NCBI GenBank assembly: GCA_963842525.1
Contig: CAWJGT010000011.1
Location: 198,002 to 262,001, forward strand
Reading direction: 5' to 3'
DNA: 64,000 nucleotides
Origin: an uncultured Holophagales bacterium
Lineage (GTDB): Bacteria; Acidobacteriota; Thermoanaerobaculia; Multivoradales; UBA5704
Within the stretch, counting starts at the first letter, position 1, and every line of letters begins with the position of its first letter. The notes beneath the pieces were generated by a model that did no database searches, was not told the DNA's origin, and saw nothing but the letters and a program-made list of their open reading frames with translations. Both the position numbers and the translations under genes were made by a program. Of this stretch, positions 1-64,000 are shown piece after piece.

Positions 1-2
1 AA

Positions 3-149
3 CGGATCGGTGCCAAGGCCGGCTTCGGCTTCGACGAGTCGGCCCTGGAGGCCGCGCGCCGCGCCACCTTTCAGCCCGCCACGACGAGGGACGGCGTGCG
101 GGTCAAGATGTGGTACACCGTGCGGGTCGCCTTCCAGCCCGGCAGGTAG
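3..149 (+). CDS. TonB family energy transducer, C-terminal end (5' partial)
   Basis: Reading from base 3 gives RIGAKAGFGFDESALEAARRATFQPATTRDGVRVKMWYTVRVAFQPGR*, a typical TonB_C pattern (GFDE.AL.A.....F.PA..DG..V). Confidence 0.7.
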   Translation, partial: RIGAKAGFGFDESALEAARRATFQPATTRDGVRVKMWYTVRVAFQPGR

Positions 150-190
150 TCGATCGAGGGGGGCGGACTCCCGTCCCCCTCTCCCCCGCC

Positions 191-670
191 TCAAGAAACC
201 ACGAAGCTGGCGGTGCCGCGGTACGTCTTCACCGCATAGGTCTGCACCGGCCCCGGATCGGTGGGATGGCCGACCAGGCTCCCTGCCACCGTGTGGAACA
301 CGACCGGCGTGCGGAACCGCGCCGCCCTGTGGTCCTTGAGCAGGACCTCCGGCAGGATGACCGTCAGCAGGTCCGTGGGGCCGTCCGCCACGAAGCGCAG
401 GGTGACGGTGACGAGGCTGCCCAGAGCGGTCGCTTCGATCCGCACCTCGTCACCGCGGAACGTCCGCTGCTCTTCGCCGTCGTCGTAGCCGAGCTGCGGC
501 TGGCCGCCTTTGTCGGACACGGTGTAGGTGATGCGGGTGCGGCCGCGGCGGAGCTCGAAATGGTTCGCGGGCTCCAGGGCCGTGGCGACGGCTCGTGCGG
601 CTTTGGCTGGCCTGGCCATGTCTTCCTCCTTTGGCGCTCCTTTGTCGAGCGTTTTCGATTTATCTTTCAT
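191..670 (-). CDS. hypothetical protein, predicted beta-rich
   Basis: C-terminal part of ORF 191..895, from MKDKSK (alternative start MARPAK). GC-biased codon usage. Confidence 0.6.
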   Translation of the reverse strand: MKDKSKTLDKGAPKEEDMARPAKAARAVATALEPANHFELRRGRTRITYTVSDKGGQPQLGYDDGEEQRTFRGDEVRIEATALGSLVTVTLRFVADGPTDLLTVILPEVLLKDHRAARFRTPVVFHTVAGSLVGHPTDPGPVQTYAVKTYRGTASFVVS

Positions 671-755
671 TGTACGCCGCTCCGGCCGCTTCCGGATGAA
701 GATCAGGCTGCCGGCCTGATTCTTGCGACAACCACCGGGCGAAGGAGGAGCCGCC

Positions 756-959
756 ATGCACGAGATCCGACGCGCCGAGGGCCGCATGCCCGACCCCCGG
801 GAAGAGCGCGACCCCCGCGAGCCTGTGCAGGAACCGCCGGTCGACGAGCCCGAAGGGCCGGTCCCCGACGAGCCGATCGACGAGCCCGAGGACAATCCGG
901 CCGAGGGCGAGCCGGACCGCCGCGATCCGCAGCCGCCCGAGCCGGCCTGGCAGGTATAA
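756..959 (+). CDS. small Pro/Glu/Asp-rich hypothetical protein
   Basis: RBS GAAGGAGGAG before ATG 756; sequence has PDP/EPP/DEP repeats. Confidence 0.55.
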   Translation: MHEIRRAEGRMPDPREERDPREPVQEPPVDEPEGPVPDEPIDEPEDNPAEGEPDRRDPQPPEPAWQV

Positions 960-969
960 AGTACCCCCC

Positions 970-1818
970 ATGCTCCGCCGCCAGCGCACCGGCTCCGTCC
1001 TCTGCCCCTCGTGCGGCAAGCTCGTCGGGGTGGCGGACGAGCAGTGCCTCTACTGCGGCCGGCGCAACCCCGGGATGTGGGGGCTGTCGTCCGTCCTCGC
1101 CCGCCTCGGCAAGGACATGGGGTTCGTCGAGACGGTGATGGGCGGCTGCGGCATCCTCTACATCGCGATGCTCGCGGTCGGAGGGATGCAGACCGGCGGC
1201 GGACTCTTCTCGCTCGGGTCCCCCAACGGCGAGGCGCTGATCCGGTTCGGCGCCAGCGGCGCCATCCCGGTCTTCGACCTTGGCCGGTGGTGGACGGTGC
1301 TCTCCGCCGGCTGGCTCCATGGCAGCCTGCTGCACATCGGCTTCAACCTCTATTGGATCCGCTTCCTCGCTCCGGAGGTCGCCGAGCTCTACGGTCCCAG
1401 CCGGATGGTCATCGTCTACACGATCTCGTCGGCCATCGGCTTCCTCCTGAGCAGCGCCGCCGGTGCCTACATCGGCGGCTTTCTCGGAGGAGCTCAGATC
1501 ACCGTGGGAGCCTCGGCGCCCATCCTCGGCCTGTTGGGGGCGCTCGTTTATTACGGCCGGCGCACGGGCAGCCGCCACGTCGGGGCACAGGCGTGGAGCT
1601 ACGCCCTGTTCATGATCGTCTTCGGCTTCCTCATGCCGCGGGTGGACAACTGGGCCCACATCGGCGGCTTCGCAGGCGGCTACCTGGCCGGCCTGCTCCT
1701 CGACCCCGCCAGACCGGAGCGCGGCAACGACATCGCCGGAGCAATCCTCTGCCTGGCGCTGACCGCGGCGGCGATCGTGGCGTCGCTGGTGGACACCCGT
1801 TTTTATTCGTTCCTCTGA
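970..1818 (+). CDS. rhomboid family intramembrane serine protease with N-terminal Zn ribbon
   Basis: Motifs HIGFN, GASA (catalytic Ser) and AHIGG; CPSC..CLYC at the N terminus; multiple TM helices. Confidence 0.9.
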   Translation: MLRRQRTGSVLCPSCGKLVGVADEQCLYCGRRNPGMWGLSSVLARLGKDMGFVETVMGGCGILYIAMLAVGGMQTGGGLFSLGSPNGEALIRFGASGAIPVFDLGRWWTVLSAGWLHGSLLHIGFNLYWIRFLAPEVAELYGPSRMVIVYTISSAIGFLLSSAAGAYIGGFLGGAQITVGASAPILGLLGALVYYGRRTGSRHVGAQAWSYALFMIVFGFLMPRVDNWAHIGGFAGGYLAGLLLDPARPERGNDIAGAILCLALTAAAIVASLVDTRFYSFL

Positions 1819-2459
1819 CCTGGAATCAGGCCCAGGTCCTTGGCGCGGCGGCGGACCTGCCAGGCCTCGCGGGTCTCCTGGTGGCTGAACCGCTCCTCCT
1901 CCCAGGGGTCGCCGTAGGTGTGATAGCCGTTCTCCTCCCAGAAGCCCCGCTGGTCCTCGGACAACAGCTCGATCCCGTTCACCCATTTGGCGCTCTTCCA
2001 GGCATAGAGGTGCGGCACCACCAGGCGCACCGGGCCGCCGTGGTCGACCGGCAGCGGCATGCCCTTGTGCCGGTCCGCCAGCAGGGCGTGCTCGGAGAGG
2101 AAGTCCTCCAGAGGCAGGTTCGTGGTGTAACCGCCATAGCAGTGCACCATCACATGCGATGCTTCGGGGTCCACCCGGACATGGCGCAGCACCTCGCGGG
2201 TCGCCACCCCCTCCCAGGGATTGTCCAGGGTCGAGAACCGGGTCACGCAGTGGAAGTCGGCCGTGATCCCCACCCGCGGCAGCGCCTGGAACCGCTCCCA
2301 AGGAAAGACGGCCTCCTCCTCGACCAGCCCGAACACCCGGAGCTCCCAGTCCTCGGGCCGGATGCTCGGCGTCGAGCCATAGGTGAGGACCGGCCACTTG
2401 TCCGTCACATACTGACCGGCAGGGACGCGAGCATCGCCGGTGCGAATCGAGTCGTCCAT
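1803..2459 (-). CDS. sulfite oxidase-like molybdopterin-dependent oxidoreductase
   Basis: Motifs DFHCVTRFS, HGGPVRLVVPHLYAWKSAKW and GFWEENGYH; start taken at MDDSIRT. Confidence 0.88.
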   Translation of the reverse strand: MDDSIRTGDARVPAGQYVTDKWPVLTYGSTPSIRPEDWELRVFGLVEEEAVFPWERFQALPRVGITADFHCVTRFSTLDNPWEGVATREVLRHVRVDPEASHVMVHCYGGYTTNLPLEDFLSEHALLADRHKGMPLPVDHGGPVRLVVPHLYAWKSAKWVNGIELLSEDQRGFWEENGYHTYGDPWEEERFSHQETREAWQVRRRAKDLGLIPGQRNE

Positions 2460-2519
2460 GAGAGAAATCCTAGCTGATTTTCGCGGAAACCGGGCGCTAG
2501 ATTTGGAAGGCCAACGACT

Positions 2520-2948
2520 GCCCTGGACTACGCCCGGCAGACCCTCGGGATCGATCGCATTCTCCTCAGCAAGCAGCTCCGTGCGACGAAGGGCAACATC
2601 TTCCTGCAGCACCTGAGCTCACTGATCAATGTAGGAAAGGGCGGGCAGGGCGCCATGCCCGAGATCCTGGGAGCCTACCTGCAACGGATCGATTGGAACA
2701 GGGCAGGTCTACCGTCGCGGATGTTCCCCCTGACCCGCGATGACCTCCATGCGCCCAGGCTACTCACGATCGATCCGAAGATCGCGTTTGGGCGCCGCAT
2801 CGTCGAACGGAAGGCCATCAAGACCTCAGTGATCGCCGAGCGCTTCAAGGCCGGAGAATCGATCTCTGAGATTGCCGAGGACTACGATCTCGAGGCGTTC
2901 GAGGTTGAAGAGGCCATCCGGTACGAAGCCCTCCCCACCGCTGCCTGA
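2520..2948 (+). pseudogene. 5'-truncated DUF433-domain antitoxin (VapB45-like)
   Basis: IDPKIAFGR...IAERFKAGESISEIAEDY is DUF433-like. The frame continues upstream (ALDYARQTLGIDRILLS...) with no start codon and no N-terminal HTH. Confidence 0.65.
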
Positions 2949-3072
2949 GCCGACCTTTTTCACAGACAGGGACCTCGGGAAAACAGTCCCCCGAATCCTG
3001 CGCGAGAACGGGTTGCTGAGGCGTGGAGCTCTCCAGAGCGGGGTGCTCCACCCGAGGCACACATCCACCTGA
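2941..3072 (+). pseudogene. N-terminal fragment of a PIN-domain (VapC45-like) toxin
   Basis: LPEPTFFTDRDLGKTVPRILRENGL overlaps the antitoxin stop; similarity is lost after about 28 aa. Confidence 0.6.
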
Positions 3073-3420
3073 CCTTTGCGCGATGGCGCATCGGAAAGGG
3101 GTAGGCGTCGCGAGACGACGAACCCACTTGACGAGCGGCTTACCTGAGGATCTGCGGACGAGGAGAGTTGAGTGCGGTCGGGCCCCCAAAGAATCCCCAT
3201 CCATCGCTGGCGTGGAACTGGCTGACCACCCGGCCCAACGGGCCGGCAGAACGGAGCCCAGGGCTTCTATGTGGGCCACCGGTGTCAAGCGTCTCGGGGT
3301 GGTGGTTCGTCGTTTTCCCTTTCCTGGCCCCCCCTCCTGTCACCGGTTTTCTCGCTTCTTGGTTCTCAGTCCGTCTGGCGCTTGCCCGGAGTGTGCAGGG
3401 ACCTGGGGAGTCGTCCTTTC

Positions 3421-3562
3421 CAGCTTCTATCCGTGCTGACCTCTTTGGGTCAGGACACCAAATGCAGCATGCGCTGTCGAGCGACTCAGGCAAGCTCTCG
3501 GAGCGGCCCCATCTGAGAGAACGGTTCGGAAGCCGAACCAAGCCCTGGGCCGGGCACGCTCC
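3421..3562 (-). ncRNA. candidate bridge RNA / seekRNA of the IS110 element
   Basis: Two stem-internal loop-stem modules whose loops match the target site and the circle junction (see findings). Confidence 0.7.
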
Positions 3563-3597
3563 ACCAGTCGTTTCTCTCCGAGCTTTTTCCTCCCAGA

Positions 3598-4735
3598 TTA
3601 CTTCGTCTTCAGCTCAGCACCCTCAGGAATCACACCGTAGTCCAGATAGCGCCACAGCGCGATCAGCAGCTTGCGGGCGAGGGCCACGATCCCCACCCGC
3701 CGAGATCGGCGGCTCCCAGGACCATAACGCTCCTGAAACCACAAGCTCAGGCGACTCTGCGGTTGGAAGCGCAACCAGCCCCAAGCGATCTCGATCGCCA
3801 TCGCCCGGACCCGACGATTCCCCGCCTTGCTGATCCCTTGTTCGTGGTTGACCGTGTCACCGCTCTGATAAGGCATCGGCGTCAGACCCGCCAAACCGGC
3901 CACCTCACGGCGGTTGCGGAACTGCCGCCAGCCGAAGAACTCCACCACGAACAGCCAACCACTGTTGCCTCCGATCCCCTTGAGCTCTTGCAGCCGCTGC
4001 ACCTTCTCCGTCGCTTCCACGCTGGCCGTCCGGCGAAACCGCTCGAGCTCGGCAATCTGACTCTCCAGCACAGCCAGACGCTCGCCCTCTCGCCTCAAAC
4101 GCTCCCGCAAGCTCGCCAGCAGCCTCTCGCCGTTCCACTGCCTCGCCTGATCCAGCTGCTGCAGAAAGCCCTTGCCGACTTTCACCCCCCGAGCCCCCAC
4201 GCTGGCCAGCAGGCCCTTGATCCGATTGGTGTGGGCCGTGCGCTCCTGCTTCAGAGACTCAAGCTCCCGAGCCAGGTGACGCTCGTCCTCCTGCTCGGGG
4301 GTCGGCGCGTGCGCTACCCCGAACACCTTCTTCTCCCCGCGCTCGTAACGGATCAACAACGACAGCAACTTCTCCACGTCCACCCCATCCGTCTTGGCCC
4401 GGCGATGCCGCCGATTCACCTCGATGCTCGAGGAGTCCATGACAACGTTTTCCACTCCCTCCGACAGCAGGAACCGGTGGAGCCAGAATCCATCCCGTCC
4501 GGCCTCGTAGCAACTCACCACCCGAGCCGACTCCGGCACGCCAAGGCGATGTTTGGCCCGCGCGATCTCCAGCATCAGCCCGGCAAGGTCACCCGGCTGC
4601 AACTGTCCGCTGACTTGCCCTCCGTCCAGCCTCTACACCAAACCCCAGCTTCCACTCGCTGGCGCCGAGCTCCAGGGCCATATGTAACACCGCCTCCGTT
4701 CGCGTAGACTCTGCAATGCGGGTTGTCTGGTTCAT
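3598..4735 (-). CDS. IS110 family recombinase/transposase (frameshift near 4592)
   Basis: Motifs ALELGASEWKL, CYEAGRDGFWLHR, RAKTDGVD, GLTPMPYQSG, GISKAGN and ALARKL. RBS AAAGGAG precedes ATG 4735. Confidence 0.92.
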
Positions 4736-5168
4736 CGGGGTTCTCCTTTCTAACCGCTAAAGTTCCCCCGAAACATACAACCGGCGACCCGCTTTTGCAT
4801 CCCCCGCCCTGCATAGCATCTGAGGCCGAAGGCCGATGCCCTGGGCAGAGAGGTGATCAAACCCCGCGGCCTGAAAGGCCCGCGAGAGAGATTTCTGCCG
4901 GAGTCGGCTCAGCGCTCGGTTTAGCCAGAGGTCTCGCGGCCTTTCAGGCCGCCTGAACGTGGGGCCTGTTGACCCAGGGCATCGGCCTTCGGCTAGCCCT
5001 GGGCTGGAGTCTCCCGGCCCGTTGGGCCGGCCTGGAAGGCTTGGGTTGCGGGCAAGCGCGAGCTCGCGCTGAGAGGGAAACCGGAAAGTCCCTCGCCAGC
5101 GCACAAGGTGGACCGGTTGGTGCTTCGGTCCCCTGAAACCTTCCCCCACCCCGCTCCGTACTTCCCTC

Positions 5169-5208
5169 TTGACGACCGACTACCGGAGTAGTACTATCCC
5201 GGTAGTCG
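5169..5208 (+). promoter_or_regulatory. sigma70 promoter overlapped by tandem palindromic operators
   Basis: TTGACG-17-TACTAT, with ACTAC-N4-GTAGT and ACTAT-N4-GTAGT boxes directly upstream of a BlaI-family gene. Confidence 0.75.
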
Positions 5209-5228
5209 AACGGAAGGAGACGAAGCTT

Positions 5229-5630
5229 ATGGAACCCTCAGTCAACCTCGGCGACCTCCAGCTCGCGATCATGCGGGTGCTCTGGGCCCGGGGCGAGGCG
5301 ACGGTGGCGGACGTGCATGAGGCGCTGGAGCCCGAACGGGGTCTGGCCCTCACCACGATCGCCACCATGCTCGTCAAGATGGAAAAGAAGGGGGTGGTCG
5401 ACCACCGGGCGGACGGCCGGAAGTTCATCTACCGGCCCCTGGTGAGCGAGGACCAGGTGACGCGGTCGATGGTGGCCGGCCTGACCTCGCAGCTCTTCCG
5501 GGGCGACGCCATGGCCCTGGTCAACCACCTGCTGTCCGAGCACGAAATCGATCGGCGGGAGCTGAACCAGCTCCGCGAGCTGATCTCGGCCCATGGTGCC
5601 GAGAAGACTGCCAAGAAGGAGGAGCGCTGA
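5229..5630 (+). CDS. BlaI/MecI/CopY family transcriptional repressor
   Basis: LGDLQLAIMRVLWARGEATVADV...TTIATMLVKMEKKGVV..YRPLVS; RBS GGAAGGAG. Confidence 0.93.
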   Translation: MEPSVNLGDLQLAIMRVLWARGEATVADVHEALEPERGLALTTIATMLVKMEKKGVVDHRADGRKFIYRPLVSEDQVTRSMVAGLTSQLFRGDAMALVNHLLSEHEIDRRELNQLRELISAHGAEKTAKKEER

Positions 5631-5631
5631 A

Positions 5632-7935
5632 ATGTCCGGCATGACATCCCTGTCCCAATTGTCGGCGGCCTGGCTGCTGACCTACGCCCTGCACAGCACG
5701 CTGTTCCTGGGGCTCGCCTGGCTCGTCTCGCGGCGGCTGGCGAAGCGGCAGCCCAGGGTCGAGGAGGCGGTCTGGCGATTCGCCCTGGTGGCCGCGCTGG
5801 CGACGGCCTCGCTGCAGCTCGCCGCGGGCTTCAAGCCCCTGGCCGGGAGCTGGAGCCTCACGACGCCGGCGGTATCGGAGATGTCCGCCGCCTCCGCTCC
5901 TCTTGAATTCAAGTCCACGGTTTCTCAGGCCTCCTCACCGCGGGTGGCGGCGCCGGTCAGGGCTCTCCGCGCTCCCTCCCCTCTGCGCATTCCTGCCGGT
6001 GCCGCCCCCGCGGGGCCTGTGACGTCGACCCGTCCCTTGTCGATCCCCTTGCTCTTCGTCGGCCTGTGGTTCCTGGGCGCGCTGTTGCTCTCGGCCCGCT
6101 GGCTGGCAGGACATTTCCTCCTGCGCCGGCGGCTGCGGCCGCGGCCCGAGGTGGTGGGCGGGAACATGTTCTCGCAGTTCGCCTCGCTGGTCGGGGAAGC
6201 CGGCCTCGACGCGCCGGTGCGCCTGACCTGCTCGTCGCGGCTGTCGGTCCCCATTGCGCTGGGGCTCACCCGCCGCGAGGTCTGCGTGCCGCCGAAGGCC
6301 CTGGCCTCGCTGGCGCCGGAGGAGCAGGAAGGGATGCTCGCGCACGAGCTGGCGCACCTGGTGCGGCGCGATCCGTTCTGGCTCGCGTTCAGCCGGATCC
6401 TGGCGAGCGTCTTCTTCTTCCAGCCGCTCAACTGGGTGGCCTACCGCCGGATGCGTGAGATCTCCGAGCTGCTCTGCGACGAGTGGGCGATCGGCCGGAC
6501 CGGCCGTCCGCTGTCGCTCGCCCGCTGCCTGGCCGAAGTCGCCGGCTGGTCGTTCCATCCGGTCGAGGCCCTGGCGGCCCCGGGCATGGCGGACCGGCCG
6601 TCGCACCTGGCGCACCGCATCCGCCGCCTGCTCGACGACGGCCGCACGCCCGAGCGCCGGGTCCATCCCGGCTGGCTGGTCGCCGGCATGATCGTCCTGC
6701 TGGTCGCCGTGGCCGCCGCCGCGCCGGGGGTCTACGCCGCCGGCGCAGCCCTGGAGAAGGTGGCCCAGGACCCCAAGGCAGAGCTGGCAGTCGATGAGGA
6801 CGAAGAGGGTCCGATCGACGAGGAGGAGTCGCTGGCCGAGCAGATGGAGGATCTGGCCGAGGATGCCGCCGATATGGCCGAAGATGCGGCCGAGCTGGCC
6901 GAGCTCGATGCCCTGGAGGATCTGGAGGACCTGGGCGGCGAGCTTGACGATCTCGAAGACCTCGACGAGCTCGAAGGCCTCGATGAGCTGGCTGCCCTGT
7001 CCGATCAGAGGGCGCAGGAGATCGGCGAGCGCTCGGGCCGGGAGGCGGAGGAGATCGCCCGGCGCTATGAGCAGATGGCGCGGGAGATGTCAGAGCGGGT
7101 CGAAACCCAGATCGGCCCCCAGATGCGCGAGCTGCAACAGAAGATGGCCGAGCAGATGAAGCTCCTCGAGCAGAGCCCGGAGATGAAGCGGCTCCACGAG
7201 CGGGCGCGGGAGATCGCCGAGCGGGCCCGTCCGTCCGAGGAGGAGATGGCGCGGCTCCATGCCCAGATCGAGAAGCTGCGCAAGGAGGGCGGTCTGTCCT
7301 CCGAGGAGAAGGGGCGACTCCGCGAAGACGCCCGGCGGATGGCCGAGAGGCATCGCATGAGCGACGAGGAGCGCGCCGAGCTGCACAAGCTCGCCCAGGA
7401 GGCGCGCGAGATGTCGCGGAAATTCAACGAAGAGCACCGGGCCGAGATCGAGAAGATGCGCCACGAGGTGCAGCAGCAGAGCCAGGCCATGCGCGAGCAG
7501 ATCCGCCGCCAGCTCGAAGCCGATCCGCAGTACCGTGAGCTGCGGGAGAAGGCCCGCCGCGACCACGAGCAGCACCGCCAGAAGATGCGCCAGGAGATCG
7601 AGAAGCATCGCGAGCAGCGCCAGCAGGACCACGAAAAGCGGCGGGAGGAGATCCGGAAGCACCGCGAGGAGCGGAAGCACGAGCACGAGCGGGAGCACCG
7701 GAAGGAACGGTCTTCCCAGGGCGCTCTGGAGTCACCCGACGTCGACGCCATGCTTGCCGGCCTCGACCACTTCGATTTCGCTCAGGACTTCGACTTCGAT
7801 TTTGACTTCGACTTCGATCCGGGCTTCGATCCGCAGATCGACTTCGATTTCGACCACGACTTTGACTTCGAAGGGTTCGACTTCGACTTCGAATACAAGG
7901 AGCCGGCCGCGGCCGAGCCCGACGGGCGCCGCTGA
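5632..7935 (+). CDS. M56 family (BlaR1-like) metallopeptidase with long charged coiled-coil C terminus
   Basis: LAHELAHLVRRD (HExxH), FFFQPL and ELLCDEWA motifs; TM segments; directly follows the blaI-like gene. Confidence 0.9.
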   Translation: MSGMTSLSQLSAAWLLTYALHSTLFLGLAWLVSRRLAKRQPRVEEAVWRFALVAALATASLQLAAGFKPLAGSWSLTTPAVSEMSAASAPLEFKSTVSQASSPRVAAPVRALRAPSPLRIPAGAAPAGPVTSTRPLSIPLLFVGLWFLGALLLSARWLAGHFLLRRRLRPRPEVVGGNMFSQFASLVGEAGLDAPVRLTCSSRLSVPIALGLTRREVCVPPKALASLAPEEQEGMLAHELAHLVRRDPFWLAFSRILASVFFFQPLNWVAYRRMREISELLCDEWAIGRTGRPLSLARCLAEVAGWSFHPVEALAAPGMADRPSHLAHRIRRLLDDGRTPERRVHPGWLVAGMIVLLVAVAAAAPGVYAAGAALEKVAQDPKAELAVDEDEEGPIDEEESLAEQMEDLAEDAADMAEDAAELAELDALEDLEDLGGELDDLEDLDELEGLDELAALSDQRAQEIGERSGREAEEIARRYEQMAREMSERVETQIGPQMRELQQKMAEQMKLLEQSPEMKRLHERAREIAERARPSEEEMARLHAQIEKLRKEGGLSSEEKGRLREDARRMAERHRMSDEERAELHKLAQEAREMSRKFNEEHRAEIEKMRHEVQQQSQAMREQIRRQLEADPQYRELREKARRDHEQHRQKMRQEIEKHREQRQQDHEKRREEIRKHREERKHEHEREHRKERSSQGALESPDVDAMLAGLDHFDFAQDFDFDFDFDFDPGFDPQIDFDFDHDFDFEGFDFDFEYKEPAAAEPDGRR

Positions 7936-7962
7936 GGAGGGAAGGAGGGCGTGCGCGGGAGC

Positions 7963-8602
7963 TTACGCTCCGCGCACGCTCTTCAGCAGGTTGACGAAGG
8001 CGTCACGCTCGGCCGCGAGGGTGGAGTCCGGGCCGGTCGCCTTGAAGAACCAGGGGCCGCCCGATCCCTCGACGATGCCGCCCAGCAACCGCGAGTTCGG
8101 CTGTTCCGTGGTCGGTCCCGATCCCATCATGCTCGGCTTGAGCGTCCCCGCCACGTCGATCCAGGTGATCTTGTAGCCGGTATCCGTCTCGAACGTCTGG
8201 GGCTGGGGGATGGCGCCCGGCGCCATCTCCATCTGGCCGATCCACCGTCCGATGTTGGCCTCGGCCGATCCGCCTTGGCCGGGTCCGAAGTAGAAGACCA
8301 CAAGCTCGCCGGGGCCGCCGGGTCCCGGGATCATGGCCTGGGCCATGCGCATGCTGGACGTCGGCGGCTGGGACGTCCAACCGGCTGGAAGGTCATAGGT
8401 GATGTTCCCCGCCTGTGCGCCGCTAGCGAGCTTCCATGGGAGCGCTCGCCTCCCGCGAGGAGATAGGGCCGATCGGAGACGCAGGGTCCGTAGAGGGGGC
8501 CTGCGCCTGCGAAGCGGTGTCAGGGACGATCTCTTCTCCGCCGCCACAGGCGGCCAGGGCCAGCAGGATCGCGAGGGAGGGCAGGTAGGGGTTGCTGTTC
8601 AT
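7963..8602 (-). CDS. hypothetical lipoprotein (frameshift near 8430)
   Basis: Lipobox LAAC in the MNSNPY frame joins the LPAGW...FYFGPGQGGSAEANIGRW frame. Confidence 0.7.
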
Positions 8603-8647
8603 GGCGCGGAAGCCTATCACCGCCCGTTTCCAGGTAGAATCCATCCC

Positions 8648-8747
8648 GGAAGCGCTCGGGGGCTGGTGCCTTCTGCGGTCTTCAAAACCGTTGTCCCGTG
8701 CCGGTTGCGGCATGGGGGGTGGGTTCGATTCCCATGCGCTTCCGCCA
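8648..8747 (+). tRNA. selC: tRNA-Sec (anticodon UCA)
   Basis: Acceptor stem GGAAGCGC/GCGCTTCC with GCCA end; anticodon loop CTTCAAA; long variable arm; GGTTCGATTCC T-arm; TAGAAT -10 box just upstream. Confidence 0.95.
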
Positions 8748-8918
8748 TTCTGACTTCCTTGCCCCTGGAACCTACGCCCCTGCATGACACGGCAGTGACA
8801 CGCAGGGAAGACCGCAGAAGGCACCCAGAGCGCTTCCGGGGATGCCATCTTGCTATAATTGAGCTGTGTTGAAGGCGAGTAGGGCACTTCCTACGCTCAC
8901 CATCGAGGAGGTATCCAA

Positions 8919-9107
8919 ATGGCGAAAAACACCGGTGCCGGGCATCGGAAAGGTGCGGTTACGGCACGGACCCAATTCCAGCGGGCTGACGGCAATTGGC
9001 AGAAGCGCGACGAGCGCACGGGTCAGCTGATGCCGGTGAAAGACGACGGAACGCCGTTCAAGGGCGTGGCCAAGGAACCGGACGGACGCGACACAGACAA
9101 GGCCTGA
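8919..9107 (+). CDS. small basic hypothetical protein (62 aa)
   Basis: RBS GAGGAGGT and an upstream TATAAT; sequence MAKNTGAGHRKGAV...PFKGVAKE. Confidence 0.75.
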   Translation: MAKNTGAGHRKGAVTARTQFQRADGNWQKRDERTGQLMPVKDDGTPFKGVAKEPDGRDTDKA

Positions 9108-9109
9108 GC

Positions 9110-9287
9110 CGCAGCCGGGCAGATGGGCGCCCGGTCTGGACGGCGGTTTCGTGCTGCTTGGCCCAGCGGATGGCATCCGCCCTTCCGGTCGAAGGTCTGG
9201 GATTGCTTTGGGTGTCCTTTGAGGCGTATATAAGCCGTGTAGCGGACTCTGCCGTCCTTGGTGAGACGCTTGTAGATGGTGGCCACG
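9110..9287 (-). pseudogene. tyrosine integrase N-terminal fragment
   Basis: VATIYKRLTKDGRVRYTAYIRLKGHPKQSQTFDRK(frameshift)ADAIRWAKQHET; lies next to the att-like tRNA duplicate. Confidence 0.7.
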
Positions 9288-9420
9288 TGCCCTGCTCCGG
9301 GGGTCTTCGGGAGGCTGTAGGCGGGGAGTGACACGGGATTGCCACAAGAGCATGGAACCTTCCCGGGTCAAACCTCTAAGCCAGCCAAGCAGATATAGGA
9401 CGGAAGGCATGGGAACCATC

Positions 9421-9492
9421 CGGTCTTCAAAACCATTGCCCGGTGCCGGTTGCGGCGTCGGGGGGTGGGTTCGATTCCATGCGCTTCCGCCA
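9421..9492 (+). repeat. diverged duplicate of the 3' part of tRNA-Sec (att-like site)
   Basis: CGGTCTTCAAAACC...GGGTTCGATTCCATGCGCTTCCGCCA repeats 8677-8747 with mismatches. Confidence 0.85.
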
Positions 9493-9831
9493 TTCGGTGC
9501 AAGCCCACTTCAGCGTCAGGCCACCGTTATCCCTCGAATCTGCACTCCGCGTGACACGGCAGTGACACAGGGAAGACCGCAGGAGGCATCAGCCCGGGGA
9601 AACTTCTGCTTCTCTCGTCTTCAGGCGTACGGCGGGAGGTTTGGGGATGGGCGTAGAATGCGACGCGAGCTCGGTCATGAGTCGTCCGGGTAGGCCTCGG
9701 CGGGGCCGCAATCCTTCGTCGGGGCTGCGTTAGGGAACGCCATGATGCCATACTTTCATCTGTAAAGCCGAGTACTTGCTTGACACTCTTTCGCTCTGAC
9801 CGAGCGAGACCTCCTGACGGCCCGGGACTTT

Positions 9832-11208
9832 TCATTGCGCTGCAGCCGCTTGCGGCTGCCGTTGGCTCTTGATCCAACCGTCCACGCGTTCCTCCAGCAG
9901 GTCGAGCGGCAGCGGTCCGCCGTTCAGAATTTCGTCGTGGAACGCCTTGATGTCGAAGCGCGGTCCGAGCTGCATTCTGGCGCGCTCCCGCAGCTCGCGG
10001 ATCTTCAGTTGCCCCATCTTGTAGGCCAGCGCCTGCGCCGGCCGCGCGATGTAGCGGTCGGTCTCCGTCTGCGCGACGACTTCGTTGACGTCGTTCTCGT
10101 GCATGTAGGCGATGACCTGGTCGCGCGTCCAACCCTTGTTGTGGATGCCGGTATCGACCACCAGGCGCACGGCACGGAACAGCTCCGAGCTCAGTCGGCC
10201 ATAGTCGGACACCGGGTCCTTGTAGAGGCCGACCTCCTTGCCTAGCTCTTCCGAATACAGCGCCCATCCCTCGGTATAGGCGGACAGGCCGCCGCCGCTG
10301 AGCACCCGGAATTTCGGCAGGCCCTGGAGTTGCTGCGCGATGCTGATCTGCATGTGGTGCCCGGGCACGCCCTCGTGATAGGCGACGGCCTCATCGTTCA
10401 CCAGTGAGCGATGGGTCGGGTCGGCGACGGCGACCACCACACGCCCGGCCCGTTTGCCGTCCGGAGTGCCGCGGACGTAGTGCGTCGCCGCGGCCTTGTC
10501 GAAGTCGGGAATGGCCTCGACCGTCACCGGCGACTTCGGCAGCAGCCCGAAGAGCTCCGGCAGCCGCGGTTGCATCTCGTCGATATACTTCTTGAAGTCG
10601 GCGACGATCTGGTCCTCGTTCTTCGGCTGCCACTTTGGATCGCTGTGGATCGCAGCGCGGAAGGCGGCGAGGTCCTTGTAGCCCTGCGCCAGCGCCAGCT
10701 TCGTCATCTCCGCCGTGATCCGTGCCACCTCTTTGAGGCCCAACTGATGGACGGCCTCCGGCGTGATGTCGACGGTGGTCATCACCCTCACGGCTTCGGC
10801 GTAGCGCCGCTTGCCGTCCGGCAGGCTCTCGACCGAGATCGCGGTCCGCCCTTCCGGAGCGTACTCGTCGCGCAGGAAAACCGCGAGCTTCTTGTATGCC
10901 GGAAGGACTTCCTCATTGGCCGCCTTGGTCATCGCGGCCGTCAGCCGCTGCTTCTCCTCCTCGGAGAAGCTCGCCGGAAACTTCTTCAGCGGCAGCAGGA
11001 ACGGGTTTGCCGAGACGATCCCCTCGCACTGCCCCGGTAACTGGTCCACGACGAGCTTCGGCGGCATCAGGCCGTCCCTCATGCCGGCGCGCAACACCTC
11101 GATGGTCTGCTGGAATACCTGCGGAATCTGGTGGAGGCGCGCGATGTAATCCTCGTAGTGCTGCACCGAATCCAAGGGCACGCTCAACGGCAGATCGGCC
11201 TTTCGCAT
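9832..11208 (-). pseudogene. DUF885 family protein, 5'-truncated
   Basis: Motifs YHEGVPGHH, AYTEGWALYSE, RAVRLVVDTGIH and QALAYKMG; signal peptide and N-terminal part are absent. Confidence 0.8.
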
Positions 11209-11338
11209 GAGCCCAAGGCTACTACACCGGGCATGCGTAGTGACACGGGAGCTGCCGATTCTGGGGCGAGCTGCGCCGAATCCTCGGCACGCTATATCCT
11301 CCTTTCGACCAGCCCTAGCGCGTCTTGTCGACGTCGAG

Positions 11339-12676
11339 CTAGGGCTTGGTCTTCTTCTTGGCCTCCTTCTCGGCCGCCTCCTTCGCGGCCTTCTCCTTCG
11401 CGTCCGCCTCCTTCTTGGCAGCGAAATACTTCTCTGCCAGATCGTTCGGCATGATGTTGAAGTGGATATGCAGGAGGTAGGGAGCAGGCCCGTGATGGAT
11501 GCTCCCCTTCCCACCCGGCCCGTCACCTGTGCCGGAGAACTTGATTCGCAGCTTGCCGAGCTTTTCGTTCACCTCCTTGGCGACCGCGAAGTCGTTGTAG
11601 AATGCCATCCAGGCGACGTTGGTGGCGCTCGCGGCCTGGTCCGCCGCCAGAAAGAATTTGACCACCTGTTCGTGCTCGTAGAACCCCTCGGCGTTGGCCT
11701 TGATCCACGGGTACACGTCGATCGAGTACTTGCCGACCTTTTCCGGCCCGGCCCGCGGGCTGAAGTTCTCGTGGTCTTTGTAGTTTGCCGCCTTTACCTT
11801 TGTTCCCGTCTGTTTCTGCACTTCCTTCATGAACACGACCACGGACGGTGCGACCGGTCTCGCGTCAGCGCCCTGCGCCAGCGTGTCCGCGTGATCCGTC
11901 AGCGTGACGGTGCCTTCGAGGTCTTCGGGAAGCCCGTAGACAGCGACCGGGCTTGCCTTCTGCCGGACCGTGGCGAACTGGGCTTCGTTGTTCGCCAGGA
12001 TGACGAACCGGTCGGCGGCGCGGTCGACTTCCTCCTGCCACTGCTGCTGGTGCGTGCGACGCAGGGCCTCGACCTGCTCGATGAGATTGGCGGGAGCGGA
12101 TTTCACGAGCGCCGCTTCCTGGACATGAAGCTCCTTGAGCCGCTTGTCCTGCCTGTCGCCTTCTCGGATGTACAGGACGTAGTTCACCGAGTCACGGAAC
12201 TTCGGTTCCCAATGCTCCATCCGCGACTCCACGGTGTGGTTGATCTTGCCTTTGGGCCCCATGTCAACCCTCTCCCGGGCCTCCATCTCTGCGAGGGCCC
12301 TCATCCGCTCCTGGATGCGCGGCAGAAACCAGAGATGGCTCGGATTAACCCAGGGAATCATAAGCTCCTGCTGGCTCCAACTGCCCGGGCGAGTGGGCGG
12401 GTTTGCGGCGGCCTCGCGCAACGCTCTCCGGACGGCATCGCGACTGCTCACCGGATCGTCCGGAGTGCGGCCGGTCTGGAGCGCCGCAGACCGTTCCGCC
12501 TGCATCTCGCCGCCTTGGGCGTCCAGATGCGCCACACTTGGCTCCGGCCTGTCGGCGAAGGGAGACGGTTGCAGGGCGGAGCTCACCTCCGGACTTTGCC
12601 GAGTCCGAGCAGGGATTTCGGCCCTGGCGGGCGCGGCATTGTGAGGCCCCTTCGTTTTCTCGGCAAAAACGGTCAT
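11339..12676 (-). CDS. hypothetical protein (445 aa), possible Zn-peptidase-like C-terminal domain
   Basis: Long ORF with RBS GAAGGAGAG; H...SID and HIH motifs near the C terminus. Confidence 0.7.
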   Translation of the reverse strand: MTVFAEKTKGPHNAAPARAEIPARTRQSPEVSSALQPSPFADRPEPSVAHLDAQGGEMQAERSAALQTGRTPDDPVSSRDAVRRALREAAANPPTRPGSWSQQELMIPWVNPSHLWFLPRIQERMRALAEMEARERVDMGPKGKINHTVESRMEHWEPKFRDSVNYVLYIREGDRQDKRLKELHVQEAALVKSAPANLIEQVEALRRTHQQQWQEEVDRAADRFVILANNEAQFATVRQKASPVAVYGLPEDLEGTVTLTDHADTLAQGADARPVAPSVVVFMKEVQKQTGTKVKAANYKDHENFSPRAGPEKVGKYSIDVYPWIKANAEGFYEHEQVVKFFLAADQAASATNVAWMAFYNDFAVAKEVNEKLGKLRIKFSGTGDGPGGKGSIHHGPAPYLLHIHFNIMPNDLAEKYFAAKKEADAKEKAAKEAAEKEAKKKTKP

Positions 12677-12767
12677 AGCCCTCTCCTTCAGGGCTTCAAC
12701 GAAGGGGCAGAGGCATTCCTCTCACGCCCCGCCCTTGAGGTCGGTGGGCCAGTCCCCTTCGTCGCAC

Positions 12768-13300
12768 AACATCGCACTCTCCCTTGGCAATGGCGCAATG
12801 ACCGCACTTATTGCGACATTGACTCTGGTGAACGGCGCATTGACTGCAGGAAATGGCGCATTGACCGGAGGAAATGCAATATTTCCCGGACCTAAAGAAG
12901 CGATGCCTGTCCATGCGCCGGACGAGAGGCGGGCAATGTCGAAGAGAGAGCCTGCGGCGTCTCGGTGTTTCGCGCTCGTGCGACGTTTTCTCGGCTTATT
13001 GTAGCAGTCGGTCGATTATTTGCAGTATTGCCTGCGTGAAGCACGACGTTCCTCTTCTGGCTTGCTACGTTTGGCGGCTTCCCTGGGCTTGGAGAAGGGC
13101 GAGCAGATTCGCGAAGCACCGGAAATGTCGCAATGCATCGAGATCACGGAGGAAAATGGACAGGCCTCCTCTCTTGCGGTACAATCCCAGAGGAGGATAG
13201 TCGAAGTGAGACAATTTTGGCGTTCTTCTCGACATTCTTGAGGGTCTATGCTCCATGGAGTGCTCCGGTTTTCGCATCGAGTCGAGGCGCGACATTGGAG
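12768..13300. repeat. 21-bp-phased degenerate motif array (AATGTCGCA/TGCGACATT-like)
   Basis: Motif starts at 12768, 12789, 12812, 12831, 12852, 12875, 12935, 12979, 13000, 13021, 13042, 13063 and 13124, in mixed orientation. Confidence 0.6.
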
Positions 13301-13423
13301 GGAGCCGGAATGGGTTTCGGGCCAGTCCTGGCTGGGCCGCCCCCTCTGGCGTTACTGGACCAGCCGCATGGGCTAGAATCCTCTCTCACGCAGTGGCTTT
13401 TCCAGCTCGAAGAGGAGAGAACG

Positions 13424-13987
13424 ATGTACCGATCTTCCGCCGTCCTCGCGCTCTGCCTGTTGTCCGCACCACTTGCCGCGCAGGAGATCGGAACAGCGGG
13501 CGGCCAGGGCATCATCTCCCGCCAGACCGGCTGGAACGACAAGACCAAGGAACCCGTGGTCGAGGAGGTCAGCTTCTCGCCCCGGTTTTCCTACACCTAC
13601 ACCGAGGGAACGGGGGCTGACCGTTTCCAATGGATCGTTCTCACCGACAGGGAGCCGCCCCTCAAGAGCTGGGCGGGGATGAAGGATCAAGCCGAGGCGC
13701 GCCGTCTCTGGTGCGAGAAGGAAAAGACTTCGTTCGTCGCGGTGAAGCTGGATGCAAAGGGCGCGGTCGACCTCTATTTCCTCTGCCCGGCCAACGGTCA
13801 GGTCAACACCGAGATGCTGAGCACCTGGAACGGGCTCGACAGTGTGGTCGTCACGCTCGAAGGCAAAGATCCGAAGCGGATCAAGGGCACTCTGCGTGGC
13901 GGTGAGGGAGCCTGCTCCGATGACAATGGCGGACAGGTTTATTGCACGCCGCAGGAGGACTACACCTTCGACGCTCCCCGCCGCTAA
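13424..13987 (+). CDS. secreted hypothetical protein
   Basis: RBS GAGGAGA; signal peptide MYRSSAVLALCLLSAPLAA; four Cys in the mature part. Confidence 0.75.
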   Translation: MYRSSAVLALCLLSAPLAAQEIGTAGGQGIISRQTGWNDKTKEPVVEEVSFSPRFSYTYTEGTGADRFQWIVLTDREPPLKSWAGMKDQAEARRLWCEKEKTSFVAVKLDAKGAVDLYFLCPANGQVNTEMLSTWNGLDSVVVTLEGKDPKRIKGTLRGGEGACSDDNGGQVYCTPQEDYTFDAPRR

Positions 13988-14009
13988 AGCTGGCTGCAGG
14001 TCTTTTGTA

Positions 14010-14840
14010 ATGTTCAGATTTCACCGGGTCGGATTGGTTCTTCTCTCGGGTCACCTCCTGGTCATGCTCAGCATGCCGGCGAGCGCCGCGGAAAAGGCGG
14101 CGCCGCTGGCAATTGGGGAGACCTTCACCATTGCGTCCAAGGTCCTGGGCGAGACCCGGCGCATCAATGTCTACCTGCCGCCTGGCTATGCGGCGTCTCC
14201 CGATGCGCGGGTCCCTGTACTCTACATGCCGGACGGCGGCATGGCCGAGGATTTCCTGCACGTGGCCGGCCTGGTGCAGGTCTCGGTGGGCAATGGGACG
14301 ATGCGCCCTTTCCTGCTGGTGGGGATCGAGAATACCGAGCGTCGCCGCGATATGACAGGCCCTACGGAGAACGACGAAGACAAAAAGATCGCGCCGCGGG
14401 TGGGAGGCTCCGCGGCGTTCCGAAGGTTCCTCCGCGAGGAGCTCATGCCGCAGGTGAAGAGCCGCTATCGCACGACCCAGGAAACAGCGATCGTTGGGGA
14501 GTCCCTCGCCGGGCTGTTCGTGGTGGAGACGTTTCTCCTGGAGCCGGATCTGTTTGACACCTATCTGGCCTTTGACCCCAGTCTCTGGTGGAACAACGAG
14601 AAGCTGGTCCAGGGAGCCGGGGAGAGGCTGCGTGCGCGGCCCAAGCTGGAGAAGACGCTGTATCTTGCGAGCAGCGACGAAAAGGGAATTGCGGAGCCTA
14701 CGCAGCGATTCGCGGAGATCCTCGGCAAGAACGCGCCCGCCGGCGTCCGTTGGCACTACGAGAAGATGCCGGAGGAGAAGCACTCGACGATCTATCATCC
14801 CGCCGCGCTGAAGGCCTTTCGCGCGGTGTTCAAGCCGTAG
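14010..14840 (+). CDS. alpha/beta hydrolase (IroE/Fes-like putative esterase)
   Basis: PVLYMPDGG, GESLAG nucleophile elbow, DPSLWWN and a C-terminal catalytic His (EEKHSTI). Confidence 0.88.
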   Translation: MFRFHRVGLVLLSGHLLVMLSMPASAAEKAAPLAIGETFTIASKVLGETRRINVYLPPGYAASPDARVPVLYMPDGGMAEDFLHVAGLVQVSVGNGTMRPFLLVGIENTERRRDMTGPTENDEDKKIAPRVGGSAAFRRFLREELMPQVKSRYRTTQETAIVGESLAGLFVVETFLLEPDLFDTYLAFDPSLWWNNEKLVQGAGERLRARPKLEKTLYLASSDEKGIAEPTQRFAEILGKNAPAGVRWHYEKMPEEKHSTIYHPAALKAFRAVFKP

Positions 14841-14927
14841 GCGCGGTCAGGAAGCCTTGGCGCACCTTCTCAAGAGAGAGCTGTGTGTGCGAGGAGGGAG
14901 CACTCACCGCGGAAAGGAGGTGATCCC

Positions 14928-14984
14928 ATGAAGATCAGGACCAACGTCAAGGCCGGTACCGAGAACATCGTCTGGGGGACGTAG
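14928..14984 (+). CDS. 18-aa micropeptide MKIRTNVKAGTENIVWGT
   Basis: Very strong SD GGAAAGGAGGTGATCCC before ATG; a paralogue lies 107 bp downstream. Confidence 0.75.
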   Translation: MKIRTNVKAGTENIVWGT

Positions 14985-15034
14985 TCGTCCTGAGGCTCGG
15001 CGTCCGTCGCTGAACCCGGAAAGGAGGTGATCCC

Positions 15035-15091
15035 ATGAAAGTCAGGACCAACGTCAAGGCTGGTGACGAGAACATCGTCTGGAGCGTGTAG
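15035..15091 (+). CDS. 18-aa micropeptide MKVRTNVKAGDENIVWSV
   Basis: Same SD as the first copy; synonymous changes (AAG/AAA, GCC/GCT) preserve the peptide. Confidence 0.75.
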   Translation: MKVRTNVKAGDENIVWSV

Positions 15092-15227
15092 TCGGCTCGA
15101 TACTGGAGTCAACCCTGAAGCTCTCCTTGACCCGCTCCGGCGGAGCTGTTCGGCGGAGCGGGGCGCCATGCCAGGTGTGGGCCGGCAGGCCGGTTTGTGG
15201 TACCTTCTTCCTGCGGTGTTCCTCCCC

Positions 15228-16173
15228 CTGAAAAGAGTCCCCGGACGGCGTTCCCAGCCGGAGAGCGTCCCGGCCCAGGGCCTGCTCGACTTCGGTGCAT
15301 CCACGGTGGCCGCGGAGCCAGAATCCATGGTGGAGCCCTTGCCGGCCAAGCCTCCGCCGCCTCCCAGGCCCCGCTCGGAGGGGCCTCCTCTGCGCGTGGG
15401 CGTGCTCGGCTCGGGGAGCGGCGGCAATGCGGTGATCGTCGAGTCCGGCAAGCACCGGATCCTCCTCGACGCCGGGTTCTCGTGCCGCGAGCTGGTCCGC
15501 CGGATGAAGACGCTCAGCTTCGATCCGATGACGATCGAGGCGCTTGTCCTCACCCATGAGCACCAGGACCACTGCAAGGGAGCCGACGGCTTCGCCAAGC
15601 GGTTCAAGGTGCCGGTCTGGGCCACAGCCGGGACTTTGCTCGGCGCGGGGCTGCGGGAAGAGCGAGCCCGGTCGGCCGTGTTGGTCCGTTCGGGCGAGCG
15701 ACGGGAAGTGGCGGGGTTCCAGATCGAGCCGTTCACGCTGCCGCACGATGCGCGTGAGCCGATCGGCATGGTTGTCGAGGACGGCCTCGGCCGCCGGGTG
15801 GGGCTCGTGGCCGACCTGGGCTGCCGGTCGAGCCTGGCGTGGGCGCGGCTCCAGGATCTCGACGTCCTGATCCTGGAGACCAACCACGACCTGGACATGC
15901 TGCGCAACGGCCCTTATCCCTGGAGCCTGAAACAGCGGGTGGCCGGCCGCCACGGTCACCTGTTCGAACCGGGAGGCCGCGGAAGGCCTCCCCGAGCTCA
16001 TGAACGACCGCCTGCGCTGGGTGGTCCTGTACCACCTGTCCCGGACGAACAATCTGCCCGCACTCGCCGCGGAGGCGATCGGCGCGGCGCTCGACCGGGA
16101 AGGGTGCTCCGCCCAGATGGCCGTGAGCGAGCAGTTCCACCCGACCCCGTGGCTCGAGGTCGACTGGAGGTGA
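15228..16173 (+). CDS. MBL-fold metallo-hydrolase (YycJ/WalJ-like); frameshift near 15965; start uncertain
   Basis: Motifs LGSGSGGNA, THEHQDH, PHDA, LETNHD, GPYPWSLKQRV, GHL(S)N and HLSRTNN. Confidence 0.85.
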
Positions 16174-16177
16174 ATTC

Positions 16178-16438
16178 GTGAGGGCACGAGTGACCGTCTA
16201 TCCGCGCCGCGAGATCCTGGACCCGCAGGGCAAGGCGATCCGCGACGCTCTGGCCCGCGTCGGCTTCGCCGGCGTGGAGGATGTGCGCGCCGGCAAGAGC
16301 TTCGATATCCGCCTGGGCACCGACGATCCGGAGCGGGCCGGCCGCGAGCTGAAGGACATGTGCGACAAGCTCCTCGCCAATACCGTGGTCGAGGACTATG
16401 CGATCGAGCTTCTCGAAACGGAGGGAAGCCATCCATGA
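16178..16438 (+). CDS. purS: FGAM synthase subunit PurS
   Basis: ILDPQGKAI, VRAGK and MCDKLLANTVVEDY. Confidence 0.95.
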   Translation: MRARVTVYPRREILDPQGKAIRDALARVGFAGVEDVRAGKSFDIRLGTDDPERAGRELKDMCDKLLANTVVEDYAIELLETEGSHP

Positions 16439-17145
16439 GGTGTGGCGTCGTCGTCTTCCCCGGGTCCAATTGCGACCACGACGTCTATCATGTTTTGAAG
16501 CACGTCCTGGAGCAGGACGTGACGTTTCTCTGGCATCAGGACGAAACGCTCCAAGGCAGCGACCTGGTGGTCCTGCCGGGCGGATTCTCCTATGGCGACT
16601 ATCTGCGGGCCGGAGCGCTGGCCTCCCTGTCGCCGGTCATGGCCGCGGTCCGGCGCCACGCCGAGGCGGGCGGGCTCGTGCTCGGCATCTGCAACGGCTT
16701 CCAGGTGCTCCTGGAGACCGGCCTGCTGCCCGGCGCCATGCGGCGCAACGCCAACCTCCGTTTCCAGTGCAAGGACGTCCACCTGAAAGTCGAGAGGGAC
16801 GACCTCCCCTTCACCCGCAAGCTGAAGGCGGGGCAGATCCTGCGGATGCCCATTGCGCATGCCGAAGGGAATTACGAGGACGCACCCGAGAAGCTCGACG
16901 CCCTGGAGACGGCCGGCCAGGTGGTCTTCCGCTACTGCTCGGCCGAAGGCGTCATTACATCCGAGGCCAATCCCAACGGCGCGGCGCGCAACATCGCCGG
17001 TATTTGCAACGCGGACGGCAACGTCCTCGGCCTGATGCCCCATCCGGAGCGGTGCTCCGAGGCGGTGCTGAGTAATACAGACGGCCTCGCTCTGTTTGCG
17101 AGCGCGATCGAAGTGGGAAGCAGGGTGCTGGGGGCGGTGCGATGA
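16435..17145 (+). CDS. purQ: FGAM synthase glutaminase subunit PurQ
   Basis: [25 protein letters not shown] and MPHPER. Confidence 0.97.
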
Positions 17146-19349
17146 CGACGATGGCTGCCGAGCCGCAGATCACCCCCGAGGTCGTCCGCCGGCACATGAC
17201 GGACGAGGAGTACGAGCGGCTGCGGGGCATCCTCGGCCGCGATCCGAGCTGGACCGAGCTGGGGATCACCTCGGCGCTGTGGTCCGAGCACTGCTCCTAC
17301 AAGTCCTCCAAGGTCTATCTGCGCGAGTTTCCGACCGAGGGGCCGCACGTCGTTCAGGGGCCTGGCGAGAACGCCGGGATCGTGGACATCGGCCACGGCT
17401 GGGTGGCGGCGTTCAAGATGGAGTCGCACAACCACCCGAGCTACATCGAGCCCTACCAGGGAGCGGCGACCGGAGTGGGTGGCATCCTGCGCGACATCTT
17501 CACCATGGGAGCGCGGCCGATCGCCTGCATGGATTCGCTGCGTTTCGGCGAGATCGACGCGCCGCGCATGCGCTTCCTGATCGACGGCGTGGTACGCGGC
17601 ATCGGCGACTACGGCAACTGCGTGGGCATCCCGACCGTGGGCGGTGAAACGGGTTTCCACCGCTGCTACAACGGCAACATCCTGGTCAATGCCTTCGCCC
17701 TGGGGATCGCCCGCCGCGACCGCATCTTCCATGCACGGGCAAGCGGCCCGGGTAATCCTGTTCTTTATGTGGGCAGCCGCACGGGGCGGGACGGCATCCA
17801 TGGCGCCACCATGGCCTCGGAGTCGTTCGACGCTGAAAGCGAGCAGAAGCGGCCGACCGTGCAGGTGGGCGACCCCTTCACCGAAAAGGTGCTGCTCGAA
17901 GCCTGCCTGGAGGCGATGCGCACCGGCGCCATCGTGGCCATTCAGGACATGGGCGCCGCGGGCCTGACCAGCTCGTCCTTCGAAATGGCCGGCCGCGGCG
18001 GCACCGGCCTGCGGCTCGACCTCGATCACGTGCCGCTGCGCGAGCCGGGGCTCACCCCCTACGAGATGATGCTCTCCGAGTCCCAGGAGCGCATGGTCCT
18101 GGTGGCGAAGCGTGGCCGCGAGGAGGAGCTGGCCAGGGTCTTCCGGCGCTGGGGCCTGGAGGTGGCGCCGATCGGCGAGGTGACCGACACCGGCCGCGCC
18201 GTCCTGGTCTGGAAGGGCGACGTGGTGGCCGACATCCCGATCCGGCCGCTGACCGAGGAGGCTCCGGTCTATCGCCGCCCGGTCGCCGAGCCCGCGGACC
18301 TCGCCGAACGCTGGCGCGCTCCGGAGGTGCCCCAGCCGAGCGACCTGCGGGGGACGCTCGAGCGGCTCCTCGCGACCCCGGAATTCGCCAGCAAGGCCTG
18401 GATCTGGACCCAGTACGACCACACCGTGCGCACCAACACGGTCCAGGGGCCGGGTGCCGATGCCGCGGTGCTGCTGCTCAAGGGCACGCCGTCGGGACTC
18501 GCCATGACCTCGGACGTCAATCCGGTCTATTGCCAGCTCGACCCGCGGCGGGGCGGCGCCCAGGCGGTGGCCGAGGCGGTGCGCAACCTCGCCTGCGCCG
18601 GGGCCGATCCCGTGGGGCTGACCGACTGCCTGAACTTCGGCAACCCGGAAAACCCGGAGATCTCGTGGCAGTTCCGCGAGGCGATCCGCGGCATGTCCGA
18701 CGCCTGCCGGGCTCTGGGCGTGCCGGTCATCTCGGGCAATGTCTCGTTTTACAACGAGACCGAGGGGCAGTCGATCAATCCGACGCCGACCGTCGCCGTG
18801 GTGGGCGTCGTTCCGAACGTGGCGAACGTCCCCAATCCGGGGTTCCTGCACGCTGGGGACCGCGTCGTCCTGCTCGGCCGCGACAGGTCCGAATTCGGCG
18901 GCTCGGCGTGGCTGCGGCTGCTCCATGGCATCGAGCAGGGCCGGCCGCCGGAGGTAGACCTCGACGCCGAGCTGCGCCTCGCGCGGCTGCTGCGCGGCCT
19001 GATCGCCAAAGGGCTGGTCCGCACGGCGCACGACCTCTCGGATGGTGGCTTCCTGATCGCTCTGGCGGAGGCCTGTCTGACCCGCGGCCTGGGAGCCACC
19101 GTCGAGGTGCCGCTCGAAGGGGCGGACCTGTTTTCGGAGACGCAGGCCCGGGCGATCGTCGCCTGCCCGCCGGCCTCGGCCGAGCGGGTGCTGCGCGCCG
19201 CCGAAGAGGCGGGAGTGCCATTCGCGGACATCGGCGAGGTAGGGGGCTCGGATCTGGTCGTCCGCTCGGGCGGCGAGCTCCTGCGGGCCCCGGTGGCCGG
19301 TCTGCACCAGATCTGGTCAACCGCGCTGCCGCAGGCGTTGGGGTTGTAG
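17142..19349 (+). CDS. purL: FGAM synthase subunit PurL
   Basis: [31 protein letters not shown] and DCLNFGNPE. Confidence 0.97.
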
Positions 19350-19391
19350 CCGGAGAATTTTGCTAATCGTTCTCTCGTTGACATTCAAGCC

Positions 19392-20783
19392 ATGTGCGGC
19401 ATCTTCGGCATCGACGGCGCGGACGACGCAGCAAACCTGACCTATCTGGGGCTCTATGCGCTCCAGCACCGGGGTCAGGAGAGCGCCGGCATCGTCTCGT
19501 GGGACGGCAGGCAGATCCACTGCGAGCGGGGCATGGGGCTCGTGTCGGACATCTTCAAGGAGAACGTGATCGCGCGTCTGCCGGGCCGGCGAGCGCTCGG
19601 GCACACCCGCTATTCGACCGCGGGCTCCAGCGTGGTGGCCAACGCCCAGCCGATCGTGGTCAAGACCTCGATGGGTCCGTTGGGCATCGTCCACAATGGC
19701 AACCTGGTCAATCCCAACGAGATCCGGCAGCGGCTGGAGAGCGAGGGCTCGATCTTCCAGACGACGAGCGACACCGAGGTGATTCTCCACCTCATGGCGC
19801 GCAACCTGCGCCGGGACGTCGCCGAGTCCTTCATGCTGGCCCTGGAGCACGTGCGGGGCGCCTACTCGCTCCTCCTGATCACCCAGGACTCCCTGATCGC
19901 GGCGCGCGATCCGAACGGCTTCCGGCCGCTGGTGCTGGGGGATCTGGACGGCAAGCCCTGCTTCGCGTCGGAGAGCTGCGCCTTCGACCTTCTGGGAGCG
20001 CGGGCAGTGCGCGAGCTGGAGCCTGGAGAGGTGGTCGTGGCCCGCGACGGCCGGGTCGAGAGCTACCACCTGGAGCAGAGGCCGGAGCCGAGCCGCTGCA
20101 TCTTCGAGCACGTCTACTTCGCCCGTCCGGACAGCCGGCTCTTCGGCGATTCGGTCGCCCAGACGCGGCTCAAGATGGGAGCTCGGCTGGCGCGCGAGGC
20201 CGCAGTGCCTGCGGACATCGTGGTGCCGGTGCCGGACAGCGGTCTCTACGCGGCCATGGGCTACAGCCGGGAGTCGGGCCTGCCGCTCGAATTCGGGCTG
20301 ACCCGCAACCACTACGTGGGACGGACCTTTATCGAGCCCAAGCAGTCGATCCGGAACTTCGGGGTGAAGATCAAGCTCAACCCGGTGCGCGAGCTGCTCG
20401 AAGACCGCAAGGTGGTGCTGGTGGACGACTCGATCGTCCGCGGCACGACCTCGCGCAAGATCGTCCGCATGGTGCGGGAAGGAGGCGCCGCCGAGGTCCA
20501 CGTCCGCATCTCGGCACCGCCGACCGAATGGCCCTGCCACTACGGGATCGACACCCCGAGCCGCGACGAGCTGATCGCCGCGCGCAAATCGGTCGAGGAG
20601 ATCCGCCAGTTCATCGGAGCGGACAGTCTCGCCTACCTCTCCCTCGAAGGCATGCTCGGCGCCGTCAGCGGTCCGCCGGACACCTACTGCACAGCCTGCT
20701 GGACCGGCAACTACCGCGTCCCCCTCTCCGCCTACGACCAACGCCAGGTCGAGCTGTTTCCGATTCGGGTGGAGGAGGGGTAA
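19392..20783 (+). CDS. purF: amidophosphoribosyltransferase
   Basis: N-terminal MCGIFG; QHRGQE; VDDSIVRGTT PRPP loop. Confidence 0.97.
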   Translation: MCGIFGIDGADDAANLTYLGLYALQHRGQESAGIVSWDGRQIHCERGMGLVSDIFKENVIARLPGRRALGHTRYSTAGSSVVANAQPIVVKTSMGPLGIVHNGNLVNPNEIRQRLESEGSIFQTTSDTEVILHLMARNLRRDVAESFMLALEHVRGAYSLLLITQDSLIAARDPNGFRPLVLGDLDGKPCFASESCAFDLLGARAVRELEPGEVVVARDGRVESYHLEQRPEPSRCIFEHVYFARPDSRLFGDSVAQTRLKMGARLAREAAVPADIVVPVPDSGLYAAMGYSRESGLPLEFGLTRNHYVGRTFIEPKQSIRNFGVKIKLNPVRELLEDRKVVLVDDSIVRGTTSRKIVRMVREGGAAEVHVRISAPPTEWPCHYGIDTPSRDELIAARKSVEEIRQFIGADSLAYLSLEGMLGAVSGPPDTYCTACWTGNYRVPLSAYDQRQVELFPIRVEEG

Positions 20784-20832
20784 GATCTCCCGGGGACGAC
20801 AAAGAGTCGTCCGAAAAGATCGGGAGGCTGCG

Positions 20833-21195
20833 ATGAGCATTCCTGAAAAGAAACGCAAGCCGCTAAGCGCCGAGGACGAGATCCGGGCTCTCCTTGAGGA
20901 GGGGAGGATCTACGAGGCGATGAAGCTTCTGGAGAGCGCCGGCGACCGGGTTCCTGCGGACTCCAATCTCCGTGTGATCCTTGCGCCCCCGCAGTTCAGG
21001 CAAGTCGATGAGTTGGACGTCGATCGTACGCCAGAATTCAACTGGCTCCGAGCGAATTGGGACACTTACCTGGGAAAGTGGGTGGCCTTGGTCGGAGAGG
21101 AGCTCGTCGCCTGCGAGGACTCGCTCAAGGAGCTTCTCGCCCGGCTGCATCAGCGCAAGTTCGAGCGCAAACCCCTTATCCATCACCTTCTCTAG
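20833..21195 (+). CDS. DUF5678-like small protein
   Basis: WLRANWDTYLGKWVALVGEELVA pattern. Confidence 0.7.
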   Translation: MSIPEKKRKPLSAEDEIRALLEEGRIYEAMKLLESAGDRVPADSNLRVILAPPQFRQVDELDVDRTPEFNWLRANWDTYLGKWVALVGEELVACEDSLKELLARLHQRKFERKPLIHHLL

Positions 21196-21198
21196 ACC

Positions 21199-23522
<2,324 letters not shown>

Positions 23523-23664
23523 GAGGCCTCCTCGGCAGGCATGCTATCCCGGGCCGGCTTCCGGTCGACCTCCGGTCGACTTCATCCGGGCCGCTCCAGG
23601 GTAGAATGCGCGCCGCCTGCCTCGACAGCCGGCGTGCTGGATTCCCCGGAAGGAGAATGGACGT

Positions 23665-25293
23665 TTGAACCTCGAGAATCGGAAGATCCTTGTGCTCGGA
23701 GGCTACGGCCTCGTGGGCATGGCGGTGTGCCGCGAGCTGCTCCAGCGCAGGCCCCGCGAGATCCAGATCCATAGCCTGAAGGTCGAAGAGTCGGAGAGGG
23801 CCCGCGAGGAGCTGGCCGCCGAGGCCGGGGAGACCCGCCTTTCCGTGTCGGCCGGCAACATCTTCGGGCTCGCCGAGACCGACGACAAGCGGGAGAAGAT
23901 CCGGGCGGAGCTCCACCCCCTGAGCGACGAGCACCTGTCTGTCTTCCTGCTCTACAGGCTGCTCGTCGCCTCGAAGCCCGACGTGGTCATCGATTGCGTC
24001 AACACGGCGACCGGCATCGCATACGGCAACATCTTCCGCTCGGCCGAGGAGCTGCTGCGGCAGCTCGACGGCGGCGCCATCGAGCCGGCCGGGGCCGAGG
24101 CCCTCCTCGACGCCCTCTACATGCCCCGCCTGATCCGGCACATCCAGGTGGTCTATCGAGGCCTGAGCGATGCCGGCACGCGCGTGTACGTGAAGATCGG
24201 TACGACCGGCACGGGGGGCATGGGTCTCAACATCCCGTATACGCACTCCGAGGAGCGCCCGAGCCGCGTCCTGCTGTCGAAGAGCGCCATCGCCGGAGCG
24301 CAGTCCATGCTCCTCTTCCTGATGGCGCGTACTCCCGGTGCCCCCGTCACCAAGGAGATCAAGCCGGCCGCGGTCATTGCCTGGAAGCGCATCGGCTATG
24401 GCCCGATCCCGCGCGGCGGGCGGCCCCTGCGGCAAGTGGAGACCCGGCCGCAGCCTCTCGGGGAGACTTTTTCGAGCGACGATCCCTCGGCCGGCCGCGA
24501 GCTCGATGCTCTCTATGAGAACGTTTTCATCGACACCGGCGAGAACGGGATGTTCAGCCTGGAGGAGTTCGTCGCGGTGTCGAGCGGCGACCAGATGGAA
24601 TTCGTCACGCCCGAGGAGATCGCGCAGTACACGGTGTTCGAGATCGAGGGGCGCCAGACCGGGCACGACATCGTCAACGCCTTGGACGGCGCGGTGCTGG
24701 GGCCCACCTACCGCGCGGGCATCCTGCGGCACCGGGCGATCGAGCTGATGAACGAGCTCGAGGCGCGGCACGGCGCCCACAGCGTCGCCTTCGAGATGCT
24801 GGGGCCGCCGCGCAACTCGAAGCTCCTCTTCGAGGCCCACCTCCTGCGCCTGGCCTTCGGCAGCATCAAGGACGTGCGCGCCGCCACGCCCGAGCAGGTG
24901 CGCGACGGGCTCGACCGCCTGGTGCGGACGCAGCCGGACGTGGCGAACCAGGTCGCCGCCGTGGGCATCCCGATCCTCCTCGATTCGGGCGAGGTCCTCC
25001 GCGGTCCGCGGGTCCTCGTCCCGGCGGGAGCCGAGAGCGAGCCGGTCACCCCGGAAAAGCTCGAGGCCTGGGTGCGGGACGGCTGGGCCGACCTCCGCCT
25101 CGCCAACTGCGCCCGCTGGATCGAGCGCTTCCGCCGCATCCACGAGGAGATCGAGTCGATCCCCGAGCACGACACGTCGAGCCGGTATCTGCGCAACCGC
25201 CGCTTCTGGCAAGGGGAAGCGACGATCCGGCCCGGCAAGATCGTCGGCTGGCTCCTCTCCGAGGAGGAGAAGGGGGCGCGGATCAAAAGGTGA
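23665..25293 (+). CDS. Rossmann-fold (SDR-like) protein of unknown function
   Basis: N-terminal ILVLGGYGLVG; IDCVNTAT; GTTGTGGMG. Confidence 0.75.
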   Translation: MNLENRKILVLGGYGLVGMAVCRELLQRRPREIQIHSLKVEESERAREELAAEAGETRLSVSAGNIFGLAETDDKREKIRAELHPLSDEHLSVFLLYRLLVASKPDVVIDCVNTATGIAYGNIFRSAEELLRQLDGGAIEPAGAEALLDALYMPRLIRHIQVVYRGLSDAGTRVYVKIGTTGTGGMGLNIPYTHSEERPSRVLLSKSAIAGAQSMLLFLMARTPGAPVTKEIKPAAVIAWKRIGYGPIPRGGRPLRQVETRPQPLGETFSSDDPSAGRELDALYENVFIDTGENGMFSLEEFVAVSSGDQMEFVTPEEIAQYTVFEIEGRQTGHDIVNALDGAVLGPTYRAGILRHRAIELMNELEARHGAHSVAFEMLGPPRNSKLLFEAHLLRLAFGSIKDVRAATPEQVRDGLDRLVRTQPDVANQVAAVGIPILLDSGEVLRGPRVLVPAGAESEPVTPEKLEAWVRDGWADLRLANCARWIERFRRIHEEIESIPEHDTSSRYLRNRRFWQGEATIRPGKIVGWLLSEEEKGARIKR

Positions 25294-25295
25294 CC

Positions 25296-25460
25296 TCACC
25301 CTGTCCCCCTCTCCCATCGCCCCCCCTGCCACCGGGAGAGGGGGGACGCTGATCAGGCGGCCTTGGCGAGCCCGAGCACAGCCGCTCCGGATGTGTTCCC
25401 CCTCTCCCGTTCGGGGTGGAGGGAGGGGGCCGCACGGGAGAGGGGGCAGGGGGAGAGGGC
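25296..25460. repeat. CCCCCTCTCCC/GGGAGAGGGGG palindromic repeat pair
   Basis: Two hairpins between convergent genes; the same family occurs at 29829, 41359 and 54558. Confidence 0.8.
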
Positions 25461-28400
25461 TACGGCACCTTCTTGGGCGGCACCGGCGGCGGCACCTTCT
25501 TCGGCGGGTTCTTCTTCAGCTCCTCCATCAGGTAGTCGATCGCCTTTTCGAGGCTGGGGTCGTGCCCCTTGGCGACCTCGTCCGGCCGGTCGATGACCTC
25601 GATGTCGGGCGCCACGCCCTCGTTCTCGATCGCCCACTGCCCTTCGGTCGTGTAGAACCGGAAGGAGGGAGCGCCGATCGAGCCGCCATCCACGAGGTCC
25701 GGTGTGAAGGAGAGGCCGATCAGGCCGCCCCAGGTGCGGGTGCCGATCAGCGGGCCGAGGCCGAGCTTCTTGAAGTAGAAGGGGAAGGCGTCGCCTCCCG
25801 AGCCCGCCTGACCGTTCATCAGCGTGACCTTCGGGCCGATATGGGAGAAGGCCGGCGTCGGTCCCGGCTCCAGGCCGCGCGTTGCCCAATAGCTGAGCCG
25901 CGGGCGGCTGATCAGGGCGACCATCCGGTCCGGGATGAAGCCTCCCTGGTTGTAGCGGTCGTCGAAGATCAGGGCGTCCTTGTTGGCCTGCGGATAGAAG
26001 TACTTGAAGAGCTCGCGGTTGCCCTCGACCGCCGTGTTCGGCAGGTGGATGTAGCCGATCCGGCCGCCCGAGGCCTTTTCGACCTTCTCGCGGTTCGACC
26101 TCACCCAGTCCAGATACCGCAGGTTCTGCTCGCTCTTGACCGGCCGGACGCTCTCTTCGTGCGCCCCGTCGGTCGCCGGCTTGTCGTTGACCAGCAACGT
26201 GACGACCCGGTTCGCCTTGTTCTGGAGCAGGCGATAGAAGTTGTCGACTCCCTTGGTAGAGTCGCCGTCCACCGCCAGGATGAAGTCTCCGGCCTCGACC
26301 TTGACATCCGGCTCGGTGAGCGGCGAGCGGAAGTCCTCGTGCCAGTTCTCCCCGGGGAAGACCTTCGCGACCCGGAAATATCCGGACGAGTGCGCCTCGA
26401 CCTCGGCGCCGAGGAGCCCGTTCTCCACCCGCCTGGGAGCCGCCTGGTCGCCCGGCGTCACGTAGACATGGCCCGCCGAGAGCTCGCCTCCGAGCTCGCC
26501 GAAGATGAAGTCGAGGTCGCTCCGGGTCGCCACGGACGGGAGCAGCGCTCCGTAGCGGTCGCGCAGTCCCTTCCAGTCCGTCCCGTGCATGTTGGGGTCG
26601 TAGAAGAAGTCGCGCAGGATGCGCCAGGCATCGACGTACATCTGGCGCCACTCCGCGGGCGGATCGATCCGCATCTCCAGCCGGTCGAGGGCCAGCTTGC
26701 CGCTGCCCGCCTTCTGCCCCGGCTTGGCGTCCACGATGCCGTAGTCGTTGCCTTGTTGATAGAGGATCTTCTGGCCGTCGGCGGACAGCCCGTAGCTCTG
26801 GATCCCTTCCAGGACCACTTCTTCCTTCTGGTCCTTCAGGCTGTACATCCTGAGCTGGGCCGGCTGGCCGACCAGGTAGAAGACGGCGTCGGGACCGACC
26901 GAAAGGTTCCGGTAGTCGCCCGAGGGGCCGGGAATCGCACGCACCCGCTGCTCGAAGCCGTCGACATCGATCTCGACCCGCACCCGCTTGGCCGGGGCGG
27001 AGTCGGCGGCCTCACTGCCACCCTTGGCGCCGCTTCCCTGCGTCGCCGCGGGAGGATCGGCAGCGTCGGAGACACCGCGGGGCGGCTGGGGGCCCTTGGC
27101 CTTGAGCGCGTCCTCGTCGCCCGTGGGCACCTCCTCATCGCTCTGCGGCAGGAAGAGGGCGGGGCCCTCCTTCTTGAGGACCGCCACGTAGACGCGGGTC
27201 GGGTCGGTGTAGAGGTAGTCGAACTCGAAGCCGCTGAAGGTCAGGTTGAAGTCGCGGTTCGAGAGGAAGAAGAGATAGCGGCCCTGGGGATCGAAGACCG
27301 GCTCGGCCTCGGACGTGAAGCCGCTCGTGAGCTGCCAGGCCTTTCCCTTGTCCAACGAGTAGACCCAGACCGAGGGAAGATCCGACGTGCCGACCTTGGT
27401 GTAGGTCAGCCATCGGCTGTCGGGTGACCACTGGTAGTCGAAGAAGTCGCTGCGCGTCCCGAGGTCGGCGTCGGTAGTCTTGCCGCTTCCCACGTCGAGG
27501 ATGCGCAGCCGGTGCTTCGTGTCGCTGAAGGCGAGCTTCTTCGAGTCGGGCGACCAGAGGGGAGCGAAGCGCCAGGTGTCGCCGTCCGTGGTGAGCCGGC
27601 GCTCGTCGCCCGAGCCGTCGCCTCGCCGCAGATAGACCTCGTACTCGCCGCTGCGGTCGGAAAGGTAGGCCACCCACCGGCCGTCGGGTGACCAGGCGGG
27701 GTCCTTCTCCCGGATGCCGGACGTCTCGGTCAGGTTGCGGATCTCCCCCTTCTGGGCCGGGACCGTGAAGAGATCGCCCCGGGCGTCGAAGACCGCCCGC
27801 TTGCCCGTGGGCGAAATGCCCGCGGACTGGATCTGCTCGCGGACGTTCTTGAAGTAGGGAAGGGTCTGCGGCCGGTCGCCGAAGACGCGGATCGGCACCC
27901 TCTGGCTCTGGCCGCCGGCCGGATCGAAGAGGTAGATCCAGCCGCCGTTCTCGTAGACGATCCGGCGGTCGTCGCCGCTCGGCCAGAGCACGTCGAAGGT
28001 GTCGTGACCCGTCACCGGGCGGACCTGGCGGCTCCCCAGGTCCAGGGCATAGAGGTTCAGCTTGAGGTCGGCTCCGCGGTCGGAAGTGAAGTAGACCGTG
28101 TTGCCGATCCACACCGGCTGGTTGTCCGTGCCTTCGAAGTCGGTGATCCTCTCGGCGCTGTCTTTCGCCAGGTCATAGATCCAGAGGTCCTGGGTCCGGC
28201 CGCCGCGATAGCGCTTCCAGGTGCGGAATTCGCGCATGATAGGCGTGTAGACGAGCTTGGTTCCGTCCGGGGAGAGCGTGCCGCTGGCGCTCTCGGGAAT
28301 GCGCAGGGGGACCTCCATGCCGCCGGCCACGGGCACCAGGAAGGGCCGGCCGCTGCGCTCGCTGTAGGGGACCCGGTTGCCCTTGAACAGGACCTGCTTG

Positions 28401-28783
28401 CCGTCCGGGGTCCAGCCGAGGACCTGGTTGTCGTAGCCGCCTCGCGCCGGCAGCACGCCGATGTCATTGCGGAACGTGAGCTGGCGCGGCGCTCCGCCCT
28501 CGGCGCTGATCACATGCACCTGCCGGTTGCCGCTGTACTGGCCGGTGAAGGCGATCCACTTGCCGTCCGGCGAAAACTTGGGGAAGAGCTCCTCCCCCGG
28601 ATGCGAGGTGAGCTGCCGGGCCGTCCCTCCCGATGCGTCGGCGAGCCAGATGTCGCCGCCATAGACAAAAGCGATCTTGTCCCCGGAGATGTCGGGGTAG
28701 CGCAGCAGGCGCGTCTCCTCCTGACCGAAGACCGCGGCGGCCGAGAGCAGCGCCGCGATCGCCATGAAAATCCGTCTGTGCAC
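25460..28783 (-). CDS. tricorn-like S41 family protease (PD40 propellers, PDZ)
   Basis: LLRYPDI; repeated FSPDG/WSPD; IGYIHLPN; DDRYNQGG; AGSGGD; GTRTWGG. GTG start after AAAGGAG. Confidence 0.93.
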   Translation of the reverse strand: MHRRIFMAIAALLSAAAVFGQEETRLLRYPDISGDKIAFVYGGDIWLADASGGTARQLTSHPGEELFPKFSPDGKWIAFTGQYSGNRQVHVISAEGGAPRQLTFRNDIGVLPARGGYDNQVLGWTPDGKQVLFKGNRVPYSERSGRPFLVPVAGGMEVPLRIPESASGTLSPDGTKLVYTPIMREFRTWKRYRGGRTQDLWIYDLAKDSAERITDFEGTDNQPVWIGNTVYFTSDRGADLKLNLYALDLGSRQVRPVTGHDTFDVLWPSGDDRRIVYENGGWIYLFDPAGGQSQRVPIRVFGDRPQTLPYFKNVREQIQSAGISPTGKRAVFDARGDLFTVPAQKGEIRNLTETSGIREKDPAWSPDGRWVAYLSDRSGEYEVYLRRGDGSGDERRLTTDGDTWRFAPLWSPDSKKLAFSDTKHRLRILDVGSGKTTDADLGTRSDFFDYQWSPDSRWLTYTKVGTSDLPSVWVYSLDKGKAWQLTSGFTSEAEPVFDPQGRYLFFLSNRDFNLTFSGFEFDYLYTDPTRVYVAVLKKEGPALFLPQSDEEVPTGDEDALKAKGPQPPRGVSDAADPPAATQGSGAKGGSEAADSAPAKRVRVEIDVDGFEQRVRAIPGPSGDYRNLSVGPDAVFYLVGQPAQLRMYSLKDQKEEVVLEGIQSYGLSADGQKILYQQGNDYGIVDAKPGQKAGSGKLALDRLEMRIDPPAEWRQMYVDAWRILRDFFYDPNMHGTDWKGLRDRYGALLPSVATRSDLDFIFGELGGELSAGHVYVTPGDQAAPRRVENGLLGAEVEAHSSGYFRVAKVFPGENWHEDFRSPLTEPDVKVEAGDFILAVDGDSTKGVDNFYRLLQNKANRVVTLLVNDKPATDGAHEESVRPVKSEQNLRYLDWVRSNREKVEKASGGRIGYIHLPNTAVEGNRELFKYFYPQANKDALIFDDRYNQGGFIPDRMVALISRPRLSYWATRGLEPGPTPAFSHIGPKVTLMNGQAGSGGDAFPFYFKKLGLGPLIGTRTWGGLIGLSFTPDLVDGGSIGAPSFRFYTTEGQWAIENEGVAPDIEVIDRPDEVAKGHDPSLEKAIDYLMEELKKNPPKKVPPPVPPKKVP

Positions 28784-28859
28784 AAAGGCTCCTTTCTCGA
28801 TGCCTTGTCGTCCGGGCCTATTCTGCCTCTCTCCGGCCCACGATGTAACATCTCTCGAC

Positions 28860-29825
28860 ATGGCCGGGAAAACCAGCAGGTCCGCCCTGGACGCCGAGAT
28901 CCAGGATCTCTACGCGCAGCCGCTCGCGGAGTTCACCGCGGCCCGCAACGATCTGGCGAAGCGCCTGCAGAAAGCGGGGGACCGCGAGGCCGCCACTGAG
29001 GTGAAGTCGCTGGCCAAGCCGACCGCATCCGCCTGGGCGGTGAACCGGCTGTTCCAGGAGGAGAAGGAGCGGATGGCGGCCCTGCTCGCCGCCGGAGCGA
29101 AAGCCCGGGACGCCCTGCGGCACACCCTGGCTCACGGCGAGGCCGAGGCCCTGCGGGAGGCCCTCCAGGAAGAGAGGGCCCTGCGGGACGACCTGCGCCG
29201 CCGCGCCGGCAAGCTCCTCGGACGGGCCGGCCAGGCGATCCTCGACCGCGTCGGGACGAACCTCGACGCCCTGGCGCTCAGCCCGGCCGCCGCCGGCGCC
29301 GCGGAGCGCGGCTGGCTCGACGTCGACCTCGACCCTCCCGGTTTCGAGGTGCTCTCCGGGCTCTCGGTCCCCGCAGCTCCCAGTGACCGCCGCGGCCTCC
29401 GGCTTGTCCCGTCTCCTCCGGCGAAAAAAGAGGCCCCTGCGCGCAAGCCCGAGCCTGCAAAGGCGGCCCCGGCGCGCGACCGCGAGGCGGAGAAGCGGGC
29501 TGCCGAGGAGGAGAAGCGCCAACGCCAGGCAGAGGCCGCCCGCGAGCGGGAGGAGGCGCGTCTGCGCGACGAGCTTGCCCGTGTCGAAGAGAAGGCCGAG
29601 CGCGCATCCGCCGAAGAGCTCTCGTTCCGCCGCGAGGCCGAACGGGCCGAAAAGGAGGCCGCCGAAGCCGAGAAGGCTGCCGCGGAGGCTGCCCGCCGCG
29701 CCGAGGCGGCCCGGCAGGCGGCCGAGCGGGCGAGCCAGCGGGCCGAGCGCGCGGCCCGGGAGCTCGAACGCGCCCAGGGCCATGTCGAGGCCGCCCGCCA
29801 GCGGCTGGCTTCGCGCGGGGACTGA
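28860..29825 (+). CDS. hypothetical protein with Ala/Glu/Arg coiled-coil tail
   Basis: DLYAQPLAEFTAARN...KPTASAWAVN N-terminal domain. Confidence 0.75.
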   Translation: MAGKTSRSALDAEIQDLYAQPLAEFTAARNDLAKRLQKAGDREAATEVKSLAKPTASAWAVNRLFQEEKERMAALLAAGAKARDALRHTLAHGEAEALREALQEERALRDDLRRRAGKLLGRAGQAILDRVGTNLDALALSPAAAGAAERGWLDVDLDPPGFEVLSGLSVPAAPSDRRGLRLVPSPPAKKEAPARKPEPAKAAPARDREAEKRAAEEEKRQRQAEAAREREEARLRDELARVEEKAERASAEELSFRREAERAEKEAAEAEKAAAEAARRAEAARQAAERASQRAERAARELERAQGHVEAARQRLASRGD

Positions 29826-29828
29826 GAG

Positions 29829-29980
29829 CCCCTCACCCCCCTGACCCCCCTCTCCCAACCGCCCTCCCTATCCCCCGGGAGAGGGGGGAAGAGGCACTGC
29901 CAGGAAGTTTCTTGGGCGGGGCTCCCCTCTCCCGGAGGGCGTGAGGGCGGTTGGGAGAGGGGCCGGGGGTGAGGGGCCAG
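29829..29980. repeat. palindromic repeat pair (CCCCCTCTCCC family)
   Basis: CCCCTCACCCCC..CTCTCCCAACCGCCC / GGGCGGTTGGGAGAG..GGGGGTGAGGGG. Confidence 0.8.
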
Positions 29981-30137
29981 GGCTCGCGCAGGACTTTCCA
30001 GACACCCTCTGACACACCGGACAGGCCGGACACGCCGCTCCGGACGCGCCTGACAGGGCCCATTTCGCCAAAGATCCGCCGCAGATCCATGGCACCGCCA
30101 TTGCTCTTCAGGCCCGTATCACGCAGGAGGATCGTCC

Positions 30138-30596
30138 ATGGCGAAAGCGGCAGTCTGCGAGCAGATCACCATCTCGGGAGTGCCCGGCGTGGTACGCGAC
30201 ATCCAACGGACCGGCAGGATCGACTGGCCGGCGCTGCGCCGCTGTCTCCGCGCGGCGAGCGGCAACGATGCGGTCGAGGTCCTGGGCTGGACCGTCAACC
30301 ACCACGATGGCGAGCTCGGGATGGTCTGCCGGGTGGTCCCCCTGGAAGCCTCGTCCCGCGTCTCGTTCCTGGTCTTCGGCCTCCTCTCCCTCACAGAGGG
30401 AGGGCCGGTCTGTGCCTCCTTCGTCGATATCGACCGAGGAGCCCCGCCGCCCGGGACCTCCGTCACCGGCCTCGCCTGCACGAACCGCTTCGACCGGGAC
30501 GTGGACGGCGTGATGGTCCTCAGCCTCATCCTCGGCATCGTCGAGACCGAGGCGGGCGACGAATTCTTTGCGTTCGAGGAGTACTTTGAGGTGTGA
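30138..30596 (+). CDS. hypothetical protein
   Basis: RBS AGGAGG; 152-aa ORF with typical codon usage. Confidence 0.65.
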   Translation: MAKAAVCEQITISGVPGVVRDIQRTGRIDWPALRRCLRAASGNDAVEVLGWTVNHHDGELGMVCRVVPLEASSRVSFLVFGLLSLTEGGPVCASFVDIDRGAPPPGTSVTGLACTNRFDRDVDGVMVLSLILGIVETEAGDEFFAFEEYFEV

Positions 30597-30644
30597 AGGC
30601 GCGGCTCGCTCAGTGCTGCCGGGGGTGCTAGAATACGGCCCCTC

Positions 30645-30905
30645 ATGAACACAGCACCGGCACTCGCCTATCCTCACGTTTCAACGGATTCCCAGGTGAT
30701 GAGCGGGAGACCGTGCATCGCTGGCACCCGCGTGCGCGTCATGGACATCGTGGGTGCATACAAGGCCGGTGTGCCTGACGAGCAGCTTCAGGAGTACTTC
30801 TCCTCGCGCCCCTTGACGCTGAGCGAGATCCACGCTGCGTTGGCCTACTACTACGACCACCAAGAAGAAATTGGAGGCGATCGAGCAACTGGCCCAGGAA
30901 GATGA
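30645..30905 (+). CDS. DUF433-domain protein; 3' end probably disrupted; no partner toxin seen
   Basis: GRPCIAGTRVRVMDIV...LSEIHAALAYYYDH. Confidence 0.8.
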   Translation: MNTAPALAYPHVSTDSQVMSGRPCIAGTRVRVMDIVGAYKAGVPDEQLQEYFSSRPLTLSEIHAALAYYYDHQEEIGGDRATGPGR

Positions 30906-31429
30906 TCCTTTTGCCTACGGGTACCGATTCATTTAGCCAGACCGAAGCGAGAGCTTACGCCTTTCTTGCGCTAAGATGGCTTCCATGCAAGCCGCCGAGC
31001 CGGAAGCTCCATACCCCAGTCCTCGGTCCATCTTCGAGCCGCTCCTCGAAGAGCTGTACAATCCAGATGCTCCGATGCGGACAGACTCACCTCAAGACCG
31101 TCAGGAAAGCATCGAAGCTGCCTTGGCGGCGGCTCTCTCGACGCAGCTCCAACGGGAGTCCGAGCGCTTAGGGCTGCCGCTTGCACCGGCGCGCATCGAG
31201 CGCGCCAGCTATGGGCTCCTCGAGATCGCCGGCTCTGCCAGGAGTGGTCTGCAGACCAGGAAGGAGCTCTCCGCTCCATGGGTCTTGCAGACTGGTGAAG
31301 ACTTAGCCCCACGACTATCTCCACGCAGTACCGGAAGCCATACGACGCGACCTCGGGCAGGTGGTGACCCCTCAACCGATCGTCCGCTACATCCTGCGTG
31401 CAGCGGGTTATCGGGAGGATGGGGACATT

Positions 31430-33209
31430 CTAGCGAAGCCTGCGGCCTCAAACCGACGAGGGGAGAGAGTGTCGGAGAGTGATGAGGCAGTATCGGCTTG
31501 AGACGAGGAGATATCGCAGGTAAGATACCCCTATGGCGAGCATAGCGGAGATCCTGGAAGGACACGTAACCCTGGAGGTGGAGTGCGTTGATCGGCTGTA
31601 CCTGAACGGGTATATCCCGAGTCTGGCGACTCCTGGGGGGCTGGTGGTTTTCTTGCGTGAGCACCTGGGCAAGCCCATCCCATCGCCAGCGATCCTGGGC
31701 CAACTCACATCGAGCTTTCGGAAAAGGGTAGAAGCGTTTGCTGCGGAGAACGAAATCCCGTGGATCAAGTTTGAGCCTGGGGAGAGGAAGGACGACCGAG
31801 CGAATCAGATGCGCCGAGAGCGCAACGTTCGGGGGGAGGTGGTCTTCATCGGGGTGGCTCAGGAGAAGGCCAAGGCCTTTTCGGGCAAGCAGACCAAGGA
31901 GGAGGGAGCAGGGCGGTTCGAGTACACGCGGGACAAGACGGTATACGTGAACCACTACTACTTCTATGTTGATGACGAAGAATTCGGTCCGGCATTCGTG
32001 AAGGTGTGCAGCTATGCGCCCTGGGCTTTGAAGGTATGCCTCAACGGACATGAGTGGGCCAAACGCCAGTTGGACAAACGGGGGATTGCCTACACGGCCC
32101 TGGACAACGGATTTCTCGAGTGTGGCGATCCGCAGGCCCTGCAGGAGATTTGTAACTCCCTGGGAGCGGAGCAGATCGAGGCCTTTCTGGCGCGCTGGCT
32201 GGAGCGGCTGCCGATGCCCTTGACGAGCGAAGATCGGGCGGCGGGATACGACTGGAAGCTGTCGATCTGGCAGATGGAGGTCAGCCTGACGCAGGTCTTC
32301 GATCGGCCGGTTCGGGGTCGAGAATTTTTCGAGGAGGTGATGCGGGACAACCTCGATTTGGGTCGTCCCGACCGTCTGCAGTTGGTCTTTGATCGACGGA
32401 TCCTGGCGAGCACACCAGGGCAATTCCGGACCCGGGTGATCCAGGATGGTGTGTTGCCGAGCCTGCATATCGAATACAAGAATTTCGATCTGAAGCAGTA
32501 CTTCAAAGAGGGCCGCGCCCTGCGCACGGAAGGAACGTTCCGCAACCCGAAGGATTTCAACGTCAACAAGGGGCTTTCGAACTTCGCCTATCTGGAGCAG
32601 ATAGGACGCCAGATCAACCGGCGGCTTCTGGAGGTCGAGCGGGTGAGCCAGAACTGTGGGCTCTCCGCCGATGGCATCCAACGCGTGGTGCAGCCTACCG
32701 TCAGCGAGGACGGTCAAAAAGCGCCGGGGCTTCGGTTCGGCGATCCGCGGGTCATGGCTTTGATGCTGACCCTCAACCTGTTCATCCATCTGATCAACGG
32801 TTTCCGCAATCGGGATCTCCGCGAGGCAGTCAGCGACCTGTTGGGACGGGACCATCCATATACCGCGACCCAAGCGACCTATGACATCAGACGCCTCTGC
32901 CGCAAGGGTCTGCTCTACCGTCGTCCCGGGACCCATCGCTACGTGGTCACGCCCTACGGTTGGAAGATCGCCAGGCTCTACGCTCGTCTGGAAGCTCGCA
33001 TCTTCCGGCCGGCCCTTACAGTTGTGGAAGGAGAACACGTCGCGGATCCTCTCCCCAAGCTCTCACGAGCTCTAGCGAAAGTTGATCACGAGCTGGACAC
33101 TCTTATCTTCTCGGCATTCCCTTCCATGAAGGAGAAGGCTGCATAGGGGAGAAAAGGTATCAAAAAACGTGTCTCTTTTGTCTAGAAGTCGGTCTGATTA
33201 GACGACTAG
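31430..33209 (+). mobile_element. unclassified insertion sequence flanked by CTAG direct repeats
   Basis: CTAG at 31430-33 and 33206-09; excising the element restores GAC ATT CTA GAG AAG ACC CTA TGC GAT CCG (DILEKTLCDP). Confidence 0.88.
31533..33146 (+). CDS. putative transposase of unrecognised family, with C-terminal winged HTH
   Basis: Only long ORF of the inserted element on this strand; KQYFKEGRALRTE; YDIRRLCRKGLL..PGTHRYVVTPYG is wHTH-like. Confidence 0.75.
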   Translation: MASIAEILEGHVTLEVECVDRLYLNGYIPSLATPGGLVVFLREHLGKPIPSPAILGQLTSSFRKRVEAFAAENEIPWIKFEPGERKDDRANQMRRERNVRGEVVFIGVAQEKAKAFSGKQTKEEGAGRFEYTRDKTVYVNHYYFYVDDEEFGPAFVKVCSYAPWALKVCLNGHEWAKRQLDKRGIAYTALDNGFLECGDPQALQEICNSLGAEQIEAFLARWLERLPMPLTSEDRAAGYDWKLSIWQMEVSLTQVFDRPVRGREFFEEVMRDNLDLGRPDRLQLVFDRRILASTPGQFRTRVIQDGVLPSLHIEYKNFDLKQYFKEGRALRTEGTFRNPKDFNVNKGLSNFAYLEQIGRQINRRLLEVERVSQNCGLSADGIQRVVQPTVSEDGQKAPGLRFGDPRVMALMLTLNLFIHLINGFRNRDLREAVSDLLGRDHPYTATQATYDIRRLCRKGLLYRRPGTHRYVVTPYGWKIARLYARLEARIFRPALTVVEGEHVADPLPKLSRALAKVDHELDTLIFSAFPSMKEKAA

Positions 33210-34780
33210 AGAAGACCCTATGCGATCCGGCGTGTGGCTCCGGAGTGTTCCTCGTCGAAGCGGTGCGTAGCCATCTGGAGGCCTTGCGCCGGTCCGCGAT
33301 TCCGCTGGAGGCGTGGTACCCGCGGGTGCAGGCGCGCTTCGTCGGGATCGATATCGATCCCATCGCCTGCCTCTACGCGCGGCTCAATCTGAGCCTTCTC
33401 CTCGCGCCGGCGATCCTCGCGTGGATGAAGGCCCATCCGCGAGATCTCCCCGAAGCCGTTCCGGTCCACCACCGGGACACTCTGGCCGTTCTCGCCGCGG
33501 AGATGGGCGCGGAAGGATTCCTGCCTACGTCCGGGGACGGCCCCCGGCTTTCGGAATCTTTCGATTTCGTCGTCGGAAATCCCCCCTACCGCAAGCTCGG
33601 ACGCATGGATCCGACCCTGCGCAGCGCGTTCGGCGGCTCGATCTATGGTCACGCGAACGCCTATGGAGTCTTTCTCCACGCAGGGATCGAAATGCTCCGC
33701 CAGGGAGGACGCCTGGGCTTCATCGTTCCCCGCTCGATGCTCTCCGGGCTCTACTTCCAGAACCTGCGAAGGATCATTGAGGAGAGGACCAACCTGGAAG
33801 AGCTGTCGCTGCTGGTTGAGCGCAAGAACATCTTTCCGCAAGTCCTCCAGGGCACGATGATTATCGTTTTCCGCCGCCCCTTGACTGGTGAGGCCGGACG
33901 CCGGCCGATCCGGACCGGGGTCGTCCGCAGCGTGCACGAGCTCGCCAATGGAGGACCCTCTCATGTCCTGGCGGAGGTCGGACAGGTCGCACGGCGTCTG
34001 AACGGGACGACCGTCTGGTTCGTCTCGGATCGCGAGAAGACCTATTCGTTGCTGGACAAGATCCTGGATCGCCACCCGCTCCTGGGCGGCCCGGGCATCG
34101 CATGTCCAGCCAAGACGGGGCCGATTGTCTGGAATCGGGTCAAGCCCTACCTGCGCTCCCGGGCAAACCGCGAAACTCTTCCTCTACTATGGGCGACCGA
34201 CGTGAGCCGATTCCGCTTCCGCTTTGGAACTGCCGAGGAGACCCGTCCCTCCTACCTGGTCGAGATGCAGGAGACTTTGGGATTGTCCACCGCCGGACCA
34301 AGCCTGCTCGTCCAGCGCGTCACTGCGGATGAACAGGCCCGCCGCATCGTGGCAATGCTGGTGCCCTTCTCTCCCCGCGAGAGATACTTCGTCGAAAACC
34401 ATCTCAATATCCTGCAGCCCCAGGGTCTGGGCCGGCAGGTGGATCTCCGGTTCCTCCTCGGCATCCTGTCCTCGGACGTGATCGAGTTCCTGTTCCGGTC
34501 CATGAATGGGAACACCCAAGTCTCCGCCACCGAGCTCAACCTCCTGCCCATCCCGCGAGGGCCCTTCGAGGCCGAGATCGTGGATTCAGTAGCCAGCCTC
34601 GAAGAGTGTGTCGTTCCCGCCGCGAGACGCGACCTCGAAAGTGAGATGAACGAACGAGTGGCCAGAGCCTATAAGCTTACCGAGCGGGACTTGAGGTTTC
34701 TGCAGCGGATGCTCCGACGTGACGATTTCTCCGCGCTTGTTCGGAGAGGCTCATGCATGTAGCCCCAGGGCGGCAGAGGA

Positions 34781-37700
34781 TCAAATCTCCGATTTTGCCA
34801 AGAACTCTTCGATACGGCGATGACGTGGATCGTCTGTTGTTGAGCCCGCTTCCCGGATACGTTCAACAACCATTTCGATCTTCTTTCGAAGAAACCAGAA
34901 CCTATGTGACTCGTTGTACGGCAACAGTGCATCCAGCAATGAAAGCGCTACTTCAGGATGCCGGTCCGGTTGTTCCGACTTTTCCAATGCAAACAGAACG
35001 CCTGAGACCTCATGGCCGGGTTGAAGATAGTTTTTGACAGCAGCTACCGCCTCCGGGAAGGCTTGGCCGGCCGCAATTGCAGCAAGGGCAAGAGAATGAC
35101 CGACCTGCGGGCCTTTCTTGTCACGGCCGCGAGGCCAAAAGCGGTCGAACCAAGGCCCGACCCGCTCGTTCCACAGTGTGCCCGCCTGATTTCCGGCGCC
35201 TCTGAGGATATCTTCCAACACCTTGCCAACCTTCGCCAGTTGCTCGACACCTAGAGATCTGAGAAAGAAGAGGTTCTCCTGCTTGCTGAGGCTGGTCGGA
35301 AATTCGAGTGAAGCGAACGCCAGAAGGCGGACCACATTGGTACTCTTCCCTCCCAAGCTCTCCAAGTGCTCGAGCCCTTGGAGAAGCCCTGCTTTCAGCT
35401 CCTCGAATAGCTCGGGATCCATCCGTGGATGCGACAAGTAACCTGCCCAGAGGGCGGAGGCCTCCCTGGATTTTACCCAGTCGAAGCGCGGTATCAAATT
35501 ACTGCGAGCCCACTCCGGGTCCGCGGCATAGAGAAAGTCCAGTTGAGTGGCCAAGATTACACGCGCCAGTACGTAGGATTCCGTTTCTCCTGATATAATT
35601 GCGTCAAAATAGGAGCGAAGGCTGGAGGGAATGCCGTCGTCCATCTGCGGCTTTGGTTCTCCAAGCCGCTGAAGAAGCGCCTCTGTCAGGATGCCTGCGG
35701 CGTGGTTGATTGCACTGTCGACCGGATCTTGGAGCATGGCTGGCTGCCGGAAGGCTGCCGGCCAGAGTGAGTCGACGATAGACCGGTAGGTTGCCTCGCA
35801 TTCTGGGAGAATTGGCTGCGTGCTCGCTTGGCATAGCCATTCTGCAATAGCTCTAGGAATCTCGTTGAAGAGCGAAGACGGTGCGGTACTCAAAAGGTAG
35901 CCAACAAAGGTTCGTGCTCGGCCACGTGCTATCTTAGAGTCACGGAAAGCAAATAGAAAACTTTCCCAAATCCTGGAGGGCCATTCCCCTTGAGCCGCCA
36001 TTTGCCGCAACAAGCGTGCCCCGCGTCCCGGCTTGCGCCGAATGAGCTGCCGCCACTTATCTAAGAGGCCACCCCTCTTGTCACGATCGCGAAGAAGTAT
36101 TCGAATCAACTCTTCGTCTTCGAATGCGTCGGCCTGATCAGAAGAATAGTCCGACGACCGGCCATAGTGGATTGTGGCAGATATCGGATACTCTTCATCG
36201 GATCCCGCTGAATCCTCGAGCTGCCACTTCTGCTGGACTCTCGATATCCAATCAAGATCTTCCTGGGCAAGCATAGCACCGGACCGACGCAACGCTGACA
36301 TGCGCTCCCAGATCTGACACTCGCGGCTGTATTCATCTTGGGAAGCGTCCGGGTAATGTTCGATAGGAGGTCCTGCCTTGATCACAGTCATCAGCCGATC
36401 AAAGTCTTGGCTGTTAAGAGAGCCCCCGGCTTGCTGAAGGAAGCGCAGGACCTCGTGATGCGTCGAAAATTCCCAGAGGGTTTTGGCCCCGTCTTCGAGC
36501 AAGATATCTAATCCCACGGGGCCTGCCAGGGTGCGTATGGTTGTCGCGGCATAGAGGAGGAGTCGCCGGAAGACCGGAAAATCTTGGCCTCTCCAGCGGC
36601 CAATAATTACCTCAGTAAGGCGCTGATCTCTTTGGGCAGATACCCGAAATGATTCCCGGGCTAATTCAATCAGGCGCGCCCAACTATCGAGTCGCCGGGC
36701 CGGAATAGACGACGCAATCGATCGGATGTAGTCGTTGCTCGGGTCGCGATTGTGATCTGCAAGGCCAAGGAGGGTAAGCCACTGCATGGATTGGATAAGC
36801 AAGCTGGTCAAGTCGTCAGCAATAGCGAAGAGGACCTCGTCGCGGTTGGCGGCCTCGGCGAGCACGTAATCCAAGAAGTATTTGGCCTGGTCACCCCCCG
36901 CCAGCTTGAGTTCTACACTCATAAGACCTTGAATTGTCTCACCTGAGATTTCGGTGGCGATAGGTCGGCCGATCCAATCGAGCCGTTTCTTTGGCTCCAT
37001 ATGGGGAAGAGGAGCCAATAGACAGAGAATCTCGTTCCGCACCAAAGGCGAGAGGGGGACAGACTGAAGATCCTGTTCGTCTATCCGATTATATTGGATA
37101 GAGGTGGCTCGGGCAAAGGAATCGCTGGCAAGTATTTCCCAGATGCTGCGTAACGGCTCTAGTTTCTCGTCAAGCTCTCCAAGATGTCCACGCACTGCTC
37201 GTCTGAACTCAGGATGCAGCACTCCTCCTCTCTTCAAGACCCACTCTAATAGGCCTCGGTCCTTTAAGTGTCGACACAGCCAATATACCAATCTGGCTGT
37301 GGGCTTGGAGAGTTCTAATGACCAGCCACTTCGGAAACTATTCTCTACGAGTGGAACAGAGATCTTGGTTCCCCGTACAGCCGAGGAGAGAAGGTTGAGA
37401 GACTCGAACTCCGGATGATCGAAGACCTGCAACCACCTGAGGGGAGGCACGGGCTCGGCCGCAGCGAACTCCGCAGCTGCCACTCCTGAGGGCTCTGAGA
37501 TGGCCCAGACAACGCGGCGAGCCACTTCGTCTATTCTGCCTTCCGGAGGGGCATCCTTCGCATGCTTGCTTATGATGTATCGCTTCGATTGCAGTCCAAA
37601 GCGGTGCATATCGGCCCAGGCCTCTAGAGTCTTTCGCAACTTGAGATGGTGATGCCGGGCATCATAAAAAACCGCTTCCACGCTTTTGCTTCTCCATTGA

Positions 37701-38458
37701 ACTTCTATCCTCTTACGATTCTCTTCCCGCCCTTGGATCGCGGCAAATGCGTAAGGCGTACGGAAGTTGATCCCACGAGATCGTCGTTCGGATGCAAGTG
37801 CGTCCGTCAGGTATCTCATGACAGGGTCATCGACGCTGTATCCAACGAACAGGACCGTGAAGTGCCGGAAGAGCTCAGTCACAAACCGACTCGCCCATCC
37901 CTCAGCGAGGTAGGCCGTTCCAAAATCTGCGCTGGTGAGGACTAGATCGTCTCGCTCCGGCCGGCCGGGATGAATGCGTCCATGGAGGTGGACCAAGCTC
38001 TGCCAAGCAAGAGGCTTGGGCACGGGAAGCCTGGGAGCCCTATCGACCTCGTCCTCCGGGCATCCAGCACTTTCGAAGGCGTTGTCGAAATTGGTAGTGA
38101 GGAGCCGCAGGACACCTTCGGGGGTTCTAGACAGCGTGAGAATGGCCTTGTGGAGCGATAGATCGGCAGTTGGCGATAGCGTCAGAATCCTGTTCACCTC
38201 CCGGCGTAGCTCTCCCTCGTTGATTCGTCCTTCCAGCAGACCCAAGACTCGATCGAGTTGGCCCGCTTTGAGCGCGATGCGCTCCTCAGGTGTCGCCTCC
38301 TCTCCAAGAGCCTCATAGAGCGCTTTAACGAGACCCCTGAAGTCCGGAAGTGCTGGGACCGAAATCCCGGCACCACAGAAGAGAACGAGTCTGCCATCTT
38401 CGAGCGCATCGAAGACAGCAGGTGGGATATCTGGGCCGCCAGGAATCAGGGTTGGCAT
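34781..38458 (-). CDS. SIR2-like domain anti-phage protein (Dsr1-like)
   Basis: GPDIP..LFCGAGIS, LTTNFD, HLHG and VLFVGYSVDDP, followed by a long helical region; GC content lower than the flanks. Confidence 0.85.
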   Translation of the reverse strand: MPTLIPGGPDIPPAVFDALEDGRLVLFCGAGISVPALPDFRGLVKALYEALGEEATPEERIALKAGQLDRVLGLLEGRINEGELRREVNRILTLSPTADLSLHKAILTLSRTPEGVLRLLTTNFDNAFESAGCPEDEVDRAPRLPVPKPLAWQSLVHLHGRIHPGRPERDDLVLTSADFGTAYLAEGWASRFVTELFRHFTVLFVGYSVDDPVMRYLTDALASERRSRGINFRTPYAFAAIQGREENRKRIEVQWRSKSVEAVFYDARHHHLKLRKTLEAWADMHRFGLQSKRYIISKHAKDAPPEGRIDEVARRVVWAISEPSGVAAAEFAAAEPVPPLRWLQVFDHPEFESLNLLSSAVRGTKISVPLVENSFRSGWSLELSKPTARLVYWLCRHLKDRGLLEWVLKRGGVLHPEFRRAVRGHLGELDEKLEPLRSIWEILASDSFARATSIQYNRIDEQDLQSVPLSPLVRNEILCLLAPLPHMEPKKRLDWIGRPIATEISGETIQGLMSVELKLAGGDQAKYFLDYVLAEAANRDEVLFAIADDLTSLLIQSMQWLTLLGLADHNRDPSNDYIRSIASSIPARRLDSWARLIELARESFRVSAQRDQRLTEVIIGRWRGQDFPVFRRLLLYAATTIRTLAGPVGLDILLEDGAKTLWEFSTHHEVLRFLQQAGGSLNSQDFDRLMTVIKAGPPIEHYPDASQDEYSRECQIWERMSALRRSGAMLAQEDLDWISRVQQKWQLEDSAGSDEEYPISATIHYGRSSDYSSDQADAFEDEELIRILLRDRDKRGGLLDKWRQLIRRKPGRGARLLRQMAAQGEWPSRIWESFLFAFRDSKIARGRARTFVGYLLSTAPSSLFNEIPRAIAEWLCQASTQPILPECEATYRSIVDSLWPAAFRQPAMLQDPVDSAINHAAGILTEALLQRLGEPKPQMDDGIPSSLRSYFDAIISGETESYVLARVILATQLDFLYAADPEWARSNLIPRFDWVKSREASALWAGYLSHPRMDPELFEELKAGLLQGLEHLESLGGKSTNVVRLLAFASLEFPTSLSKQENLFFLRSLGVEQLAKVGKVLEDILRGAGNQAGTLWNERVGPWFDRFWPRGRDKKGPQVGHSLALAAIAAGQAFPEAVAAVKNYLQPGHEVSGVLFALEKSEQPDRHPEVALSLLDALLPYNESHRFWFLRKKIEMVVERIREAGSTTDDPRHRRIEEFLAKSEI

Positions 38459-38684
38459 GATGGATCTCAGTGTATCGGCAGGTCCGGCCTGTGTCTTCTA
38501 CCCTGCTTTTTGGGCAGAAATTACTACTGGTACAGACTAGGCCGGCCACGCATGCGCCGGGTAGATCGCAGCCTCTTTTCCTAGTCCTCGACCTCCACCG
38601 AGAGAACCTTGTGGTGCCAACGGCTGGTTCGGCGCCTCACCTCGCTGTGCCCTGGGAGGGGGGCCAGGGGTTTCCCAGGGCGGC

Positions 38685-39110
38685 TCACGCATGTCGGTCG
38701 AGCCTGCGGACACGGACCACCGTGGCGGGCAGGGCCAGGATCTCCGGGTCGCCGGTGAGGACGGGCGCCTTCTCCAGCCGGCCGGTGGCAACAGCGAATG
38801 CGTCAGCGTAGGAGAGAGGGTGTGTCGCTTTGATTCGCGCTGCCTCGAGGACCAGGGATTCGCGAGCCGGTACGATGTCGATCGGAAGCGCCTTCACCTG
38901 GGCGAGGCGTTCCTCGGCCTGCGTCTCATCGGTGAGTTGGAGGAGACGATAGAAGACCTCACCGAGGTTGACCACGTTCAGCAGCAGGCGGAGGTTGCCG
39001 CTTTGCGCGCGGCGGAGATAGCGGCGCATCACCGCCGCGCCGGGTTCCTCGGCGCGCAGGAACGCCAGGATTGCCCAGGAATCAACGACCGCGACGCTGC
39101 CAGCGCGCAT
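38685..39110 (-). CDS. VapC-type PIN toxin
   Basis: VVDSWAILAFL, NLGEV, LSYADAFA and LTGDPE. Confidence 0.9.
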   Translation of the reverse strand: MRAGSVAVVDSWAILAFLRAEEPGAAVMRRYLRRAQSGNLRLLLNVVNLGEVFYRLLQLTDETQAEERLAQVKALPIDIVPARESLVLEAARIKATHPLSYADAFAVATGRLEKAPVLTGDPEILALPATVVRVRRLDRHA

Positions 39111-39360
39111 CGGCTTCGATTTCGGCTTGGTGCTCGGCTTCGAGATCCGCGAGGGGATCCCGCGGGAGACCCTTCAGGCAGCCATAGAGGATGTCGATGG
39201 GATTCCCTGCCTCGAGCAGCGTCAAGCGCACGGCACCATCGCCCATGATCTCGACCGCCAACTCAGTGCCCGACACCCACCGGAGTTGCTCGCGCACAGG
39301 CTTGGGAATGACGACCTGACCCTTGCTGGTCACACGGGTTGCGGACTTCATGAGCGTCAT
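39082..39360 (-). CDS. AbrB/MazE-family antitoxin
   Basis: VTSKGQVVIPKPVREQL; overlaps the PIN gene. Confidence 0.9.
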   Translation of the reverse strand: MTLMKSATRVTSKGQVVIPKPVREQLRWVSGTELAVEIMGDGAVRLTLLEAGNPIDILYGCLKGLPRDPLADLEAEHQAEIEADARWQRRGR

Positions 39361-39385
39361 CTTACCAAAGAGGCCGGCCTGCGCC

Positions 39386-39907
39386 TCACCCCGCCCGCCG
39401 TGCCGGCCGGCTCCGCGAATAGAGGGCTTCTCGATGGGCTGTGCCCTCACGGATGATGTGGAGGCGGCCGACGGCGGCGAGACGGCGCAATGTCACCGAG
39501 ACGGCCCGGCCGTTGACGGGTTGGCGCAGTTTGGCGCCATAACGGCGATTGATCTCCCGCGCGATGTCCGACGGAGTGAAGGTGTCCTCCGGCTTATGGC
39601 TCTCCACGAGGCGCTTCACCAGCTTGCCGACCGGGCGCCTCTTGCCTGCCGGGACCTCGTCGTCCGGGGGCGGCGGCGGCGGTGAGGCGGTGGCCCGGTG
39701 GCGGTCCACCAATTCGCCTGCCGCGGCGGCCGCAGCCTGGAATGCCGCGAATCGTTCCTGGGCCGTCTCGAGCCCAGCGGCATGGAGGGCTCTCTGCTCG
39801 CGGTGCAAGACCTCCCGGTCGGCGTGATGCTTTTCCTGTTCGCGGTGAAAGGTGATCTGGCCTTCCAGCTCGGCCAACATCTGGGCAATGGAGAGGTTCG
39901 ATGCCAC
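39386..39907 (-). CDS. hypothetical protein: coiled-coil N terminus, wHTH-like C terminus
   Basis: GTG start after GGAGGA; FTPSDIAREINRRY...VSVTLRRLAAVGRL. Confidence 0.7.
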   Translation of the reverse strand: MASNLSIAQMLAELEGQITFHREQEKHHADREVLHREQRALHAAGLETAQERFAAFQAAAAAAGELVDRHRATASPPPPPPDDEVPAGKRRPVGKLVKRLVESHKPEDTFTPSDIAREINRRYGAKLRQPVNGRAVSVTLRRLAAVGRLHIIREGTAHREALYSRSRPARRAG

Positions 39908-40082
39908 AGGGCGTCCTCCGTCCTTGCGAATCCCGGCTGATCGCGGCAAGGCTTTCCCCGGCAGCCCGGGGCGATCCCGGATGCCGCAATCGCCGCGAGC
40001 TTGCGTCGAGCCGATCCGACTTCGCGACAATAGCGCATCCAGCGGCCCTTGTCGAGATCCGGAGCGCCGGCGGGATTTTCCT

Positions 40083-40535
40083 TTGCGGCAGCTAATCTTC
40101 CGGCCAGGGTTCTTGGCGGCAAATTGCGGCAAAGCAAAGAAGAACGCGGCGGCGCTTATTGCTTTGCGCCGGATATCTCGAGAACGCGGCCAGTAGATTT
40201 ACATTGCGGCGCCGTTTCTGCTAATGCGGCGGCTGCAAAAAGAACGCGGCGAGAGATTATCTCAACGCGCCGCACGGATGGAGGACGAGGCGTTTCCAGA
40301 TATTTTGCCGCAATGCACTGTAATCTGCCGCGAACCCTTTTCCGCAGGACCCTCGGAAAATTCCCTGCCGCAACAGAAAATTAGTCGCCGCAATGACTTT
40401 TCCGTTTGCGGCGCCGCTTTTGCCATCGCGGCGTCTCTTTTTCCGCTGCCGCAACGTAGATTTCCAACGCGGCATTTCTTCTAAAATCGCGGCGCCTCCG
40501 GCGCCATCGCTCCGCCGGAATTTCCTTTGCGGCAA
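40083..40535. repeat. 20-bp-phased GCGGC/GCCGC motif array
   Basis: GCGGC-like cores end at 40130, 40150, 40170, 40190, 40210, 40230 and 40250; inverted GCCGC at 40307, 40327, 40367 and 40387; variable AT-rich spacers. Confidence 0.75.
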
Positions 40536-40642
40536 CCCGCCGTCATCCGGCTGGACGATGCGCCGTTCAGGACAAATCGTCATTGTGCGGCCGGTGCGGG
40601 CTCCAGGGCCGGCTCCGGCGCTTCCTGGCGGGCTTCAGATGC

Positions 40643-41277
40643 TTACGCGTACTTCGTCCCGCACTCGGGACAGAACTTCGGGCTGCCCTCGGCCTCGGCG
40701 CCGCAGGAGTCGCAGACCTTCTTCTGGACCGTCGAGGTGCCGCATTCGGGGCAGAACTTGGCCGCGCCGATCTTCGCGCCGCAGGCCTTGCAGGAGGCCC
40801 CGGCCAACGGTTCCGAGGTCGCGCTCCTTCATCCAGTCGACGGTGCGTGCCTTCTCGAAGGCCTGCTCGCGGGCCGCCTCGGCCTGGGCCGCGGCGATCT
40901 CCTCGTCCATGTCCGGCGCGCAGCTCTCGCAGAAGCCGGGCCTTCTTGTTGAAGCAGACCGGCTCGCAGACGTACTGGCCGCAGCGGGTGCACTGCTTGA
41001 ACAGCGGCCGGACCTCCTCGACTGCTTCGCGCAGCGCCGCGTCGTGCGCCGGACCACCCACGGCGCGCTGGATCTCGTAGGCCGTGTCCGCGGCCCGGCC
41101 AAAGATGCCGCCGAAGAGGTTGCCCGCCACCTGCGCGGCCGAGGCCGCCATGCCGATCTTCGAGGACTTGAAACTGGACATGTACCCGTTGCCGCATTTC
41201 TCGCAGTAGAACTTGAACTGATAGCCCTTGTCGGTCGACAGGTCTTCGTAGTTTCCGGTGAACTCGATGCGCGGCAT
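40643..41277 (-). CDS. zinc-ribbon domain protein (frameshifts near 40940 and 40805)
   Basis: NYEDLSTDKGYQFKFYCEKCGNG, CTRC..CEPVC, CESC, KFCPECG twice. Confidence 0.8.
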
Positions 41278-41358
41278 GCTGCTGCCCCTTCTGGATCTTG
41301 AAAGAGTTGGATGGCTCTGGCTTTCTCGGATCGATCGTGGAAATGGTAGCATGGGAAA

Positions 41359-41560
41359 CCTCACCCCCTGTCCCCCTCTCCCATCGCCCCCCCACCGACC
41401 GGGAGAGGGGGGACGTAGCTGGAGCCTGGAGGCGAGGTCGAGGGGTTTCTCGAAAGAGAGTCTCTGAAAAGAAACTGCCAGCTATCCCTCAGAGCACCAA
41501 CCAGGTGCCCCCTCTCCCGGGGGAAGGGGGGGCGATGGGAGAGGGGGACAGGGGGTGAGG
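41359..41560. repeat. palindromic repeat pair (CCCCCTCTCCC family)
   Basis: CCTCACCCCCTGTCCCCCTCTCCCATCGCCCCCC and its inverted copy. Confidence 0.85.
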
Positions 41561-41563
41561 TTC

Positions 41564-43669
41564 TTACAGGTGCCGGGCTCGCCAGGGCAGGAGTTCGTAG
41601 AGCAGGTTGGCCGGGTCTTCGTAGCGCAGGAGGAAGAGGTCCGGCCGCGCCTGCATCCACTCCGCCTCCTGCGCGAAGTCGAGCTGTGGGAACCGGCTGA
41701 GGTGGACCCAGCGGACGTCCTCCGTGGCCAGGTTCTCGAGCCAGGCCTGCGGATCGGGATCGACGCGCGGGTCGCAGCGTGGGTAGTCGGCCGCGTTCTT
41801 CGAGTTCTGCCGGTTGATGTTCACGTAGACGACCCGCCGCTCGAGGTGGGTCCCCATGGCCGGATAGATGAAGTAGTTGATCGGCTGGCTCACCACCGCG
41901 ACGTTGCCGTTTCCGCCGTAGAGGTCGAGCCAATGCCAGGCGCGGGCGAAGTGACGTGTCGCAGTTCTGTGAGCAGTGAATTCGTCGAGGAACGCCCGTC
42001 CGCGGTCGTCCACGCGGAATGCCCCGAGGTAGGGCGCGCCAGCGACCAGGAGGACGACGGTCGCTGCGGCCAGCAGCTTCCACCGGCGCCGGGCAAAGGC
42101 GCGCAGGCCGGGCCAGAGCGCCAACGCGACGGCCAGGGTATCCAGCACGGCGAGGGTGAGCCGCACGCCGCGCGGCATCTCGGTATGGAGCATCAGGAGG
42201 TCCTGGATCAAGAACGCCAGGGTGATCCCTCCCAGCCAGGCATCGCTCGCCCCCCGGCGCTCGGCCCAGGCGACGACCCCGGCGCAGGCCAGCCCCAGGG
42301 CGCCGATCAGATAGCGCACATTGGCGAAGACGTGCCCGGAGCTGGCGTAGGGGACGGTCACCCAGAGGAAGGCCTGGACGGCGATCTGGCTCGCGACCAG
42401 GGCGCCGCCGCGCCACTCCCGGCGCAAGCCGAGCGGCAGGAGCAGAGCCGGCAGGAGCAGAAAGACCTGCGGCCCTACCCCCAGCTCCAGCGACTGCGGA
42501 TGGGTGACCCCGAGGAACGTGTCGAGGATCCGGCCCTTCTCGACCATCTCGGGCCACAGGGCCGCCACGGTGTTGGCCCGCGGGATGCGCGGCGCCACCT
42601 TGACGGACGACATGCCGGGACCCTGGTCGCACCGGGCGGCGAACGGCCCCACCCCGGCCGCGATGTTCTGCAGGTAGAAGACGCCTCCGAGGAGCGCCAG
42701 CAGGACCAGCGCCGCGGCCGCCTGCGCCGCACGGCGGCCCCAGGCACCTCGCAGCCACGAAGAGAGGACCAGGGCCACGGGAGCGAGGGCCAGGGCATAT
42801 GCCAGCCCGAGCACCTTGGCGCTGGCTGCCATCCCCAGCCCGGCGCCGGCCAGCAGGGCGTCGCCCCAGCGCGGCTCGCGCATCCAGCGCAGGCCGAAGA
42901 AGGTAGCCGCCGCGATGCCGGCCCCGACATAGATGTCTACGTATTGAGTGGCCGTGAAACGAATCACTGTGGGTGTGAGCAGGATCAGATACGCAGCGCA
43001 CGGCCAGCTCCGGCGGGCTCCGAGCTCGCGTGCCACTCCGCCCACCGCCAGGGCCAGCAGCGCCGCCTGCGGGAAGCAGGCCAGGTTCACGTAGAGCTCG
43101 CTGTGCGAAGGCGCCATCCACCACCAGAGCCAGACCGCCCCGCCCGCGGGCTGATAGCCGTAGAAATTCATGGGGGCCATGCCGAAGACCGGCCCGATGC
43201 GGCCGTCCCGCAGCCAGGTCGCCACGATGGGCAGGTGGTACATCAGGCTGTCCCACGAGAGCGGCGGCCGGATCAGCCCGCGGACTCCCTCGCTGGCCAG
43301 GGCATGGAAGGCGATCAGGGCCATGGCGGGGTGCTCCCGGAGCCGCGCCCCGACCCGTTGGCCCACGAGGCGGACGGGGGCCCATCGATCCGCACCCGGT
43401 GACCGGGTCCACCGCAGGAGCACAAGTGTAAAAATACCCAGCAGCACCACGGCCAGCTCGATCCGCAGTAGGCCGAGCTTGCCCAGAGCGAGGCCGAGGA
43501 GCTGGGCCTCCGCCGTCATGGCCAGCAGGGAGGCGATGGCGAGCGCCAGCGGGTCCGCCACCGCCTGCTCGCGGAGGAGGAGCCGGGCCCACAGATAGCC
43601 GCTCAGTCCGAGGAGCAGCAGCACGACGAGCGTAAGCACCGCCCCCATCAAGTCGATGGTGAAAAACAT
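41564..43669 (-). CDS. polytopic membrane protein, GT-C/ArnT-like glycosyltransferase
   Basis: Many TM helices; WDSLMYHLP, YVD and ASAK motifs. Confidence 0.7.
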   Translation of the reverse strand: MFFTIDLMGAVLTLVVLLLLGLSGYLWARLLLREQAVADPLALAIASLLAMTAEAQLLGLALGKLGLLRIELAVVLLGIFTLVLLRWTRSPGADRWAPVRLVGQRVGARLREHPAMALIAFHALASEGVRGLIRPPLSWDSLMYHLPIVATWLRDGRIGPVFGMAPMNFYGYQPAGGAVWLWWWMAPSHSELYVNLACFPQAALLALAVGGVARELGARRSWPCAAYLILLTPTVIRFTATQYVDIYVGAGIAAATFFGLRWMREPRWGDALLAGAGLGMAASAKVLGLAYALALAPVALVLSSWLRGAWGRRAAQAAAALVLLALLGGVFYLQNIAAGVGPFAARCDQGPGMSSVKVAPRIPRANTVAALWPEMVEKGRILDTFLGVTHPQSLELGVGPQVFLLLPALLLPLGLRREWRGGALVASQIAVQAFLWVTVPYASSGHVFANVRYLIGALGLACAGVVAWAERRGASDAWLGGITLAFLIQDLLMLHTEMPRGVRLTLAVLDTLAVALALWPGLRAFARRRWKLLAAATVVLLVAGAPYLGAFRVDDRGRAFLDEFTAHRTATRHFARAWHWLDLYGGNGNVAVVSQPINYFIYPAMGTHLERRVVYVNINRQNSKNAADYPRCDPRVDPDPQAWLENLATEDVRWVHLSRFPQLDFAQEAEWMQARPDLFLLRYEDPANLLYELLPWRARHL

Positions 43670-43740
43670 TGCCGGGGGATTCTCTACCAAAACCGCGGCT
43701 TTGGATCAGTCGGCGCGCAGCGCCACCAAACGGAAGGACA

Positions 43741-44017
43741 GGGTAGAGACGCCCCAGTCCGTGACCACGGACCTGCCGGGTGTACACAGTCGGGGCGTCT
43801 CAAGGCCTCGCCAGCGAGACGGTTTCGCCCTTGCGTAGGAAACACCGCCTGGGGGACGCTGCGCGAAGGGACGGCCATCCACCTGCCATTTGCGCACGAC
43901 GGTGGCAAGATCGGCGTCCACGGTGTGCTGCTAGCGTTGGTGGTAGCTGGGCCTTGAGACGCCCCGACTGTTTGCACCCGGTCGTGTCGTGGTCACGGAC
44001 TGGGGCGTCTCTACCCA
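43741..44017. repeat. GTAG-type REP doublet (REPIN-like long inverted repeat)
   Basis: GGGTAGAGACGCCCCAGTCCGTGACCACG...GGGGCGTCTCAAGGCC and its inverted copy. Confidence 0.85.
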
Positions 44018-44051
44018 CCACCCCGGTTCCGCCAAAACAGCGGGAATGAAC

Positions 44052-44696
44052 TCACCCCCGCCCGGCCACTGCCCGCGGGAAGCCGTGCTCCAGGCGTAGC
44101 CGCCGGAACGTAGCAAGGGGTAGCGCGCGGTGCCGTCCGGGGGCGAGCCAGGTTGTGAGCCGCCGGGCCGGCGGGGCGCCGGGCATCACGTCCCAGGCTC
44201 CGGCCTCGCGGGCTGCCGCGAGCAGCGGACGGAGCACCGCTTCGCTGTCGTTCACCCCGGGCAGCGCCGGGGTCCAGAGGACCCGCACCGCGATGCCCTC
44301 CGCCGCCAGCCGCGCCACCAGGTCCAGGCGCTCGGCCGGCTCCGGAGAGCCGGGCTCGATCCGCCGCGCCAGGGCCGTACCGGCCGCCGGAATCGCCACG
44401 TCCACGAGCACCGGGCAGCGCCGGTCCAGGTCGGCCAGCAGGTCGAGGTCCCGCAGGAGAGCGGGCGAGCGGGTCACGATCGAGACCTTCAGGCCCTCCG
44501 CGCGGCGGAGGAGCTCCAGCGGCGAACGGCCCTCCGCAGGGTCCCAGGGACGGGCCGCCGTGCCGAGCACGACCGGCTCTCTGCGCTGTACGGCGCGGAG
44601 GAGCTTCCGCTCCAGGGCGGCATCCTGCACTGTGGGACGGGTGGCGACAGGGGACAGCAGAGGGAAGGGCAGGAGGAGGAGAGCGGCGCGCGTCAT
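44052..44696 (-). CDS. SplB/Rv2578c-like radical-SAM-related protein lacking CxxxCxxC
   Basis: LGTAARPWDPAE, SIVTRSPALLRDLDLL, RRIEPG..ERL and PALPGVNDS. Confidence 0.65.
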   Translation of the reverse strand: MTRAALLLLPFPLLSPVATRPTVQDAALERKLLRAVQRREPVVLGTAARPWDPAEGRSPLELLRRAEGLKVSIVTRSPALLRDLDLLADLDRRCPVLVDVAIPAAGTALARRIEPGSPEPAERLDLVARLAAEGIAVRVLWTPALPGVNDSEAVLRPLLAAAREAGAWDVMPGAPPARRLTTWLAPGRHRALPLATFRRLRLEHGFPRAVAGRG

Positions 44697-44758
44697 GTTA
44701 CGCTCTTTTTACGCCACATCTCGTCTCCCTGTCAAGGGGTCCATTACAATCCTCCTCC

Positions 44759-45583
44759 ATGCCCGAGCTGCCCGAGGTCGAGGTCTTGCGCCGTAGCCTG
44801 GAGCCCCATTTGGTGGGAGACCGGATCGAGCGCGTCGAGGTGCGCAACCCGGCCTTGAGGGAGCCGGTGCGCCCGCGCGAGCTATCCCGGCGGTCGGCCG
44901 GCCGATCCGTCACGGCCCTGCGGCGGCGGGCCAAGTACCTGCTCGTCGACCTCGAAGGCGGGCAGACCGTGGTCGTCCACCTCGGGATGAGCGGCCGGCT
45001 GACGCTGGTGCCCGCGGAGACCCCGCTCGAGCCCCACGAGCATGTCGCGCTTCATCTGGCATCGGGCCGGCGGCTGCGGCTGCGCGATCCGCGGCGGTTC
45101 GGTCTCCTCTTCGCCCTGCCGACGCGGGAGATCCCGCATGATCCTCATTTTTCCCACCTGGGCGTCGAGCCGCTGGAGCCGGGCTTCACCGGCGGCCTGC
45201 TGGCCCGCGAGGCGGCCGGCCGGCGCGGCCCGGTCAAGCCCTTCCTGATGGACGCGACCGTCGTGGTCGGCCTGGGGAACATCTATGCCACCGAGGCGCT
45301 TTTCCGGGCGGGCGTCCACCCCCTGCGGTCGGTCTCGCGGATCGCGCCGGCGCGCTGGGACCGGATCGCCGAGGCGTCGATCGCGGTGCTGCGCCAGGCC
45401 ATTCACGAAGGAGGGACCACGCTCAACGATTTCGCGGACGGCGAGGGGCGGAGCGGCTATTTCCAGGTCCTGCTCGGCGTCTATGACCGCGAGGGGGAGC
45501 CGTGCCTGACGTGCGCGACGCCGGTACGGCGCATCGTCCAGGCCGGGCGGAGCACTTTCTACTGCCACCGCTGTCAGAGATGA
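44759..45583 (+). CDS. mutM: formamidopyrimidine-DNA glycosylase
   Basis: MPELPEVE, RRAKYL, HLGMSG, GLGNIYA and a C-terminal Zn finger. Confidence 0.97.
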   Translation: MPELPEVEVLRRSLEPHLVGDRIERVEVRNPALREPVRPRELSRRSAGRSVTALRRRAKYLLVDLEGGQTVVVHLGMSGRLTLVPAETPLEPHEHVALHLASGRRLRLRDPRRFGLLFALPTREIPHDPHFSHLGVEPLEPGFTGGLLAREAAGRRGPVKPFLMDATVVVGLGNIYATEALFRAGVHPLRSVSRIAPARWDRIAEASIAVLRQAIHEGGTTLNDFADGEGRSGYFQVLLGVYDREGEPCLTCATPVRRIVQAGRSTFYCHRCQR

Positions 45584-45608
45584 GCGGGGCCGGATAGAAT
45601 CCGCCGCG

Positions 45609-46148
45609 ATGCGCACGATCCAGGACTTCCTGATCTTCTACCGGCGGCAGCGGGGCTGGACCCGTTCGCTGGTCGCGGCCATGCCCGAAGAGTGCTTCGG
45701 CTGGCGGCCGAACCCGGACGCTTTCGGCTGCGGCGAGCTGGTGCGCCACCTCATCCAGTCCGAGGTGTTCTGGTGCCGCCTGCTGGTGGCAGCGGCGGAG
45801 GGCCGGCCCTACGACCCCTTCGGCCTGACCGGCACGTCCCTGGAACGGATGACCGCTTTCCGGCGGCCCAACCTGGAGTCGAGCCGGACGGCGGAGAAGT
45901 ACGGCTCCACCTTCGCCGCCTGTCTGGAGAGCTGGTCCCGGGTGCAGCAGAAGACCGAGGAGGAGCTCGCCCGGCTCTCCCCCGAGCAGCTCGCCGAGGT
46001 CGAGGTCGAGCACCCTCTTCTGGTGATACGCGCTCCGCTGTGGGAGATGCTGTTGACCATGGTGGGACACGAGATCCATCACCGCGGCCAGCTCTCCGCC
46101 TATCTCAAGGCCCTCGGCGTCGAGCAGCCGGCCGTCCTCGGCACCTGA
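45609..46148 (+). CDS. DinB family protein
   Basis: GELVRHL and HEIHHRGQLSAYL. Confidence 0.88.
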   Translation: MRTIQDFLIFYRRQRGWTRSLVAAMPEECFGWRPNPDAFGCGELVRHLIQSEVFWCRLLVAAAEGRPYDPFGLTGTSLERMTAFRRPNLESSRTAEKYGSTFAACLESWSRVQQKTEEELARLSPEQLAEVEVEHPLLVIRAPLWEMLLTMVGHEIHHRGQLSAYLKALGVEQPAVLGT

Positions 46149-46166
46149 ACATCTTCGGAGCCTGCC

Positions 46167-46835
46167 ATGATCGAGACCGCGATCCAGTTGGAGCCCGTCC
46201 TGGCGAAGCCGGGCTTCACCCCCTGCCTCCTGGGCGTCGCCGGCGGGAGCGGCTCGGGCAAGACCACGGTGGCCCGTTCGATCCTCGAGGCCGTCGGCAA
46301 GGACAGGATCGCCCTCATCCAGCAGGACAGCTATTACCGCGACATCGAATGGTCGAGCGACGCCGAGCTGCTTCATCACAACTTCGACCACCCGTCGGCC
46401 CTCGACAGCGACCTCATGATGGCGCACCTGCACGCCCTCAAGGCGGGCCATGCGGTGGAGGTGCCGATCTACGACTTCGTGCGCCACCGCCGCACGCCGC
46501 GCACCCGGCGGATCGAGCCGCAGCCGGTGGTGGTGATCGAAGGGATCCTCATCTTCGTGGAGCCGGGCCTGCGCGAGCTGCTCGACTTCAAGATCTACGT
46601 CGATACGGACGCCGACATCCGGCTCATCCGCCGGCTGGGCCGCGACATGACCGAGCGCGGCCGGACCGTGGACGACGTGCTCCGGCAGTACCTGGAGACC
46701 GTGCGCCCCATGCACCTCGAGTTCGTCGAGCCCTCCAAGCGCTACGCCGACGTCATCATCCCCGAGGGGGGCGAGAACCGGGTGGCGCTGGAGATGGTCG
46801 TGGCCCGGGTCGAGCAGCTCCTGCAGGGGACGTGA
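46167..46835 (+). CDS. udk: uridine kinase
   Basis: GGSGSGKTT, QDSYY, NFDHPSA, IEGIL and VEPSKRYAD. Confidence 0.95.
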   Translation: MIETAIQLEPVLAKPGFTPCLLGVAGGSGSGKTTVARSILEAVGKDRIALIQQDSYYRDIEWSSDAELLHHNFDHPSALDSDLMMAHLHALKAGHAVEVPIYDFVRHRRTPRTRRIEPQPVVVIEGILIFVEPGLRELLDFKIYVDTDADIRLIRRLGRDMTERGRTVDDVLRQYLETVRPMHLEFVEPSKRYADVIIPEGGENRVALEMVVARVEQLLQGT

Positions 46836-47203
46836 TGCCGTCCTGGCTGCTGCGTGTCAACGCCCGGTTCGAGGCGGCCCACCACCTGACCTCCTGGCGC
46901 GGGGCGCCGGAGCCCAGCCATGGCCATTCCTGGCGGGTCGAGGCCGCCTTGCTGGCCGGCGAGCTCGACGGCGAGGGTATAGGCTTCGACTTCGTGGAGG
47001 TCCAGGCCGGCCTGCGGGAGCTGGCGGCCCTGTTCGACCACAGGGACATCAACACCGTGCCGCCTTTCGACCAACTGAGCCCGACCACAGAGCGGATCGC
47101 CGCGTGGTTCTTCACCAGCCTGGCCGAGCGCCTCCCTGCCGCACCCCTCGTGGAGGTGACGGTCTGGGAGGGTCCCGACTGCTCGGCCACCTATCGACCG
47201 TGA
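46835..47203 (+). CDS. queD: 6-carboxytetrahydropterin synthase
   Basis: FEAAHHL, HGHSW, DH..IN, PTTERIA and VWEG. Confidence 0.85.
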   Translation: MPSWLLRVNARFEAAHHLTSWRGAPEPSHGHSWRVEAALLAGELDGEGIGFDFVEVQAGLRELAALFDHRDINTVPPFDQLSPTTERIAAWFFTSLAERLPAAPLVEVTVWEGPDCSATYRP

Positions 47204-47250
47204 GGTCCGCCTTGACAGGAAGCGCTCGCCTGATTAGCGTCTTTGCATCC

Positions 47251-48228
47251 ATGAGAAAAATCCTCCTGCCTCTCCCGATCCTGGTGCTCGCCCTCTGTGC
47301 CTCCGGCTGCGGAGACGACGATGCGCCCCCCGTCGCGCGGGTCACCGCCTCGCCGCGGACCATCCGCCTCGGCTTTCCCGAGGTGCGGACCCTGCGTCTC
47401 GAATGGCAGCCGACCGCCCCTCTCGAAGGGGTGTCGGGCCAGCCAACCGTCTTCCTCCACCTGCTGGACGGCGAGGACAAGGTCCTGCGCACCTTCGACC
47501 GGCCCTTCCCGCAGCGCTGGCGCGAGGGGGAGCCGGTGACCTATGACGCGAAGGTGTTCCAGTCGCTCCTGGCACCGTCCCTGGCGCCGGGCAAGTACCG
47601 GCTGACTCTCGGCCTCTACGAGGGCAAGGAGCGCTGGCCCCTGGAGGGGTTGGGCGAGCCGGTGGACCGGCGCGAATACATCGCCGCCGAGGTCGAGGTC
47701 CCGGCCACGTCGGAAGCGCCGCGGTTCGTCTTCTCGCCCCAGTGGCTGCCGCCCGAGCCCGGCAGCGACCGCCAGGTGCTGGCCCGGCGCTGGCTGGGCG
47801 GCGAGCGGGGGGCCATCCGTGTGGCGGGCGTGCGCGCCCCGGGTAGCGTCTGGATGGTGCTGCGCATCCCGCAGATCGACAGCGCCCACGAGCGGCTGGA
47901 GGTGGAAGGCACCTCGGGCATCCCCGGCGTGCTGATCCGCGGGGCCTGCGGCGGCGTGGAGGGAGCGGAGATCGGCATCTCGGGCCCGGGCAGCCACGAG
48001 CTCGAGGTCCCGATCGAGCCGTCGGCGAACGGCGCCTGCCGGATCGGCCTGCGTCCGAACTTCAAGATCGTCGCGAACAACTCGGGAAAGAGCCGTTCGG
48101 TCTCCCTGGAGAACGCCGCCTGGGCGCCGGCCGACGGCGGCCCGCGCACGCAGCCGCAGCAGGGCGGCACGGGCACGGCTACGCCGACCGAGCCGGAGCC
48201 GGCGCAGGAGGACTCCCCCTCGCCATGA
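47251..48228 (+). CDS. hypothetical lipoprotein
   Basis: Signal peptide ending ASGC; VFLHLLD..GKYRLTLGLY domain. Confidence 0.7.
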   Translation: MRKILLPLPILVLALCASGCGDDDAPPVARVTASPRTIRLGFPEVRTLRLEWQPTAPLEGVSGQPTVFLHLLDGEDKVLRTFDRPFPQRWREGEPVTYDAKVFQSLLAPSLAPGKYRLTLGLYEGKERWPLEGLGEPVDRREYIAAEVEVPATSEAPRFVFSPQWLPPEPGSDRQVLARRWLGGERGAIRVAGVRAPGSVWMVLRIPQIDSAHERLEVEGTSGIPGVLIRGACGGVEGAEIGISGPGSHELEVPIEPSANGACRIGLRPNFKIVANNSGKSRSVSLENAAWAPADGGPRTQPQQGGTGTATPTEPEPAQEDSPSP

Positions 48229-48905
48229 AACACGGCAAGGCGACAATCCTCAGGCCCGCGCAGGAGCGCTACCTCGAGCGGCTCCTCCCCCCGCGCGACG
48301 CCATTCTGCGTGAGATGGAGGAGCAGGCCCGGGAGGAGGACGTCCCGATCTCGGACCCCGAGGTGGCCCGGCTCCTCGCCATCCTGGCGCGCTCCGTCGG
48401 CGCCCGCCGAATCCTGGAGGTCGGCACCGCCATCGGCTACGGCACCCTCTGGCTGGCGCGCGGCGCGCCCGAGGCCCGGGTCGTGACCATCGACAAGGAC
48501 CCGGGGCAGCTCGCCCGCGCGCGCGGCTACCTGGAGCGGGCGGGCGTGGCCGACCGGGTGGACCTGGTGGAAGGGGCGGCGCTCGACGTCCTCGCCGGCC
48601 TGGAAGGACCCTTCGACATGGTCTTCATCGACGCCGTCAAGCAGGAGTACCGGCGCTACCTCGACCAGGTCCTTCCCAAGATCCGGGTGGGCGGCCTGCT
48701 GGCCGTGGACAACCTCCTGTGGAAGGGGCACGTAGCGGAGCCTGACGAGGACCCGGCGGACGAGGTGGCGGACGACCTGCGGGCCTTCAACGGCTACTTC
48801 ATCATGCACCCGCAGCTCCAGGCCACGGTCCTCCCCCTCGGCGACGGCCTGGGCATCGCCACCAAGACGAAGCCGCTGATGACCGAGATGGGGGGGCCGT
48901 TCTAG
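48225..48905 (+). CDS. class I SAM-dependent O-methyltransferase
   Basis: ILEVGTAIGYG, FDMVFIDA and DNLLW. Confidence 0.9.
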   Translation: MKHGKATILRPAQERYLERLLPPRDAILREMEEQAREEDVPISDPEVARLLAILARSVGARRILEVGTAIGYGTLWLARGAPEARVVTIDKDPGQLARARGYLERAGVADRVDLVEGAALDVLAGLEGPFDMVFIDAVKQEYRRYLDQVLPKIRVGGLLAVDNLLWKGHVAEPDEDPADEVADDLRAFNGYFIMHPQLQATVLPLGDGLGIATKTKPLMTEMGGPF

Positions 48906-51546
48906 GCCCCCAGCCGCGGCCTGACCGCCTCTAGGCGCTTTTTGAAGTCCTGGGCGGTGGCGGGGCGGCGCGCGGGGACCTTGTGGAGGGCGACGCGGAA
49001 GAAGTCGCCCAGCGCCTCGTCGAGGTCCGGGCAGCACCTGGAGAAGTCCGGCACCCGGCCCATGCGGATGCGCGCCATGATCTGCTTGACATCGCCGCTG
49101 AACACCTTCCGTCCCAGCAGGCACTCGTAGAGCACCACCGCCAGCCCCCAGAGGTCGAACGAGGCATCCGCCGGATCGCCGTTCAGGGCCTCGGGGGAGA
49201 GGTAGGAGAGGGTCCCCACGAGCTGTTTCGAAATGCTGATCGAGGACGGGTTCTCGTTCCAGATCGAGGTGGGCGGCAGCAGCGCTTCGGCCTCCTCGGC
49301 CTCCAGCGCGCCGAGCAGGCGGTCGCGGCGCAGGTCGAACATGGCGCGGGCGATGCCGAAGTCCATCAGCTTGGGGACGTTGTCCCGCGTGTAGCCGATG
49401 TTGCTCGGCTTGATGTCGCGGTGCAGGATGTCCGCGGCGTGGAGCTGGGCCAGCGCGTCGGCCATGGCGATCCCCAGCTCCACGGCCTCCAGGGCGGCCA
49501 TCCGCCCCCTCTCGATCTGCTGCGCCAGGGTGCCCCCCTCCAGCAGCTCGAGGACCAGCATCGGCGTCCCCTGCCAGGTCTCCATGCCGTAGACGGGCGC
49601 AAGGTAGCGGTGCGAGACCGCCGCAGCCGTCCGCGCCTCGCGCCGCAGCCGCATGGCGTCCTCGGGCGAGACCCGCCGCAGGGTCTTGACCGCCACCGGC
49701 CGGCCCAGGGCGAGGTCGGCGCCGCGGTAGACGACGCCCATGCCGCCCGAGCCGATCCGCTTCTCGAAGCGGAACTTGCCGGGCAGCACGTAAGGGACGT
49801 GGGCGGGCTCGAGCCGCCGGCTGCAGTTGCTGCAGAAGACGGTGTAGGACGGGTAGAGCGCGCCGCAGTTGGCGCACTCCTTGGCGAGCTCGGACTCGGG
49901 GACCAGCGATTCCGGTATCGTCCAGGTCATAGTCGCGGGAGGCGGATCCGTTTCTGTCCCCCGGTGGAGTGGACGACTGCGCGAGCTCGAGCACCCAGGC
50001 GGCGCTGCTGGCGATCGCGTGCAGGAGCTGGCGGTCCTCCTTGAGGAACGGCAGGCCGCTCTTCTTCTCTCCCAGGCCGATCAGCCCCAGCAGCGACCCG
50101 TCCCGGGCCAGGATGGGCACGATCAGCTTGAAGCCGCTGTCCACCAGCCAGTGCCGCTCCTTGTCGGGGAGCCTCGCGATCGGCGAGTGCTGGTCTTCCA
50201 GGTCGGTCGACAACGGATCGCTCGCCGCGGAGACAAGCAGCGCGAGCTGTGACGAAGTGTCCAGCCGTTGCACCCGCCGGCGCGGGTCGTCGAGCATCCC
50301 CGAGCGGGGGTCGACCACCAGCAGGGTGATCCCTTCGAGGTGGAGCGCCAGGTCGATCTCCCGCCCGATCAGGCTGGCGAGGCTGGCGACGTCGCCGATG
50401 GCCCGGATCCGCTCGACCAGCAGGGTGAGGATCTGGCGCGCGTCGTACTGCTCGCGGAAGAAGCGGCGGTCGACCGCGTCGAGGAGGCCCTTCCGGTAGC
50501 GCAGGGCCATGACGCCGACCGCGCTGGCCGTCAGCAGGAGGAGGAGCCGGACCCCGGAGAGGAGGTCCTTCAGCTTCTCCTCCTGGTGGAAGTACAGATA
50601 GGCGGCCACCGCGAGCAGAGGCACCGTCGCGAGCACCATGGCCGAATAGCGGGCCAGCGCATAGTGGAGGGCCCGCCGGGCGATGAGCCGGATGTCGAGC
50701 ACGCGGTGAACGAGCACAGCGTAAGAGGTGACCAGGGGCACGACCACGGTGAAGAGGCTGAAGGCGACGATGATGTCGCGCTTCAAGGCCGGATGCCGGG
50801 ACGTGAAGGCCTTGTAGGGAGGGACGAAGAGCTCCAGCAGGATCTCTCCCAGCATCGGGGCGAACCCGACGACGATCCCCAGGAGGAACACGCGGGCACG
50901 CCGGTGCTCCTCCTGGTCGAGGGAGCGTTGTTTCCAGACGAGGTAGGCCAGGGCGGCCGCGGTCAAGGGCATGATGATGCTGTAGTAGATCCCCTGTGCG
51001 CGCATCGGCTTGAGGGTCTGGAGGAGCGCCGCAAGACCGGCCCCGGGGACGTTCCGTTCGAACACGAAAAGCAGGAGGTTGGCAGCGAGCAACGCCAGCC
51101 CGGTCCAGGCGCTGATCGTGATGACTCTGTCGATCCGGCGCCGTTGCACCGCGGATTGTGGCGGTGCAGGGAAGTCGCGGACGAACGACCAGAGGAAGAC
51201 CGGCATCAGGGAATGGAGACTCCAGAGCCTTCAAGACCGTGGCAAGCTCGATGGCGGGGCCCTGAAAGTGTTCGGCGGCCCGGTACAACGGGGTGCCGCA
51301 CCAAGCCGTCGCGGCCACCAGGAAAAAGCTGCCCAGCGCGACTGCCCGGCTGTCCTGGCGCCCGCCGAGCAGGAGGAGGGTCGCGGAGCCCCCGAACTCC
51401 AGGAAGAAGAAGAGGAAGAGGAACCGGGGAAAAAAGGGATCTTCGGGGATCCAGCGGTAGGTCACCACCAACGCGGCCAGCCCCGCCGCCAGCTTGAGCC
51501 AGGCGAGCGGCAGGACCAGCCGCGTCCAGGAGAGATTCTTCAGCAC
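48902..51546 (-). CDS. membrane-anchored Hanks-type Ser/Thr kinase (TM bundle, GAF-like region, Zn ribbon, kinase); frameshifts near 51210 and 49915
   Basis: GSGGMGVVY, VAVK, HRDIKPSN, DFG and GTLSYLSPE; VDRRFFREQYDA; CANC/CSNC. Confidence 0.88.
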
Positions 51547-51570
51547 TGCGCCGGGAATGACCGCTCGGGG

Positions 51571-51900
51571 CTATTCCTTGGGAGGCGGCGGCGGCGGACA
51601 GAAGTCGGTGTCCGAGGTCTCCTGCACCTTGAGAGCGGCCGAAGAGACGTCATCCGGGAGGATCTTGGTGTCGCCGCGATCCCGCGCCTTCCTCTCCGCC
51701 AGCGCGCCGATCGCCCGGATCCTTTCGAGGACGTTGACGGCCTGGCCTTCCCAGACGTTGTTCAGGATGTTGTCGTCGATCGCATCGAGATACCACCGGC
51801 GCAGCTCCAACGCCGCATCCTGGCTGATGCGGATCGCCCCCGCACCCTGGCCAAAGGCAATTGAAATCTGCGCCATCACCCCTTCTTTAGAATATGCCAT
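51571..51900 (-). CDS. small protein with histone-fold-like signature
   Basis: RBS AAGGAGG; GAIRISQDAALEL...IGALAERKARDRGDTKILPDDVSSAA resembles HMf-type histones. Confidence 0.7.
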   Translation of the reverse strand: MAYSKEGVMAQISIAFGQGAGAIRISQDAALELRRWYLDAIDDNILNNVWEGQAVNVLERIRAIGALAERKARDRGDTKILPDDVSSAALKVQETSDTDFCPPPPPPKE

Positions 51901-52018
51901 AAACACCCCTCCTTGTGCGGACATGCCTGTCCGCTGGTTGCCGGCTAACCCTCAACTGCTGCGCGGCGCCACGAAATCTCAAGCAACCAAGCATGAAATC
52001 AATTTTCAGTAACCCTGT

Positions 52019-52048
52019 ATTATAACCCGAGAACAAGACTGTCGTCAA
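52019..52048 (-). promoter_or_regulatory. near-consensus sigma70 promoter upstream of the histone-like gene
   Basis: TTGACG-18-TATAAT on the minus strand. Confidence 0.7.
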
Positions 52049-52123
52049 GGCATCCGCAATTCATGAAAAAAGACCCGGTTGCGCACCGGGCCTTCTGTCG
52101 ATCCACGCTTCGGGCGTAGGCGA

Positions 52124-52720
52124 TCAGTATTTGATGCTGCACCCGTACGGCTTCGTGGCCGCGGGGTCGATCTTCTTGTCCGCCTTCTCGGCGGAGAGCC
52201 CGCCGTCGACGTAGTTCACGCGCTCGGCCTGCGCCTTGCGCCCCGGGGGATCGTCGTCGATGGCGCCGTTGTAGGCGATTTTTCCCTGCTCGTCGACGAT
52301 GAACAGGTGCGGCGTGGTCTTGGCGTCATAGGCATGGCCGGTCGCGCCCGTCTCGTCATAGAGCACCGGGTAGTTGATGCCGGTCTTCTGGTTGTAGGCG
52401 AGGTGCGCGGCCGGCTGCAGGAAGTTCGCATGGCTCGGGTTGGTGCTGTTGATCCCGAACCAGACCACCTCGCCGTACTTCTTGTGCAGCGCGGACATGG
52501 TCTTCTCGCGGGCGTGGCGGTCGGAGAACGGGCACTGGGGGTTGATCCACTCGAGGACGACTACCTTGCCCTTGTAGTCGGCCAGGGAGTAGGTTTTGCC
52601 GTCGGCGCCCTTGAGCTTGAAGCCGGGGGCGACCTCGCCGACCCCCACCGCGAAAGCGGGGAGGGCGGTCAGCGAGAGAGCGGTGAGGAGCAGGAAGGCG
52701 AAAGTAAGTCGGTTGCGCAT
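52124..52720 (-). CDS. exported thioredoxin/redoxin family protein
   Basis: Signal peptide; VVLEWINPQCPF, AKTTPH, YNGAIDD and YGCSIKY. Confidence 0.9.
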   Translation of the reverse strand: MRNRLTFAFLLLTALSLTALPAFAVGVGEVAPGFKLKGADGKTYSLADYKGKVVVLEWINPQCPFSDRHAREKTMSALHKKYGEVVWFGINSTNPSHANFLQPAAHLAYNQKTGINYPVLYDETGATGHAYDAKTTPHLFIVDEQGKIAYNGAIDDDPPGRKAQAERVNYVDGGLSAEKADKKIDPAATKPYGCSIKY

Positions 52721-52744
52721 CAGTTCCTCCTTGATGGTTCTGTT

Positions 52745-54145
52745 TCAGCCCGCGGGCTCCACGGGCTCGAGACGTCCGGCCGCGGCAGGGGATGACGATG
52801 TGGGGCCGGCCGCCGGCTCCAGCCGGTTGCGGACGGCCAGCCAGGGGGCGGCCAGGGCGAAGGCTACCACGCCCAGGGCCAGCACGAAGCTCAGGGTCCG
52901 GCGGCTCCCGGCCCGGCTGCGCAGCCAGGCGCAGAGCGCCATGGCCAGCAGGGCGAGCTCGATCCAGGCGAGCCCCTCGAAGCTCACCCGGCGGGAAAGG
53001 CCGTACAGCAGTCCGATCGTGAGCGCCGCGGCGCCAAAGCCCAGGCCCACACGCCAGGGTTGCGCCGGCTGCCCGGCCTCGTGGTTTCCGGCAGCTCCGC
53101 CAGCCCGGCCCAGCATCCCCCAGAGCCAGAGGGCGGCCAGGGCCGAGGCGACGGCGAGCAGCGCGACAGGTGTCGGATTTCCGAACAAGGGATCGCCGGA
53201 CGAGAGCCCCACCACCTCCCGTCCTTCGGCTGTCGTGGCGGGAGCTCCGGCCGGGGTCGTCCGCAGGGGCACCGTCCGCCGCGACTCGAAGGCGACGGGC
53301 TCGCCGCCTTGGGACAGGCCGGTGACGGTCCACACAAAGGGGGTCTCGCCCGGCAGGGCTTTGTCCGCCTCCAGCGTATCCAGTGGAACGCGGAACAGCA
53401 CGCCGCCGTCCGTGGCCTCGGCCTGGGGTTTGCCTGTGCCGAAGGTCTCATGGGTCTCGAGGAAGAGCTGCGGCTCCTGCCCGGGCTTCATCGCGGCGCC
53501 GCGGACCCGCACCTCCAGCACCGGCGCACCCGGTTTGCTGGCGTCGACCGATCCTTCGGTCTCGATCCCGCGCAGCGCCTCGGCCGCCACGGGCACACGG
53601 GCCCGCCAGGTGTCCAGCAGTGGCCCGGTGTCGGGATCGGGAACGGCGGCGGTATCCGGAGGGGCCAACGGCTGGTCGAGCGTGAGGGTGGACCGGTAGG
53701 GCACGCAGTCGACCTGGCAGACCAGATAGTCGAGGTCCGCCGAGAGCTTCAGCCGGTCTCCGGGAGCGTTCGCCAGGGTGGCCCGCAGGGGGTACACGAC
53801 CTCGTCTTCATAACCGAAGGCCACCAGGTCACCGGGCAGCTCGAAGCGGTGCGGCGCCGGCCAGAGCAGCTCGGCCGGCCCGAGCCCCTGGGCCGGAGCG
53901 AAGGTGATCGCGGGCGGGAAGCCGGCGTCGCCGCTGTTCTTCCAGTAGACGTGCCACTCCGGGGCAAGCGTGAAGTGCAGCCCCAGGACGATCTCGCCGT
54001 TCCGCGGTGCGGTCTGGTAGGGGCTGATCAGGCGGACGCGGGCGAATTCGTTGGTGGCCCACTCACCGGCCGCGGCTCCGGCACGGTGCGGTGCGATCGC
54101 CGCCAGGGCCAGGAGGAGGGGCAGCGTGATTTTGAGGGTCCGCAT
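52745..54145 (-). CDS. DsbD N-terminal-domain protein
   Basis: WHVYWKNSGDAG, WPAP and VCQVDCVP; C-terminal TM helices. Confidence 0.82.
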   Translation of the reverse strand: MRTLKITLPLLLALAAIAPHRAGAAAGEWATNEFARVRLISPYQTAPRNGEIVLGLHFTLAPEWHVYWKNSGDAGFPPAITFAPAQGLGPAELLWPAPHRFELPGDLVAFGYEDEVVYPLRATLANAPGDRLKLSADLDYLVCQVDCVPYRSTLTLDQPLAPPDTAAVPDPDTGPLLDTWRARVPVAAEALRGIETEGSVDASKPGAPVLEVRVRGAAMKPGQEPQLFLETHETFGTGKPQAEATDGGVLFRVPLDTLEADKALPGETPFVWTVTGLSQGGEPVAFESRRTVPLRTTPAGAPATTAEGREVVGLSSGDPLFGNPTPVALLAVASALAALWLWGMLGRAGGAAGNHEAGQPAQPWRVGLGFGAAALTIGLLYGLSRRVSFEGLAWIELALLAMALCAWLRSRAGSRRTLSFVLALGVVAFALAAPWLAVRNRLEPAAGPTSSSPAAAGRLEPVEPAG

Positions 54146-54220
54146 CGGTCAGGAGTCGGAAAAGGGTCCAGTGTTTTCCGACCTGCGAGAACCGTGTCAG
54201 GGCGGGCTAGAATTCCCACG

Positions 54221-55627
54221 ATGCGCGTCTGTTTCACAAATGTCGGATGCAAGCTCAACCAGGCGGAGATTGAGCGGCTGGCCCGCGATTTCCTGGCCGC
54301 CGGCCACCAGGTCGTGGGCTCGCTGGAGGAGGCGGACCTGCATGTCGTCAACTCCTGCACGGTGACTCATGTGGCGGCGCGCAGCTCGCGCAAGGCGGCC
54401 GGCCGCGGCCGGCGTCTCCGGCCCGGCCTGCGGACGGTCCTCACAGGCTGCTGGGCCACGGAGCGGAGCGAGGAGGCAGCGCGGCTCGCCGGGGTCGACC
54501 TGGTCGTCCCCAATGCCGAGAAGGACAGGCTGGTGGAGAGGGTGGAGGCGGCGTTGGGCCCTCTCCCCCTGGCCCCCTCTCCCGTGCGTCCACCACCCAC
54601 CCACCCCGAACGGGAGAGGGGGAACGCCGTGGCAGCCGGAGGAGCAGAGAACCGGCTGGGTGGAGGCGCCCCTCTCCCGCTCGGGGTGGAGGGTGGTGGA
54701 CGCGCGGGGGAGGGGTTGGGGGAGGGGGTCCCCTGGGTGCGGCTGCCGTTCGGGCATACGCGGGCGCTGGTCAAGGTAGAAGACGGGTGCAACATGCGCT
54801 GCGCCTTCTGCATCATCCCCTCCACCCGCGGGCGCCAGCGCAGCCGGCCGCTTTCCGAGGTGGTCGCCGAGGTCCGGGGCCTGGTCGCCGCCGGGTACAG
54901 CGAGATCGTGGTCACCGGCGTGCAGATCTCCGCCTACAGCTCGGAGGGGAGCCGCCTGTTCGAGCTGGTGCGCGCGCTCCTGCACGAGACAGAGGTCCCG
55001 CGCCTGCGTCTCACGTCGATCGCGCCGTGGGACCTGGACGAACGCCTGCTCGACCTCTGGTCCGACCGCCGTCTGTGCCGACACCTTCACCTCTCGCTCC
55101 AAAGCGGCTCGACCTCCACCCTGCGCCGCATGCGCCGGCCCTACACGGCAGAAATCTACGCGCGCCTGCTCGAACAGGTCCGGGCCGCGGTTCCAGGCGC
55201 GGGGATCACCACGGACGTGATCGTCGGCTTCCCTGGTGAGACAGACGAGGAATTCGCCGAAAGCCTCGCCTCCGTGGCCGCGGCCGGCTTCGCCAAGGTC
55301 CACGTCTTCCCCTTCTCCCCGCGCGCCGGCACCGAGGCCGCCTCTCTGCCGCAGCAGGTCGCTCCCGAAGACAAGAAGGAGCGCATGGAGCGGATGCTGG
55401 CCGTAGCCGAAGAGTCCGAGCGCGCCTTCCACCGCTCCTTCCTGGGGACCCGGCAGACCGTGCTCTGGGAGAAGCCGCGGGACGGCATGGGCCAGGGCTA
55501 CACGGACAACTACATCCGGGTCTTCAGCGAGGCGGGGGCGGGGCTGGTCCGGAGCCTTTCCGAGGTGGAGCTGGTGGAGCTGGCGGAGGGTGGAGTGGTG
55601 GGAACCCCCACCCTCTCCAGGATCTGA
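54221..55627 (+). CDS. mtaB: tRNA methylthiotransferase, MtaB-like
   Basis: GCKLNQAE, NSCTVT, TGC, DGCNMRCAFCIIP, HLSLQSG and DVIVGFPGET. Confidence 0.9.
   Translation: MRVCFTNVGCKLNQAEIERLARDFLAAGHQVVGSLEEADLHVVNSCTVTHVAARSSRKAAGRGRRLRPGLRTVLTGCWATERSEEAARLAGVDLVVPNAEKDRLVERVEAALGPLPLAPSPVRPPPTHPERERGNAVAAGGAENRLGGGAPLPLGVEGGGRAGEGLGEGVPWVRLPFGHTRALVKVEDGCNMRCAFCIIPSTRGRQRSRPLSEVVAEVRGLVAAGYSEIVVTGVQISAYSSEGSRLFELVRALLHETEVPRLRLTSIAPWDLDERLLDLWSDRRLCRHLHLSLQSGSTSTLRRMRRPYTAEIYARLLEQVRAAVPGAGITTDVIVGFPGETDEEFAESLASVAAAGFAKVHVFPFSPRAGTEAASLPQQVAPEDKKERMERMLAVAEESERAFHRSFLGTRQTVLWEKPRDGMGQGYTDNYIRVFSEAGAGLVRSLSEVELVELAEGGVVGTPTLSRI
54558..54730. repeat. palindromic repeat pair inserted in frame within mtaB
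   Basis: Nearly identical to the reverse complement of intergenic 25397-25460. Confidence 0.85.
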
Positions 55628-56937
55628 TACAGCCCGAACTTCGGGAAGCGCAGGAACCCGAACCAGGCCGCGCCCGCCAGGGTCCCTTCGGCGAGCCATT
55701 CGCGGATCCAGTAGCCGGCATAGTCGGGGTGGCGCATCTTGAGGCCGCCGCCGTTCTCGATCGCCCAGCGCCGGTTGTAGCGCTCGTGGACCCCTACCGG
55801 ACGCGAAAGGACCAGCGGCAGGCCGAGGGCGGTGAAGAAGGTCATCTCACTCGGCTTGGTCCACAGGATGTCGGTCTCGGCCAGGACCTGGTTGAAGCGG
55901 ACGAAGTAGCGCTCGATGTCCTCCTCCACCACGACGCTCACGTCGCCCGCTTCGAGCGCGCCTTCGAGACCCTCCTCCCGCACCCACTGGCGGAACTTCG
56001 CGGCGACCTCCTCCCGCACTCCCGCCACCAGGCAGAGCCGCAGCCGGCGCTCCTCGATGGTGGATTTGAGGCTGCGCAGCAACCGCTGCGCCAGATCCGC
56101 CTGGGCGCCGGCACCGCCCACCGTGTAGGTGGCGAGCGGCGGCACCCCCTCCTGGCCGGCGGGCAGGTCGCCAAGGAAGTGGTGGATCTCGCTGTGCGAC
56201 TCGCTCCGGAAGACCCCCTTGGGATCGAGGCGGACGAGCCGCGCGGCCAGATTCCGCCGCAGCGCCGGCAGGTCCGGCCCGCCGAGCAGCTCGCCCGGCA
56301 GCGGGAAGCCGGTGAGCTCGATCCGGTCCGGCGCGACGCCATAGGACCGCAGCCGCCGCGCCGCCCGCCGGCTGGGCGCGAGGTAGACGATCCGTGAGCT
56401 GGCGGGGTCGCGCGGCACCCAGGTCCGGTTGATGTCCGAGTCCGTCACGACGCAGTAGACCCCCTCGCAACCGTAGTGGTTCGCACCGATGGCCGGCGCG
56501 AAGAACGTGGTCAGGAGCGGCGCCCCGGTCGCCTTGAGATGGTCCGCCAGACCGCGGCCCAGCCCCTTGCGGACCAGGCGGTCGAGCGACAGCGCCTCCA
56601 GGGTAGGGTTCGACAGGTCGCGCAGCGGATAGAGGTGGGGGATGCGCGTCAGGCTTTCGAGGAGCGAGCGCAGGGGAGCGCCGACCAGGGGGAGCTGGGA
56701 GGCCCGCGAGGTCACCTCGTAGAAGCGCCGCGAGGCGCGCCAGAGCCGCTGCTCGGCCGGGCCTGCCAGCGGCGCCTGGTCGACGTGCACGATGCCGGTG
56801 CCGAGCTCCGTGGCCAGGGCATGGGCCGCGCGCAGGTGGCCGTAGCCCATGGCCACCGAGGCGATGACCGGGAGCCGCTCCGGGTCGGGCACAGGGGGAG
56901 CGGAGCGCGGCAATTCCAGGGCGTCCAGGGCGTCCAT
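55510..56937 (-). CDS. GT-B fold glycosyltransferase-like protein
   Basis: MGYGHLRAA, VVTDSD, TGFP and DILWTKPSE. Confidence 0.7.
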   Translation of the reverse strand: MDALDALELPRSAPPVPDPERLPVIASVAMGYGHLRAAHALATELGTGIVHVDQAPLAGPAEQRLWRASRRFYEVTSRASQLPLVGAPLRSLLESLTRIPHLYPLRDLSNPTLEALSLDRLVRKGLGRGLADHLKATGAPLLTTFFAPAIGANHYGCEGVYCVVTDSDINRTWVPRDPASSRIVYLAPSRRAARRLRSYGVAPDRIELTGFPLPGELLGGPDLPALRRNLAARLVRLDPKGVFRSESHSEIHHFLGDLPAGQEGVPPLATYTVGGAGAQADLAQRLLRSLKSTIEERRLRLCLVAGVREEVAAKFRQWVREEGLEGALEAGDVSVVVEEDIERYFVRFNQVLAETDILWTKPSEMTFFTALGLPLVLSRPVGVHERYNRRWAIENGGGLKMRHPDYAGYWIREWLAEGTLAGAAWFGFLRFPKFGLYQILERVGVPTTPPSASSTSSTSERLRTSPAPASLKTRM

Positions 56938-56981
56938 GGAGCCGGGAGAGTGCAAGCCGCGGGCCGGGGCTCCCGGAAGGA

Positions 56982-57518
56982 TCAGCCGAGGAGGATGCGC
57001 GCAGCCATCCCGGCCAACGCTCCGACCTCGACTCCGGCCGCCACATCCAGAGGATAGTGCGCTCCGAGGTAGACGCGCGAGACCGCGATGCCGGAGGCGA
57101 GAGAGAGGACGAGGCCGCCCAGCCAGCTTCCCTCGCCGCCAAGAGCCACAGCGATGCCGAAGGCGGCGGCCGTATGGCCGGAAGGGAAGGAGAACGAGTC
57201 CGGGTTCTCCGCCAGAGCCGCGAAGCCGACGATGCCGCAGTCCGGCCGGGCCCGGCAGCAGAGCCGCTTCAGGACCTGCGAGACAGCCAATGCGAGAAGC
57301 GCCCCAAGGACCAGCAGCGAGCCATAGTGGGGTCCGGACCCGCCGGCCGCAAAGAGCACCAAGCCGGCCACGACCCAGGTGGATGGGTCTCCCAGACGGG
57401 TCAACATCCGCATCAACCGGGTCATGGCCGCCGATTCGAGCCGCCGTACCGCCAGGAGCAGCGCCTGGTCGACCGACACGACCCGCTTCCAGACCATCTC
57501 TTCAAGGACGGTGCGCAT
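56982..57518 (-). CDS. PAP2 family phosphatase
   Basis: K....RARP, SFPSGH and SRVYLGAHYPLD. Confidence 0.92.
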   Translation of the reverse strand: MRTVLEEMVWKRVVSVDQALLLAVRRLESAAMTRLMRMLTRLGDPSTWVVAGLVLFAAGGSGPHYGSLLVLGALLALAVSQVLKRLCCRARPDCGIVGFAALAENPDSFSFPSGHTAAAFGIAVALGGEGSWLGGLVLSLASGIAVSRVYLGAHYPLDVAAGVEVGALAGMAARILLG

Positions 57519-57755
57519 CAGGCCACCTCCTCCAGCAGCGGAGAGCGATCCGGCTCGACCGGAGTCAGGACGCTGCCGGGCCCCACCCGCAGCCGGTGTC
57601 CGCGCCAGCAGATCGTGCTCCGGAAGGCGCCGATCACCCAGACACCGGCGATCAACAGGTCCTTGAGCGGCACCCACACGAGGTCCTGCAGGCGGGGCGC
57701 CCTCCCGCGCAGCCGGCGTACCAGCGCTGCGTCCATCGCCACCTTGAGGTGCCAG
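57518..57755 (-). pseudogene. C-terminal remnant of a ceramide glucosyltransferase/HpnI-like gene
   Basis: PLKDLLIAGVW....STICWRG; stop overlaps the PAP2 start; no 5' part present. Confidence 0.6.
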
Positions 57756-57827
57756 GATCGCCGCCGAAGGTGACGAGCCCGTGTCGTCAGCGTCACAGGT
57801 GCGTCAGGATGTGCTAGAAAGCGGCGC

Positions 57828-58634
57828 ATGTTCCTCGCCGCCGTCGTCCAGCTCAACTGCACCTCGAACGAAGAGGCGAACTGGGAGAGCGCCCGCGCGC
57901 TGATCGAGCGCGCCGCCGGCTACGGCGCCCGGCTCGTCGCCACGCCGGAAAACACCAACTACCTGGGCCCCCACGAGGAGAAGGTGCGGCGCGCCGAGCC
58001 CCTCGGCGGACCGACCTGCGCGCGCTTCGCCGACCTCGCCCGCCGGCTGGGCATCCACCTCCTGCTCGGCTCCTTCAACGAGGCCAGCGATGAGCCGCAC
58101 CGCTGCTACAACACGAGCGTCCTTTTCTCGCCGGAGGGAGAGATCCTCGCCACCTACCGCAAGATCCACCTCTTCGACGTGGACGTGCCCGGCGGCGTGC
58201 GCTTCGCGGAATCGGCCACCTGCAAGCCCGGCGAAAAGGTGACCGTGGTCGACACCCCGCTCGGCCGCCTCGGCCTGTCGATCTGCTACGACCTACGCTT
58301 CGCCGAGCTCTACCGCCGCATGGCGGACCAGGAAGCGCAGATCCTCCTGGTCCCCTCGGCCTTCACCCTGATGACCGGCAAGGACCACTGGGAGCCGCTG
58401 CTGCGCGCCCGCGCCATCGAGAACCAGTGCTACGTCCTGGCACCCGCCCAGCACGGCGAGCACGACGACGCCGGCTTGAAGGCGAGCTACGGCCACGCCC
58501 TGATCGTCGACCCCTGGGGCCTCGTGACCGCCCAGGCTTCGGACGGCCCCGGCATTGCCCTCGCCGAGATCGACCTCGACCGGGTGGAGCGGATACGGCG
58601 GGCGATCCCGGTGGCCGGGCATAGGAGGATCTGA
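57828..58634 (+). CDS. carbon-nitrogen hydrolase (Nit1-like)
   Basis: PE, YRKIHLFDV, ICYDLRF and RARAIENQ. Confidence 0.93.
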   Translation: MFLAAVVQLNCTSNEEANWESARALIERAAGYGARLVATPENTNYLGPHEEKVRRAEPLGGPTCARFADLARRLGIHLLLGSFNEASDEPHRCYNTSVLFSPEGEILATYRKIHLFDVDVPGGVRFAESATCKPGEKVTVVDTPLGRLGLSICYDLRFAELYRRMADQEAQILLVPSAFTLMTGKDHWEPLLRARAIENQCYVLAPAQHGEHDDAGLKASYGHALIVDPWGLVTAQASDGPGIALAEIDLDRVERIRRAIPVAGHRRI

Positions 58635-58645
58635 GCCTGCGGCCA

Positions 58646-58775
58646 GGCGCCCAGGGTTCACACCCTGGGCTACCGAATGGCGCCCTCCGGGCTCGCAAGA
58701 AAGGCGCGGTCGAAGTGCTCAGAATTGGAGAGCCCGGAGGGCGGAACTGGGTAGCCCCGGGTGTCAACCCGGGGC
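58646..58775. repeat. REP-like palindrome doublet
   Basis: CCCAGGGTTCACACCCTGGGCTAC..GCCCTCCGGGCTC / GAGCCCGGAGGGC..GTAGCCCCGGG. Confidence 0.75.
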
Positions 58776-58828
58776 GAGCGGGCGGCGCGGCCAGGGAGTG
58801 AGGTCCGGCATTTGCATTTCCCTTTCGT

Positions 58829-60014
58829 ATGCCTGAAGACCGCGACACCCGCCGCTGGAAGAGCGCCCTCCTCACCGTAGCCGCCCCGGTCGAGCAGAGG
58901 ATCGACAGGGTCAAGCGCCGGCTCGCTGCACGGTTCGACCGCGACGATCCGGTCCAGATCCTGCCGTACCGCGGCTTCGGGACCTCGCAACGGCTGATGC
59001 TGACCGGCCGGGTGCTCCAGGACGAGCCGGTCGGGACAGCCGGGGAGCGCGACTCGATCTGGAAGAACCTGGGCAACACCTGGAAGCGGTTCGAGAGCGA
59101 TGAGCTCCCCCTTCGCCAAGGTGCGCGCCCGCTTCGGTGAATGGACCGGCGAGACGAACGCGGACGAGGAGGGGTACTTCACGCTAGAGATCGAGCCGCC
59201 CGGCCCGCCCGACCCGGCCCGCCTCTGGCACTCCGTCGACCTCGAGCTGGCCGATCCGCCGCTGCCCGAGGTGCGGTCTACCGGCTCGGTCCTGGTCCCG
59301 GCACCCGACGCCGAATTCGGGGTCATCAGCGACATCGACGACACGGTGGTGGAGACCGGGGTCACCAAGCGCCTGGCCATGGCGCGCACGGTCTTCCTCG
59401 GCAACGCCCGCACCCGCCTGCCGTTCAAAGGGGTTGCGGCCTTCTACGACGCCCTCGTCCAGGGGGTGAAGACCGGCGGGGAGAACCCGATCTTCTTCGT
59501 GTCGAGCAGCCCATGGAATCTTTATGACCTGTTGGTGGAGTTCATGGAGCTGCAGTCGATCCCCCGCGGGCCCCTGCTGCTCAAGGACTTCGGGCTCGAC
59601 CGCAGCAAGCTCTTCATGCGCGACACACCGGCCTACAAGCTGGACTGCATCCGGTCGATCCTCGACACCTATCCGCACCTGCCCTTCCTGCTGATCGGCG
59701 ACAGCGGCGAGAAGGACCCGGAGATCTACCGCGAAGTGGTGCGCGAATACCCCGGCCGCATCCAGGCGATCTACATCCGCCGGATCGGCACCACGGCGGG
59801 CCGCGACGAGCGCGTCCTCGAGCTGGCCAAAGAAGTGCGGGAGCAGGGGGTCTCGATGCTTCTGGTGAAGGACACCGAAGCCGCGGCCGTGCATGCCTCC
59901 GAAGAAGGATGGATCCTCCCCGAACGCCTCCCAGACGTCCGCGAGGAGAAGCTCAAGGACGAGCTCGCCCCCAGCCCGACCGAGGTGGCGCTGAAGCCGG
60001 ACCCCGCGCCCTAG
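58829..60014 (+). CDS. App1-family phosphatidate phosphatase-like protein (frameshift near 59110)
   Basis: ISDIDDT, FVSSSPWNLY and LIGDSGEKDPEIY. Confidence 0.85.
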
Positions 60015-60317
60015 ACGGACCAGACCCGGGCGGTCCCCAGTACCGGGAAAATAGAGACCGGGTCCGCCCGGCGCACAGCGGACCCGTCCTTTCTCTGTTG
60101 TCAAAGAGCCTCACCCTCCCACGATCCTAAGGATCGGGCGCTCCGCCAGATCCTCGCCTTGCGGTGGTCGCGCCTCCTTCACTATGCGGTAGATTGGCAC
60201 ACCCGATGGACAGAATCAACAAGGGTCTTGACATCGCCATGCCAACCATGCAGTCTATGCACACTCCAGGCGTCGCTTCTGGCGCCGGATGTCCGAGCCT
60301 GCGGGCTCAAGAAGGAG

Positions 60318-60440
60318 ATGGAGATGGCTGAAGCAACCTACGCAGGAAAGCTGGGCGCACTGGCGCGGTTCATCGCCGCCCTGATCGCCAACGCGTCCGA
60401 GCTTGTCCACCTGGACGGCATTCGTGCCCGGATCCACGAA
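60318..60440 (+). pseudogene. N-terminal fragment of a helical hypothetical protein
   Basis: RBS AAGGAG; MAEATYAGKLGALARFIAALIANASELVHLDGIRAR, after which the frame runs into repeat DNA. Confidence 0.45.
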
Positions 60441-60517
60441 ATAAGCGCCTCACCGTGCAGGGTGTTCGAAACCGTCGCCAGCGAACGAGATGGACGAGCC
60501 AGGCATCCGTGCCGTCG

Positions 60518-60628
60518 TGTCATCCTGAGCGCAGCGAAGGATCTGGGCGGCGGCCCATCCCGGAAGCACGACCGCAACGGGCTCGCAGCCTCCCTGCCTC
60601 CAGATCCTTCGCTGCGCTCAGGATGACA
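60518..60628. repeat. GTCATCCTGAGCGCAGCGAAGGATCTG inverted repeat element
   Basis: Near-perfect inverted repeat of about 28 bp. Confidence 0.85.
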
Positions 60629-60753
60629 CGACGGGGCCCGGGGTCCCGGAGCCGCGCCTAAGCGTCCACTCCCCCGGAGAGCGTGCCCGCCGCGCTCCCT
60701 CTTGTTCCGCACCCTTCTCCACAGGCGTCCGCCGCTGTTCAATGGATCCAACG

Positions 60754-61193
60754 CAGAGGACGTTATCCAACTCGGTGTAAGCGTATCCGGCGCAGATAAG
60801 CGTATCTGGCACGGATAACACTATCCGGCGCGGACAACGTTATCCACGCCAGTGTAAGCTTATCCAGAGCAGATAAGCTTATCTGCCCCAGATAACACTA
60901 TCTGCCGCAGATACCGTTATCCAGCGCGGATAAGCTTATCCGGCACAGATAAGCTTATCCACGCCAGTGTAAGCGTATCTGGCACGGATAACACTATCTG
61001 GCGCAGATACCGGTATCCAGCGCGGATAAGCTTATCCGGCGCAGATAAGCTTATCCAGGCCAGTGTAAGCTTATCTGGCACGGATAACACTATCTGGCGC
61101 GGATACCGTTATCTGCGCCAGTGTAAGCTTATCTGGCGCGGATACGCTTACACTGGGCGTCGTAAGCTCATCTGGCACAGATAGCAGTATCCC
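60754..61193. repeat. tandem array of about 23 palindromic 19/20-bp units (CRGATA-N4-TATCY)
   Basis: Units such as CAGATAAGCTTATCCACGC, CGGATAACACTATCTGGCG and CAGTGTAAGCTTATCTGGCA. Confidence 0.92.
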
Positions 61194-61377
61194 CAGCCGA
61201 TGTCCTCCATCCCATAAATCGTACCCAACGGCGACGGCGGCTCTACCCCGTCAGTTACATGGAACCGCAAGAAGGACGTGTAGACCCGTGTTCGCTGGGC
61301 TGAGCTCCAGAGGGGATGAAAGGCCGCCCGCAATAAGCAAACCACCCCGTCGCATGGCCGTTGAATCAGGCTTTGCC

Positions 61378-61743
61378 TCACAATGTCCGCCACCCGGACC
61401 ACGAACATCGCGCCCTCCGCAGGTCAGCTCTGGATGCCTCACAAGTTATTTTACGGAGAAGAGTGTTCCTGTCAGAGCTCCATCTCTCATTAAGAGAAGT
61501 CATGCTCTGAAGAACATGCGAGGCCGCAGAGAGGTGGAGCTGGTTATAAATAAAAACAAGAGTTACCGCGACGATGGCGAATTGCGAGAAGCCCCAAAAC
61601 CATTCGGATCCTCCTCCAAATAGTATCCAGCTATCGCGATTGAGGAGCTTCAACTTAGCCATCTCAACAGTCGCAAGCGCGCCCCCAATAGAGGCAAGAA
61701 GCAAGAGGCACGCGGTTGCGAGGAGTATCCTGTTAGTCTTCAT
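61378..61743 (-). CDS. membrane hypothetical protein; 3' end uncertain
   Basis: Two hydrophobic segments; VTLVFIYNQL; low GC. Confidence 0.5.
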   Translation of the reverse strand: MKTNRILLATACLLLLASIGGALATVEMAKLKLLNRDSWILFGGGSEWFWGFSQFAIVAVTLVFIYNQLHLSAASHVLQSMTSLNERWSSDRNTLLRKITCEASRADLRRARCSWSGWRTL

Positions 61744-61827
61744 CTCGCTTTTTTTCGCGCATAACGTGCGCCTCTGGGCATGAGCGGGGGCGTCAGCCAT
61801 CCGCTTGATGCGGGGTTCTGCGCCAAG

Positions 61828-62040
61828 TCATGCAAGTTGCAAGCGCCTCCCCTTCGGCTCGGGGATATACCTTCCAAATTCCCTAGCAGTATCGAGCCAT
61901 AGTTCGATTGCGTCCTGACAATTGGCAAGTGCACTATCAGGTGAATCTCCGTGCGCTGCGCAGCCGGGAAGCTCTGGTACCTCAGCGATAAACACCTGAT
62001 CCTCTTCGCTCCAGTAGATGATGACTTCGTACTTATACAT
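61828..62040 (-). CDS. hicB: HicB family antitoxin
   Basis: YWSEEDQVFIAEVPELPGCAAHGDS...IPEP. Confidence 0.9.
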   Translation of the reverse strand: MYKYEVIIYWSEEDQVFIAEVPELPGCAAHGDSPDSALANCQDAIELWLDTAREFGRYIPEPKGRRLQLA

Positions 62041-62294
62041 CAGTCGTTACCTCCAAGCCGGTACCTGAGAAGTATAGACCGAACTTGCCGAACCTGATAA
62101 GGCTTGGCCTTGTTTCCTTCCCTCTGCAGGTTGATGAGATCCTCAATGCCAGGCTTTGCGAAGACATGGTGGCTACCTCGACTACGCTCCTGAAAGCCCA
62201 GGTCGGTGAGGAGCTTACGAAGGTCGTCGAAGCGGATGTTGGCATCTGCGCCACCAACAAGAATCCGAGAAAGAAGCGCTTCTTTTCTCGACAT
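62040..62294 (-). CDS. hicA: HicA family toxin
   Basis: LGFQERSRGSHHVF and AKPYQVRQV; coupled to hicB. Confidence 0.88.
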   Translation of the reverse strand: MSRKEALLSRILVGGADANIRFDDLRKLLTDLGFQERSRGSHHVFAKPGIEDLINLQREGNKAKPYQVRQVRSILLRYRLGGND

Positions 62295-62480
62295 GCCCAG
62301 AGTATACCAGAGAGGGCGCTGTCGCGTCCAAGGGAAACGTACCTCTCCAAAGCCTCTCAGTCAGACCTCTCGTGCGCCGGCAGGAAGAGGCCGGCCCACG
62401 AGGTCTCCCGATCCTGCGATTCCGGCGGAGTACTGGACGATCTCGCCGAACTCTCGTGTGCGCCGACAACGACCGCATGG

Positions 62481-62543
62481 CGCAGAACGCTCAGCATCAG
62501 TTGCGGCGCGCAGCGCCGTCAGCTGCATGCTGTTGTTCGGCGA
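62481..62543 (-). other. integron attC site
   Basis: Minus strand GCCGAAC-AACAGCATGCAGCTGACGGCGC..GCGCCGCAACTGATGCTGAGC-GTTCTGC; imperfect palindrome with extrahelical bases. Confidence 0.75.
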
Positions 62544-62616
62544 CGGTTCACGAGGAGCAACACTCCACTCGTTCTCGCTAAGACCGAGGCCGTCGGTGAT
62601 CCCATTCCAGCCACAC

Positions 62617-63317
62617 CTACACCCCCAACTTCTCCTTCAGCCGGTTGGTGGTCAGATGCTTTACGACGTCGAACGGCTCGCACACGCCGCTGGCGGAGGT
62701 GAACTCGATCGGCCCCACATCCCGCGCAACCTTCAGAGCCGCCTCGTTCAACACAGCGCTCCGCTTTCCGATCCCCATCAGCGCCGCACCCATAGACAGG
62801 CGGACCTTCTCCGACTCCGTCCCGATCGTGTCCGCGATGCGCTCGACATGGGCGAGGAAGAACTCCTCGCTCGGCGCCCTCTTGCCGGAGAACTTCGACG
62901 CCTCATAGAGCAGCCCGTAACCGCAATCGCGGCGTACGGGATCGTCGCTCCTGACCCACGGTCGGCAAGCTCGACCACGAATGACGTCTTCGCGAGCGTT
63001 GCGTCGCAGGAAGCAAACACGTATGCCAGCATGCCGCCGGCCAACTCCTCGACCTGTCTTTCGGCCTGGTCACGGGTGATTTGCGCGGGATCGTCGACGA
63101 GAAGAGCGATCACTCTGGCTTCGTAGACGTCGGTCTTCCAGAGCGCGTGCGCGAGCTCCCGGTTGCGCCCAATCCCTTTGGCCAGCTTGCGCAGCCGTGT
63201 CAGCCCAATTCCGTAACTCCTCATCCCCGCGGTGCCCGAGCCCAGCTTCTCCCAGTTGCTCATGCCCCGCTCGTCGCGTTCAGCGTCGAGCAGAGCGAGG
63301 ACTTCGGAAACGGTCAT
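62617..63317 (-). CDS. DNA alkylation repair protein (AlkD-like); frameshift near 62955
   Basis: YGIGLTRLRKLAKGIGRNRELAHALW..VYEAR; lies between two attC sites. Confidence 0.8.
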
Positions 63318-63460
63318 CAGAGATATCCTATTCTAGTTTAGTGACGTCGTGCGAACCGTGGAGTATTGCCTCACGACGATCAGTAGCCCACATCCACGAC
63401 CAGGTGGGCCAGGTCCATGGATCTCGCGCCCGGTGACGGGTCAGTGCTCCCACGGACGCG

Positions 63461-63540
63461 TCGCCGAACGGCGAATGAGTTCAGCGGCACCGCCCGGGCG
63501 AATGCCCGGGTGGTGTCCGCTGCAACGAGGGGTTAGACGA
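63461..63540 (-). other. integron attC site
   Basis: Minus strand GTCTAAC-CCCTCGTTGCAGCGGACACC..GGTGCCGCTGAACTCATTCGCC-GTTCGGC. Confidence 0.82.
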
Positions 63541-63671
63541 CGGCGCGGCGACCGCTGTGAAGTGTTCTGCTGGAAGAACACAAGGTTCACGCTGGCTGGT
63601 GTCCACTGCGCGACATGAGGTCGTTTCGAGTCTAGCCGCGGACCGCACCGACGTTCTGCAGTTGCGGGACC

Positions 63672-63896
63672 TCAGCTGGAAGGTGTCCGATGCTTCCTGA
63701 CGAACGCGCCTAACCGAAGCTGCGAATCGAAGTCGTTGGACTCCTTGGCGGTCTCCGCGAGCTCTCGAAGCTGCGAGTTTGTCTCGAGGCAGGGCTTGCA
63801 GAAGGTGAAGCCGGTTCGAAAGACGATTCGCGAGTCCGTAGCGAGGTGAGTTCCACAGAAGTCGCAGTTGATGATGTGCGGCTGGTCGTGGAGCAT
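63672..63896 (-). CDS. small Zn-finger hypothetical cassette protein
   Basis: CDFC...CKPC; RBS GGGAG; lies between an attC and a probable further attC edge (GTCTA at the window end). Confidence 0.55.
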   Translation of the reverse strand: MLHDQPHIINCDFCGTHLATDSRIVFRTGFTFCKPCLETNSQLRELAETAKESNDFDSQLRLGAFVRKHRTPSS

Positions 63897-64000
63897 TGGG
63901 TTCTCCCGTGGTAGGCGTTGCACGTGTATTGTGCCAAATCCGTAGTTCTAATGGCCGGCGCCGGCGTTGCGATGCGCACGATTGTTCCGACCGTCGTCTA

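Follow-up and report, generated by a model that had tools for sequence, protein, structure and literature searches.

REP sequences are natural targets of IS621, whose core is CT, and the bridge RNAs of IS621 and the IS110 group are reportedly also the subject of Hiraizumi et al. 2024. According to Durrant 2024 (PMC11208160), such RNAs have a target loop and a donor loop, each reading both strands around a 2-nt core, and 93% of IS1111 elements are predicted to carry a bridge RNA in the right end, its donor nucleotides often being placed in a multiloop. Siddiquee 2024 (PMC11187229) describes IS1111-type elements with a seekRNA (ISEc11, ISPa11, ISKpn4 and ISPst6), which have a DEDD transposase with a PF02371 C-terminal domain and a G-P----SG serine motif, and a long non-coding region downstream of tnp. 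In their RNA, the segment that complements the top strand comes 5′ of the one that complements the bottom strand, and the two overlap where insertion takes place. The target is duplicated no further than the core, a promoter forms in the circle, and relatives show natural retargeting; in that work, redirecting insertion required the donor flanks to be exchanged along with the guides. Subterminal inverted repeats of 7–17 bp with short terminal extensions are a further criterion of the IS1111 group. Between them, the two papers already cover REP-targeting IS110/IS1111 elements and their guide RNAs.

The window analysed here is a stretch of 64,000 nucleotides from an uncultured Holophagales bacterium (GenBank GCA_963842525.1, contig CAWJGT010000011.1). 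On its minus strand, positions 3264–4821 hold an IS110-family element of ∼1.55 kb (1,554 bp separate its two AG copies), in which an 84-nt left end (4819–4736) is followed by the transposase gene and a 332-nt right end (3597–3266) with a predicted two-module RNA of ∼180 nt (Table 1), so that, as in the IS1111-like layout, the RNA lies downstream of tnp. A preliminary description of the locus, whose quoted strings we verified letter by letter, had proposed a natural REP-targeting, RNA-guided recombinase with an AG core. The protein family profile, the layout and the covariation of guides with targets all argue for this proposal, while the novelty that it implied was overstated. With a probability of roughly 0.88 we take the element to be an IS110-family insertion sequence of IS1111-type layout, its right end encoding a guide RNA like a bridge RNA or seekRNA, that recombines at AG within a REP; the subgroup call refers to layout, as the named IS1111 members were compared by description.

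Table 1. Features of the element and its target (window coordinates)
Feature	Position	Strand	Remark
Left half of interrupted REP hairpin, GCCCAGGGCATCGGCCTTCGGCCTC	4822..4846	minus	same 23-mer uninterrupted 11 times in genome
CTC, left target bases copied in RNA	4824-4822	minus	last 3 nt of left REP half
AG core, left copy	4820..4821	minus	each of the 11 full copies lies between two AGs; single in empty sites
Left end, 84 nt, begins ATGCTATGC	4736..4819	minus	AGAT-NN-NATG left ends also in related loci
ATG terminal extension of left end	4819-4817	minus	
Left-end subterminal repeat CTATGCAGGGC	4816-4806	minus	
Ribosome-binding site AGGAG in left end	4747-4743	minus	
Transposase gene	3598..4735	minus	broken by extra T at 4591; intact siblings 378 aa
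RNA module 1, predicted target-binding stem-loop, GGAGCGTGCCCGGCCCAGGGCTTGGTTCGGCTTCCGAACCGTTCTCTCAGATGGGGCCGCTCC	3500..3562	minus	
Module 1 outer stem GGAGCG-U-GCCC / GGGC-CGCUCC	within 3562-3500	minus	
Module 1 5′ guide GCCCAGGGCU	3550-3541	minus	DNA GCCCAGGGCT, reverse complement of AGCCCTGGGC
Module 1 inner hairpin	3539-3523	minus	
Module 1 3′ guide CUCAG	3517-3513	minus	left flank + core; then AUG, first bases of left end
RNA module 2, predicted donor-binding multiloop	3381..3494	minus	
Module 2 closing stem CUUGCC / GGCAAG	3494-3489 / 3386-3381	minus	
Module 2 small CGC hairpin	3485-3471	minus	
Module 2 5′ guide GCAU(UU)	3465-3460	minus	
Module 2 stem GUG / CAC	3458-3456 / 3435-3433	minus	encloses hairpin 3455-3436
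Module 2 3′ guide AUAGAAG	3430-3424	minus	
Outward-facing TTGACA, -35-like hexamer, in right end	3283..3288	minus	TTGAC in 40/41 related right ends
Right terminus GGCCCACATAGA	3266..3277	minus	subterminal-repeat partner + conserved CATAGA end
Terminal bases of right end, ...CACATAGA	to 3266	minus	
AG core, right copy	3264..3265	minus	
Right half of REP unit	3228..3263	minus	
Right target CCCTGGGC	3263-3256	minus	paired by 5′ guide
Second small hairpin CCGGCCCGTTGGGCCGG	within 3228..3263	minus	3′ of right target

The element shares with the seekRNA elements of PMC11187229 the traits listed for them above, its DEDD domain being putative and the circle-formed promoter a proposal in our case. By the same description it differs in the length of its transposase (378 aa against 330–350 aa quoted for IS1111), in having E as the first catalytic acid and AG as the core, and in a subterminal repeat that is short and imperfect. 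This candidate repeat pairs CTATGCAGGGC on the left with GGCCCACATAG on the right at 9/10 positions with a one-base offset, leaving terminal extensions of 3 nt (left) and 1 nt (right); a first local alignment of the ends had returned unrelated 6–11-nt matches only, and the repeat was later spotted by eye and then checked. CTATG/CATAG is conserved family-wide, and the extension of the repeat is weakly above control (3.8/6 versus 3.0/6).

The transposase scores 183 bits against the NCBIfam model NF033542 ‘IS110 family RNA-guided transposase’ (cut-off 140; residues 61–366 on profile positions 47–340 of 343) and 63.1 bits against PF02371 (Transposase_20, C-terminal; cut-off 21.3), and its serine motif GLTPMPYQSG is of the G-P----SG type, with S291 and G292 invariant in protein alignment A1. 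The DEDD domain PF01548 reaches 22.3 bits over residues 77–178 only, under its cut-off of 29. By eye, the first catalytic acid of the clade is E22 (ALELG), replaced by D in 2/10 aligned relatives, and the 378-aa protein carries a conserved N-terminal extension of 18 residues. IS621 and ISCro4 differ in that only the C-terminal domain aligns with them in a search of PDB sequences (E = 2.6e-5 and 1.7e-6, respectively), and the RNA of IS621 also differs, being placed ahead of the gene within the left end and having the guide order reversed (PMC11208160).

The genome holds 11 full copies of the element in three subfamilies (5 A, 2 B, 4 C) and 13 insertions in all (7 A, 2 B, 4 C). Subfamily A, to which the window copy belongs, comprises five full copies at ≥99.7% identity, a truncated copy and a right-end remnant, and all of them occupy the same REP position with the same AG wherever the flank is present, the outcome of a check that the preliminary description had suggested. 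Each of the two sister subfamilies (DNA identity 90% and 77%) occupies a different repeat. Within each subfamily there is one target sequence, one orientation and AG on both sides, the core being common to all; insertion is oriented, takes place at a short core and involves neither terminal inverted repeats nor a longer duplication, as is characteristic of IS110 site-specificity. The empty site that had been described exists: the uninterrupted 23-mer GGCCTTCGGCCTCAGCCCTGGGC, with a single AG, occurs 11 times elsewhere in the genome.

The 10-nt complement of the right flank and the CTCAG match to the left flank that had been claimed for module 1 are both present, in the order given for IS1111 elements in PMC11187229: the 5′ guide complements the top strand on the right side of the core, and the 3′ guide has the top-strand sequence of the left side. 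Had the loops failed to covary with target sites among homologues, the idea of a guide RNA would, by the terms of the preliminary description, have fallen. They do covary in 3/3 subfamilies. In A and B, AG and the next 8 nt of right flank are reverse-complemented exactly by the 5′ guide (10/10), and in C this guide matches the flank common to three copies at 10/10 and that of the fourth (L010) at 8/10; the left-side guide is short, 3 nt of left flank plus AG, and agrees at 5/5 in each subfamily. The guide code also holds for some 40 relatives, which belong to Acidobacteriota, Chloroflexota, Gemmatimonadota, Planctomycetota and Burkholderiales. In these related loci the right flank agrees with the guide at 7.2/9 positions as compared with 3.95/9 in mismatched pairs, runs of ≥6 are found in 20/37 loci versus 10/1322 controls (the match is poor, with a run ≤3, in 10/37), and left-flank runs of ≥3 are found in 28/41 loci versus 86/1622 controls. 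The match exceeds chance: in two sister subfamilies as well as related loci it reappears at the corresponding aligned position with a changed sequence.

The matching words might instead be pieces of REP captured by the right end, or the transposase might read the REP hairpin as a DNA structure. In A and C the guide does resemble the other arm of the same REP, as the right target is itself one hairpin arm, and the 10-mers formed by AG and the following 8 nt are not rare words, occurring 118–135 times in the 9.9-Mb genome. The matching words lie, however, at one fixed position of a conserved and covarying scaffold, both in three subfamilies and in related loci whose targets are unrelated; mismatched-pair controls are far lower, and no palindrome is seen in the displayed flank of subfamily B. 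On the fixed scaffold position and the low controls we rejected both the captured fragment and protein-only recognition, and we regard any such origin of the matches as highly improbable.

Both strings claimed for the second module, GCATTT and ATAGAAG, are likewise present. Module 2 is invariant across the three subfamilies and corresponds to the element at both its ends: AUAGAAG repeats the right end plus core exactly, at a place that mirrors the left-flank guide of module 1, and the donor 5′ guide pairs 4 nt only, the two bases opposite the core being unpaired. Its multiloop resembles the IS1111 predictions in PMC11208160. The base after the core in module 2 equals the first right-flank base in 24/32 loci, compared with 31% of controls. 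If, on the other hand, the RNA guided the target only, a short seekRNA equivalent to module 1 would suffice, the subterminal inverted repeats would let the protein read the ends, and module 2 would serve as a scaffold or processing signal. According to PMC11187229, which leaves the role of the long form open, a short seekRNA of 70–100 nt is enough for movement of ISEc11; a subterminal repeat also exists here (CTATG/CATAG and its extension), the donor 5′ guide is just 4 nt long and imperfect in 13/41 loci, and AUAGAAG cannot covary because it is nearly invariant. Against this, the donor 5′ guide has two variable bases that change with the left end, NNAU perfectly complementing ATNN in 28/41 loci versus 313/1640 mismatched pairs (19%), AUAGAAG occupies the mirror position described above, and multiloop donor-binding nucleotides are predicted for many IS1111 elements (PMC11208160). 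We therefore favor a donor guide in module 2 and judge a target-only RNA unlikely.

Support for the RNA structure is comparative only, as the single-sequence fold of 3267–3600 is not significant (z = -0.64; 22/100 shuffles fold equally well) and its minimum free energy form lacks the module 1 outer stem, using another outer pairing. Of the fold and covariance analysis proposed in the preliminary description, it is thus the second half that bears out the structure, through compensatory helix changes and models that find the RNA in relatives. The module 1 helices are paired in 97.1% of cells in related loci, a count favored by an alignment fitted to the model, and 13/17 pairs show compensatory change; 0/500 shuffles are as good, and slid helices are paired at 41–53%. 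For module 2, RNAalifold recovered only 16 pairs from a MAFFT alignment of 40 full-length RNAs, owing to the structure-blind alignment, and when the helices were then written by hand and counted in that alignment they were 90% paired, versus 33–44% when slid. A fourth hairpin of this module, GGAC...GUCC (∼3422–3395), was left unsupported, the alignment being too poor there to count.

A covariance model (R1) places module 1 18–278 nt past the transposase stop in 51/80 related loci and misses 28/80, as well as the ISRel9 locus. A broader model (R2) recovers 25 of these 28 and ISRel9; two of its matches (L077 and L080) lie upstream of the gene, so that 23 further downstream loci were added, and it has no match in L059, L062, L075 or the E. 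coli plasmid element L101. An Rfam scan of 2800–5300 on both strands (E up to 1) returned no family at its gathering score; the sole match, Acido-Lenti-1 at 19.2 bits (gathering score 37), lies on the junction of REP and right end, off the guide RNA.

In the mechanism that we propose, a guide RNA of ∼180 nt would be made from the right non-coding end, from about 3562 to 3381. The internal loop of module 1 would pair the top strand of the target with its 5′ strand, from the AG core rightwards over 8–9 nt, and the bottom strand with its 3′ strand, over the core and the 3 nt to its left. Module 2 would do likewise for the joined ends of the element, with AUAGAAG corresponding to right end plus core and GCAU pairing with left-end bases 1–4. 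Bound to this RNA, the DEDD transposase would bring the circularized element and the REP site together, and strand exchange at AG would leave AG on both sides. A promoter may form only in the circle, from TTGACA in the right end, an 18-nt spacer and GATGCT (core G and left end), a weak -10; the role assigned to TTGACA follows PMC11187229, and a promoter scan of the integrated window copy found no sigma-70-like promoter. That the RNA is made from such a junction promoter, binds the protein and guides recombination is inferred from these sequence features. Soil metatranscriptome contigs of relatives span 3370–3568 in three studies; shares in the RNA runs were 0.06, and at 85% likeness short contigs of relatives lie over 3370–3568 and parts of the gene, other bins being uncovered, but as transcription, strand and ends cannot be read from such contigs, which may stem from DNA carry-over, neither cover nor gaps carry weight for expression or silence. 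One contig joining 3264 to 4822 comes from an empty REP variant of another organism and does not record excision.

As the element ends are the same and the donor module is invariant, any subfamily RNA should be able to carry any sibling circle. None of the 13 insertions in this genome occupies the target of a sibling subfamily, however, which would imply that every element is strictly coupled in cis to the RNA that it encodes, for instance through assembly of the ribonucleoprotein on the transcript of its own circle. We offer such coupling tentatively, as a possibility that we would not yet bet on; the 3′ guides, which run past the core into partner sequence (AUG after the core in module 1), may contribute to it. 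On this reading, and given the match of the base after the core in module 2, that RNA could also read the integrated junctions for excision. Should the coupling hold, the clade would offer a natural setting in which to study how cross-talk between RNA-guided recombinases is avoided. The window copy itself has intact ends and RNA, and because its transposase is frameshifted any movement would depend on protein supplied by the four intact siblings. The frameshift had been reported at 4592; in this assembly it is real, a single extra T relative to the four siblings, and lies at 4591. An assembly error, with the window copy actually intact, would fit a genome in 34 contigs, copies at ≥99.7% identity that are hard to assemble, and a T that interrupts a run reading GGGG in all four siblings; we nevertheless think it rather doubtful.

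The element is a clear further example of the mechanism described in 2024, and its retargeting illustrates that mechanism without adding a new principle. It contributes a well-documented natural case to the seekRNA and bridge RNA systems, leaving the understanding of the mechanism unchanged: in one genome, three sister elements with the same ends and donor module have three target loops, each matching a different genomic repeat. For screens of compact RNA-guided recombinases it offers intact orthologues and a covariation table (AG core, right guide of 8–9 nt, left guide of 3–6 nt, donor guide of 4 nt), and for annotation it accounts for the ‘non-coding’ tail of ∼330 nt and marks REP-like repeats as insertion hot spots in this soil bacterium.

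The nearest named relative found is ISRel9 (L102; the name is from the NCBI annotation of a Rhizobium plasmid transposase), with 41.7% identity over 96% of the protein. Its left end, AG-ATCCCATG, ∼80 nt ahead of the start codon, and its module 1, placed by R2 59 nt past the stop codon (24.3 bits, E = 0.005), resemble those of the window element, whereas its right end lacks CATAGAAG and R1 finds no RNA there. No mention of ISRel9 was found in the literature searched, though it or the clade may already figure in the 2024 lists or trees of predicted IS1111 bridge RNAs. A further likeness, by the description in PMC12288879, is to ISPpu9 of Pseudomonas putida, an IS110-family element that sits in a REP and has a small-RNA gene downstream of its transposase gene.

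The right ends of the three sister subfamilies of the element in this genome (A, B and C, the window copy belonging to A) align such that the first 190 nt after the transposase stop are nearly all conserved, with the exception of two short stretches of one stem-loop, the target-binding module 1 of the predicted guide RNA. In A the 5′ stretch, GCCCAGGGCT, is the reverse complement of AG plus the first 8 nt of the element's own right flank (10/10), and GGGCGGAGCT stands in the same relation to the right flank of B (10/10). In C, GCGCCAGGCT is the reverse complement of AG plus the 8 nt of flank common to three copies (10/10), with 8/10 positions matching at the copy L010. The 3′ stretch (CTCAG in A and B, TAAAG in C) equals three left-flank bases plus AG in all three subfamilies. 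Module 2, the predicted donor-binding multiloop, and the element ends are identical across A, B and C; this module holds AUAGAAG, which is the right end plus core, and GCAU, the complement of the left end's first four bases. All strings quoted in the preliminary description were found at their coordinates, and the layout of the window copy is listed in the table.

Layout of the element and its surroundings (window positions)
Feature	Position	Strand	Remark
REP left half, ...GGCCTTCGGCCTC	to 4822	minus	sequence reading
Left AG core	4821-4820	minus	sequence reading
Left end, 84 nt, starts ATG-CTATGCAGGGC		minus	AGGAG eight bases before ATG at 4735
Transposase frame	start ATG 4735, stop TAA 3600-3598	minus	split in window copy: 4735-4589 and 4602-3598
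Module 1	3562-3500	minus	
Module 2	3494-3381	minus	
Right end, 332 nt, non-coding, finishes ...TTGACA-N11-CATAGA	to 3266	minus	
Right AG core	3265-3264	minus	
REP right half, CCCTGGGC...	from 3263 downwards	minus	
Acido-Lenti-1 (Rfam) match	3231-3275	minus	REP/right-end junction
Region with the second unit of the REP pair	4866-5035		other unit of the pair is the occupied REP
Second REP unit, inverted	~4975-5008		unoccupied
Winged-helix repressor-like ORF	5169-5630	plus	153 aa
Next ORF	5593-7935	plus	780 aa

Copies were searched for in the whole genome (9.95 Mb, 34 contigs) and their flanks then read, yielding five full A copies at ≥99.7% identity, the window copy among them, two B copies (~90% identical) and four C copies (~77% identical). 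Whether other copies share the REP position had been raised in the preliminary description, and all A copies do, lying at ...GGCCT(T/G)CGGCCTC-AG / AG-CCCTG(G/A)GCT in one REP family. Subfamilies B (...CTC-AG / AG-CTCCGCCCGA, 2/2 copies) and C (...GCATAA-AG / AG-CCTGG(C/G)G(C/T)T, all copies, directly before another REP-type hairpin) each target a different repeat family, which indicates at least three REP-like families in the genome. The C repeat has a hairpin, CCTGGCGC-TTCA-GCGCCAGG, flanked by GCCCCGAAGGGGC hairpins, with 19 empty sites. The empty A site occurs 11 times as an uninterrupted 23-mer, and 13-mers of 3 nt + AG + 8 nt occur 13, 5 and 19 times for A, B and C, respectively, mostly within the same repeat families. 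Two partial A copies were also found: L008 (G000:C9:1835727-1836563) is truncated at its 5′ end to element positions 717-1554, with a normal right junction in a REP and a left break within the transposase gene, and L013 (G000:C12:20675-20729) is a solo 55-bp right-end remnant (96% identical) that still adjoins the REP right half AG-CCCTGGGCT. Unrelated AT-rich sequence lies upstream of the latter, so the remainder of the element was lost by deletion or replacement. Among relatives the element is patchy, with a match in 2/20 related genomes (one at 58% identity, one a fragment).

Scanning species-representative genomes with a protein profile gave 80 related loci whose transposases are 50-83% identical, from Acidobacteriota, Chloroflexota, Gemmatimonadota, Planctomycetota, Burkholderiales and others. 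A narrow covariance model of module 1 built on A, B and C (R1) gave 53 matches in 52 loci, 51 of them on the gene's strand and 18-278 nt past the stop; a broader model (R2) found module 1 in 25 of the remaining 28 loci (23 downstream of the gene, 2 upstream) and also in a Rhizobium plasmid element named ISRel9 by NCBI. The two upstream matches (L077:296-371 and L080:1294-1369) may belong to a partial element nearby, or the layout itself may vary there. The conserved right end reads CAT(A/G)GA-AG in 39/53 R1 matches with enough flank, and left ends share the pattern AG-AT-NN-NATG. At L022:90-158, ~1.3 kb upstream of where the full element begins, a second copy of the RNA module is followed by a CATAGA-AG right end of its own; it is a tail-only remnant inserted near the full copy.

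Guides and flanks were compared in non-redundant loci, using mismatched guide/flank pairs with equal register freedom as controls. The 9 nt from the core G agree with the reverse complement of the 5′ loop at 7.2/9 positions (control 3.95/9), and exact runs of at least 6 between right flank and 5′ loop were present in 20/37 loci (controls 10/1322), with poor matches (run ≤3) in 10/37. Left flank and 3′ loop share runs of at least 3 in 28/41 loci (controls 86/1622), and in 28/41 the left end is complementary to both variable bases of the donor 5′ guide (controls 313/1640). The target loop thus follows the target site among homologues, as proposed earlier, both in A, B and C and, above mismatched pairs, in related loci.

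Single-sequence folding was uninformative. In the model-fitted alignment of module 1, which is biased towards the model, 97.1% of cells are paired and 13/17 pairs changed on both sides; 0/500 shuffles were as good, and slid partners gave 41-53%. We also aligned 40 full-length RNAs with MAFFT, blind to structure, and wrote four helices by hand (GCCC/GGGC of module 1; the closing stem, CGC hairpin and GUG...CAC stem with hairpin of module 2). These pair in 90% of cells and in 33-44% when slid, with compensatory changes in 5/6 closing-stem and 5/8 inner-stem pairs of module 2. This pairing places the donor nucleotides within a multiloop, as in many IS1111 orthologues (Durrant et al. 2024, PMC11208160).

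The transposase frame of the window copy is split by an extra single T at 4591, found in this copy alone when aligned with its four siblings, whose open frame encodes a 378-aa protein. Scored against NCBIfam NF033542 'IS110 family RNA-guided transposase', the sibling protein reaches 183 bits (cut-off 140), and it also matches Pfam PF02371 (63.1 bits); the Pfam DEDD model scores 22.3 bits, below its cut-off of 29. Residue 22 of the intact sibling P0001 (window ~4672-4670), presumed by eye to be the first acid of the DEDD tetrad, is a glutamate (ALELG), as in all three subfamilies and 8/10 aligned relatives (D in 2/10). Among solved structures, ISCro4 and IS621 align with the C-terminal domain alone.

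IS1111 elements are defined by a short left end, a long right end and subterminal repeats of 7-17 bp, with right-end bridge RNAs predicted in 93% (Durrant et al. 2024, PMC11208160, which also cites Tobes & Pareja 2006 for REP sequences as IS targets). Siddiquee et al. 2024 (PMC11187229) describe IS1111-type elements with a downstream non-coding region, a seekRNA whose top-strand-complementary segment lies 5′ of the bottom-strand one, a circle-made promoter and natural retargeting. Our element agrees in layout, on which its putative placement in the IS1111 group is based, and in guide order and site specificity; its own subterminal repeat is short and imperfect, and its 378-aa transposase exceeds the quoted IS1111 range. 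Of the named relatives found, ISRel9 comes closest (41.7% identity). The guide/flank tests, helix covariation, NF033542 match and layout support the earlier reading of an RNA-guided IS110/IS1111-type element, and by its sequence it appears to add a further example to the seekRNA and bridge RNA elements already described.

A promoter scan found no sigma-70-like promoter in the integrated copy. The right end carries a perfect, outward-facing TTGACA, and TTGAC is kept in 40/41 right ends of related loci, its usual position being 16 nt before CATAGA ends. Joined ends would set TTGACA 17-18 nt before GAT-NN-T, so that circularisation may form a junction promoter, an arrangement known for ISEc11 and ISEc21 (Siddiquee et al. 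2024, PMC11187229). Soil metatranscriptome contigs from three studies cover 3370-3568 at 90-95% identity; contigs of this kind do not demonstrate transcription, and no weight was placed on them.

Despite common ends and donor module, cross-insertions among the three subfamilies number 0/13 insertions. The guides extend one to three bases beyond the core: in the donor 3′ guide (AUAGAAG-N; window equivalent 3423) the base that follows the core is identical to the first right-flank base in 24/32 non-redundant loci (mismatched pairs 31%), and in module 1 the AU(G) that follows the core is identical to the start of the left end. Taken together, own-target fidelity and these extensions hint, speculatively, at cis-coupling and reading of integrated junctions. 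Both extensions resemble short 'handshake' extensions.

The second REP unit beside the insertion reads GGCTAG-CCCTGGGC, whereas the occupied unit reads CCTCAG-CCCTGGGC, and small GCGGCC-N-GGCCGC hairpins lie between the two in a BIME-like arrangement. The weak Acido-Lenti-1 match (19.2 bits, gathering score 37, E = 0.24) probably reflects the REP hairpins alone. Beside the REP pair lie the repressor-like ORF and, after it, the 780-aa ORF, which contains HELAH and has a long, strongly charged tail of DF repeats. Judged from their translation only, the two look like a BlaI/BlaR1-type regulator pair.
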